NCBI GenBank assembly: GCA_021613535.1
Contig: CP075493.1
Coordinates: 3,844,001-3,908,000 of the forward strand
DNA length: 64,000 nucleotides
Direction of reading: 5' to 3'
From: Adineta vaga
Lineage: Eukaryota; Animalia; Rotifera
Under the pieces are notes generated by a model that searched no databases, was not told the DNA's origin, and worked only from the letters and a program-made list of their open reading frames with translations. The position numbers and the translations under genes are program-made. The first letter of the stretch is position 1. Each line of letters begins with the position of its first letter. Below are positions 1 to 64,000 of the stretch, in pieces.

Positions 1-2315
1 ATTTCTATTGCACTATAACTGTAACAACAACAACAGACATAGCTCAACGAACCGATAATGATAATGTCATTATCTAAAGTAAAAATATTCTTTTCTGTCT
101 TTCTGTATATGTCATCGTCAACGTTTTCTCTTCTTTATTTCTTCTCGATACTTTCTTTTCAGTTATCTTATTTTGTTATTATATAGAAGATATAATACTT
201 TTTCAATCCAAATCATAACAAGATTGTAATGTCAACAAAACTGAGAAAGAAGAACGGAAAAAAACGAGTAACTAATTTCTATACGTTTGTCTTTTATATA
301 TTATTGTTATTTTCTAAGAAATTAACATATCAGAAGAAACGAACTAATTCGAAATAGGAAGAATGTAGAAAATTCAATTATGTCCACAGAATTATTCTTA
401 TTTAATTAAACGTTGAGAAATTTCTATGAATATATACAAAGATATCTTTGTCAATAAATAGATGATTGATCTATATGTCAAAATAGTTCGTTGCATAGTA
501 AACAAGCATTGCACTTTAAGTCGATATTCTCGATTGAAAAAAGATATTCACCCATATCTCACTCAATATGAACTTATTTGATTAACATTCGAATATTAAA
601 CGTTCAAATTAATTTCATTATGACACATTACTCAATATTTATTGACTATTATTTTCGATCTTTTCTCGGCTAAACCCATCCCCCCCCCTCTTTTATATTA
701 GTAGCTCCCGAAGGCTAGTAAATTGCCCACCATACAAAATTCTCGGAGGAGACTTTTTTAAGTCCTTAAGTTTTTAGCGGTTTGAAGTGCTAAAAAAGTT
801 TTCAGGAATTGTGGGATTTTTACTCTGAATACTAGAAAAATGAATTAAATTTGTATAAAAAAAACTTTGATTTTCGGTTATTTTACGATAAAAATACCGC
901 TAAAACTTCTCGAAAGCAAGAAGACTGCTATTATGGAGGAGGAGAGCTTAGGAAAAACACACCCATCCTAGAAAGGATACATTTTTTGTCGCACAACAGT
1001 TTATATTCTAACATTATATAGATATAATAACGAACAGATATCGCTATAAAGATGTTTATATTGATTAATGAAAAACATTCGAATATTTTTCTGATTTGAA
1101 ATCCATGAAGATTCCTGTTTTCTTTTACTCATTGTATGAGAGAGGAAAAGCAAACTAAGAGAACATAGTTTTCTTACACGCGATCTATCAAAAGTCAATC
1201 GACTAGTTAATTAAGAGAATTAGAGATTGATAATGTGATTATATGATACAAAACGAAATCTTTGAAATAATCAATTTTAGAAATAAAATATTAAACTTTC
1301 TACTTATCTTGAGAAGACTTTGTGAAAAGCAAACGAGTCGTCTAGGTGTTTAACCATACGATTCACATCATATATATATATATATATTTATGTTCATGTC
1401 CAATTGCCTCGATTGAAGCATACCTTCAAATAATAAATGATCGGTAAATGATGTGATCTCAAGGGAAAAGATGTGTTTCCTATTCCTTTCAAATTGTTTG
1501 TCATTTGGATATTTATCAAAAAGAAATGTTTATGATCTGTAACGAGATCATTGTTTTGAATATAGAAAATTTCCCTACGAAGAAATCATTTTCTCTATTG
1601 AAAATCGCAATTGACAAGCAAAGAAAATCTTTTCGTTACTTTCTGACAAATGATTGTTAATTACTGATGCCAACAAAGATTTAGATGAATGATTTCTTTT
1701 CGTTTCTCCTTGAATAAACCGTAAGAAATATTTTAACCTTTTAAACATACGGAAAAGAAACTTTTCAGAATTTATACAACATAAATTCAATATTATCTTG
1801 ATATTCAATTAAAACTAAGAATACCGCATAGATAAATTTCAATTCTGTTTCCTACTTAAAAAACCTAATTATTCAAGAAACTTTACCATACATGAAGAGT
1901 ACCATTGTTTTGTATTACACAATTCAAATTTCTAATACAAGAACTGAAAACAGGAATCAATTTCTTTCTTTTTAAAATACTGAGTACATTGCACGCAAGA
2001 AGAGGAAAGAACGAGCCATACCTCATATATTCTAAATAAAATATTCAATTAACAAGCTAAAGAGGAACAACCCATACGTTATCGATTCGTGATCAACTCA
2101 GATTACAAAAAGAAACAGGAAATATCTCAATTTCTCTCTTGAACAAAGTATTGAATGGCATTTTTTCTCTTTCGAGAAAAAAAATCAGTATTCTATTACA
2201 TCTCACTGAAACTTGATGAAATTAACAAAATCATTCGCAACGAATATCAATGATCATAAAAGTGAATGAGATATTTTTAAAAAAATAATTCTTTCAACAT
2301 AACATTTATGTGAAT

Positions 2316-4085
2316 TTACTTCCAAAAAAGAAATCGATTCGTTTGTTCACGAAATTCTGCATCAAATTGATCATCAAATAATAAATAAGAATGATCAATT
2401 AACCATTGTCGAGTATTTGATTTTAATTCTTGACATGATGATTGTCCTTCAACAACGAGTGAAATCAATTGAGATTTGTCTTTATACACATTCATTACTG
2501 CTAAAACAATCGAGTCAATTGATGGTCCATTTGTAACATCGATTTGTAGATGACGAAGATGTTTAAATATGATTGCTAGTTTTGGTATATATTCTTCTGT
2601 AATTGAAGTTGGTGTTGATTCTACTGGACGTAGAATTAATAGATGAACAATACGTTGACCGAGAAGATTACATACATCTTGATCATCAAATACAGGGAGA
2701 AGATTATCAAATGCAATGAATAATTCAGATAGTTTTGGTGCTACGCTAAGAATCAATTTGAAGGATTGATATTCTCGAGATGGATGTAATAACCAAATAC
2801 GTTTTAAATGATATAGATTCGGAAGTAAAGATAATTGTTGTGGAACTAAAAAACAAACTAAAATTCAGAGTGATTTCAAACATATTAATAAGATATTACC
2901 TGAAACCAATTGTTCATTTTTATCATATTGAATATCAATTTCATGTATTCGTCGACAATGTTTAATGATTAACAAAGCTTCTGCTAAAGTCATTCCTTGA
3001 TAATCATAAAATTTTTTTAGATTTAAATAATTGTTTCCTGTTGATATTTGTTTTATCATAGGGAATGAAATATTCAAAAGAGAAAATTGATATGGTATTG
3101 TATGTATAACAGTTTGTTCGAGTTCTTCATCAATGAGACAAATCATTGGAAAACGAGATATTGATAATGCATGAAAATCGATTTCTTCAATTGTATCATA
3201 GTAATAACGTAATGAAAAATGAAATTCTTGAAGAGAATCAGGAAGAAAACTTATAAGTTTTTGTTCACTATTAACAAAAGTATTATCGAAAGATGATAAT
3301 TGTAAGGAGAGATGTTTTACATAAGGAATTTTCTTTAATAAAGAATGAATTTCATCGAATAACCAAAAATGATTAAAACAACGAAGAGAAAATTTATTTA
3401 ATTTAATTAGAGGTTCAACATTATCAAATGTTATTTCTGTTATACTAATTTCATCGATTGTAACATTTAATTGTTGAATATTTGGAATCATATTGAATAA
3501 TAATAATAATTTATCCAATATTTGTAATGAAATAGTTAAATTCAAAAGATTTAAACAAACTAACAATGGAAATGTTAAATAATTTGTTTTAAAATGAATC
3601 GAAGTGAATCGATTTTGATTTGTATTTATTACATCTTCAAATAAAGTTACTTGATCAGTAAGAACATCACGAATTTCAATTTCATTAAGATATTCAAGAT
3701 GATTTAATGATTTTAAAAATAGACTTAATTCATCAGCAGTAAAACAAATAAGAATTAATTTTTGAAGATTTGAGAATATTTCAGACATTTGATGAGAGAA
3801 ATAATGTGAAAAGAGTTTTCCTTGTAAAATTGATCGACAATTATTTATTGTTAAGGAAGATATTTTCGAGCCTATACTTGGCAAAATGAAACGATAAAGA
3901 TAATCTGATTGAGTAAATGTTATGTCAGTTAATGAAACATGATGATAATAATCAGCTATACATTCATTGAAACGTTTATTTATACCATAAAATGAATATA
4001 ATACATGAGAATTCAACAGATATTTATAAATTTCTAGAAGAACTTCATCCGGTAGCATGAGCAGATTAGAGATTTGACTTATCAT
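2316..4085 (-). CDS. F-box domain / RNI-like LRR protein (2 coding exons)
   Basis: N-terminal F-box-like 'LLMLPDEVLLEIYKYL' followed by LxxL repeats. ORFs 2865-4085 and 2316-2756 join in frame across a 54-bp GT-AG intron (2846-2899). The family is strongly expanded in bdelloids. Confidence 0.8.
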
Positions 4086-4331
4086 CTAGAATGAAAAGAA
4101 ACTCGAACTATCCGTTGTACTTTATTTGTCAGTTCTCTGAAATTTTATTTTGCTCTATTCTATTACATGAATGATTAAATCATGTAGATTTTCATTGTAC
4201 AGTAACCTGAGCAAGTATGATACTCAAAAATAAAAACTTTTATTGAAAATAAAATATAATTTCCTATCTTATCCTATATCTTATAAACGATCCTGAGAAA
4301 AACCTATCATATTCGTATATAAATGCAAATA

Positions 4332-4341
4332 ATAGATGGCG
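4332..4341 (+). promoter_or_regulatory. ATAGATGGCG motif (CTCF/YY1-like core) upstream of the F-box gene
   Basis: The exact 10-mer also occurs at 20331-20340 (reverse) and 36024-36033, each shortly upstream of a gene start. Confidence 0.45.
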
Positions 4342-5588
4342 CAAATCATCAGAATTCAAACATTGATTACCGTTCATCATTGAAGACGAGTGCTAAGCTT
4401 TTCGTAATCTATCGTTATATAGTATTTGAAAACATCAAATATATATATATATATATCTGTAGAATTATCTTTATACTTGATACTGTGTCGGATCAACGAC
4501 TATTTCTCTTATGTTTCAAACAGGTGCTTTTAATAATATTATCATCATCATTCAAAAAGTTAAAGTACGTTATCGCCCTTTGGCTATACATAGAAGTAAT
4601 ATCAAAATTATGAAGTAGTATAATTCAATTTTCCATTTGTATTTAATAGAAAGATTTGAACATATGGTTGATGTGAATAAACATCATCGGTATTGTTTTT
4701 GATTTTGATCATGATCATACATCATATATTCAAGATGAAACTTCTATACATGTATATGTTCAATACGAATTTTAATGATGAGAAAGAGAGTATAGCTAAA
4801 TAAACATAGCAATCGAATGTTATTCATATTCGCTTCTACTTGATTATCCTCTTCAATCATATACTCTTTCTTGCAGAAAAGAAACAACAACTTTCGCTGT
4901 TTCAATTCTTAATCATCTATACATATAATCATCTTATCCCAAATGAATTCAATCTTTGAATGTACTCTATATTGGACAAGAATCCTGAATATATAAACTC
5001 ATGTAATATTCTATAGTTACTTGCAAACATTCTAAGTAAATTAGCTAATTTTGACCTTTTTTCTTTCTAACTAACAAACTTTTCATAATCATCAATTCTA
5101 GACGTATCATGTTCAATATGGTTCACCCATGCAACGGACAAACTTCTCTTAATGCGCAATCACAAAAGATACAAGAAGAGATTGTCCCGAAACGATGTTC
5201 ATCATCTCATTTTCAAACTCTGAACAGATGGATATTATTAGAACAGAACTCCTATGCATGAATAAACATCAAAGAACATCAAATGACGTGAATTTTTCGA
5301 CATGTTCAATATTCATCATGATGTCATCAGAAGCAAACTTCTCATTTTTCATTTACCTATTAGATTTTATTTTGACTAATACACAAATGACAGGAAATGA
5401 TGCAAAACGACGACAAATGAAAAGAATAACGATGTAGATACAAGAGACGAACATAAGCCTCATTATGGCATGAACAGTTTGAATTCACGGCAAGAGAACA
5501 AATTCTACTACAAAAACGAAAAAGAAGAAGAAAACAGAACGAGAGAAAGAAAAAGAAACCGAAAAACTCGACAATATATTCTTTATTA

Positions 5589-7007
5589 TTATGAAGATGT
5601 ATTAGGTAAATCTGCGGAACCATAGATCTGACAACGAAGTTGAACATTTTCTTGTTTTAAATGTGCATTTTCAAGTCGGAGTTTCAGATTTTCTTGTTCA
5701 AGCCAAGCCGCTCTAAAAATACAAGTAATCAATTGATTAGATGACATTTACTTTTTTCTTCTCTTACCGAAGTGCTATTTCATCTTCTTTTGCACGTCGT
5801 GCATCTCGACTACGTTTTGCTGCTTCATTATTTTTTCGTCGTCTTTCCCAATAAGCGTCATCTTTTGTATCAGACTCTTGATTTGTTTGTTGATTTAAAT
5901 TTGATGAAGAAATTTCTGGTGGTGGTGTATTTGGTCGATAACGTTTTTTTAGTGGAATTCCATTTGTTGTCGATGATGGACTATGAAGTTTATCTGATTG
6001 TTGATTGGATGATTTGATCGGTGAATCTTTGCCTCGACTTAATAAACGTTCTTGAGCTTGTTGAATACGTTTACGAAATTGTGAAGAAAAATCATCAGTA
6101 GATGAAGCCAAGACATTCAATAAATTATCCGACGAAGGAACTAGTGGAGAATAAAAACCAAGTGGTAACGATAGTGGATCACGTGGATAGGCTTTGAATG
6201 GACGAGTAGGTTTGCCATGTTTATTTCGAAGTAGTAATGGTGGTAACATTGAAATAGATGATGGATTTAATGAAGAAGATTGTTTATCTAGCTATATAAT
6301 TAAAAATTTTAGAAAATATTTATAGAAAAAAGTATGAAAATTACTAGATCGGTATCTTCATCATCAACACCATCCTCTTCATTATTATTATTATTATCAT
6401 CATCATCGTCATCATCAATTTCCATATCTTTTCTCCGAGTATTTGATGTTGTAGAAAAATCAATTGGTCCTATTTGTTGTTGCTGATGCAGTTGCTGCTG
6501 CTGTTGTTGTTGTTTTTGTAATGATTCAGCAAGGTATTTGAATAGTAATTGTTGATGATCATCATGTGTATTCTCTTCGTTTGATGATTGATCATGTTCA
6601 TCATCATGATGAGTTATTTGTTCCATTTGATCAGCTATGTCAGCCAAAAAATGAAGTTGTGGAGCGATCTAAAGTAAAGAACAAATAAGATTCGTTTTAG
6701 TGAATATGTATCAAACGGACAGAAAAAGAGCTAAAGCGAGTAAGTAAAACAGAGAGAAAGTATATGTGTCATCAGAGAACAAACTAATCATTATCCGAGA
6801 ACGATGAAGGGAATTGACATACGTTAATTGAACACTCAAATGGTGACGTCACAGGTAACATCGACTACTCATATGGATTAAGACAAAAAACGTTATCAAT
6901 CCAGATTGTTTTTGTACTTTTTTTCTACATAAATTTTATCTCTCAGTACATATCCAATTATTCTCTTAGCAAAGAAAAATAAAACTTTTTCTTAGATAAC
7001 TCACCAT
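5589..7007 (-). CDS. gt: giant-like PAR-related bZIP transcription factor, paralog 1
   Basis: Exons 7005-7007 (ATG only), 6345-6668, 5768-6291, 5589-5712. Basic region [45 protein letters not shown], giant-type RPFKAYPRDPL motif, PIDFS (CtBP-binding-like) motif, polyQ and acidic tracts. Confidence 0.8.
6844..6851. promoter_or_regulatory. Perfect CRE palindrome TGACGTCA in intron 1 of bZIP paralog 1
   Basis: Seen directly. The same element lies in intron 1 of paralog 2. Confidence 0.45.
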
Positions 7008-7436
7008 CAGCTATTCAACTTGATCATTGATCACCGAATGTATTCACACATATTTTCTCTCTTTCTCTCTATTTCGCTCTTTCTCTCTATTTCCTTTTTT
7101 GCGTTCAATATTTGCTCATAATGTTCAGAAAAAGCACTTTCATTTTCTTTTCTCGCCAATAGCTTAGCCGCTATCAATCTATAATATACTCACCATCACG
7201 TCTGATTGCGTTCAATGTTGAATAATCACCTGCGGCAGTGGGTAAGGAAAAGAATGAGAAATGTAGCCTGTTGTTTTTTTCAAAAACGAAATATCGATTA
7301 TGCAAGGTTGTTCTAACGGCTCGCGTTTGTATGATCGCTAAAGCAAACGATTGCTGACCCTCGTCGATTATGAGGATGAATGGTGAGGTCAGCGAAAGAG
7401 AAGAAAAATTATTTGACCATCAGTTTGTTCACATAC

Positions 7437-7445
7437 TCAAGGTCA
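7437..7445 (+). promoter_or_regulatory. TCAAGGTCA NR5A/FTZ-F1/ERR-type site upstream of bZIP paralog 1
   Basis: Exact consensus. A near match TGACCTTGT lies at 7840-7848, with further AGGTCA half sites at ~7386 and ~7635. Confidence 0.4.
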
Positions 7446-9575
7446 TGCTATGTATACGAACGAAAAAAAAAGCCGAAGAGAGAAAGAGACAGAAAGAAAA
7501 GAGAGAAAATTAAATAACAACGTTGAACATGCACAAGCGAACGCAGTATGAGCTCTTTGGTGATCGATGTGAATGAAAAAAGAGCGAACACCGCACATAG
7601 CAGAAAAGAAGATTGGATCGTTGTTGTATACACATAGGTCACTGGTCATTCAATCTACACTAATTATTCTACATGTGAGATAAAATTTGATCAATAGAAA
7701 GAATAAAAACTAAGTTTCATAATTTACATCATTGATTAAAAATACTTATAGTATTAGACATTTGTCTATCGAATTTTCTCAAAATTTCAAATGATTAAAC
7801 TTCATTATCACGTGTTATATGATCCTATATAATAATGAGTGACCTTGTCACACGTTCGTGTGAAGAGAGATATTAAATTACAAGCTTTTTTTCTTTCATA
7901 ACCAATAGATTTTAATCTTTGAAGAAAACAACAACTAACCAATGATTTGTTTGTATATGTACGAAAAAAAAAGTTTGATCTTGAAAAATTACATCTAGCG
8001 GATGTTTTCTTTCGATAATTATATGTTGCAATCTGTTTAGGTAATCTTTACATCATTCGAAAACAGATGTCTAACGGAATTGAAAATGAAATAATCAAGC
8101 AAATGCAATGATTAATTGCGAAATGTTAAAATAATCATAATGATGATGATGTGAAAGTTCATGCTTGATAGAAGTATGCGATTTTCTGAACATATGGTAG
8201 AAATGGAATTGAAAGAAATAAAAGATATGTCTTTTTTATTATCAAATAATGGAATGTTGAACAACAGTTCGTTTGTTTGAAAGAATGACTATAATAATTT
8301 AACTTTGCTTTTTATAATCTTCAGTATCTCTCTCCTTCTCTCTTGACAATATCTTTTGATCTTGACTTCACATGGCGTAAGTGAACTATTGAATAAGTTC
8401 ACTTAAGATCTCTCTTATTTTTGCCGTATTTCAAAAGAGTTCAGAAGAAAATTATTGCATAGTTTTATATCAATGATTAAGTTTGATATTTATATGTTTG
8501 GATAATGTACTGATCTTATCAGAAAATTGCATAGATTTACACTTCATTTCTTATTTGATAATTGACAAATGTTAGTTTATTAAAAGCTATCGTCAATATC
8601 ATTAGAAAGAAAAGAATGAAGCTATTTTGTTAAGATTTATAAATATGCATACAAATGGATCTGTGATAAATCGAACAATTCAAAAAGATGTTTTCAATGA
8701 ATCTGTCCTTTGAATTAGTCATCTTGAAATTTCAAAGATCTGTTTAAAAATATCTTCGATTTTCAATATGTTTCGTTTATGAGTACAAGAGACTGTGATC
8801 CGACGGTTTCTTTTTTCCATTTATAATCAACTGAAAAATGGGTTTTCAATCAAGTTCAAAAAGATATTCATTTTTTCTCCATAATAAAATTCGATTGATA
8901 TCTTTATTTCAAAAAACAAAAAGAAGCTGTATATTTTAAATCGACAGAAGAAACTGCCCGCGTTAATACATACACAAATATGCATTCAATGAGATTGGAT
9001 TTTTGTATACATTTTAAAACAAAAAAAAAAGACAAATGAAATATGACACATGAACAAAGACAAGTACAAGATTGATTCTAATTAATTCTAAATAAACACA
9101 CGTACACACATTGAAAAGAAGAAGAAAGGTTGTATATAATATATATTGCGTAAAAAAAAGAGAGGAAAAGATCGAACTAAAACATAAACAGTGTCGTGAA
9201 ATGTAATAATAATGCGTATCATTAATTATAGAATAAGCCGAAACGAAAAAAGAAGAATGGCCACGTATACACGGCAGAAAAGAGAAATAAAAGACAAAAT
9301 CATTGGTAATGTCAAAAACAATGAATATTATTTTTAGCGCATGAAAAAAGAAAAACGAAGCAGTACAATCAGTTACATATAAAATACATCCGTGGAGCTC
9401 AGCTCTCTCATTTAGTTTTCGAAGACTGCTTAGCAGAGATAAAGAAAAAGACAAGGAAAAAAAGAGATCGAACCACTCGATGAATAAGAAATAAATGAAT
9501 ACTTTAGCAAAAACAAATCATCACCGAGTCTGACATGTGAGAGAGAGAGAGAGATACATACACATTTATATATGA

Positions 9576-10859
9576 CTATGAAGATGCGTGAACCATACAT
9601 CGTAATTTAGCTGTTTCTTGCTTTAATTGTGATAATTCTAGTCGTAATTTGATATTTTCTTGCTCTAAAATTGCTGCTCTAAAAGATCAATATGACATTA
9701 TTTTATTGATAATAAAGAAAGACAGTGTTTTCTTTTTCTCTCTCTTACCTTAAGGCAATTTCGTCTTCTTTTGCACGTCGTGCATCTCGACTACGTTTTG
9801 CTGCTTCATTATTTTTTCGTCGTCGTTCCCAATAAGCATCATCTTTGATTCCATGATTGGCATCATCTTGATCATCATTAGCCGATATTTTTTCTTCATT
9901 GATCATTGAATTTTCCATAACTCGATGTCGTTTTTTTGGTGGTTGTAAAATTTGTGTACCGGATGAGGATATAAAATGGGTTGATTGTTGTTGCTGTTGT
10001 TGCTGTAAACGTTGTTTAAGACGTTCTTGTGTTTGAGAAAGTCGTTTTCGATTAAGTGTAGAATAACTACTTATATCAGCCATAAGATTAGTTTGTTCCG
10101 ATGCGGTTGTATTAGAACTGAAACCTAATGGTAACATTAATGGATCTCGTGGATAAGCTTTGAATGGTCGAGTTGGTTTTCCATTTTTATTTGTGAGAAG
10201 AAAAGGAAAATTATTTGTTGTTTGCAGATTTTGTAACATTGATGAGAGAAGTTGTTGATTAGGTGATAGTGAAGGTGGAGAAGAATAATCATTGATATCA
10301 TCTATTGAACGACGAGAAGAAAAGTCGATTGGACTTTCAGCTGTTGATGATGCTGATGATGTTGATGGTGGAGATATTGGTTCAAGTTTTTGGTGTTGTT
10401 GTTGTTGAGCTTGAAGTTGTGCTGCAGCTGCAGCAGCAGCAGCCATCACTGCTGCAACATTTTGTTGGGCAAGTAATTGCATTAATAATTCTTGTTGTTG
10501 TGATGGTGCAGACATGGAGAGAGAATCGATTGGAGTTTGTTGTTTTTTAGGTGTAGATGTTGTTGTTGTGATAGCAAGTTTCTTTTGTGAACATTCACTT
10601 TCAACTTTTTCAATCGCTTGTGCCAATAATTGAAGACGATGATGTTGTTGTTGTTGAGTATGATCTGTGTTAGGACTTAACGATGATTCTTCATTTTTCA
10701 CCGGACCAACCTATAAATAATAGACAAACAAATGATATCTTGTGTATTCATGACACATATTTGCGAATATGACGTCATTCAGATTTTTTCTTTTGATAAT
10801 TAGAATACAACAAACACTGAATAATCATTAAAGTCGATATTACTTCGTCGACTTACCAT
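9576..10859 (-). CDS. gt: giant-like PAR-related bZIP transcription factor, paralog 2
   Basis: Exons 10857-10859 (ATG only), 9749-10710, 9576-9678. Basic region identical to paralog 1, plus RPFKAYPRDPL, PIDFS, polyQ/polyA tracts and zipper RAAILEQENIKLRLELSQLKQETAKLR. Confidence 0.8.
10770..10777. promoter_or_regulatory. Perfect CRE palindrome TGACGTCA in intron 1 of bZIP paralog 2
   Basis: Seen directly. Positionally equivalent to 6844-6851. Confidence 0.45.
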
Positions 10860-11391
10860 TGTTTACGTATTGATTATGTTTGAAATTATTAGTACTTTTC
10901 TATATTCACCGGGAATATCTATTTTTTGTTGTTCAACAACAACAACACTATCAATCTACTCAAAATGTCCTTCTGAGGATGGAAGAAAGCGAATAGTATG
11001 CTTTTTTTGTTGCGTCCAATGACAGCGAAGGATGATTGCGTGATTTAATTCTTTTTTTTTCTCTCTCTCTCTCTCTGTTCCTCTCTCTCGTTTCTATTTT
11101 CTTGCGTCGTTTTTTTTTACTTATGTATGTGTGATTGCATTAGATTACTATTACTCGACGTCATAGGCGCAGTGACAGCAGTTTCTTGTTTTCTTGTTTT
11201 TTTTTCTCTTGCGTAAGTTACGAGCGATAGACAGACACACGTTCTGTCGCTTTTTTCTCTTGCTACCACTGTCAAAGAATAAACTACAACAAGCGATTCT
11301 CTTGTATTACTAGTTCTCTGTCGTCTTTCGCAGAATAGTTAGAAATTAGTACCCAGTTCTTGACGATAGATGTGTTTTTCTGTCGAATCGA

Positions 11392-11505
11392 ATTATGTAA
11401 TTTTCCCTTCTTTTCTTTCTTTCTTCGTTTTCCTTTCTCGCTCTCTAGTCTTTCCCTTCTTTTTATCTTCTTTCTCTATGCCATTTTTATGTAATATTAC
11501 GTTAT
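11392..11505. promoter_or_regulatory. PAR-bZIP/D-box-like sites upstream of bZIP paralog 2
   Basis: ATTATGTAAT (11392-11401) matches RTTAYGTAAY. TTTATGTAAT (11486-11495) and ATTACGTTAT (11496-11505) are near matches. These are AT-rich motifs, so chance occurrence is possible. Confidence 0.3.
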
Positions 11506-11844
11506 ATAAGCCTCGTCTATATCGACTTGTTTTTATGGCCTTGTTCGGCTTTCTTTTTGCCCGCATCTCACGCAATCACTATAAAAAAATATATATAGAA
11601 GATCCTTGGCAATAGGAAGAATAACACGACAACGATGACGACAACAGCAATTCTAGTAGTTGCCAGCAAATGATTGTGTTTTTCTGTCTTTCTCTCTTTT
11701 TCTGTTATTAGAACATAAATATCGATCTCATTTTACAACTTACTTTATCAATAATATTCATCGTATGATAATGAAAGAAAGAAATGTCTTCGTTATAAAA
11801 TCTTGATATTGTTTAATCGCATGTGCAAATGCAAATAAGTTTGA

Positions 11845-11943
11845 TGACCTTGAACACAATTGTAGAATGACCGATGGTACAATATGAATCTTTCGCTCTT
11901 TCTCTCTCTCTATTTTTTTCTCTTTCTCGACAACTCAAGGTCA
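11845..11943. promoter_or_regulatory. Two TCAAGGTCA NR5A/FTZ-F1/ERR-type sites upstream of bZIP paralog 2
   Basis: TGACCTTGA at 11845-11853 and TCAAGGTCA at 11935-11943. Confidence 0.4.
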
Positions 11944-13772
11944 ACCGGACGCGATGCAATCGCATGAGCACACATAAACTCACACTCTCCTTCTTCCTTT
12001 TCTTCTTCTTTTGCTTGTTCGTTCGATAAGTTTATACATAATGTACACTCGCGCGTTTATTTTGTTAGTAAGAATAGTAGCGGTCAATATCCATCGGTCA
12101 CAATCCAAGGTTAAACTTTTGCGCGTATGTGTTTCATAAGGTCGCATAGTGTACAAGACATGTTTTTTCTTCTCTTTCTCTTATCCGTTCAATATTTAAC
12201 AATCACATACATTATTAGCAAAAGAAAACGAAGTAAAATGTCTATATAATACAAGATTGATTGAACTGAGTAGATTAGATACATAAACAACTCTTCATGA
12301 TGAATCTTTTGTTTGATAACAGTGATATTCAACTTCAATCTTTTCAAAATGAAAAGACATCATAAATCTGATAGATGGCTTTTTCTCAAAAATGGATTTA
12401 AATGGAATAAACCAGATTATCAATATAATTAAATATCTAATATCTATATATAAATACTACATAACAGTCTTAATTCGAATTGGGTACGATGAAAAACATG
12501 ACTTTTTTTTAGAAGAAAATTTCCTTTTGAATTTCCGCTAGACATCATAATTAGATTTCAATAACGTTGATATAAGGCTATTTTTAAAAACTATTTCTTA
12601 TATTATTTTCTTATTATAAACACATCATCTGTAATTTTCTGAGTCCACTTGACAAATATATATATATATATATATAAATTCAGCAGATTTATCTTTTTTT
12701 CATTTCATTCCAAGTAAATATATATGACAATCAACCTACATATGAATTCTGAAGTACTCAAATAAAATGATGAGTGCAGATTTTTCGCTTATTTTTATAA
12801 AGAATAATTTCCTCTTTAGCACAATAATGGTCAATTCAAATAGAGGAAAAAGAAATAAATGTAGCTAAAAGTACAAACTACATCATTATAATTGAAAAAA
12901 GTGTAATTTCAAGTACGTTCCTCTGATTAATTGAAAATGATTAAAGTTAAAAGATGAATAAAATTTTATTAGAAAAGAAATACAAAGTGCAAATCTTTCT
13001 TTTTCAATTATATTTTTGTAGTAGTTGAATATTCTAGTTGCAAGGATGGATAATAACTAGATAGGTCAATAGTTTCCGATTTTGTTCTAAGTCAGGTTTT
13101 CTTTCTTTTGTTATTGTCAAACAGGAATTGATGAAGTCATTCACTACCAATTTAAGTCTATCATCAAGGAAATCGAACTAGCTTTTTCTGTATAATATAT
13201 TTTATTTAGTTGTAGAACAATAATACAACTTATGAAGAACAGATGATAAAAATGTATGATGAATTCTACTATGCTTTGAATCAGTATTTGTTTTACTCAA
13301 ATACATTTTCTTAGTTAATTATCTAAATAATGAACAATTGGATGATATATTTGAGTGATTCTATTCACAAAGGAAATGAAAATTTTCTCGTTTTTTCAAT
13401 GTAGAATGTTTTGAGTGTCTATTCACGATTATGTGTCAGTCATGCATTGATACTTTTATTATATTTAAGGATTATTTATGTCTATAAATCATACGATCTT
13501 AACATAAAGTTATTTCATAGATGATGGAAACTTTTCAAATCATATTGATCAAAAATGGCTAAAGATTGACTAGAACAATTTTAGTTCCCTAAAACTACAG
13601 TATAGACATACACTCGTCTTATTATATCCTCTTTTTGAAAACAAATTGACGTTTTTTAACGATAGAATTCACATTTATATATCATGTTTCTTGAGATACA
13701 ATGAATTATAAAATCACGCTGAGTAAATAATCAACGGTAACAAATGAACTAGAGGGTACTCGAGCTTCACTC

Positions 13773-14204
13773 TAGTACAGAATGCGATGCGATTAGCATT
13801 CGTTAAGATGATTTTAATCATCATTTGTTCTATCTTTTTTCATGTATGCTGCTATCAGCTGTAAAACATCTGTGGAACGAACTTCGCGCCTAGCTTTTCT
13901 TCTTAACAACTTGATTTTAATTATCTCACAAAATTTAACAGTCAAAATCGTCTTTTTCTGAGCTTCCTGCATACGTATAGAACGTCACAAATAAATTATG
14001 TTTACAGAGTTTTCAAGTAGAGTTTCGATATTTTTATTTTGTTTTTGAATGAAATTTTTCTGATGTCCAGTTCTCGAGATCATCGCGTAACTAAATGAGG
14101 ACTTGAGATGCGTACGTCGAGAAAGGAGTCAGGAAATAAAAAAAGAAAAATCAAGAAGCACTGCAGTAATGCTCAGCTCATTCTTCGCATCGCATTAATA
14201 ACTA
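13773..14204. mobile_element. Possible MITE-like element with imperfect terminal inverted repeats
   Basis: AATGCGATGCGA (13781-13792) and TCGCATCGCATT (14185-14196) form a perfect 12-bp inverted pair, extendable with mismatches to TAGT/ACTA ends. No ORF inside. Confidence 0.3.
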
Positions 14205-14335
14205 AGTAGTATCTTCGGTAACTATTCTCGTCTACAAATTTTCACGGAAAACAGATGTAAAAGTACAATTGTATTCAACATTAATAATGTCTACCGACAC
14301 TTTAGCTATAGAATCGAAATGAATATTTGTAAATT

Positions 14336-15280
14336 TTATTGATGTTTTTCCGCTAACTTTACAGAAATAACTTCTTTATCATCACAATAAAATATATCAC
14401 ATTTTTTAAAATGAACTATTGCTGGTTGACCAAAAATCATATGCCACGTATATTCAAGTGTTCGACCTGTCAACTGATCGGAAAATTGACTAGCAATAAT
14501 ATAATCAATAATACTCGAATAAAATTTCTTTGGATGTTTAAGAATTTCTTCTTTTCGTGCAACAAATGATGCACAACAATGCCCTTTAATTCCACCTCTT
14601 GGCGGTGGACCGAGTTCTTTTTGTAAAACGTCTTTCCATAATTGAAAGTTAATTTTTGATTGCATATCTGCACTATTTTCATGAAAGAATGCAAATGTCA
14701 TTGTACTTGTCAATGGCATGTAACCATATTTATTCCAACGTAAAGCTCGTAGTGCAACAACAATATCTGACGGATCTGTTTGATGCCATGCATTTCTATG
14801 TCCATGAATAAATGCAACTAATGATGGTAAATTTGAATAATGATCAACAATATATCGAAGATAAGCAACAGCTTCTCGACCTTTATTTACCGGAATAGCA
14901 TGATTTATTAAACTATCTGATGATCGTGTATAAATAATATATGGTATTTTATCGCCAATATACAGAGCAAGCCAATTTAAATCTTCATTAAAATGTGAAA
15001 CGACAATAATTTTCGTTAGTTGGGAATTTGATAATTGTACAGATGAATTTTTCGTTTTATCAAGAGATATTTGAAGATAAGGAGTAGTATACTGACATTG
15101 ACGGTATGTATAAGAAAGAATTAATAGGAGTGTAACAAAAACTAAAGGTATTAAACGACGATAATCAATTGATAAGAAATAACCTATAAAATAATTCTAA
15201 GATTTTCCGAATATTCTTGCTAAAAAAACAAAGTCTTTTGTACCTTTTAATTTAGTAAAATATTCAGTAAACATTTTCAT
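14336..15280 (-). CDS. DUF3431-family glycosyltransferase-like type II membrane protein
   Basis: Exons 15244-15280 and 14336-15183. N-terminal TM segment, then IIVVSHFNEDLNWL, NKGREAVAYLRYIVDHYSNLPSLVAFIHGHRNAWHQ, CCASFV and GRTLEYTWHMIFG, which are DUF3431 signature blocks. Confidence 0.8.
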
Positions 15281-15969
15281 TGCTTTGATTCTGATCGTTA
15301 AAAAATGCAAAAAGCACGTTAAAATAAAGTCGTGTATGTGTTTTTATTCTCTCCTTTTTTCATTCATTCTATTTCTCAGTAAATGTTGACAGATATGATT
15401 ACGACAAATATAATATCTACAGTAAATTCTATTTACCAAAACATACAGAAAAAAAGTCTTGTTCTATTAATAAAGTACCCAGATGATAAGAGTAATTGTG
15501 AAAGAACTTTCAGATCAAAAAAGATTAAAAATATGAAGAGAGACGACTCGTTGAGGTTACAACAGGATATGAAAGATACATTCCCAGTCTTTTTTTCTTT
15601 CCTGTTTTATGAGTTCAACTGAATGTAATTTGAATAAGAACATCCTTCTTTTTTTTCGATAATCTAACATGTGCGTTTTCTTATGTGCATTGAAAATAGA
15701 AAAACAACGAGATTGAAGAGTATCGTGTCCACAAATGTGGCTTTTAAAAAAATACATTTTTCTTATTGAGATTGTTTGTATAAGCAATGCTGCTACACAT
15801 TGTGGAAGGATGAATTTTTAAATGGATTTTTTTGATATTCTTCGAGCTGATTTGCAGTAGAACAAATGAAACTAGAGAGACATTCGAATTTAGCTCGATT
15901 GCGAAATGTAGTAGTTAGAATTTTGGAAACCTCAAAGAATTCATCTGTCATACAGTGATTGGATACTAG

Positions 15970-16117
15970 GTACATTACCTTGTATAATTTTCGTATTTCG
16001 TGCTCGAAAAATTTCGGTACTTTGTACTAAATACTTAAATTTAAGTACAATTTACTTTAGTACCGGTACCACAGCACATGTGTACTGAGTACGGTACTTA
16101 GTACTTCGTATAGGTAC
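15970..16117. repeat. GTAC-rich palindromic patch, possible DNA-transposon subterminal remnant
   Basis: About 11 GTAC tetramers in ~150 bp, e.g. TAGTACCGGTACC and TGAGTACGGTACTTAGTACT. Confidence 0.4.
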
Positions 16118-17565
16118 ATCAAATCCATTCTTAGACTAGAATTGCAAAATCTTTTAGAACATCATAATTGTATTTATTTACTTATTTAATTATTATCACT
16201 CGAAGTTAAATAAAAATAGTATTGCCCATAAAAATGTATATAAATGATTATTAAATTTTTATCTTTAACTTTGTATTTCTCCAATAGATGTCACTAAGGA
16301 ATGCATATAGCGAGTATAAGTGCTATAGAAATAATTATTAAAGCTAAACATGATATTCTAAGTACCGAGTATATTTGCGAAGTAAAAAGTAAATGTACTG
16401 TAGTAACTGTATTGGTACTGGTCCGATCAATGCTGTCATAGTTTAATGATGAATCCATATTTGATTTTAGGAAAGCCAAATATGAGTGTTTTATCTTTTG
16501 TATTAAAACACAAGACAGTTTCTTAGCTTCAGAATCCTATATTTGTGAATAAAAAAAAACAAATGTTTGTTCACATGGTGGAATTTTCTTTGTTATTTCA
16601 GAGCAAATACTATAAAATTAGCATATATCACAGAGATTTGATTAGCATTTCCAGTTTACCTATGTGCGTATATATAAAAATATTTTGTTGCATTGATAAA
16701 TGGATCATGCCAGTATATTTATATAAATTTATAAGAAATTTGAATGAACTGTCATACAATTAGATGCAATTCTATTCCAAAATTCAAAACATTACTTTGA
16801 AGCTACATAAATTGTGGTTAAAATAATTTAGGATTAATTACTAATGTAGGATCTTTGAAGTCATAGAAATTAATGACAGTATTAAAATAAAGAGAATTCA
16901 TAGCATTTCCAAATGTGTATATTATATTCAATTCAATTCGCCGAACTAACGTCAAAAGTACAAAAAATCGAACGACCAATATCGAAAAATAAAATGTCGA
17001 AACATTAAGTCTCTGAATATTCAAAGCAACTAGGAGATGGATGAGGGTGAAAGTAGGATTAATATGGAAATATGCTACTCACACCATCACTTTCATCCAC
17101 ACTCTTAACTGAAATTCTTCTCTTCGACATGTATACCTTTTCAACGAAAGTTGGGATTACCATTCAATTCTATTAAACTCTCATACTGATATTGATCCAC
17201 ACACTACTGTTTTATTTCTAGAAAATCTTTTATACAAAAATTAAGTAGATGAGATATCAATTTGTAATGACTAATATTCTGTTTTTTATTTTTTTGTTTA
17301 TCACAAGAGTAGATTTTGAATAATTCTCTTATCATTAAGTTACTTTTCATGTTTTTTCTTATATCAATTTATCTTTTCTTTCTTTTTTAATCAGCGAAAA
17401 GCAAAAAAAGAAAATAGAATATAATAAAAATAAAATGAAATCTTGATCTGATATTACTCTTATCTTTTTATTTTATTGACTTACATGCATATAAGTTGCT
17501 GTTGTCATCATTACCTTTTTGCTGTGAACCTATAAAGATATCTTTTTTCACTTTTTCTAGTAACG

Positions 17566-20156
17566 ATGGCTCTACCTAGATTGAGTGCTGCGGATTATGT
17601 TCTCTTGGTTTTGCTGTTGCTATCATCCGCAGTTATCGGTGCTATATTTGGATTCTTTAAATCAAAGAAAAGTTCAGCAAAAGAATTTCTTCTAGGTAAT
17701 ATATTTTTGGTTTTTTTTTGAAAAAGAAGAATCACATGTAGTTCTTTATTTTAGCGGATGGAGGAATGGGGGTAAGTCACAAAAAGTAAATAATATCATT
17801 CTTTTTCAATTCATTGACTTCTCTCTAGGTAGTTCCAACAGCTCTTAGTATAATGGTTTCGTTTTTGTCAGCTATAACATTATTAGGTACACCAAGTGAA
17901 ATTTATCTATTCGGCACTATGTATTGTTATCAAGGTAAATTCATTTCAAATTTAAGTGAAGCAGAATATTCGATTTTGACGGTTTTCGCTACTAAAATGA
18001 ACAGATAACGATAGGTTGACTGTTATTTTAATCATGTACATTACAAATACATGATTTTGATATGAAATAATTTATATTGTAGCTATTTCATGGACAATTG
18101 CATCAACAATAACAGCGCTAGTATTTATGCCGAAATTCCGTGAAATGAATTGTACAAGTGCCTATGAAGTATGTTTTTATTCGATAATTCTTAAGATAAA
18201 TATTAGAATATATTATTTAGTACTTAGAAAGACGTTTTGATCGTTCAGTACGCATGTGTGCTTCATTTGCTTTTTCGTTTTTTATGGTAAAAAAGCTAGT
18301 CCTAATTATTTCAGTTTTCTTTTTACCATTTTTTTTCAATAGCTAATCTATATGGCTATCGTTTTATATGCTCCAGCATTGGCCTTAAGTCAAAGTAAGT
18401 CGTCTCTTAAGTTCTACGATAAAAGGAAAGACTAAAGATCATTTATTATTTAGCAACTGGCTTGAATATTTGGCTGTCTGTCGTATCAATTGGTGTTATT
18501 TGTACTTTCTATTCATCAGTAGTATGTAGAAGATGATACAAAAGTTTTGAAGAATGATTTCGTCACTTTAAATTAGGGTGGTATGAAAGCCGTTATTTGG
18601 ACCGATGTTTTACAAGCCGTTGTCATTCTTATTGGTCTTCTTGCTGCAATTATACAAGGTTATAAATCTATAGAAAGAAAAGTCATATAACAAAATTCAG
18701 AACATTTTCTAGGTTTGATTACTCTTGGCGGGTTTGGACCAGCTTTTTCAAAAGCACATGCAGGTGGAAGAATTCAATTTGATAGGTATTTCTCTTACAT
18801 TTCTATATTATCGAAACATGAATCGGTAATATTCTTGAGAACGACATTTTGCAAGACTGAAATATGATCTGTACATATCTCTTCTGTTAATACAATTATC
18901 TCGTTTATTTTTAGTGTAAGTTTTGATCCTCGAGTTCGTCATACAGTATGGTCATTACTTATCGGTGGTACAATGAATTCTTTATCGACATATGGTTTCA
19001 ATCAAACACAAGTTCAACGTTATATGTGTGTTCGTACGACACGTGGTGCTAAACAAGCATTATTTATCAATGCTGCTGGTGCTGCCATTGTAATTCTTTT
19101 AAGTGCAATGATTGGTATTATTCTTTATGCATATTATGCAGATTGTGATCCATATAAAGCTGGTTATGTCACAGATATTGATCAAATTTTTCCATATTTC
19201 GTTATGGAAGTTTTAAGTGATAAGCCAGGTCTACCTGGAGTTTTCTTAGCTTGTATCTTTTCTGGTTCACTATCGACAATATCATCTGGTTTGAATAGTC
19301 TTGCTGCTGTTGTTATTGAAGATGTATATAAAGGTTTAATGAACAAAAAAATTTCTGATGAACGACAAGGTTTTGCATCAAAAATCTTTTCGATTGTCTT
19401 GGGAGCTGTCGTGATATTATTAACTTATGTAGTTAGTTTTCTTGGCTCAATACTTAATGCTGCATTGTCTTTATTTGGCGTTTTATCTGGACCGATTATG
19501 GGTGTTTTCTTTCTTGGATTCTTTTTTCCACAAGCAAATCGTCGTGGTGGTTTAGTTGGTTTTCTAACAAGTCTATGTTTTATCGTATGGATCTTTTTGG
19601 GTGCACAAATAACGAAAAATCAAATGAAAAGTGAAGTTCTATATTTGAATATCAGTGGTTGCTCTCTAGAAATCAACCAAACAACCACTGAAGCAACTTC
19701 ATTTAAGTAAGATTTTGTTTTTTTTCAAATCAAAATATTCATTTTTACGAATATAATTGACTTCTTGTTTTTAGACAAGATCCATTAATTGATCTTTATT
19801 CCATTAGTTATATGTGGTACACACCTATTACTGTACTTACTGTTCTCATTGTAGGTTTGATCGTATCATATTTAACACATCCACTTAAACGTAATGAAGT
19901 AGATCCAAAATATCTAATATCTATAGGTGATATTTGTTGTTGTTGTTTACCACAACCTGTACGTAAATGGTTACGATTTGGTGTTGATTATGAGAATTAT
20001 ACTAATGATAATAATGATGATGGTCATAGCGGTGATATTGAAATGACATCTACAGAAAAAAAACGAAGTCTACTTGCTTCAAATGTTGTTTCAGCTGTTC
20101 CATCAGTAACCAAAACTATTGATGAAGGTCATGATAATTCAGAGTTTACTGCCTAG
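17566..20156 (+). CDS. SLC5 sodium:solute symporter (SMCT/SMVT-like)
   Basis: Multi-exon and in frame at the junctions checked. Motifs SFLSAITLLGTPSEIY, YEYLERRF, GGMKAVIWTDVLQ, NQTQVQRYM, GSLSTISSGLNSLAAV. Confidence 0.92.
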
Positions 20157-20330
20157 AACATTGAATCTCGTCATCATTACTTTTAAAGGTGTTCTTTTTT
20201 TTTTCTCATAAACAATATACAAAGAGTTCACTTGTCTTGTGAATATTCTTCTATCTCCATATTACGTTTCACGAAAACTAAAAAGAAAAAAAAGAATTCG
20301 ATGATCTTCTTTTGTATCTCTCGTTTCTAA

Positions 20331-20340
20331 CGCCATCTAT
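20331..20340 (-). promoter_or_regulatory. ATAGATGGCG motif upstream of IFT20
   Basis: CGCCATCTAT on the + strand, about 160 bp before the IFT20 ATG. Confidence 0.45.
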
Positions 20341-20372
20341 ATCGTAAATAGAAAGAAGTTTTCAACCTCACA

Positions 20373-20385
20373 GTTGCTAAGTAAC
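20373..20385. promoter_or_regulatory. X-box (RFX site) upstream of IFT20
   Basis: GTTGCTAAGTAAC, a near-palindromic GTTRCT-n-AGYAAC, 116 bp upstream of a ciliary gene ATG. RFX/X-box control of IFT genes is established. Confidence 0.65.
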
Positions 20386-20500
20386 TTTTAGCATCAGATA
20401 TTTGTTCATGAAAATGTGAATAATGATAATATTACTTACATTACATTACACGAAGTAAAGAAAACATCTTTGAAGTTAACTAATTATAGAAAGTAATCCA

Positions 20501-21146
20501 ATGGTTGAAGAAGCACTTTCTAATTTTGGTTTATTTATTGATAATGAAAATAAGATTCGTTTAATTGATCCAGAAAAAGTAACTGATTCAGCTGAATTAC
20601 GTGATGAATGCAAAGATTTTATAGACAGTATGTCGATTTATTACTCTTCCTTTTTGTTTTTATCTAAATTTATTCTTAAATCTTTCGTTAAGATGTACTC
20701 GAATTTAAGAAGATTGTCGATACATTAATCGAAAAAACTGAACAATATTCGAAACAAGTTGAAGCAGCTAGACTTCGAGTAAATGTGGACATAATGAGAA
20801 GATAAAACGTGATCTATGCTTGTGAATATTTTGTTCTTTAGTCGATTGGTGCAAAGAATATGTTGAAATCTGCGTCTAAATATCGAGAATTTGAAAAACA
20901 ACAATTACAATCATTAATTAAAGAAAAGATGATTGAACTTGATCGGTATGTAATAATAATAATGTTCTATGAAAATTTATCACTTTTATCATAGACTTCG
21001 AACTGAATATGAATCTTTACAAAAAACTGAACGAGAACAAAACGAAAAAATGGAACAACTTTCATTAAAATCGTACGTAATATTCTATTTGATATTTGCT
21101 TTAGTCTAATTTACGTTTTTCTTTTCTCTTTGATTTTAGAGCATAA
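20501..21146 (+). CDS. IFT20: Intraflagellar transport protein 20
   Basis: GLFIDNENKIRLIDPE...ELRDECKDFID...SIGAKNMLKS...KEKMIELDRLRTEYESLQK. Five exons; stop TAA at 21144-21146. Confidence 0.9.
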
Positions 21147-21232
21147 ATCTACTTGTTTATCTTCCTTTTCAAAACTTCTTTTTCTTTTTCTCTTTTTCTC
21201 TTGGATGTTTATTGTATTATAAAAAATTTTAG

Positions 21233-23646
21233 ATGAATCTTTTCGTTACTTCAGTTATATTATTATTGATAACAGTTGTACAAGAACAAATCAATGCTGG
21301 TATCTTGTAAAGAATCGTTTCATTTCATTTTGCATACTTTTTCTCTTAGATATTGGAAGATGTGCATGTGATCTAAACAAAGGTACATGTGATGTATCTT
21401 GCTGCTGCGATACAGACTGTTCAACAAATGATTTACAAGCATATCGATGTGATGTGAAGTAAAATAAATGATGAAATAAATATCAAATCATCATAATGGT
21501 AATCATTCATTCATTTAGATTAGAATCAGTTATAAAAACAACTTGTTTTAAAGATCTATCATTGTATAGATCTAATTCACCATATATCATTCGAAAAGAA
21601 AATGGTTTGACTTGTATTGATCAAGAACGAAGTTTGTTAATAACTTTTCTTTTTATTAATTAATAGAATGAAATTCATTGTAGGTGTTAATTATACATAT
21701 TATCAACAATTAATAGACGACAAGATGAATTCAAGTGTTTTTACACGATCAGTCAATACAGATAATAGTGTATCATTATCAACTTCCACACCAATCAATT
21801 TAACTCAATATCAAGTAAAATATTATTCATTTTCATATGAGTAACTAGATTTTCAGAGAGAAAAATTGTGAAGACTGTACCTTTGCCCATATCTTCATCG
21901 ATTGATATAATTTCATGTTTTTACTAATGCTCTAGGTCGGTACTTCGGTCTTCAGATATTTTCGAACAAATAATGTGACTAGTACTTTTTCGCTTCCAAT
22001 CAGTTTTCCTAATGGTCCATTATGTTCGAGTACTAAAACGATCAGTATGTATAATGTATTGAATTGATACGTGTTCACAAAAGATTTTTTGAATTAGCTT
22101 ATTTGAATGATTTTACATCGACATGTACCCAATCAGTCAATCAACAGACTTGTACGAACGTGTTGAATCCTGTCAACTATGCATCTGATTTTTGTCTTAT
22201 TACGGTAAATAAATCAATATGTTAAATATTTACATGCATGTTTTTCTTTCCTGTTTTTTTTTCTAAGAATCCAACAACTCTTACAGGTATATTGACTTAC
22301 GTATTTTTCTCTTATATGTACAATCGTTCTTATTTTCATTAGATAGTAATCCGACACCGGTTTGTTGTAGTGCTACTGTAACTGCCTCAAATTGGGTATC
22401 AGGAGTTTCTACATGTGCTGGTGCTCTTCAAACTGTAAGTTAACAAAACTATTTTTCACAATCTATCATTTCTACGATATTCTAGTTAAATTTGATAATC
22501 TATTATACGAATCCTAATGGTATAGTTAGTTGTAATATCACTTGGACATCGAATAGTCCAACTAGCACATCCCAACAAACATTCACTGTCAGTTTTATTC
22601 GAGTAATAATCATACAAATTCATTAAGAAATAATAATATTATAATCATGCTGATTTGCATTAGAATGGATCAGTGTCATCAACTGTTCCACGAAGTGGAA
22701 ATCCAGGTTATTTGCAAGGTGCCGCTATTTTAGTGGTCCTATAAGTGGAAGCACTATTGCGTGAGGGTTCATTAAATTTTTCTACATTAAACATGTAGAT
22801 ATATCTAATATATATTTATAGTGTATCACAGTTTACCATTCCTCAAGCATTATCAACTGGATTGTGCTCGACAACGTCCACAACAACAATTCGATTTGGT
22901 CAAAATATACAATCTACATGTTTATTCGGGTAAGAAGTTTGAAAACAATTGATATCTCACCCACTTGTTTTTTAATAATATCTCTAGACTTTCATTAAAG
23001 TACTATAGATAATAGTATCGGATAACATTGATATCTTTATAGATCAACTACTTCTCTAAGCTGTCCAAATATAAATAGTACATCAAATCTTCTCATGCCA
23101 ATCGATAGCACTACATTTCGCGTAGCTTCTTATGGTAATTCTGATCCATCAGATATTTCTACACGTTGGTTATGTTACCTATTGTTATATCTGAAACTGG
23201 ATCAACAGCTAATGCTGTATGTCAGCAAGGTTCTATACCAAGTACAACATCTGATCAATGTTATAATCGATTAGATATTCAAATAGCTTATGCTAACATT
23301 GGTTCTGTTGATAATCCACAACCAATCTTAGGTGCAGTTATCTTTCATTATCAAAGAATTGTAAGTAAAAGAAAGTTTCGATTATGTTTTGTTAATTTCG
23401 TTTTTCTTATAGACTTTAACAAATACCACAACACTTTCTGCACCATTATTACTAACTCGAACGGTTACATTTCAAGACATATCAAATGTACCTGTTACTC
23501 AAGGAGATCATCTACCACAACCTAACACACGTTTACCGGGTGATTTCTTTTATGCATTTTTTCGCAATCATGCATCAACGAGTAGTTCATTATCACTCAT
23601 TGTTTATCTATTGATCAATTTGTTCTTGATGTTTATTCTCATGTAG
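21233..23646 (+). CDS. TCTN: Tectonic-family transition-zone protein; as sequenced it has two frame disruptions
   Basis: Signal peptide, CACDLNKGTCDVSCCCDTDC, RSGNPGY, IRFGQNIQSTC, VASYGNSDP, GSVDNPQ, LPGDFFYAF and a hydrophobic C-terminus. Apparent 1-nt loss at ~22733 and 5-nt gain at ~23170. Confidence 0.8.
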
Positions 23647-23734
23647 TTAATTGAATTTTTTTCCAATTTCTTAGAAATAAAAGTGTTGAAAACGTCTTTT
23701 TATTTTCGCTTGGCAATTCATCAACGAATATCAT

Positions 23735-26082
23735 TTATGAAAAATGTGGTTTTGCATTAGCTGCTTTAACACGAAGTTTCTTCAGAAAATCTTCACTAGT
23801 TTTAATATAACATTCACTGATTGAATTAGATTGAAGAATTCCTAAATGGGACAACATATTGTTTACATCTTCTTTCACTTTAAATTCACTTACGTGGTGT
23901 GACTTTTCCTGTTTGATATTGAAATTTTCCTTCCTTCAATTTAACAATATCTTCACATGTATCCAATGTTTCTTGAGTAACTACTGTATGCTAAAACAGA
24001 TATATTTAATCGATCAATTTGTAATCAAAATTAAAGGTATTCTTACAGAAAAATCTACTTCTCGTAAAATATTTGATTCATTTGCTTTTACACAAAGAAA
24101 TATTACAAGTGCTCCATCAGAATTAATTTGATTATTTCCAATCTAGAATGATAATCAATGAAATTTATTTTTTTTAGGAATAATATGTTCAACAATTACT
24201 TTTAAAACTCGAAGTGAATCATTTGAAAGTAATGCTTGAGCAATAGCAAATGCATTTTGAGTATTCAATCGATTTGAACTAATATTCAATTCTTCTAATG
24301 CACCATTTTGTTGAATACAATCAGCTAAAATTTGTCCACCAGTAGGTCCGAAACCATTCATTTCCAAATTGCATCGTTTTAATCGAACATTTTCCTAACA
24401 ATGAAATATTTCTACAATGAAAGAAAAGAAATGATGTCTCTACTTTTATTCCATGTGCAATATCGATAGCACTTCGTCCACGAATATTATTCCAACTAAG
24501 ATCAATCGCTTGTAGTGATTCATTTCCACCTATAATTATAGAATGTGTTTGAATTGTATCATTTACAACAAATATCTTACTGATAAATGTACCGAGGACC
24601 TTTCCACACTCTTCACCAAAACAATTATGACTTAAATTAAGTTCTCGCAACGTTTTATTATGCTATAAATAGAAAAAAATCATCAAGATTTTTCTTATTT
24701 TCACATATTCATTTCTTAATTACTTCAAAAGCTTCAATCAATAGAGTTGCGTCAACATCATTGAATCTGTTTCCTGTATAGAAGAAAGAAACATACGTCA
24801 AATCAATGTTTCCGTTTTTACCAGATAAATTAATTTTTTTCAAATTTCGATTGATTATTAACATTTTACAAATTTCTGCAATACCTTCTCCGCCACCACT
24901 ACCACCACCGCCAAGTCGATTATCTGCAAGAGACTATTTATATATTAAAACAAAAAGAGAGAAAGAAATACAATATTCTAAATCATCCATATACATACTA
25001 GTTCAGTGATGAAATCATTTGAAATAAACATTTCTGAAATATATCTTGCAGCTTGTTGTTGTAAATAATTTCCATCTAAGAATAAACGTTCAATCGATAT
25101 ATTTGTCTAGAAATAGAAAGTTAAATTTTATTTAGAAATTTCTGCTTAGAAGTTTAAACGTACACTTAGAACTTTAGCGATTCTTCCGATATCTTCCGTA
25201 CTAAATTGACGATAGCGTAAAGTCATTTCTTTATCTTGAATATGTGCCATAAAATATGAACAAGGTATTGCTTTCGATTGTAAACATAAATCTTGATATT
25301 GTCTTCGACCTGTAAGATCATGACTCGATGAAGTAGTGATTTCTATTTGAAAGAAAGTCAAACTTTGATTTGAACTTTATTCGAAAAGAATGATTATACC
25401 AGAATCAATATCAGTATCATAACCATCTTGTGATGGTGAAATTGATTCATCACTGGATGTTGGTGACGAAATATCATTAGCAATACTTGTATCATAATCA
25501 ATGAAGATTTCATCATCACCTGTTGTTACAGGATGTGATGATGATGATGGTTTGTATTGATCGTGTTCTGTCAATGTGCCAAGTGGTGAAGTAAGAACAA
25601 CATGTCGAGGTGGTAATTTCTTTTGAATTTCTTTAAAAATTGTTTCATAAACTTTATCTTGACGAATTTCAGTGAGAAATGCTGTTGGTAAACGTGATAA
25701 ATCAGGTAAATTTAATATTTCTTCAATATTTGTTTCTATGGTGAAAATAGAAATAGAAATCTAATTTGATCACATCAATTTAACTTTTATTTACCATCGA
25801 CTTCAGTTATAATCTTTAATGGTTCGTAATATTTGGATTCTTTTGAAGTATTTTCAATCGGTAGTGAAGACAACTATTTGCTTGTTTCACTCGAATTGAT
25901 TGTTGTTGTTCCAAAATCTCGTTTCATAATTGATGACGTTGTTTTCGATGTATCTACTTTTAAAGTATTAACTCGAGTAGGTAATCGAATTCTATCCGTT
26001 TGTGCTCTCTATATATTCATAAAACGAATGAAAATAAAAAAATAAGTGGAAATCTTCATACCTGTTGACTTTTTCCTGGCAT
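23735..26082 (-). CDS. LRRC74-like RNI-type leucine-rich repeat protein (intron-rich)
   Basis: DGYDTDID and YQDLCLQSKAIPCSYFMAHI...MTLRY blocks, then LNLSHNCFG, IDLSWNNIR and LNISSNRL repeats. Roughly ten or more short introns; exon edges approximate. Confidence 0.7.
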
Positions 26083-26556
26083 TGATTTCTTCTTCTTTTT
26101 GAAAATTTTACTTTAAAATGTGTGGTAATATATTCTGTTTGCACAACTTTGACGACTGCACGATCGTGTTGTTATGAGTGAATGCATTCACACACACACA
26201 TACGATTGAAAATTATTACTTTTTTTTTATTTCTTCTCATTGTCGACATCTTATTTTCTTTCGGTTCCGGGTGTGTGTGATGAAAAATTCATAGCAATCT
26301 AGTAATTTTTATAAATAGCTTCATTTCAAGAAAAAGAAAATCTATAATTTGACTATTTTCCTATGAGAAATCTATGTTTAAAAAAGATTCCTAGTTACTT
26401 TTATTGAATTATTCTTGTTGTCAGGAAATTTATAAAATATTTACAATTATGTAAATCATCGATTGAAAGCGAGGTTGTTTTTCTCAATGATTTATAGAAC
26501 GATTGATTTTATAAAGAAATAGTTTGATATTGTTATAGTTTCTAGTTTTTATTTCT

Positions 26557-26582
26557 CACACACGCACACACACACACACACA
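26557..26582. repeat. (CA)n microsatellite
   Basis: CACACACGCACACACACACACACACA seen directly. Confidence 0.8.
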
Positions 26583-26658
26583 TTGATCTGTATATATTTC
26601 TGTTCAAAGAAAAAGAAAAACCAAGCTCTATTACATACACAACAGAACAAAACAAAAT

Positions 26659-29600
26659 TTATTTCAGTCCAGCTGTCCTACCTAGAATAAGACTAGCTGA
26701 TAATGGTGACATTCGTTCTACTACTTGTCGTATAGCACTAACATCTTGATGAAGACGATTAACAGCTAATTGTAAATCAGTAACACGTTCACCTAAATCT
26801 TGTGGATAAGGTTGAATATGAGTGTCAATAGATGCTGGTAATGCTGGAAGAGTACCAGCACGCGCTTGTTGACGTGGTCCCATCATTGTTGTTGATCGAC
26901 GCGTTGTTGTTGCACTACTTGCAGAACCAGGAAGCATTCGAGTCATAGTCATATTAGTTCTATCAGCTTGTCCTAAGATGGATTCTTCGATTAATTCTCT
27001 CAAACGAGCAATTTCGTCCGTAATAGATAATTGATTATTTGTTGTCACTGTTGGTGTTGATGCTGATTGTTGAGGTACGTTTAACTGTTCTGAAGTAACA
27101 TGGACTGATGGCCGTCGTGATTGAATCGGTGTTGATGTATGTGAATTTTGCACGACAATATCTGGTTGTATTGATTGTTGTTTTGGTATTGATTGAAATT
27201 TATTCAATGTTGTATCGATATCATTAAATTTTTGTTGTAATTGTACACGAAATGTATCAAATTGTACTGTTTGCTTTTCAATCGTTTGCCGAAATGTTAA
27301 ATATGCTTTCGATTGTTGTTCTTCACGTGATTGTCCATAGACATCGAAATTAATATCTTTCCAATGTAATTGTAATGGTGAACAATAACGATGAATAGCT
27401 TCTTGATTTTGTGAACGTTTACGTTTTGATAAACGCCATTCATAATTGAGAATAACTTCTACACGTTCGAGTAGAAAACGTGCTTCCACAGTTGAAAATG
27501 CTTCGGTTTGTAAAGCATTTGATATTAAACCAATAAATATATTAATTGATAATATTGCAGTAAATAATAAATATGTTCCACATACAAATGAAGCAAAATA
27601 ACGATCAATCGCAGTAAATGAATCAATTGGAACTAAACAAATGAACATATGAATATGGTCGAAAGAATACAATGAGAAAAACGAATCTTACTATCATCAA
27701 CTAAAGCAATACGAAAAATCGAAAATAATAATGAATAAAATGTTTCAAATCCATTCGGTTCAATTAATCGACACGCTGATGTTGCATTCATACATCTTTC
27801 ATCGTCATAGCCAGATAATGAACCATTAAAAATATATTGTCCACGATTTCTATATGAATCAGAACTTCCATCATAAGGCGTTTGTAATTCATTAACTGAA
27901 CAATGTAATAAAGCATGTTCACAAATTTCGTGCGATTTTTCATAATCACTATGAAGAACTTGTTGACCGCCAAAAACAGCATAGAAAACAAATGCATATG
28001 GTGCAAGTAGAAACAGAAATACCAAAAGAAAACGTATTATATCATCAAACATCATACGAACCTAAGAAAAAGTCAAGAAGAATTATTTCATTTCATAAGT
28101 AAAAATTAAAAACTAATCTACTTACCATAATAACTAATTCTCCTAATTTAATTTCAACTAATTTCGATTTTAAAGATTTGACTGATATAATAATTGTACG
28201 GAAAAAGACCATAAAACGAAACCATAAACATAGAACTGTTATTGATGCTGTATACATATGTACACGTGCACGTAATACCGTATGTCCACTGATGTCAATT
28301 CCATGTGTGACTGTTGTTAAAACACAAAGTATATAGATAATCCAATCAAATAAATTATTCAAAGAATAATACATATAATAAGATTTGATACGAGTTCTTG
28401 CTCGATCTCGAAAACGTCGAGCAAAACGAGCCAAACGTGATCCACGTCGTTTTGAAGTCGGTGTTGGAAGAAATGGAGTATCAGGAACTGAACCAGGTGC
28501 ATTTTTCCTTTTTAAAATAGTTGGAGGATTGTTTGTTGAATCAGTTGCAGTGACAATCACATCGATCGGTGTTTGTTGAAATGGTTGTGATTCAGTATTT
28601 CGACCTTTGACTGTTGACGGAATTGTTGGTGGTAATGGATGATGTTGAGAATGATGAGAACGAATATTTGGTAACATCGATGAAGATTCATTGATAACAA
28701 TATGTTCAACTTCTCCCGAATCATCATTTAATTTTGCAATACTTCCACTTTTTTTGCCATCTAATTGCGATGATTGTCCAGTTGTCGTCGATTTATATTT
28801 ATTTTTTGATATTAAATCTAAACGTGCATTGGTTCGTTCAGATTCCCATATAAGATAATCTTCATAACGTTGTCGTGCATAAGTAATATCGATCATTTCC
28901 TGTACAATTTTCCATATTAAAAATGCAATACATATCGCCCATAATATACAACGCCAGATATCATGTGGAAAACGATAAACATAACGAACAGGAAATGGTG
29001 TAATTAATGATATACATGTCCATGCTAAAAGAAATACAACTTCAAGTGCCAAACCAATATAGAAATGTCTTGCTGCAAAATTATCCCATTTCCATTTGAT
29101 TAAACCTTTAATTAATGGATGAGTAATAAGATCAAGACGTTCATGATAATAAATAGCTTCTAACGGAGTTATTGAACGCATTAATGTACCATCGGGTCTA
29201 AATTTATGTGTTATGGATGGACGTGGTGCATAAGATGGAACATTTAATAATGATGGTCCAGTTGGATTATTCATTTGAGCAGTTGCTGTTGGTCGACTTA
29301 TCGATGATGAAACAGGATTTGGTGGTACTAATGGAGTTGTAACAGATTTATCGCGACTTTGAGTTTTGACTCGATTCTACAATAAAATAAACGAGAATTA
29401 AAAGAATTAAAAAAACGAAATCAATCAAACCTTTCGAAGATCAGAAGCAATAACTAATTCTTCAATAAGATTTGTTGAATCATTTGAATCGATTGTATCA
29501 AATTCTTCCCTAAAACAAAATTATAAATTAACTTTTTTTTTCCTCTCTTTCACAAAAGATTTCAAAATTAAATTATACCATGGTTCAATATGATCAAGAT

Positions 29601-32600
29601 AGAGATGAACAGCTTTTTGAACTTCATTAACAACAATTAATGAATCCATAATATCAAGTGCAATTGTACTTGATTCGTCACTGAATAATAATGCAAGAAA
29701 AACTTGCATACTATTATCTAATGATTTATACAAGCAAACATTACACTTCTCACATGGACGTAAATGATGTCCTGAGGGTGTTTGAATAAAACCTGTTTGT
29801 TTACAATTGAAACATTGACGTTTGGCTTGTGTTACACCTGTCGGTGAAACACCACAATGACCATCACGTAATGAATGTGATAGATGTTCATAAGATTCTT
29901 TCCATTTAGAATTAATTAATTTAATAATAGCATAATGTTTGAAATCATTTGCTAATTCTAATGGCGTTTTATTTTCATTATTTTTTGTTAACATCATATT
30001 TGCCCAGAACCAAAATTTTACACGAGAAATATTTAAGAAACATGTTAGAGCATTAGGCGTATCTTCTCGAGCTGCAAAAAAAGAAAAGACATATTCAAAT
30101 TTGATTTAATGTCTAATTATAATAACTTTTCTTTTACCTGCAATATGAAGTAAATTGTCTCCATTTGTTAAACTACATTCCGATAAATATGTTAATAATT
30201 CATTATCAGAAATAAATGAAAGTAAAGTTTCAAGTGAAACAGAATTATTTAAATTTAATCTCATATATGTATGAATAATCATATCACCATGTGTTGATGA
30301 ACGTACGCGTAAACAATTTCGATCTTTTTCAATTAATAATCGTACCATTTCATAATTATTCATTTGCATAGCCATTCGTAAATCTGTTGATTGTATACGA
30401 ATTTTTCCTTGATCAAGAAGAAGTTTACAAACATCATCATGATTATATAAAATAGCTAAACTAAGTGGTGATTGACCATCAGCATTTAGTTCATTTATAT
30501 CAACATTCGACGATTTGATTAATGTGCGAACTAATTCGATATTACCTAAAAAGAAGAAAAGCAAAGAAAAATAAATGATTCGTTTTGTCTTTGAACTACC
30601 TTTCTCAGTTGTTAAATGTAAAACTGTATTTTCTCGTATATCTTTAGAATTTTCATCAGCACCATGTCGAATTAAATATCTTGCTAATACACCATTGATA
30701 TTATCAGCACATTCATGTAATGGTGTTCGACCTTGTATATCTAATAAATTTAATTGTTCAGTATTCATTTTGTTGATTAGTAGAGCAGCAACATTGGCTT
30801 TTTCATTTGCACATGCTAAATGTAAGGGAGTTTTGCCCATTTTATTTGTTATTGTTAAATCTAAATGTGCATATTTCATTAATAATTTATACATTCGAAT
30901 ATTATCATCTCTTGCAACAAGATGAAGTGGAGTATTTCCATCTTTATTTGTTAAACTAACATCGCAATTATGTTGAAGAAGATATTGTACAAATGAATAA
31001 TTATCACAAAGAATTGCATCATGTAATGGAGTTTGTCCATCTCGATTTTGTGTATTTAATGATAAAGGATTTGATGTTAAAACACTATCATAAATAAATT
31101 TTTCATCAAGATATTTACAATAATGTAAAGTTGTATTTAATAATGGATCCACAGTATTTATATTCGTGACTTCAATATGTCGAAGAAAAACAGCGATTAA
31201 TTGAAAATTATTTTGTTCTAATGCATCAAGAAATGGTGTACGTCCAAGTTGATTTTGTCGATTGAAATCGGCTGATGTTTCAATTAATTTTTCGACATAT
31301 TTTTCATAATCAATCTCTTTTTTATTGACTAAATAATGTAAAAATGTATTTCCATGTTCATCACATGCATTGATATCTAATGAATGTTCAACTAATAATT
31401 GTATTGCATCAATACTTGGAAAATCACATAATAAGGGTGATCGTGGTAATTGAGAAAAATATCGTTTCCAATTGAAACTCGTGGTTAATTCAAAAAGTGC
31501 TTTCAAACATGAATCATATTGATATTTTACACAAATACAAACAGGTGTTTCCATTGAATTTAAACGTGTACCTTTTTGAAAATCTGCATCATTTTCTAAT
31601 AAAGCTTTTAATGCTTCAATATTATCTTCATAACAACTTATATGTAAAGGTGTACAACCATCTTCATCGAAAACATTTACACGTGCTTTGTAGTTTTTAA
31701 TCAATAAACGTATACTTAAACTATCATTTTTATGTGCAGCAACATGAAGAAGATGTGTTTGACTTGGATAATCTGAATAGAACTTACTTAAAAGGAACGA
31801 TTAAATAGATTCATAAAACATACCAAAATGTGATTCAAATGTTGGAACATTAACATCATCCATAACTTTGAGTAAAATCAAAGCTAAATCTGTATTCCGC
31901 GTTGCTAATGCATAATGTGCTTAAAATAAAAAGAATTTTATTTTTATATTAATTTATACAATCGTTAAATACAATATCTGATGTTTACCATCAAATCATA
32001 AACGAAGGTTACAGAGAAGATATTTGACAAGAAACATATATCAATATAGAATAATTAAATGACAAAATTGTTTTTCTTTTCATCTATCAATAATATCTGA
32101 CATACTAAGTAACTTTACTCTCTAAGTATTTTAATAGCATTCTTACACTTAATAAAACAGTTATGATCTATGAGGCATTACAAACCTGCTGTCCATCCAT
32201 AATCATTTTGTTTATCTGGATCACATCCACCTTTTTTGGTTAAATATTCAACAATATGTATGCATTCAACTGATTGTATTTCAGCACGTGCTAATAAATG
32301 TAATACTGTATTTCCTTCTTCGGTTACTGAATTTAATTGTGAACCATTACGTTCAAATTCTTGAATAACATCTAATGATGGTTGAGGTTCAGAAATAATA
32401 TATGTTAATAAAGCTTTATTTTGTGTTGCAGATGAAACTGAAGAATCAGGAGCATTTGTTCGACCAAAGAGAGTATTTTTTGCATCAGTTAATTTGGAAA
32501 ATATTGATTGTGTAGTTTTAGGTGATGTTGGAATATTCGTTTCATCAGTGACAACTAATGATTGCATTGAGGATGAATGTGATGATTCGTTGGATAGTGG

Positions 32601-34419
32601 TTTATTTGGATCTTGTAATGTTGGATTATCACTATCGTTTGATGAATGCCTATCAAACAAAGACGAGAAAAAAAGACGGATTTTGTAATTTCTAGTATGC
32701 TATTTTGGGTAATGTTAGAGAACTAAATGAATATGAGAAGGTCAAAAACAAAAGAATGTATCTTCGTTAGAACGAAAGGGTAACATGCCTGTGATTTTTT
32801 GAAGATTTATATACAAAGAAAAAAGCGTCTGATAGATCAATTGATAGTTTTTTTTAAAAAAGAAAAAGAAATAGAGTATTTCATTGCTTTCTTTTTTAAC
32901 TGTATATCAATACTTACATATTTGCTGTTTTTCTCTTTTCTGTATGTACTCGATTGTCACTCGATAGAACGAGAAAATGAAGAGGATATCTTTAACTATT
33001 CTCTTATTATTCTAATGATCTAACAGATATAAGATGGAGGGAATGCCACTGTGATATTTGCCATCCGTCTTTCTTTTAGCTTCTAATTTCTCTTGGTTAT
33101 CGATCATTAACTGAATAATTGATCTGGTAAGCTCGACAGACAGTCCTTCACTTCAAAGTAACATAAAATAAATATTTTCTTCGAACAAAAAAAAAAGAAG
33201 AAGAAGAGAAATTTAGTTTTTTAACCAAAAATTGATTGACAAATAGACGTGTCAACATATGATTTGAAAAATTTGAACATCTTCGAAAAACATATATACT
33301 TACGATTGAATAATACTTAATAAAATATTTTATCTAATAAGCAAACGATCGAGTGACTATAAGTAAAGAGAAAGAAATTGATAATTTCACACTAAATCAA
33401 TGAGCTGCTCAAATTTTTCTCGATAATAGACCGTAAAAACCGAGAATACAAAGAAAGAAGATTTTTTATCTTGATAATAAGAAATATAAGCGTAGAAATA
33501 CATTGATGAAAGAGAGATATCCTTAAGGTTCGACAATTCAATCACCTTCTGTTTGATGTTCATAATGAATAAGAGAAAAGAAAACGTGAAGACGATCGTC
33601 TTCAGGTAGATTTAAAAAAATTTTCGTTAGGATGGTCGTTAATTAAAAGGTAATTAAATGCTTGTCGATAGATATCAGAAGAAAACATCAGCCACTTAAA
33701 GATGATATCTTTGATCATTACGATGAAAACGACAAGCAAAGGGAATAAAAACAGATGGTCTAATGACGATGTCATAATGAACGTCGAAAATATCTCTTAA
33801 TCAAATTTGTTATATTCTTTTGCATGAAATATGAATGGACATGGACATGTATAAGATAAATATGTTGAGTTATGGGATAAATCAGCTGCAAAAAGAAAAT
33901 GATGAATGAGATTAAATGACAGAAAAAGAAAATCATTTCTTGTCACGCAATGATATTAAACAGAAAAAAATAGATTTTTTTATTTATCAAAAAATATTTC
34001 AAATGCATAATCAATTCGACTTCATAGATTGGACGATGAATATAATAATTACAATATTTTTCTTTTCGTCTTTTTTTTTCTTAACAGTCATAGGATGTTT
34101 TTGCTTGTTATATGAGATCAAATGATATCATAATAACGAATAACAAAAGATCCTTGCGATACAAGAGAAGGAAATAGAAGTATCAGATATCTATAGATTC
34201 AATTAGTATCAATATTATTATTATTTATTCGAGAAATAATGTATATCTACTGAAGAATAGAATAGTAAGGACTATATCTGGTAATAATTAACATAAAATA
34301 AAGTACTCTACTTAAAACTATTCTGTTTTCTATTACTTCATTAAAATAGACATGTACTTTATCGTTACTTACCAAGGTAAACTAAATGATACCGTCGTTT
34401 GTTTGTCTGATTTTGACAT
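26659..34419 (-). CDS. Ankyrin-repeat TRP cation channel (TRPV-like/TRPA-related)
   Basis: Long ankyrin array (GxTPLHxA repeats), HPLIKGLIKWKW pre-S1 segment, six TM helices, pore FSIFRIALVDD and S6 AILSINIFIGLISNAL. The putative first exon 34373-34419 splices in frame to 32649. Confidence 0.85.
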
Positions 34420-36023
34420 GTGAAGATAATCTCTTGATTACTATCTATCGATTTCAGATGTATTTTCAGATATATATATATATGACAATTAATATCAATG
34501 TCTTTGTCTACTCTATTCTTAATAACAATCAATAAGAAGAGGAAAAAAAGTACTTCTCTACTTAAAACAAGAGTTCATATATGAATTGAATGAATAAATT
34601 TGCACTTGATGATTGATATTATTTCGTGCATTTACTTTTTATCTTCTCCGCCTATAGTAAAAGTCTAAACTAGCAGTTCAGTAGGCGAATGATCGTGTAA
34701 AAAAGGGATTAACATTTATCAAATAGATCTGATATACTTTCTCGTCTTGATTGGTGACTCTCACTAATTATATACAATGAAATACAATTAGTGTAAGTTG
34801 ATATCAAATATCTTAGTAAGAAAGAGAGAAGAAAAAAAGATACACATACAATAAAAGAATATTTACTGTGACTTATAATTATAAATTCAAACAAGTAGAT
34901 ATTAACATACGTTATACTTACTTGTCTAAAATATTTTTGTTAGACATAAATGAATCTTATACAAGTAGATGATGTAAATATCTGTCTGTAAGTTAACAAG
35001 ACGTATAGACGTTAACGTTTATTTTATGAATATATATATATATGCGTGACAATTTTACAAGTTTATTAGTGTGATAGTTATTCTTAGTGTAAATATCACA
35101 AAATAGTTCTAGACATCTCAGTTATCAGACATGTAATTCATTCACCCGTAATCGACAATCCACAGACAAATTATATACCAAAATAGGATGGGATCAATAA
35201 AGAAAAAAGATTATATTCTCACATTCATATTAGAGAAGTTATAATAGCAAAAGTAACTACAAAGTATATTCATCAATGAGACAGAGAGAGAGAGAAATAA
35301 TTTCGGTTAAATCAATTGCATTGAACCGAATATTTCTCATCAATCGAGAATAGTCATTATCGTGAGTCTATTTCTTCACAAATAGAATGCAAAACAAACT
35401 TCACGGATGAATGATTAAGAAATGATAAGATATAAAGTTTTGGGTTTAATTCAATAAAATACATCAACTTACATGATAATACAATAAATGTTAAAATTCA
35501 CGAAAATACGTCATTCAATTTATATAAAAATTGAAGTTGAAGATCAGATCAGCATTTGTTCTTGAATTTGATCAAACAGAGAGTACAATCATATAATCAA
35601 CAAATGTCAGTATGAGTCTAATACGATTCTTGACGAAGATGTTATCTGAGACAATACATAACCTCGTGTTCAATCAGTTCTATCTTTTCTCAGTAATACT
35701 TGTATTCCAGACACGAGTTAAGAAGAACTAGCTAATTGAAAGAATGTTATCCAACGAAGAATAAATAGTTCAGCCAGATAAAGGTTGCTTATATGAAGAC
35801 ATTAAGTATACAGTAATTGCTTCTCGGTCATTGATTATAATTATATTTCCAGAATGAGAATGCTCATTATGAACTTTAACACATGTACGTTTCTTCATTC
35901 GATGATGATTTGAAGAAAATCAACTCTTTCTCTCTCTTTGCATATTTATTACAGAGGAATCCTCATTCATCGAAGCCTCAAAATAATGAATGAATTAGAA
36001 ATATTTGAGTTTGTTTAATGTCG

Positions 36024-36033
36024 ATAGATGGCG
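36024..36033 (+). promoter_or_regulatory. ATAGATGGCG motif upstream of OPA1
   Basis: Exact 10-mer, shortly upstream of the OPA1 start region. Confidence 0.45.
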
Positions 36034-36175
36034 TTCTTGTAAACGAGATCCGCTCTAAATAATCCAATTGGTTTACATATTTGATCCAACAATACGTTTT
36101 TCTAATGCAATGCTACTACAGAACAGATCTATCTATCAGATTTAGATTTTCTAGTTCATTTCCATTAGATCTCAA

Positions 36176-39100
36176 ATGTCGTCACTCTTACGTCTTCGCT
36201 ATTTCATTCTCAGTACAACTGTTGGTGGAAGCTATGTTGTTCATCAAGTAATTTTATTCTTTTGTCAAACTCCGTTACAACTATGATATAAATTTAGAAA
36301 TATAAAGAATTACAAGAGAAATTTCCTGATATGACATGGATAAAAGATTGTATATCTGAACAAAATACCAATATTTTAACAAAGCATTTAACTGACATCA
36401 CTAATTCTGTTTCACAACCTATTTCCGTATGATAATCTTCTTCATAGATTTAATAATACTTTACAATATTTTTTGTCTATCTAGACTAATCTACAGAATC
36501 ATCTTAGATATTTACATGAAACATTCACAACTTATCTGTTAACAGCAATTTCTCCAAGTAGAATCGTTTATGTAATCTATAGGAGATTCTAATGTTGAAT
36601 TCTGTTTTTTTTAAGGATTATTGCTTGCTGGTCCATCGTTCTTTTCAGATGATTATCAGTTAAGACCATCAGGTAAAATGCACAATACTTTCATTTCTTT
36701 TTGATGTATTATTTGTTTCCTTTTTTCTTAGCTGATCTTTTTAATTTGGCAAAAGCGTATGAAAATACTCACGCAATGACTGAAGAACGCGATAAACTAA
36801 GCAAAGTTTGTTCTATTATTTTATAACGTAAATCAATTTTCTTCTGTAGGCTGCGCAATATCAAAATCATGGCCAACAAGAAAAAGTTCAACAAGAAATG
36901 ATGACAATTCAAATAAAATATCAACGTGAAATTGATCGATTAGAAAAAGAATTACAATCATTAAAAAAACAACTTCTTCTTAAACAAGATCGTCATTCAT
37001 CGAGCAAAAAACAACGAAGACTTAAAGTTGATTTGATTTGATTCTTGTACTATATATATATATCTTTTTATTTGTTCTAGAAATCACTGATTGATATGTA
37101 TAGTGAAGTTTTGGATGAATTGAACGAATATGATACTAATTATAATATCCAAGATCATTTACCACGAGTATGTAGATAATATCGAAGATTGAATTGCCGA
37201 AAATGTTTTCTTTTCAACTTAGGTTATTGTTATTGGTGATCAAAGTTCAGGTAAAACCAGTGTATTAGAAATGATCACTCAAGCACGAATATTTCCTCGG
37301 TTTGTTAGAATTTAGTTTGTTTTCTATGAAAATTAATTTCTTCTAGAGGTGCTGGTGAAATGATGACACGTAGTCCAGTCAAAGTAACATTGAGTGAAGG
37401 TCCTTATCATGTTGCCATTTTTAAAGATAATTCAAAAGAATATGATCTAACGAAAGAAACAGATGTATGAATTGAATGAAATTGAAAAGATAAACGTTGA
37501 ATATTTTATTTTGTATATTTAGTTAGCCGCTTTGCGAAAAGAAATTGAACTTCGTATGCGAGCATCAGTCAAAGAAGGTCAAACGATTAGTAATGAAGTT
37601 TGTTGAAAATCGTCTTGATGAATTCGAATGAAATGAATGAAAATATTGTTTTAGGTTATTTCATTGTCAGTTAAAGGTCCCGGTCTTCAACGTATGGTTC
37701 TCGTAGATTTACCTGGAATCATTAGTGTAAATTAATACGAATTTCTTGAATATGAGATTTTGTTTTTCGTTTTAGACAGAAACACTTGGTATGGCATCAG
37801 ATACAAAGAATTCTATTACTCGTTTAGCGAATAGTTACATGTCAAATCCTAATGCAATTATTCTTTGTATTCAAGGTAAAGAATTCTCTTGAAAATATCC
37901 ATTGATGTTAATTATGAAATTCATTAGATGGTAGTGTTGATGCTGAACGTAGTAATGTAACTGAACTTGTTTCAAAAATGGATCCACATGGCAAACGAAC
38001 GATATTCGTTTTGACTAAAGTTGATTTAGCTGAAGCAAATCTTCATGATACTGATCGAGTGAGTAGACGAAAAGAAAAGTTTTCTTAAAAAATTTCTCTC
38101 TTTTTTTGTTTAGATAAAAAAGATTCTTGATGGAAAATTATTTCCAATGAAAGCTTTAGGATATTTTGCAGTCGTTACTGGAAAAGGTTTGATTTTGATT
38201 GTATTTTTCACGAAAGATTTCAACTTTCTATAGGTAGTGCTGATGATCCAATTGAGTCAATACAGAAATATGAAGAAGAATTTTTTCGTAAATCAAAATT
38301 ATTCCGGTATGAACAATTGTTTTATTCGATGATTTTAACTTCTTGATGATAAATTCATTTAGAGATGGCGTATTTAAAGCAACACAAACAACAACACGTA
38401 ATTTAAGTTTTGCTGTTAGTGATTGTTTTTGGAAAATGGTTAAAGATAGTGTTGAACAACAATCAGATACATTTAAAGCAAAACGATTTAATTTAGAAAC
38501 TGAATGGAAAAATAGTTTTACAAAAATTCGTGAACAAGATCGAGTTTGTTCTTTTCATTCAAGTTTCATTTGTGATTGTACTTTCTTTTCAGGATGAATT
38601 ATTTGAAAAAGCTCGCGGAGAAATTCTTGATGAAGTTGTTAATCTTAGTCAAATACCTAGTCGTCAATGGTATATTTTATTTTGAATAATTGTTAAAAGA
38701 TACTTGATTTATTCCTTCTTAGGGAAGAAAATTTATCAAAACATCTCTGGTCAACAATGTCGAATTATATTTTCAATGATGTATTTTCTACTGCTGCTGA
38801 AACGACATCAGTCGGGTAAATGATTTCCTTGAGAATTCTATTTAAATAATTTTGTTTCGTTTTGTTTTTAGTGCTTTTAATACTACAGTTGATGTTAAAT
38901 TAAAACAATGGGCAGAAAAAGAATTACCACATCAATGTGTTCAAATAGGTCATCTTGTTTTATTAGATGAATTTCAATCATTAATTGAACGTGATCAAAA
39001 AAGTCGATCATATGATCCAGTTACACATGATTTGAAAATGCATGTTGTTCAAGCATGTCGATCAAGACATCAGTGGGATGCAAAAGCACTTGATTCACTG

Positions 39101-40189
39101 GTGAGAGAACGAGTGTTTTTTGTTTGTTAGTAATTTCGAATTGAAATGATGATAGAGAGTAATTCAAACTCAAGCATTACAAGATCGAAACGTACCGGAT
39201 AAACAGCAGTGGGAGTCAGCTGTTAAATTCATGGAAAATTCTGTACGAAATGAATTAGAACGTGAAGAATTGGAATTAATGTCAAATACGAATCAAAGTT
39301 CATGGAAGAGATATATTGGTTTAGAAAGATCTACCATAGAAGAAAAGCATCGTCAACAATGTGTTAAAGAATTAGATAAAGTTTTAACTGGAAGAAGACA
39401 ATTAGATCAAACAATGAAACATAATCAGACGGTAAGATTAGATCTTAAACATACATATATATATGAGAAACTTTTGTTTTAGTTTCAATCAACTCTCGAT
39501 CAAGATGAATTGACTACTGTAAAGAAGAATCTTCAAACACAAAAAATTGATGTATCCAATGATTTTGTATGTTTTATTTCTTTCATGTTTTTATTGATTC
39601 GAACATGTGTTTCTTGTCCTAGATTAATGAAACATGGCAACGTGTATATAAAATATATTTTCTCAAACAAAATCTAAATACCTGTGTGGATTGTCGACGA
39701 TTTTTCTATTATTATCAAAAAAGTTTTTCTGATCAGGGTGTATGTTTGTTTAGCTTGGTTATGAAATTAGGATTTATTTTTGTTTTATCTATTCTAGCTT
39801 GATTGTCGTGAGGTTGTATTCTTCTGGCGTTTAAAAAGAATGATTGAAATAACAAGTAATGCTATTCGACAACAAATATCAAATATTGAAAGTATGTTTT
39901 CTCCTATAATGTATATTATTCAAAGAAATTGATGATCGTTTTTTTTTATTCTTAGCTCGACGATTGGAACGAGAAGTGAAAGAAATTTTAGATGATTTCA
40001 GTAGTGATGAAACTTTGAAAGCAAATCTTTTAAAAGGAAAACGAGTTGACTTAGCAGAAGAATTAAGTAAGATATTCTTTCGTTTTTCTAATAAAGGTTC
40101 AAATGAATGATTCTTATATTTCAGAACGTGTTCGACAAGTTCAAGAAAAACTAGAAGAATTCATTGCAGCATTAGGTGCAGAAAAATAA
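36176..40189 (+). CDS. OPA1: Dynamin-like mitochondrial fusion GTPase OPA1
   Basis: [100 protein letters not shown]. About 24 short introns. The true start may lie upstream (~36105). Confidence 0.95.
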
Positions 40190-40568
40190 TCCGGTTGTTC
40201 GATACTTCTTCGATGATTCTAATATGAATTACTCTTTTATGAATTCTTCTAGGAAATCCCCTCATTAGTCTATGTAAACCTATGATCTATTTTCAGTTTT
40301 CTTTTCGTATTCGACGTTATTTTTATGATAAAAGCCAGTAAAAAAATACTATTGCATACACATCAATATCCTCTAGTTATATGTAACACTCGCCATAATA
40401 TAGATTGTATTCAAGAACTCCTTTTATATATTCTCTGAGAAAAGAATACAAAGATGCAGATACATTTCCCTTATTTCTGTCAATATAAAAAAGTATAATA
40501 GAAAGAGAATTTCTTCAAATTACCATTCCACTTGAAAAATTGCTGATAATCATCATGCACGTAGTTCT

Positions 40569-42562
40569 CTAAGTTGTTTTAAATGATACGAGATGATAAT
40601 GATCCATATCCAGAACATGTGGATTGATCAAATGATGTTGAACTAACAAACCTACTGTTGTCAATGCAAGTTTTTCTTCCACGGCTGGACCACGATTCTG
40701 CCAGTACTCACCAAATACACCATGTGAATCAGCGGGATTTAACTCACTCACACGATATCCAGACATTGCAATCCACACTGTCAAACGATGCATATCTTGA
40801 TCAGCTATCAATACAGGTACACATCCTTTGTATTTACTTCGATCAAATTCATCAACAAACGCTTGATAAACATCATCGCGTCGACCTTCTCTCAAATCGT
40901 TAGCAAATATAGGTAAAGCAAATACAATAGCAACGATATTTTCGAAGATTGCTCCATCTTCTTCCAATACTTGTCGAATGGCTCGTGCGGAAAGTGCTCT
41001 AACTCTTGCATCGATACCAATATGTCTTCCGGCGAACACGCCAAGTCCGATGCCAGTTTCGACAACAACCTGAATACCCTCTTTGTCACATGCATACAAT
41101 CGAAGTCTTGCCATTCGCATGAGATCAGCGAGAAGTTGCTGTTCGAGAAGTTGAGCACGAGGAGCTTTTGCTTTGATACGAAAATCTCGGCCATTGTACA
41201 CAAATGGAAAACCTGTTCTTGGATCGATTTCATAGACATCTGGCCAATTAGCGACATAAGTAGTGATATCGTTGATATCATGAATGCGACCAGCGAAATC
41301 GATACCAGTGACCGAGACAAGTTTGATACGATGAGGCCAATCGTGTTTGAGTTCTCGTTGAATGAGATGAGCATCGAATTCCATTAGGATGGGACATTGT
41401 GAAATACGAACAACGAACTTCATAGCAAACGCTTCGGCGCCTGATTTGGTTAATCCTTGAAGAGCTCGACGAAGAAAGGTTTTACTTATACCGATCGCGT
41501 CTTCATCTGCATAGACTTTGTATGAACGTTGCCAATCGATAATTTCTTGTACAGTCATTGCAAAAGAGGTTCTTCCATTGCCGGGAAATTTGATGATCAT
41601 GTTTGGATCGAGCAGATACGGAGCTCTACCCAATTGGAATGATTTCACACCATGAACAATATATTCTCCAGCAACATTTCTGAATTGAAATGTTTGTGCA
41701 AGAAATGTTTCCATTTGAGTTGTTTGGTAGTCACAATCGCCACTCATCGGTCCATTTTTATCCATTGGAGCTAGTTTTCCAATACTTTCAAATAATTGGA
41801 GAATCTGTTTATTCATAGTAGGATGTGCATTGAAATAAATACTTTGATATGGATCTGAATTCGTCTGTGAAATTGGAGCTACATCAGTTACGCGTCTTCG
41901 TGTTTGTGGTGGAGGATTCGATCTTGGTGGCATAGGTAGATCAGATGCATTTCGTTCAGTTTGTCTATCCGAAATAAAACCTATTTCTGGTGGTAACGAA
42001 TAACGTGAGGTTCGTGGAGAGAAAAGTCGTTGTGTATGTGATGAAGGAAACTGTTTTCCTCGTGTCGGTGGAGGATTTGCTTGTTGCGCTGCAACAAGTG
42101 TTTTTTCAATTTTAATTAAGTCAGATGATACTATATCTTTTTTAACTAAATTTAATTCATTTTGTTGTTTTACATATTCTCCACAAGTTTTCAGTAAATT
42201 ATTTAAATTTTCCATATCACGATCTGTATATTTATTTGTACGTTTTTTCGAATGAAGTTCATTGGAAATCTTATTCAACGAATTATTTATTTGAGTATTG
42301 GATTCTTTAATTAATTGTTGAATTTCTGTTCGAACTTTTTTTGCTGCTAATTGAATCTTTCCAATTGAATCTTTTTCCCATTGACCAATTTGATTCAAAA
42401 GATTCTTTTCCGTTTGTGCTTGAACAACACGTTGTTTTAATTTCTCATGACGTTTTTCGATGTCATTCATTTGATTTGACACATTCGCTCGACTATTATC
42501 TAAATGATGAACATAATTTATATTTTCACTGCTTAATAAATTTGATACTTACCACGATTCAT
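40569..42562 (-). CDS. Coiled coil + MavL/DUF4804-like (permuted PARG-type) macrodomain protein, copy A (intact)
   Basis: Exon 1 42553-42562 (ATGAATCGTG), 53-bp intron, exon 2 40569-42499. N-terminal coiled coil LLNQIGQWEKDSIGKIQ. C-terminal ETGIGLGVFAG, ELNPADSHGVFGEYWQNRGPAVEEKLALTT and QHHLINP. The domain assignment is by motif recall. Confidence 0.65.
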
Positions 42563-45500
42563 AGTTAATTTTTTGTCTAATAACTTGTTTTCTTTTCCAG
42601 TTCAGTAAATGAAGAATGAAATTAGTTTTTCTAGTCAACATCAGAAGTGCAAGGAAGAAGAAAAATATCGTGTAATTTTTCTTCGTTCTCATGCACATGC
42701 ATTTTTCTCGTTTATTTTTGTGTTTTTAAGCAATCTCAGGTAAGAAAAAACACAACAACAGTAGTGAAGATGAATGTCAAACGATATGTTTCATTAGAAA
42801 CAACATCGATTTTTCATTTTTGTCATAATAAACAGTAAACTTAAACAAATGAAGAATCTTGCAAATAATTCATGATGAAAAGTGATTTGCAAAGATCTGG
42901 TAGCTTTGTAGTTGAATTGAATCCCTAAACGTAAAATACAGAGAAAAATGAAGATTGTTGGAAGAATTTGTTTGCATCTTCTTGTTCGATTACATCGTAT
43001 GAATCGATGTTCACATTGAATTTCATGCGCTAGATTCCGAATTAGTTCTTTTGTTTCTTGAAGTATTTGAATTATTTTTGCCATTTGCTCTTTAGTTGGA
43101 GTATCAGTTTTCTTTAATTGAAAAATCAATTCTTTATTGAGAAAGAAAGAAAGAATTGGTTACATATCGATAATATGAAATAAATCTATAAATACGTTCT
43201 GGTAATTTGAATGCATGATAGTTCACTTGATTGATCAACAGCTAATTGAAGAAATTCATCGCGAAGTCGATATCGTCCTGTTGAACTGATTTGACATTCG
43301 ATAATTTCGAAATTATCAAGGAGTTTGTTTCAAGCAGAAGTTGAATTGAAATCAATAGTCTTCGTTATGCTCTTTTTTAATTTGAATGAAAAATATGAAC
43401 GAATTGTCTTATTTCTCTCTCCATTGTTTTTGTCGTACTACTTTTTTTTAATGGATTCCACCAATTATTTGGTCTTGCTTTGATTTGTTGAAATTTAATG
43501 TTCTGACGAACAACTATCGTATCTAATTCATATGGTAAAACGATTTTCATTGTTTTATCATGAATAGCAATTGTATGAAATAGAAATTCAAGAAATATCA
43601 ATTTACCTCGCCACTGAGCATATGCATCTTGAGGGTGAGAGTATATAACGACTGCGATCAACCGCACAAACCATTTCATTTGCCCACGGAAGAATGAACG
43701 TTCCAGGTGCTAAATGCCAATTATACCAGCTATCTATATTACTCTATATATTATAGGAAAGTTGAGCAGTGACAAGATCGTATGATGAAGAATAAAGGTC
43801 ATGAAGAGAACGAAATGCTTGCACAGATGGTATGGTAAATCTTCTTCAATAAACCAAACAAATGAATAATTAGTAGAAATTCGTGAAAAATAATAAAGGG
43901 CTTTCTTCCATGCTGTACATATTTTATTCGAGCCGAGTACATTAGCTTGTTGTTAACCATATTTGATAGCAATCGGTTCATTTACTTGAAAAAATCGTAA
44001 AGATGACGATGACGATGATGATGATAATGATGGAATTGAAACATTTTTATCGTCGACCACAATAAAAATATCGATAGCTGGAATACCTTTGATCGGTAAT
44101 ATACAAATAACTAGAGGAAAAAAAGTATCACAAGCTGGTCTACGCATACTTTGACGAATACAATGATAAATATTCGTAGTATCGACTATGACACTTAGTA
44201 TTTCAGGTGTTACCTCTACCAGAATAAAAATTAATAAAATTAAATATTTTATCTTCACTTGTTTTTACGGTAAAATTTATATCAGCAAGAAACATAGATG
44301 CGTTTAATCAATGTTTTTTTCCCAGATATATGTAAATAACGGGTGATAGAATAGCTTTTGGACAACATGTTGAGAGCTACAATTCCTATATAAAAGGTAC
44401 TAAGACATTTTTTTTGTATTGTTTGGATAGATTGTCACAATCTCTATTTGTGATATAAATACGATCGATCTTCGTGAATATGTTTTTTCTACGCTTGAAC
44501 AGCATAGTAATATTTAAAAAAACGATACAGTAAACCATTTGGCATTCGACAGATTTAAAAGATCAACGGCAATTTTTTAATAGAATAAAACGTTACAAAA
44601 ATGGCCGAATAAAATCAGTATTTTATGGCATCACTATTTGAGAAAGCGAAATATTTTTAGTGTAGTCTGACTTATAGAAATTATTTTTCAGTGTATCTTG
44701 CTGCTATTATAGAGGCTTAAGACTCTTCTTATAGAATAATGTTCCATAATGATTTTCTTAGAGAATCTTCAACTAGTAAACGACTTTTGGAACGTTTCAT
44801 TCGATTATAAACTGCCGTTGATCGATCGTATTTAAACGATAATTATCATGTGCTCTTCTTGTTAACACAGAGATTTATTCAAGTGAAAACTTTCATTATT
44901 GAAAGAAAATCAGTAATATAAAAAATTGCCAGTATTTCATAGCTATAGCGGTGTTGTCGGCGTTTTCATTGATACGAGACGATAATGATCCATATCCAGA
45001 ACATGTGGATTGATCAAATGATGTTGAACTAACAAACCTACTGTTGTCAATGCAAGTTTTTCTTCCACGGCTGGACCACGATTCTGCCAGTATTCACCAA
45101 ATACACCATGTGAATCAGCGGGATTTAACTCACTCACACGATATCCAGACATTGCAATCCACACTGTCAAACGATGCATATCTTGATCAGCTATCAATAC
45201 AGGTACACATCCTTTGTATTTACTTCGATCAAATTCATCAACAAACGCTTGATAAACATCATCGCGTCGACCTTCTCTCAAATCGTTAGCAAATATAGGT
45301 AAAGCAAATACAATAGCAACGATATTTTCGAAGATTGCTCCATCTTCTTCCAATACTTGTCGAATGGCTCGTGCGGAAAGTGCTCTAACTCTTGCATCGA
45401 TACCAATATGTCTTCCGGCGAACACACCAAGTCCGATGCCAGTTTCGACAACAACCTGAATACCCTCTTTGTCACATGCATACAATCGAAGTCTTGCCAT

Positions 45501-45942
45501 TCGCATGAGATCAGCGAGAAGTTGTTGTTCGAGAAGTTGAGCACGAGGTGCTTTTGCTTTGATACGAAAATCTCTACCATTGTAGACAAATGGAAAACCT
45601 GTTCTTGGATCGATTTCATAGACATCTGGCCAATTAGCGACATAAGTAGTGATATCGTTGATATCATGAATGCGACCAGCGAAATCGATACCAGTGACCG
45701 AGACAAGTTTGATACGATGAGGCCAATCGTGTTTGAGTTCTCGTTGAATGAGATGAGCATCGAATTCCATTAGGATGGGACATTGTGAAATACGAACAAC
45801 GAACTTCATAGCAAACGCTTCGGCGCCTGATTTGGTTAATCCTTGAAGAGCTCGACGAAGAAAGGTTTTACTTATACCGATCGCATCCGTCTGCATAGAC
45901 TTTGTATGAACGTTGCCAATCGACAATTTCTTGTACAGTCAT
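40583..45942. repeat. Near-identical ~1-kb direct repeat pair (40583-~41560 and 44969-~45942) covering the macrodomain-coding region
   Basis: Constant offset of about 4386 bp; the translations are identical from DAIGISK to DMDHY. Confidence 0.9.
43377..44258 (-). pseudogene. Decayed GT-A glycosyltransferase-like gene ('AWDKALYYF...VWFIEDD' type)
   Basis: Reading through the defects gives a signal anchor, KYG*QQ...CTAWKKALYYF...YSFVWFIEED/IPSVQAFRSLH...PWANEMVCAV/...FLEFLFHTIA...ELDTIV...NNWWNPLK. Defects: GTG start, TAA 43953-43955, frameshift ~43838, TAG 43744-43746, second frameshift ~43635. It may extend to ~42980. Confidence 0.65.
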
Positions 45943-46844
45943 TTTGAACGAATCACTCGTACGTCTTGGAAAGTCTATTTGCATGTTTGGATCTAATGTC
46001 TGAAGGGGCCTGCCTAATCGAAATGATTTAACACCGTGAACAATACATTCATCGGAACGATTTTTGAATTCAAAATTTTTTGCAAGAAACTTTTCCATTT
46101 GAGTTGTTTGGTAGTCACAATCGCCACTCATTGTTCCATTTTTATCCATTGGGGCTAATTTTCTTAGCTCTTCAAATAAACTTTTCATTTTCCGAAGATT
46201 AGACTTATTGCCAGAAAAAACTACATTTTGGTGTTCGTATTGTTGCTTTAACAGTGTTTTCTCTAGCAAAACGGATGGCATAGGTCGATGTTCGTTAGAA
46301 GGATCAACTTCTGATGTTTTACTTTGCTTATTTATTGTATCGATTACAACATCGACTGATGACAAATCAGCCAAACGTAGTTTGATTTCAGATATGCGCT
46401 TTAGTTCTTGTTCATTCGCGTCGAGTAAGTTTTTCCATTGCAAAATATCAGTTTTTGTATATTTTTTATTCTTTAATTTTGCATTAAATTCACAGGTGAA
46501 ATTTTCAATGGAATCATTTATGGCTTGGTGTGAAGTTTCTATTTCTTGTTTTAATAGCTTTTCCCCTTGTTTGGCTTTAGATTTAATATGTGCTAAAGAT
46601 TCTTTTTTCCATTTATCTACCTCGGATAATAATGTTTTTATGGGATTGTTTTCACGAAGACTGTTTGTTAAATCGACCGTTTGCTGTTCGAGACGTTTGA
46701 TTTCATTTACTAATGATGATGATGATTGCGAGGATTGATTTTGCTTTGAATCTCTGATCTTCGAACAGCCACATTTCCAGTGTGGGGAATATGTCTTCTG
46801 ACAGAAGTGGACTTTTGTTCTTTTTTTTGTCTATCTGTACTCAT
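44943..46844 (-). pseudogene. Coiled coil + MavL/DUF4804-like macrodomain, copy B (frameshifted as sequenced)
   Basis: A 2-nt deletion relative to copy A at ~45886 (GCAGACGGATGCG vs GCAGATGAAGACGCG) splits ORFs 45868-46443 and 44943-45926. The upstream frame stays open to ~46830, and the ATG at 46844 is one base out of frame across an A8 run (46821-46828). Confidence 0.6.
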
Positions 46845-49800
46845 AAGAATATTGACGGTTAACAATGTGAAACGATGTTGACTTGTCCTCACTTGAAAAT
46901 GAAAGACTATGCAAAGAAATCATGAGTTTTTATCGTTCTATTTTATGACTCGTCATCTATTTCGTTTTGAGATGAAAAAAAAACAGATAACGAGCAAATT
47001 AAGACAAAAAGCAAGTATATAAATCTTTTATTGTTTCTTATCAACATTTCAATTTTTTCGTATATCTTCCAAGAAAACAAAGAATATGACAAATTTCACA
47101 GATCTGTGAAAAATAGGTATATTCAAATCAGTCTTACAAGACATTACTAAGATTTTTCAAAGAAAAAGATTACTACAGTCTACATATGAATTAGCAACTT
47201 CACCTTCGCGTTGTACATTTCATTTCTTGTTTTTATTGTTGAGTACTATGTCATTGAAAAAACGAATTACAAATCATATTAACCGTGAAAATAACATATG
47301 TTTTCACTATACGTCACTCATGTTCTAATAGAAATTTGTTTTTCTAAATGGTAATAACATGTATTTGTGGGTAAAAACAGATCCAGTTCATTTTGCGATG
47401 ATATATAAATAGCATGAGTGAATAGATGATTGCTATGTGTAGTTAATAGAAAGGTATGTTTTCATTTCAGGAAATCTTCTATATAGATGTGATGATTTGC
47501 CAGAGAGATTGCCTAAGAAAAGACAAATGTGTTATTCCGAAGAATTTTTGTCTAAACTAAATGCATATTAACTATCTGACGTTAAAGTAGTTGAAAAGTG
47601 TAAAAAAATGTTGTTCTCTGTAAGAATGTCAATTGAATTTAGAAAAAATCCTAGATAAGCCATCCATTGTTTAGCACAAGATCATCCTACTTTGATTGAA
47701 AGCATTAAATATTGAGAAAGACAATATATGGGTGTACTGAAACGTGTGTATTTGTAACATGTTTCTATTAATTTACGAACTGTCATTTATAAAGAACTTT
47801 TGAAACCGAATACAAAGGTGATTATTTCTTAGATGGTTAATGAGTTGATTGTAAAACTATATTTATTAATGGTTTATGTTATATACTCTTATCCAACCAG
47901 AGAATTTTTTGCAAATAAAAGTGAGAATGTCAGTTGTCACTTATTTCTATATTCCATCTAGTCATTACGTGTACTCCTTTCATCTAACTGTAACTATCAG
48001 CTAGATATAAAAGTGTACATACTCTATGAGTCTTGTGCAAGAAGCGATCTTTGAACTCTTCTCCACTACGACTAAGTTCATTAAAATAATGGTCGATCGA
48101 AATTTTGATTAGCCACATGAATTGAAAATAGGTTGATTGAATCAAATACCTATGAAGAGATTCTATATTTTGATAATAATCATGACTGAAAAACAGAATT
48201 AAAATCACTACTAAGTGCACAGATTCAATGGAAATTATCAGTCTCTTTTTTCTGCACAAAAGCAAATGCGAGCCTCAGGGCAACATTTATACAATTATCT
48301 GTCGGTTCGTTCGACGAGCCACAATATCACATCATCATTTCAAAGCTCGTTTTGTTCCAAGTAGAACAAGAGTTAATGATCAAAGTCATTGTAAGCATTC
48401 AGATTGTATGCAACATTAGATCTATCAGAATGAATGCAATATTAATATCTTAAAAACACTGTACCATAGTTTTCTCTTGCAAAGAATTACTCACTGGAAA
48501 GAATAATTACTATTTTATAAATACAGAATTCTTTCAGAAATCATCAAAAAGTCATTTAATCTTTCAAGTAAATTTAACACATTCTTTTGTTATTTACGAA
48601 ATTTAACAATTGCATTGGATCGTTTCATATACATTCACAAAAGTCAGATCTTGCTATGACAGTGATTCTATCATAAACATTGTAACTGCATCATTCTAAT
48701 GACAGTTGCTCTATACATGTATTTCAAGATTATAAAACTTCTTTATAATTCAACTATAAGATTAATTTCCATTAAGATTTTGTATGTTTTTAATTGAACG
48801 AGCATCTTTTTTCTTTAATGAAACTAAACAATCTCTCTGTTTCTTTTTATTCATGAATCAAATCTTTTCTCGAACATTTTTTCAAGTTGCTTATCGATGA
48901 ATCTCATATGGCAATTCATATGTTAACTCTTCAAGGAAGGAAGACATTCATATCCGTCCGGTTTTAAATCAACTCAGAATCTACTTCCCAAAATCGTTTA
49001 TCATATTCTTCATTTATATATTGAATATTTTTCTCACCATATCGAACTAGTCGCATAAATTCTAAAAACAAAAAGATTTTGATCTTTAATTGCTACAACT
49101 AAAAAAAGCATTGTAGAAGAAATAAATGATGAAATAATCTCTATTAATATGTCATCAATCTTTTACAAAGTTTTGCTTTTCTTTACAACTGAAAAAAAAA
49201 ACTTAAAAATATGCACATAAATTTCCATTTCCTACTGTTGTGCTTCATCAAATAATTTATTGTTCAAAGATAAATTCACACATCATTTGTTTTATTCATT
49301 AGTTGACAAACTCAATCAATTCAATGCATTTGACATAGAGTTATATCATGTCAGAGAATAGAAAAAAAGTGATGATTCTTCGACTTTCATGCATCGAATC
49401 AAGCTGACAAATCCAACACAATGTCAAATGGTCATTCTACATGATTACTCACATGCACATCACATCATTAATAAAGATAAACTATCTCGCATAAAAAAAA
49501 GTAACTTTCTAATTTAAATTAAATCCAGACCTTTCTTGTATTTCTCTTTCTTCTCAATTGTTATAATGTCTTTACTCATATTGATACTGTCGGATACACA
49601 TTGCGTGACAATATTCATATACATGCAATGTTGCCAATAGAATTAGAAGAAAAAAAACGCATTTCTCGGATAGACGACAATTCTGATTGACTTTTCTCTC
49701 GGTATTTTCGAAGAAACACAATTTCTGATTTGATTTCTATTACTTTAACAATCTTGTCTACAAGACGAATTTAGTCAAACACTAACATGCAATAGGTAAC

Positions 49801-49932
49801 CTTTTTTCATCAACTTTTCTTTTCATATTAGATAGAAGCGTGCTTACTTTTTTTTCCTACTAATTCCTATCATAATAGTTTATATCCTGCTTTATTCTCT
49901 CGCCTATTCTGTTGAGTAACAACATACACAAA

Positions 49933-49955
49933 GAAGAAGAAGAAGAAGAAGAAGA
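49933..49955. repeat. (GAA)n microsatellite
   Basis: AGAAGAAGAAGAAGAAGAAGAAA seen directly. Confidence 0.75.
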
Positions 49956-51172
49956 AAGAAAGAAGGAAAAAAAACTCTATATTATTATTATATTTAATAA
50001 ACGATAGATGGAGAGAAGAGAAGAATTGAGTTCTTTTTATCAATGTATATATGTAAACACATTGTGTTTTTTTTTAATGAGAATAGTATGCATGATGAAC
50101 ACAGTAAGTATGATATTCAAAAAGAAATTAATTATTTATCGATGAAAACTATTATGTAGTACTCGATTTTTTTTTCTACATCAAGTGAACATCATCAAAG
50201 AATCTTTTACTATTCTTTTTAGCTATAAAAAACAATTAAAACACATCCCTCAAAGTCATTAATATAACATATAAGAGTCAATAATCCATTTCCAAGTATT
50301 TTTATTTAATGAAAAAGAGAAAAAAGAGAATCAGAAGATTCATGTCAGTTTGATGTTCAAGACATTATCATATATTCGAGATTCCCTTTCTTTTTTATCT
50401 GTTCCCAGAGTATAATTCGCTTAGTAATGACAAGCGAAGTTCGAATCTAATACTATGTGACATTGATTATGCCCTCGGGGATTTCAATACGACTGTTGTT
50501 CTAGATGAAGAGAGAACGAAAGCGTAAGGCAACTTTTCTTTCTTAGGCTTTTAAAGTTCACTTTTCTCCCGTCTTTTTTTTCTCTCTCTCTCTATGTATT
50601 CGATGTTATTTTAATTAAAAGTGAACGAGTAAGATTGTCGGTGATTTTTTAACTCATATGCATATATACATAATACTATGCCTTGTCAAAATGCCTTTTA
50701 AGCCTTCATCATTCTCTTCTAACAAAATGATTAAGGTGTCGACAATTGCTATTACATTGGCGAACATCGTTAGTTGATTTTCTACTTCATCACTAGCATA
50801 GAAAAATTAGATTTTCCTCATATAAAAAAACGAGAGAGAGAGAGTTGTTTCTTGCGCATGCTCGAACATATATATATATATATATATATTACTCGAAGGA
50901 GAAAAGAAGAAGCAAGTAGAAGAAGATTAATTGAAAAATCTGCACAAGACGACAATAACCGTGTGGCAAGAGACAAAGTCCATTCATTATCTCCTCACAT
51001 GCGTGAATACTGATTGAAAGAGAAAGACAAAAAAAAATGGTAGCAAGAATATTCATTTAAATCTTGTCATTTACAGATACATCTTTATGATGAATTCATT
51101 AACAACAACAATGAGAAGATGTTGTTGCGAATATTAAATGAAGGTATTTTATCTTAAACATGTTTATTTACC

Positions 51173-52896
51173 ATGAGCTGCCGCCTGTGGGTGATGCTCA
51201 TATTTATCATTTTTCAAGTCAAATTCAAAGTAATAACATTGAACTATTCTCCAGGTAAAGAGTATTTAATTTTTGTAAATTATATTCATATCTTTTATTT
51301 TTCAGATTGCTTCTACGAAAAACGTATTAATACTGCTTTGCAAGGTTACAATGATTTAAGTGATCAATGGTTATCAGATTTTGATTGTTTTGATCGTTGT
51401 TTAAGAATTGATCAACAGAAATGTCGATCATTTGAATATTGGCATCGAGAAGAAGCTGGTTTATGTGTACGTGCTAATATTTCATTAACAGATTATCCAA
51501 ATAAAACAGGATATAGTAAATCTGTTGATTATTATGAAATTAACTGTCGACGAGATATCAAAGGTTTACTTTCTTTCCTTTTTATCTTTATTAACTGGAT
51601 TTTTTTGTTTAGCTGTAAAACCAACCATTGTCCATTGTCCAGATGATCAATTATTTTTAACGGTACGATTAAATGGAATTCCTTGGAATAATGTACAATT
51701 AGGTGATATAAATTGCAAACCAAGTTGGTTCAATGAAAGTCATGTACAATTTATAACCAATATTGACAATTGTTCATTGGTATGGATGAAAGAGAAGATT
51801 AAGAAGGAATTTGAAAGAATAAGAAGAGTATCTTTCGACTTAAATCACTATTCCTATTTCGATTTAAAGATTTCCCATGAGTCATTCGAGATTTTTTCAT
51901 CATTCTTTATATAGATCTTAACAAACAATTCTATTATTGGCAAAATTCGTTGGACTAGTGCCTTTAAAAATGAAAATTTTACTAAACAATACGAACGTTT
52001 TTTCATTTGTGCAAGTAATCTCTATCAAATACGTACATCAACAATTGCAAATCATAAACATACTATATCAGTACTTTCAAATCCTCATAAAATCTCGTCT
52101 GATGATAAAAAATCGACTTCACCTTACAGGTAAAAATATGTTCGAAAAAGAAAAGAATGACATTTTCATTTCTCTTTTCAATAGAATTAATTTACAATGG
52201 AGTTTACATAATCACTCTTATGATTGTCCAAATCCATGTTATGTTTCACTTTTTTCGTTTTTAAATGTCACACTTATTGATTTATCATTAATAACATCAA
52301 AATATTCCATTGATTCATGTGATTTACAAGCTCTGTCTCCATATACACATTATCTTCAATCAAAACGATTGATTTCTCAAGGGTAAACTGATCAAATGAA
52401 AAAAAAGAGACGACAAACGATTTCTTTTCCTTTAGTTGTTCCGTTGATCCAACTGTGATTCATATACCAATTCATTCATCTCAGTTATCAATATTTTATT
52501 TTTCATTTTATCTTTATCAAATCCTTAAAGAACCTATACCATTTCAAATTCAATGTCAAATTTTACACAATGATGAAAATATACAATCATCATCAGATAT
52601 TGATTGTACATCAATCGATATCAATCGTTCATCAATGAATAGAAATGATAAACGAGATTATTTCTATACATTATTTCGTTCATCATCAGTTCATGTTACA
52701 CGAGATATACCATCAGTTGAATCTAACAAAGATTTATTTCATAAACAAAGTAAGATTTTTTTTTCGTTGAAAATTTTATCGAATGTCTTTATTTTTCCTT
52801 TCTTTCTTTCTAGAAACTATTATTTCAATCGCAACCGTCCATTATATAGAGTGCTCTCTTTTTGCCTTGTATGTTCTTATACTATATGCCGTTTAG
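51173..52896 (+). CDS. Secreted/membrane-anchored PAN(Apple) + ZP-like domain protein
   Basis: Signal peptide; PAN pattern C...CFDRC...CRSFEY...C...VDYYEINC; ZP-N-like VHCPDDQLFLTV...CKP...FITNIDNC; dibasic KR and a hydrophobic C-terminal tail; multi-exon. Confidence 0.65.
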
Positions 52897-53790
52897 ATGA
52901 AAGAAATATTTTAGAAATAAAAAATTTATATGATTTAATTGCTTCTGTTTCTCTCGTTCTATCTCTTCTTCTCGTTTATTTTATTCTATTTGTCAAAATT
53001 TTACTTTATTAATATATATTAATTATGCACAGACTATCAATATTTTCAATTGCTTGAAGGTTAATAACAAGTGACATTGTTGTTTCAAACTGGTTCTCTC
53101 TGCTTATAACAAACAGCTTATCTTTCGTCTAATGAATATTGTCATGGAGAACGCTCATATCGTGAGAAGAAGAAAAAACAATCTTGTTATTTATATAAGT
53201 TGAAAAGAAAAAGATCTTAGTAATCATAAAATGACAATGAGTATTTGTATGATAGATACTCATTTCGGGAAGTTTTTTTTTTTATAAAAACGAGAGTGTA
53301 GATAGAAATGAATATATCAAAGACTTCATCGAGAAAGAAAACTCGTTTTGTTTGTAAATGATCTTGATATAGTTGCCTTTCTTTACAATAGGTATATCAA
53401 TCAGAAATTCATGTCTTTAGGTAGAATTTAACGGAGTTGGTACCTATTCTTAATAGAAAATGTTTATTCTTCTCGTGATACCGAAGGGGAAATACGCTAA
53501 GAAGTTACATCATGAAACATTAATTGAAAAAATATGAATGCCATTACATTATTCTAAATTGCACGATGTACTTTCACCAAATGTTTCATTGTTGTATGAT
53601 GTGTATAAAAGAATTAAAAGATATTATTTTTACTTTAAGACCTTGATCTATTCTTTTCTTTATCATTTAATTTCTATTGTCAACAATGATTGTTTTTAAT
53701 GCTATGATATCATTATTATTCATATCGTAAGATTAATATCTATTACGTTACAGAATATCAATAATTACAATTCAAATGGATTACAAAGAG

Positions 53791-53798
53791 TATAAATA
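53791..53798 (+). promoter_or_regulatory. TATA box of the Cys-rich peptide gene
   Basis: TATAAATA 44 bp upstream of the ATG, conserved in the duplicate at 54586-54593. Confidence 0.55.
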
Positions 53799-53834
53799 CG
53801 ACAGTCAAATCAGATCTTTTCACCAAACTCAACG

Positions 53835-54201
53835 ATGAAACTTTGTCTACTTTTATTACTTATATTTATTATTACGATTAATGGTAATCCATTCAATCGC
53901 GAGTAAGTTTCAAAAGATATTTTGGTAAAATAGAATTAATTGAATCAATTGTAGATGTAAATGCAAAGCTGTTTCAAATACAGTTCATTTTCCCTTTCAT
54001 TCATGGGAATTATCATCATGTAAACTGTGTTCGTGCAAAGATGCTGCAATGGTTAATTGTGAAGAAGCATGTAGAAGTATGGTAGAATCCTATGCACGAA
54101 CTGGCTGTGGAAAAGTTATCAAAGGTAGTAAAGTGAAATATTCATGGGATGCAAGTTCATGTTCAAGCGGTGTCAGCAAACTAGAATATACATGTGCTTA
54201 A
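53835..54201 (+). CDS. Small secreted cysteine-rich peptide, 104 aa (missed by the ORF track)
   Basis: Exons 53835-53902 and 53955-54201 with a 52-bp GT-AG intron give MKLCLLLLLIFIITINGNPFNRECKCKAVSNTVHFPFHSWELSSCKLCSCKDAAMVNCEEACRSMVESYARTGCGKVIKGSKVKYSWDASSCSSGVSKLEYTCA. AATAAA lies downstream. Confidence 0.85.
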
Positions 54202-54634
54202 AATTGAACTGAAGATTTTCAAATAATCTTTTCTTTTCTTTTTTGTAATATCAATAAAATATTTTGATTAACAATGGTTTGTAGATGAGAATGAAATATC
54301 AAAAACCTCATCGAGAAAGAAAACTTCTTGATATAGTTGCCTTTCTTTACCATAAGTATACCAGTTAGAAGTTCATGCCTTGAGGCAGAATTTAACGGAG
54401 ATGACAGTTTCCACCAAATATTTCATTGTTGTATGATGTATCAAAAGAATTAAAAGATATTATTGTTTTCATATCATTTAATCTCTGTTGTCTACAATAA
54501 TTGCTTTTGATGCTATGATATTTCCATTAATCATATGACGAGATTAGCCTTTATAATTGAATTAAATGGATTACATTACAAAGGATATAAATATCACAGT
54601 CAAGAAAAAAACTGTTTTTCTATCAGATGCAACA

Positions 54635-54907
54635 ATTAAACTGTCTGCTTTTTATACTTACACTTGCGATTGCTATCAATAGCAATCTACTCAATCGCAA
54701 GTCTTGGAAGATGTTTCGCCAAAATGATAATCAATTGATGGATGTTTTCTCTTAGGTCTATGAATATTATCATCATGCAAAAATAAGGTAGATTCATTTA
54801 GACGAGCTCGTTGTGGACAAGTTCGTAAAGGTAATCAAGTGCGATATTTATGGGAAGTAACTTCATGCTAAAATGGTGTTAGCAAGGATAAATATATATG
54901 TATTTAA
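54635..54907 (+). pseudogene. Decayed copy of the Cys-rich peptide gene
   Basis: ATG changed to ATT, internal deletions and a premature TAA at 54869-54871. The residual CGQVRKGNQVRYLWEVTSC*NGVSKDKYIC aligns with the intact copy. Confidence 0.75.
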
Positions 54908-56042
54908 AATGAAATAAAAGATTTTCAGTAAATATTTAGTTTTTCTTTAATATCAATAAAATATTGAATCTTTGTTCGAATTAAACTGAAACATTTCATG
55001 TCAACAGATCTGTAATTAATTGTTTTGTATATCAAATATACATTTTTTTAATGATAAATAAAAGTAATATGTTTCATTGATTTCATGTTTTTTCTACTGG
55101 AACACAATTTGAGTATGTCGATTTCTATATTCTTTGCCAACGATTATTTCTACAATCATGACGAAACAATTGCACTCATTCAAATACTTTGATATGTCTT
55201 TCAAATGATTCAGATTACTATACTAAATCACATAAGGTATGAAACTTCAATGTATTCGATATTGTACCTTTGTAAACATATACTCACGAGTGCTACATTG
55301 TATGTATTCAATGAACCATAACGCAAAATACTATCTTTAAATAGAAACGATAATTTATGCTATACAGCTCAAAGAATTTCTCATTTCATGACGTTCTTTC
55401 AAATCAAAACTCAGAGATAAAAAATTATGAATCATTTTGCTATGAAAAAGTCCAATGCGCCATTGTGTTGTGCATTCTTTTTCTTAAACTAAAACGGAAC
55501 AAACATTATCTTTTCCTTTACTTTTCTCCTCCATGACTCAATAAAATATTTCGTAAACAAATACACGTGGTTGCAATGCAGTGATGAAAGTTAGTATTGG
55601 CAAAGGTGTAACGTTTGAAATGAAGATAATTTTTGAATACAAATTGGAAAATAATATCGAGAGATTAGCATAGTTTTTTCCGGAAAATTTTGAGGCGTCA
55701 TCGATAGAATTCGATCTAGACTATTTCCAAAATCCTAATCTATGAAATGATATCATCTAAAATCAAACTATGATGATTGACTTTGTTTATTGAAATAAGA
55801 ATTCTACATGTTCATAAATAATATCTTCTTTAAAATTGATTTCGAAAAAAAAATACACAGTTTTCTTGTTACTGATATGTTTCTTTTTTTCTTTGCCTCT
55901 CTTTTTCTCTCTTCTTTTTCTTGCTGCTAATGTGGGTATGTGTGTTTTTTCTCCTTTCGTTCTTTTCTTTTGTCCCATAATAGTTGCTCACTAAGAGTGT
56001 CTTTCATATTCAATGACCAGTTTTCTTCTCTTGAAATAACTG

Positions 56043-56979
56043 ATGGCTTCTGCACGAAATCTTTGTCAGCATTCAGATACTGATGGTACTCAATGTAAAT
56101 CCAATGATTATATTCTTTGTCCACATTGTCAATTACAATTATGTTTAAAACATTTGAATTCTCATCAAAATTTACTTCGTTCGGACTTGGATCGTCTTTG
56201 TGATAAGATAAATTTCACTCGAATGAATTTCGATAATTTACTTTTTGATTCTACAAATCATCGTGAATATTTATTTAAACAATTGGATGATTGGTATGAT
56301 CAACAATTGGATTTAATTAATAAAATCTATGCTGAAAAACAACAAGAAATACAAATTTTAAGTTTAAAATCTCACATGGAATTCGATACATATAAACTTA
56401 AGAAAGAAAAACAATTGAAAAATAATCTGATGAAACAATTAAATAAAGTTTTAAAACAAAAACAAGTTCATATTGACGATTTAAACGAAATGAAAACGAA
56501 ATTAGATTTAATTCAACGTGGTTTAGATGAACTTAAAGAATTAAAAATTGATATGTATTTCAATCCAACAAATTTTGATATTAATATTATCAAACGACGT
56601 TATGTCGAAGCTGCAAAGGTAAATGCTTTCAACCGTATCAATAATCATATAGATTAGTTATTCATAAAATGAACAAATTTATTAACTATTTCTTCTTTTT
56701 TAGCCATTGTTTAATGATGATGATGATAACCTATGGGAAACAGATGACGAAAAAGAAGAAGAAGAGGAAGATGAAGAGAATTCAAATTTCGAACAAAATT
56801 TATCGGTACCTTCTCTGATTCTTTCTCCGCCAGAACCTTCTATATCGTCATTGCCGACAATAATCGTGAAAAAAGCCCCGTTAAAACTTGTGATCAAACG
56901 ATTGCAACATTCAACGATACGTTCTGAAATCAAATACAAATTGCATGCAATCAACACACCACTACCGATTATTACATAA
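56043..56979 (+). CDS. B-box-like zinc finger + coiled-coil protein with acidic tail
   Basis: CQH...C...ILCPHCQLQLCLKHLNSHQ followed by a coiled coil (LDDWYDQQLDLINKIY). An intron at ~56619-56703 joins it to the acidic C-terminal exon. Confidence 0.7.
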
Positions 56980-57981
56980 GGCAAGTTTGATAACGAAAAA
57001 ATAAGGCACGACACGTGATATTATAGATTTTCTTTTTTGTCGTTTTTTTCTTTTGTAAATTAAAAATTAAATTTATAAATAAACAATTAATAGAGATGAA
57101 AATAAATGTGTTTTTCTCTTCTTATCTGTATACGTCACAGTATGCGAAAGGTCCTCATGCTGAGTCGAGCAAAGGTAGAAGGAAAAAAAGAATGCGAAAA
57201 AAAAACAGTATAATAGAATATGACGAGGTATTTTTTTTCTTCTGTTCTGCAATTATAAAAAAAAGAAAAAAAATGAGGAAACGGGTTGATATTATCAGGT
57301 TTTATAGGTCTATACAGTTAAAGTCAAGATATAATCGATTTCGCAAAAATTATTTTTTCATCATGATTTCTTCATCGATATAATGATGAAATAAATCTGA
57401 ACAAAAATGAAATTATTTTCTTGGATGATTATATGAATTGAAAAGCAAAATGTTAATTTTAAATCTACTTGATATTTGAAATATCGAATAAATACCACAT
57501 TGATGCGAACAGATCATTTTAAAGTCAATCAAAATCAAGATAATTTGCATGAAAGAAAGAGACAGATTTTTTATGAGTTTTATTATTCTAAAAGAGTTTA
57601 TTTCTATCACTCATATTTGTCATTTTACTCGTTACAAATTATTTACTGATTACTCAATGTAGAACATTTCTCTCTGTCGTTTCTTTGTTAAACATTATTA
57701 ATTGAAGACACATGCTTCATTCGTATTTGTTTTCTTCAGAGTGTTGGATGGTACATATGATTGTTCGATTTCAGACATTTATGTTTCGAAAGCTGTTGTT
57801 GTTGTTGTTCGTTGAATAACTGACGATTACTTTCTTCTTTCTTCTCTTCTCTATACATCAAGAGAATTTCGTATCTTTTTTCTTTTTCATTTTTCTTTTT
57901 AACGATGTGTGTACATAAGAACAGTTAACGATAAGTAAGACGAGAAGTGTCGAGCATTCAAAGAAGAAAACGAGAGAAATC

Positions 57982-59315
57982 ATGACAACGCGTAATCTTT
58001 TCGAGCGACCCGAGTTATTTGAAAATCAAACTCGTTTTATTTTATCGGCTGATGCCAAACCAAAACGTTTAACTCGATCATCGAGTGCCTTAGGACGAAG
58101 TTATTCTCGTGAACGTTTCGATTCAAATGCTAGTGGGTCAGATACACAAGATGTAGATGATGATTTCGAAAATCGAATTTCCGAAGATAATATCGATGAA
58201 ATTTATACCGAAAGAAAACCTATCGATCGAAATGAAGAAATTAATTATGATACAGATATTGAAGCTGATGTTGAACCACCACGAGATCATTCATGTCGTG
58301 CTATTTATATCGAACAATGTCGTCGTCATGGTATCGTTCCATCGACTCATTTCTTACGAAGTATTGATAATGATAATGTAACAATACGTTATTGTGGTTT
58401 AAAACCAATTAATATTAAAGTTATGGTCGCACCATTAAAAATCAATTCTACAATTACTAAACTTGATCTACGAGATAATTGTTTAGGTTCAAGAGGGACA
58501 ATTTATATAACAAATTTAATTAAAGAAAATAGTTACATTGATGAACTAAATCTCGGAAATAATGATATCGGTATTCATGGTATGTAATATAGAATCATTG
58601 TTCTTTGATTGATAAGTTTCTTTTTCTTCTAGGTTGTAAAATACTATGTAAAGTTCTTTGTACGAATCGTTCTATTCGAATTCTTCATCTTGATGGAAAT
58701 CGTTTTAATGATGAATGCGCACAATTTTTCGCTGAAGTTTTCTTGCAAAATGAATGTATTAATTATTTAAATTTAAATAAAAATTTCTTTGAAAATGACG
58801 CTACTGGTCGTCTATTTGGTCAATCGTTAATTGAAAATCAATCCTTACAAGAACTTCATCTTGCATGGAATCGTTTAAGTTCGAAAGCATGTGGTCTTCT
58901 TTTAAAACAACTTGGTGCAAATGCACGTTTGACAACGATCGATTTATCATGGAACGCTGCTGCTTTATTTACTGCGAAAGCTTTGAATGATTTATTGAAA
59001 AAAAATGCAATCATTGAACGAATTTATCTTGAACATAATAAATTTGATACTGAATGTGCGACGTATATTGGTAAAGGTTTGGCGAAAAATGAAACCCTAA
59101 AAATTTTATCATTAAATGGAAATCCATTAGAATCAAGTGGTTGCTATGCAGTCTTAAAACCTCTATTAAAACATCCAACATGTGGACTACAATCAATATC
59201 ATTAATTGGTATTATTGTAAATCGAGATTTTCTTGATTTAGTAACTGAACTTTCCGGTGTTCTACCGCAATTAGACATTAAAATTGGGAGAGAACGAGAA
59301 CAAGAGTTTGAATAA
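57982..59315 (+). CDS. LRRC74-like RNI-type LRR protein (single intron)
   Basis: NYDTDIE and IYIEQCRRHGIVPSTHFLR...TIRYCGL blocks, then LDLRDNCLG, LNLGNNDIG, LHLAWNRL and IDLSWN repeats. Intron ~58580-58632. Confidence 0.8.
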
Positions 59316-59461
59316 TTTGAAATAAAGAGAACAAAAAAGAAAAGTAAATGAAGAACTCTTTTGAATAAACGAGAAAGAACAAGAAAGAAATCACTGACGA
59401 CAATATATAAAGAAGTTTTTTTTCTTCTTTTCTTCATTCTCAAAGAAAAATTTAATAATAA

Positions 59462-60736
59462 ATGGCATCGACGTCACCTTCACATGCCCTCATAGCTGAA
59501 CCTGATTCAGAATTTCTACAAACCAATACAAACGAACATGCACCCTTACAAAACTATTTGCGTGAACGTTTGCTTGATCTTCGTACACGAAATTATTCGA
59601 ATACCGGTATAGCTGATGCCAAAGCTATTGAAAAGATTTCTTCAGAATTTGAAATACTTGTATTTGGACCTGCACGTGTCGGTAAATCAACATTAATACG
59701 AGAACTTTCCGGTGATGATCAAATACGGACAAGTGCAGGTTTGAATGCTTGTACACAAACAACAACAGCTTATACAGATCAATTTGGTGTTCGATGGTGG
59801 GATACACGTGGTATGTATTGATATTTATGATGTAAAAAGTTGTAAATTTATGAATACGATATTGTAGGCATTGAACAGTGGACAGAATCGGAAGGTCGTT
59901 CGTTTTTAAAAGAGAAATTTCTTGATCGTCATATTATACCACGGGCAGCAATATTCTGTCGTACATCGGGTGCACTAGCGAATACATCTGTCTTACAATT
60001 ATTATTTCATGAACTTGAATCACATGGTATTGCTCTATTTTATGTAATTACACGATGGCCATTTTTACCACGACGTGAACAAATTATTATTGTTGATGAA
60101 GCTATTCAATTGTTAGGTGGTAAAGCAACAGGAATTTATCTTTCGAAAGTAAAAGAAGTCAATTCAAGTCCTCAACAAGTAGAAATTATTACACCTTCAT
60201 CAGGTATTGGTTGTTTCGCTTCTCGTCGTTCGTCTCATCCTATTCCAGCAAATGCAACTGCTCCTATCCCATTACCACCATCCCCTCGCTATCGAGCACT
60301 TGAATGTAAACCTGACATCTCGTATGTCGTTCCAGTAAATTCATGTATCGATGAATTAGGTGATGCATCAAAAAATACATCATTTTCTGTCATGAATCTC
60401 GCACTTCTTCGACACTTAATTATTACTAAAACGTGCCGTGGAAATGATCGTGAACAAAAACTAATTGATTTATATAAAAATCAAATGTCTCTCTTTGCTA
60501 CTATTGGTTATCATGCATTTGAAGTTCTAGATGATCTTGGTTATGGAGCATCATCTTTTGGATTAAACAAAAAAGAAGAAGAAATTTATCGTGCTTTGAA
60601 ACAAGGTGGACAAAATCAACATATGGCTACACCAGCAATTAAAGCAGTGATTGATAAAGTAACAAATACTATTTCATTTCCAATGGCTTTAGTTTCCTTA
60701 ACACAACCTATGATTTCAGCAGTTGTTAAACGTTAA
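59462..60736 (+). CDS. P-loop GTPase (TRAFAC, MMR_HSR1/AIG1-like G domain)
   Basis: G1 GPARVGKST, G2 ACT and G3 WWDTRG. A 57-bp intron (59811-59867) joins the two ORFs in frame. Confidence 0.75.
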
Positions 60737-61155
60737 TGATATTGTAAATGATTTTATTTCTTAATATTCAAGCAAAACTGAATATATTTGTTTGTTTTCT
60801 ATAATAATCAAGCGTCAAATAACTATTTGTAAGTATAGAACTGATAAACTTATTGTATTTAAACACTGATCTTTTGAAATAAAATAAATAAAAAATTATT
60901 ATTCATTGATTGATTTCAGATATATGACCGATCAAAATTGTCATTGGACATAAATGTTACATAGATTTATCTCTTCATAACAATCTTACAATGAGTATAA
61001 ATCTTCTTTTCATTCACATTATGTAGTAAGAAATACGCTACAAACAAGTTTCATACCATTTTTTATATTCTACACGACTGAATGTGATCAAAGAGATTAT
61101 ATTTAATGAAGAAAAGACTATTTGTTTTTAATAACAATGGTATAGATGAGTGTAT

Positions 61156-62148
61156 CTATAATGGAGCTATTTGATTATTTCTCACAGGTAGTAGTTCGAC
61201 TCCCACACATATTCTTCGTCGTTGTAAATGAAGAACTTTTTCCAATTTAAAATAGAGCTCCGGTAACGATAATAATGACACAAATGGAAATAAAAGAACG
61301 ATGTAATAGCTAGCGAAACCTGCGAGAGTTTCAAACTTAACACCGATGTTCGATGGTAAACCGCATATACGTAAAAAAATAATTATTGCAAATGGTGTAG
61401 TAAGCAGAAGATAGAGAGCAGATATCCATAATAATTGTACAGTCATTTTTCGATGTTTTCGCCATTGAATATGTTGTCGTATGCGATACCGTTGTCGAAG
61501 AACACGTACGAGCAGAGCCGCACTAAAGATAACAATAAATAAACTTGGAATAATATTATTAACAATAGTTTCATATGCGCGAAATGAAGAATTATTGGAA
61601 ATACAAGTTGTTATACAAATCATTTGGGTAATATCAAAAAGATTTTTACATGATGGAAAAGAATAAACAAATAAATAGAAGATAAACCAATAGACGAGAA
61701 TTAAAATTAAAGGAAAATAATGAAAATAGAAGCGTTTTCTTCTTGTTGCGACCCATTTATCATGAAAAATCAGAATATGTCGTTCGACTGAAGCCCATGC
61801 AAAGAGTAATAATTGTAAAATATAAATTGCCCAATCAATAAATCCCCAAATAGAACAAAAAATAAATGATCTTGGCCATGTATCATCATGAGTATAATAA
61901 TAAAGCATCCATGGATAATTTGTTAATTCACAAAAAAGAACAGTAAATAATAAAAGTATAATAACATGATTATTTAAAGATCGACGAAGTGTTCGATCAG
62001 AAATAAGATGATAAAGAACGAATAATGAGCAAAAAAAAGATGGAATAAGAAAAACAAGAAAAAGCCAAAACTTGATAATTGATGGTATAAAATCATTAGA
62101 TGAAATCGCAATTGAATTATTAGGTTTAGTAATATTTGCATTCAACAT
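61156..62148 (-). CDS. Class A (rhodopsin-like) orphan GPCR, single exon
   Basis: Seven hydrophobic segments, LNNH, C..WGFID and WASVERHILIFH (DRY-equivalent). Typical of the bdelloid-expanded GPCR family. Confidence 0.85.
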   Translation of the reverse strand: MLNANITKPNNSIAISSNDFIPSIIKFWLFLVFLIPSFFCSLFVLYHLISDRTLRRSLNNHVIILLLFTVLFCELTNYPWMLYYYTHDDTWPRSFIFCSIWGFIDWAIYILQLLLFAWASVERHILIFHDKWVATRRKRFYFHYFPLILILVYWFIFYLFVYSFPSCKNLFDITQMICITTCISNNSSFRAYETIVNNIIPSLFIVIFSAALLVRVLRQRYRIRQHIQWRKHRKMTVQLLWISALYLLLTTPFAIIIFLRICGLPSNIGVKFETLAGFASYYIVLLFPFVSLLSLPELYFKLEKVLHLQRRRICVGVELLPVRNNQIAPL

Positions 62149-63108
62149 TTATTAATTATATATTGAAGAAAAATAAAGAATCGATTCGTTTTTGAACGAT
62201 TAGTGAGATTAACAAGATTCCAATTGACAGAGAAAAAACACTTCATTTTGATGTTTTTAAAGCTAAAAAGAGTAGAAAAAATCCGTTAATCTTACACTAC
62301 TTCTCTTCGTTATAAAACTTCAATTAACTAAGCTGAGAATAGTCACCTTTTTTAGAAAGACTATAATTAAAGACTAATTTAGATACTCTTTGATTTCTAT
62401 TTCTTAAATAAATTTTAATGAGACAAATAACAGAATTCAGAGAAATTTTCTCGACAGCTTTTACTACAATACATATTGATAGGAAAGTAATACTTACGAA
62501 CTCTAATATTAACTTATTATGAACGTCAAAAAATGCTAGTAAAGCATATAATCATGGAAATTCCAACTAGAAAAAAATGAATTCATTATGCATTCTGCAC
62601 TTGTTGAAAGGCTCAAATCTATTCTTATTATACACAAAAAACATAATCAGTGATACGCTCTCTTTGTTAACTAAAAAACAAAAGAATGTATCAATGTTAT
62701 ATAGATATCCACATAAATTCATACCTATTTAGTAATTAATATAAAGCTTAGGAAAGTAATACATCAGAAATATAATACTACTCTCTTCAGCAGTTCTTTT
62801 TCATCCGATATTGTACTCAAATATATAGAAAGTACCTATATGTTATCACTCCTAGCTATCTTGGTACAGAATTTCATTATCATTCAATGATATAGTATAA
62901 TTAGTAAAGCATGTTTGTCAATATGTCTGAGAAATTGCGCATGTTTTCTTATGCTGACTTGTCACATATATTTATCGAAAAGAAAAAGAAACAGAAAAAG
63001 TCAATAAACTTGACAAGAATAATATGTTTTACAAAAGCAAAAAGAAAAAGAAAAACTAAGGTTTTAAATATTAGAATATGTAAAATAATTACAAATTAAT
63101 CATCAGTT

Positions 63109-64000
63109 CTATTTAGATGCAGTTGTACGTTTTCGATTTGAACCTTGGGATCGTTTGTTTCCACCATTTGAGGATGACATCGTTTGAGAATTGGGTGGTG
63201 GTAAAAAGATTGACCGAATACTTGGATCAGCAATACCAATACGATATGGATTACGCATTGATTGTGACTGAGAACTGCTACCTGTTATTTGTATTTCCGA
63301 TGATGTCCATATGACTTTTTTCGGTGAAATATTTGATCGATTTGGAGTATCTTCATCACTTAAGGCAATAACTTCATCATCACTATCGTTGATGATTTGA
63401 CTATTGTCATCTTCATTATTTTGTGCTTGAGATGACGATGGAACTGTAGGAGTCTGTAAGAATAAGACAAGAATATAAATAAGTTATTTCTTTTGATTTC
63501 TACATGATTAAGAGAAGTCTTATAAGATTTATATGAAAAACTTTGATTATCATAAGAGTGGGTTCTTTTATCACATCAACAGAAGCCAATAAAATAATCA
63601 AATCGTTTGTTCGACTTCTTTCTCAGTTTAATGCTAAAGAATTTTTCAAATTTTGATTTCTTACGGTCGTTACTTGACTATTGATAATTGTTTGTTGTGT
63701 ATCATTTTCTTTTGAAATTAGTGCTTCATCTTCATCAAGATTTACTACTCCACTACTAGTGACAGTTGTTTTTTTGAATCTATCTTCAGTTGTTTCATCG
63801 AGATCAAGTTCAATAACTTCGACTGGATCATGAACTGATCGTAGAAAACGAACAGAACGTTTCGTTGGTGATTCAACAGGTGCCGGTGGTGGTGCAATCG
63901 TAGCAGCAGCGGCTTCTTTTCGAGCTTTTTGTTTTTCACGACGTTCCCATGCAATATCAAATTCTTCATCCGATGAATCATCATTACTTGCTTGTAGTGG
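63109..64000 (-). CDS. 3' end of an acidic, disordered protein with several SUMO-interacting-like motifs (partial)
   Basis: Exons 63665->64000 and 63109-63453 are in frame. Motifs VEVIELDLDE, VVNLDEDE and DEVIALSDED; NLS-like GNKRSQGSNRKR. Confidence 0.6.

Follow-up and report, generated by a model that had tools for sequence, protein, structure and literature searches.

A candidate ADP-ribosylhydrolase family with a Larg1-type permuted macrodomain in bdelloid rotifers and protists

A gene from Adineta vaga, a bdelloid rotifer, lying on the minus strand of a 64,000-nucleotide window (the whole stretch of DNA that was analysed), encodes a protein of 646 amino acids in which a coiled coil and a low-complexity linker precede a 400-residue domain. 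As modelled, this domain is a member of the known circularly permuted macrodomain class of Larg1, MavL and DUF4804, and its predicted active site is a hybrid, a Larg1 scaffold carrying the acid pair of PARG. Judged by sequence searches, it belongs to an unnamed family of bdelloids (where it is expanded), protists and scattered bacteria. Very probably the domain hydrolyses some ADP-ribose linkage. That it removes O-linked ADP-ribose (PAR chains or ester-linked single units) by means of a PARG-like glutamate pair on the Larg1 scaffold has, in our view, close to an even chance. The permuted class itself was already described; what appears to be new is an unnamed family within it with a hybrid active site.

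Fold and predicted active site

The domain and its residues of interest are as follows.

40572..41780, minus strand: permuted (Larg1-type) macrodomain region, residues 244-646, from the AlphaFold2 model, structure searches and a match of the family profile to Larg1 at E 6e-9
41034..41054, minus strand: diphosphate-binding loop G486-I-G488-L-G490-V-F492, aligned to Larg1 G279, G281 and F283, from profile alignment
40794..40796, minus strand: D572, aligned to the adenine-binding D351 of Larg1, from profile alignment
40674..40739, minus strand: predicted catalytic loop N591-E612, from two profile alignments and column counts

An AlphaFold2 model of residues 244-646, built from 95 sequences, reached pLDDT 95.7 and pTM 0.94. 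Foldseek ranked Larg1 first (E 2e-14), followed by the Drosophila proteins CG2909 and CG3568 and then MavL. In a wide structural search only 4 of 48,161 chains had a Z of at least 8: Larg1/Lpg0081 (Z 29.0, rmsd 2.8 Å, 302 residues aligned at 19% identity), the fly DUF4804 protein CG3568 (Z 21.1), MavL (Z 19.6) and D. radiodurans PARG (Z 9.1). The alignments to the first three cover 262-310 residues and extend to the C-terminus, while with canonical macrodomains the alignment mostly stops at about residue 320 or begins only after it. In the permuted topology the opening segment of a canonical macrodomain is moved to the end (PMC9191684, in part). The reversed order of motifs relative to bacterial PARG, claimed in an earlier sequence-only reading of this DNA, is borne out by the fold search and by the family profile, which fits T. 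curvata PARG as two swapped pieces (221-297 on PARG 201-274 and 301-358 on PARG 61-119; weak alone, with a whole-sequence E of 0.037). The same reading had proposed searching a structure model for a macrodomain fold, and the fold was found with Larg1 on top. Its assignment to the MavL/Larg1/DUF4804 class holds, and the nearest solved relative turns out to be Larg1, not MavL or DUF4804. These matches came from structures and profiles: a single-sequence search of the PDB gave no match at E <= 10, no Pfam model scores the window domain as high as its cut-off, and no NCBIfam model, TIGR02452 included, matches at E <= 1.

Larg1 (Legionella; PDB 7WBK, 7W3S) is an Arg-specific ADP-ribosylhydrolase with which the rotifer domain shares the permuted macrodomain and aligned NPxD, G, W, E, Q-H and NP positions. 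Identity is 16-19%, and Larg1 is an effector that is secreted and has a transferase as its partner, whereas the rotifer protein is the product of a spliced animal gene and carries a coiled coil. With MavL (PF24754) and the DUF4804/MavL-like proteins (PF16062; Drosophila CG2909 and CG3568) it has the topology class and the GxGxGxF loop in common, but identity is 10-14%, PF16062 is unmatched at E <= 1, and PF24754 matches weakly, over nothing but the GxGxGxF loop (E 0.018; 14.4 bits against a cut-off of 27). In our searches Larg1 has a closer relative in the rotifer and protist family than in MavL or DUF4804; PMC10951314 (in part) describes Larg1 as a distant outlier and limits its report of DUF4804 to bacteria, fungi and arthropods. 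Bacterial-type PARG (TIGR02452; T. curvata 3SIG, D. radiodurans 5ZDA) shares the macrodomain core and a LNxxS/D...G-x-aromatic...A-x-EE loop with both glutamates, which aligns with one gap at PARG A-Q-E-E. It differs in the order of its motifs, in its GGG, reduced here to one Gly, and in the Q of QEE, replaced by V, L or T.

The motifs quoted from the sequence, and their order, were all found in the minus-strand frame 40569-42548: GIGLGVF (41034-41054), then NPADS...GEYW...AVEE (40674-40739). We followed them through the full-domain homologues (203 of 287 collected proteins), which fall into a near group of 161, mostly bdelloid and redundant, and a far group of 42. Residue equivalences are sequence-profile alignments with Larg1 numbering from PMC10989772 (in part), and the register of the Larg1 loop was identical between a profile that includes the named rotifer proteins and another that leaves them out. 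In the diphosphate-binding loop G488 is present in 203/203 homologues, and G490 and F492 in 201/203 each. Its core GxGxGxF (G486-F492) is present in the window protein, with E484 at the leading [VIL] position of the pattern [VIL]xGxGxGx[FWY], which in its strict form occurs in 8/203. The D572 column holds Asp in 159/161 near-group rows and 6/42 far-group rows.

In the catalytic loop, D594 is equivalent to Larg1 D372, E601 to N379, Y602 to the E380 column, E611 to E387 and E612 to S388; E611 aligns with the first and E612 with the second PARG Glu. Four of the six residues essential in Larg1 (D372, N379, E380, E387, F283, D351) are therefore kept, namely as D594, E611, F492 and D572. No homologue has an acid at the E380 column (0/203). 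The EE pair is kept in 196 of the 203, including all 42 of the far group, as the sequence-only reading had it; the pair is no trait of Larg1, which has E387-S388, but is PARG-like. The MavL/DUF4804 catalytic loop WDxx[S/A]xPGN[D/E][F/Y][F/W/Y] (PMC10951314, in part) occurs in 0/203, its first Asp and Gly being kept and its N and D/E not. The PARG signature GGG-x6-8-QEE likewise occurs in 0/203, and only its EE is kept. E601, conserved in 152/161 near-group rows, could stand in for the lost acid of the E380 column. Conserved residues specific to the family are N591, D414 and Q624-H625. In seven paralogues (P0069, P0087, P0137, P0246, P0036, P0083 and P0118) EE is changed to QG, QE, EG or GE, and these are candidates for copies that are inactive or re-specialised.

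Gene, transcript and rotifer scaffold

The gene, its N-terminal regions and a neighbouring copy are placed as follows.

42553..42562, minus strand: coding part of exon 1 (start ATG, residues 1-3 and one base), from the sequence and a spliced contig with 92 letters on the exon 1 side
42500..42552, minus strand: GT-AG intron of 53 nt, no other having been found in the coding region, from splice signals and the joint 42499/42553 in runs X13 and X15
40569..42499, minus strand: exon 2, residues 4-646 and stop, from the open reading frame and RNA-like contigs
42090..42497, minus strand: TRIM-like coiled coil, about residues 5-140, without a B-box in this copy, from its lack of Pro, 31% E+K+Q and homology to B-box-bearing paralogues
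41814..42104, minus strand: Pro/Ser/Thr/Arg-rich linker, about residues 136-232, probably disordered to judge by its composition (16% P, 11% S, 9% T, 10% R)
44943..46830, minus strand: tandem paralogue, with the last 309 aa 99.4% identical and a divergent front part

The span 40569-42562 had been read from the letters as a single coding frame, which proved wrong in that the intron interrupts it after the ATG at 42562. We take this ATG as the start because an in-frame stop lies upstream at 42602-42604 and because of the intron splice. The splice joint was seen in contigs of two of the eight runs, from two studies; contigs of the other six runs are without it. Runs were taken as RNA-like solely from splicing (no run is recorded as RNA), and contig depth cannot rank expression. 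The gene is transcribed, since contigs that splice the introns of its neighbour also span its copy-specific stretch, 41718-42481, where RNA-like contigs differ at 3 of 764 nt. That neighbour, which lies upstream, is OPA1 (PF19434); nine GT-AG introns are spliced from it within 1.6 kb. The 3' part of OPA1, at 38500-40435 on the plus strand, lies tail to tail with the macrodomain gene; RNA-like contigs of OPA1 reach about 40435 and those of the macrodomain gene start at 40338, so that the positions overlap, and the two 3' UTRs may overlap as well.

Contamination or a bacterial insert is ruled out by the spliced intron, by the tail-to-tail, intron-rich OPA1 and by homologues in three named bdelloid genera; the gene sits within a bdelloid chromosome. 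Codon comparison shows it to be under purifying selection, with dN/dS of about 0.11-0.27 for 19 matches in 16 AT-rich metagenome loci, dS being near saturation and several of the loci near-duplicates. In the matches at these loci the domain is a single unbroken match in each. At three AT-rich metagenome loci (L008, L009 and L011, probably of one species) family genes stand in head-to-tail tandem pairs, and Adineta vaga has members at the adjoining locus tags I4U23_020435-020437, plus 020456.

Along the 3' part of the domain the two copies in the window show 7 differences in 890 bases, and just upstream their identity is about 70-80%. In an unspliced (DNA-like) run, depth is about 2x over the part common to both, and variants occur that are in neither window copy. 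The pattern suggests that gene conversion evens out the catalytic half of the tandem copies as their front halves drift apart, though the near-identical tract may also be an artefact of assembly. The paralogue is frameshifted near 45887 in the window, and contigs of three RNA-like runs (one study) cross 45887 in frame; the difference at its second indel, 46755, is present in six runs including the DNA-like one. Rather than a fixed pseudogene, the window copy of the paralogue is probably a mis-assembly or a broken allele.

The N-terminus had been likened to the TRIM-like coiled coil of bdelloid B-box families. The coil is indeed present, but without a B-box of its own: no Pfam match to RING or B-box was found in the protein, the start of which is fixed by the splice and the upstream stop, and residues 5-135 hold one Cys. 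Among 129 close homologues, 61 are stand-alone domains (gene models may be truncated), 23 have a B-box-like Cys/His motif before the coil, 25 have a coiled coil without such a motif, and 20 have other extensions. One protein, P0081, gave a weak Pfam match to an ANCHR-like B-box, below cut-off (E 0.0014). The coiled coil matches none of 24 homologues tested outside the bdelloid clade (protist, bacterial or without taxon name), and its look-alikes in the ESM Atlas form rotifer-only clusters. Together with the 23 B-box-like motifs, the first of these results upholds the earlier idea of a domain grafted onto a host scaffold, here that of the rotifer.

Two copies of the protein are predicted to pair through this coil in antiparallel orientation. 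The homodimer prediction scored 0.70 against 0.00 for the best control, its runs shared at least 92% of contacts (for example 30/63, 41/52 and 45/45 in chain numbering), and pLDDT was at least 82. The prediction was made without the alignment. The mark that it passed is one that 17 of 29 eukaryotic homodimers reach, against 0 of 30 single chains, and likeness to solved coiled coils may account for the pass. An antiparallel coiled-coil dimer is the geometry of TRIM proteins. The long coil and the B-box-like motif of the homologues are shared with TRIM and B-box-coiled-coil proteins, and the predicted dimer would be too, whereas the gene lacks both RING and B-box and ends in a macrodomain in place of SPRY or NHL.

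Substrate and role

By alignment to Larg1 and PARG, the diphosphate would rest on the GIGLGVF loop and the adenine on D572, with the distal ribose held by D594, E601, E611 and F492. E612 would be the acid at the glycosidic bond, like the second Glu of PARG, and would take over from the acid of Larg1 E380 and MavL D323, the column of which is Tyr here. In PARG the catalytic residue is the second Glu, and Larg1 is without the Glu pair (PMC9191684, in part). Against this O-linked, PARG-like reading stands the absence of the complete PARG signature from all 203 homologues, and also the fact that all four tested members of the class act on Arg only. In a substrate panel MavL, Larg1, CG2909 and CG3568 cut only Arg-linked ADP-ribose, with a phosphate-activated water, and MavL and the two fly proteins were inactive on PARylated PARP1 and MARylated PARP10 (PMC10951314, in part).

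Those assays also speak for a mono-ADP-ribosylhydrolase that shares its Arg specificity with Larg1, MavL and the fly DUF4804 proteins. In it E612 or E601 would replace E380, and it would reverse Arg-ADP-ribosylation by bacterial toxins or by the animal's own transferases, the immune role put forward in the sequence-only reading. TRIM-like scaffolds are often immune proteins, which would suit a role against toxins. Moreover, Larg1 is the closest relative in both fold and sequence, and the equivalents of its D372, E387, D351, G279, G281 and F283 are kept. We nevertheless find Arg specificity rather unlikely, as the E380/D323 acid is missing in 203/203 homologues. This acid is needed for activity in Larg1 (PMC10989772, in part) and in MavL (PMC10951314, in part); E380 of Larg1 attacks the Arg N-glycosidic bond, and the E380A protein binds ADP-ribose yet is inactive (PMC10989772, in part). 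The column put on Larg1 E160 by a non-significant alignment, a lead only, is Ala in 185/203, and at the one named bacterial locus no obvious transferase was seen by eye among ORFs of at least 100 aa.

The binding by E380A can be turned into an argument for a non-catalytic reader of ADP-ribose, since the family is without that very acid. The coiled-coil dimer would then present two binding domains and recruit or cluster ADP-ribosylated proteins, comparable to the C-terminal domain of TRIM proteins, and both the TRIM-like architecture and the few paralogues in which EE has become QG, EG or QE would agree with it. However, EE is near-invariant from rotifers to euglenozoans and bacteria, beyond the usual need of binding alone, and in some members the macrodomain is fused to a separate reader, a WWE domain, which suggests that the macrodomain is the enzyme; we rate a pure reader as improbable.

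The WWE domain is fused in 20 of the 40 matches of a distant-profile search, Bodo and Diplonema among them, and all 20 keep EE. A rescan confirmed it in four of four cases and in one more. The model of the Bodo homologue matched Larg1/MavL at E near 1e-10 and, separately, WWE structures. WWE domains read PAR or ADP-ribose (PMC7404130 and PMC11269756, each in part), and several also bind mono-ADP-ribose (PMC11269756, in part), so these fusions tie the family to ADP-ribosylation independently of fold. They lie in a distant subfamily, the Euglena member of which matches the window domain at E 4e-5, and they may represent one event.

Together with the coiled-coil fusions they suggest macromolecular substrates, which weighs against another ADP-ribose substrate such as ADP-ribosylated DNA or RNA ends, or NAD-derived O-acetyl-ADP-ribose or ADP-ribose-1''-phosphate. 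That reading would account for a loop that departs from the PARG consensus as well as from that of MavL, for the family's own conserved residues (N591, D414 and Q624-H625) and for the stand-alone domain of 61/129 homologues, a count in which gene models may be truncated; we rate it as improbable.

Under the O-linked, PARG-like reading the domain might contribute to resetting PARP signalling, the animal being one in which many PARP copies are induced after radiation and rehydration. In bdelloids, drying and rehydration bring an enrichment of ADP-ribosylation genes, and PARP genes are induced, 17 after radiation and 9 after rehydration (PMC10809525, in part); a role in recovery from stress, which the sequence-only reading had put forward for desiccation, is suggested only by this context. 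A bolder proposal, which we consider doubtful as a whole, is that of a permuted PARG, a missing link between PARGs and the Arg-specific Larg1/MavL erasers, that would have retained the catalytic Glu pair and would degrade PAR. It would be targeted by WWE in euglenozoans; in bdelloids, having come from a protist, it would have been amplified and placed on TRIM-like dimers, giving them a second PAR-turnover system of foreign origin for an enlarged PARP response to desiccation and radiation. The family allows a direct test of how a macrodomain pocket switches between O-linked and arginine-linked ADP-ribose, and it adds a candidate family of erasers for protists and bdelloids.

Family range and origin

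An unfiltered search returned 115 representatives. Among the best 120 of 220 matches, all rows with a taxon name are Adineta or Rotaria, with 59-75% identity in non-self rows; Didymodactylos also has the family. Named non-rotifer members, among the matches listed, are Pelomyxa, Trimastix, Paratrimastix, two dinoflagellates, Euglena, Diplonema, Bodo and one Marinamargulisbacteria genome, and no other animal is found among the organism names of these matches. The nearest named non-rotifer relatives among the matches listed are protists, not bacteria. A scan of contigs with one bacterial protein matched only its own locus, and P0189 had no match in the metagenome scan. Margulisbacteria were set aside as a reservoir, the family being present in 1 of 146 of their genomes (which may be incomplete). 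Searches of the open-access literature turned up no account of the family, nor of enzymes of this kind in bdelloids, and the available part of PMC11668277 mentions neither rotifers nor protists.

Fusions other than WWE involve EF-hands, a caspase-type domain and a piece of MutS. In the Rotaria proteins P0121, P0242 and P0248-P0251 the family macrodomain stands behind a caspase-type (Peptidase_C14) domain, and the EF-hand-fused members P0133, P0138, P0149 and P0148, which include one of the dinoflagellate Durusdinium, are possibly calcium-regulated. At rank 3 in the ESM Atlas is a separate cluster of 71 members, of which 32% match PF24754 (MavL) and the commonest phylum is Rotifera; a second family of MavL-like proteins may exist in rotifers.

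In a tree of 40 rows (17 of 57 having been left out as long, gappy or redundant), the 11 bdelloid-group rows form one side of a branch with SH-aLRT 96, Didymodactylos being sister to the rest. The bdelloid group lies inside a larger group (SH-aLRT 98), the named members of which are protists, and the tree of 57 rows shows the same pattern. When the Marinamargulisbacteria pair was constrained to stand next to the bdelloids, the resulting tree was not rejected (p-AU 0.34). On balance we lean slightly towards a microbial eukaryote as the donor; a bacterial donor seems unlikely, and an ancient gene lost from other animals somewhat less likely again. The history would have been a single horizontal acquisition before the diversification of bdelloids, probably from a microbial-eukaryote source, followed by duplication and by fusion to B-box/coiled-coil and other rotifer modules. 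A viral donor was rejected: no family member turned up in IMG/VR with two queries or in phages, giant-virus structures have only 8-13% identity, and an Atlas cluster of Nucleocytoviricota (0.91), with a recognition value below threshold, is a lead only.

Elsewhere in the window, a long ORF at 14336-15196 (minus strand) matches DUF3431 at E 1e-41; this family is mainly fungal, and the ORF is possibly another foreign gene. Two bZIP genes at 5764-6291 and 9745-10710 (minus strand) lie about 4 kb apart and have basic regions that are alike.
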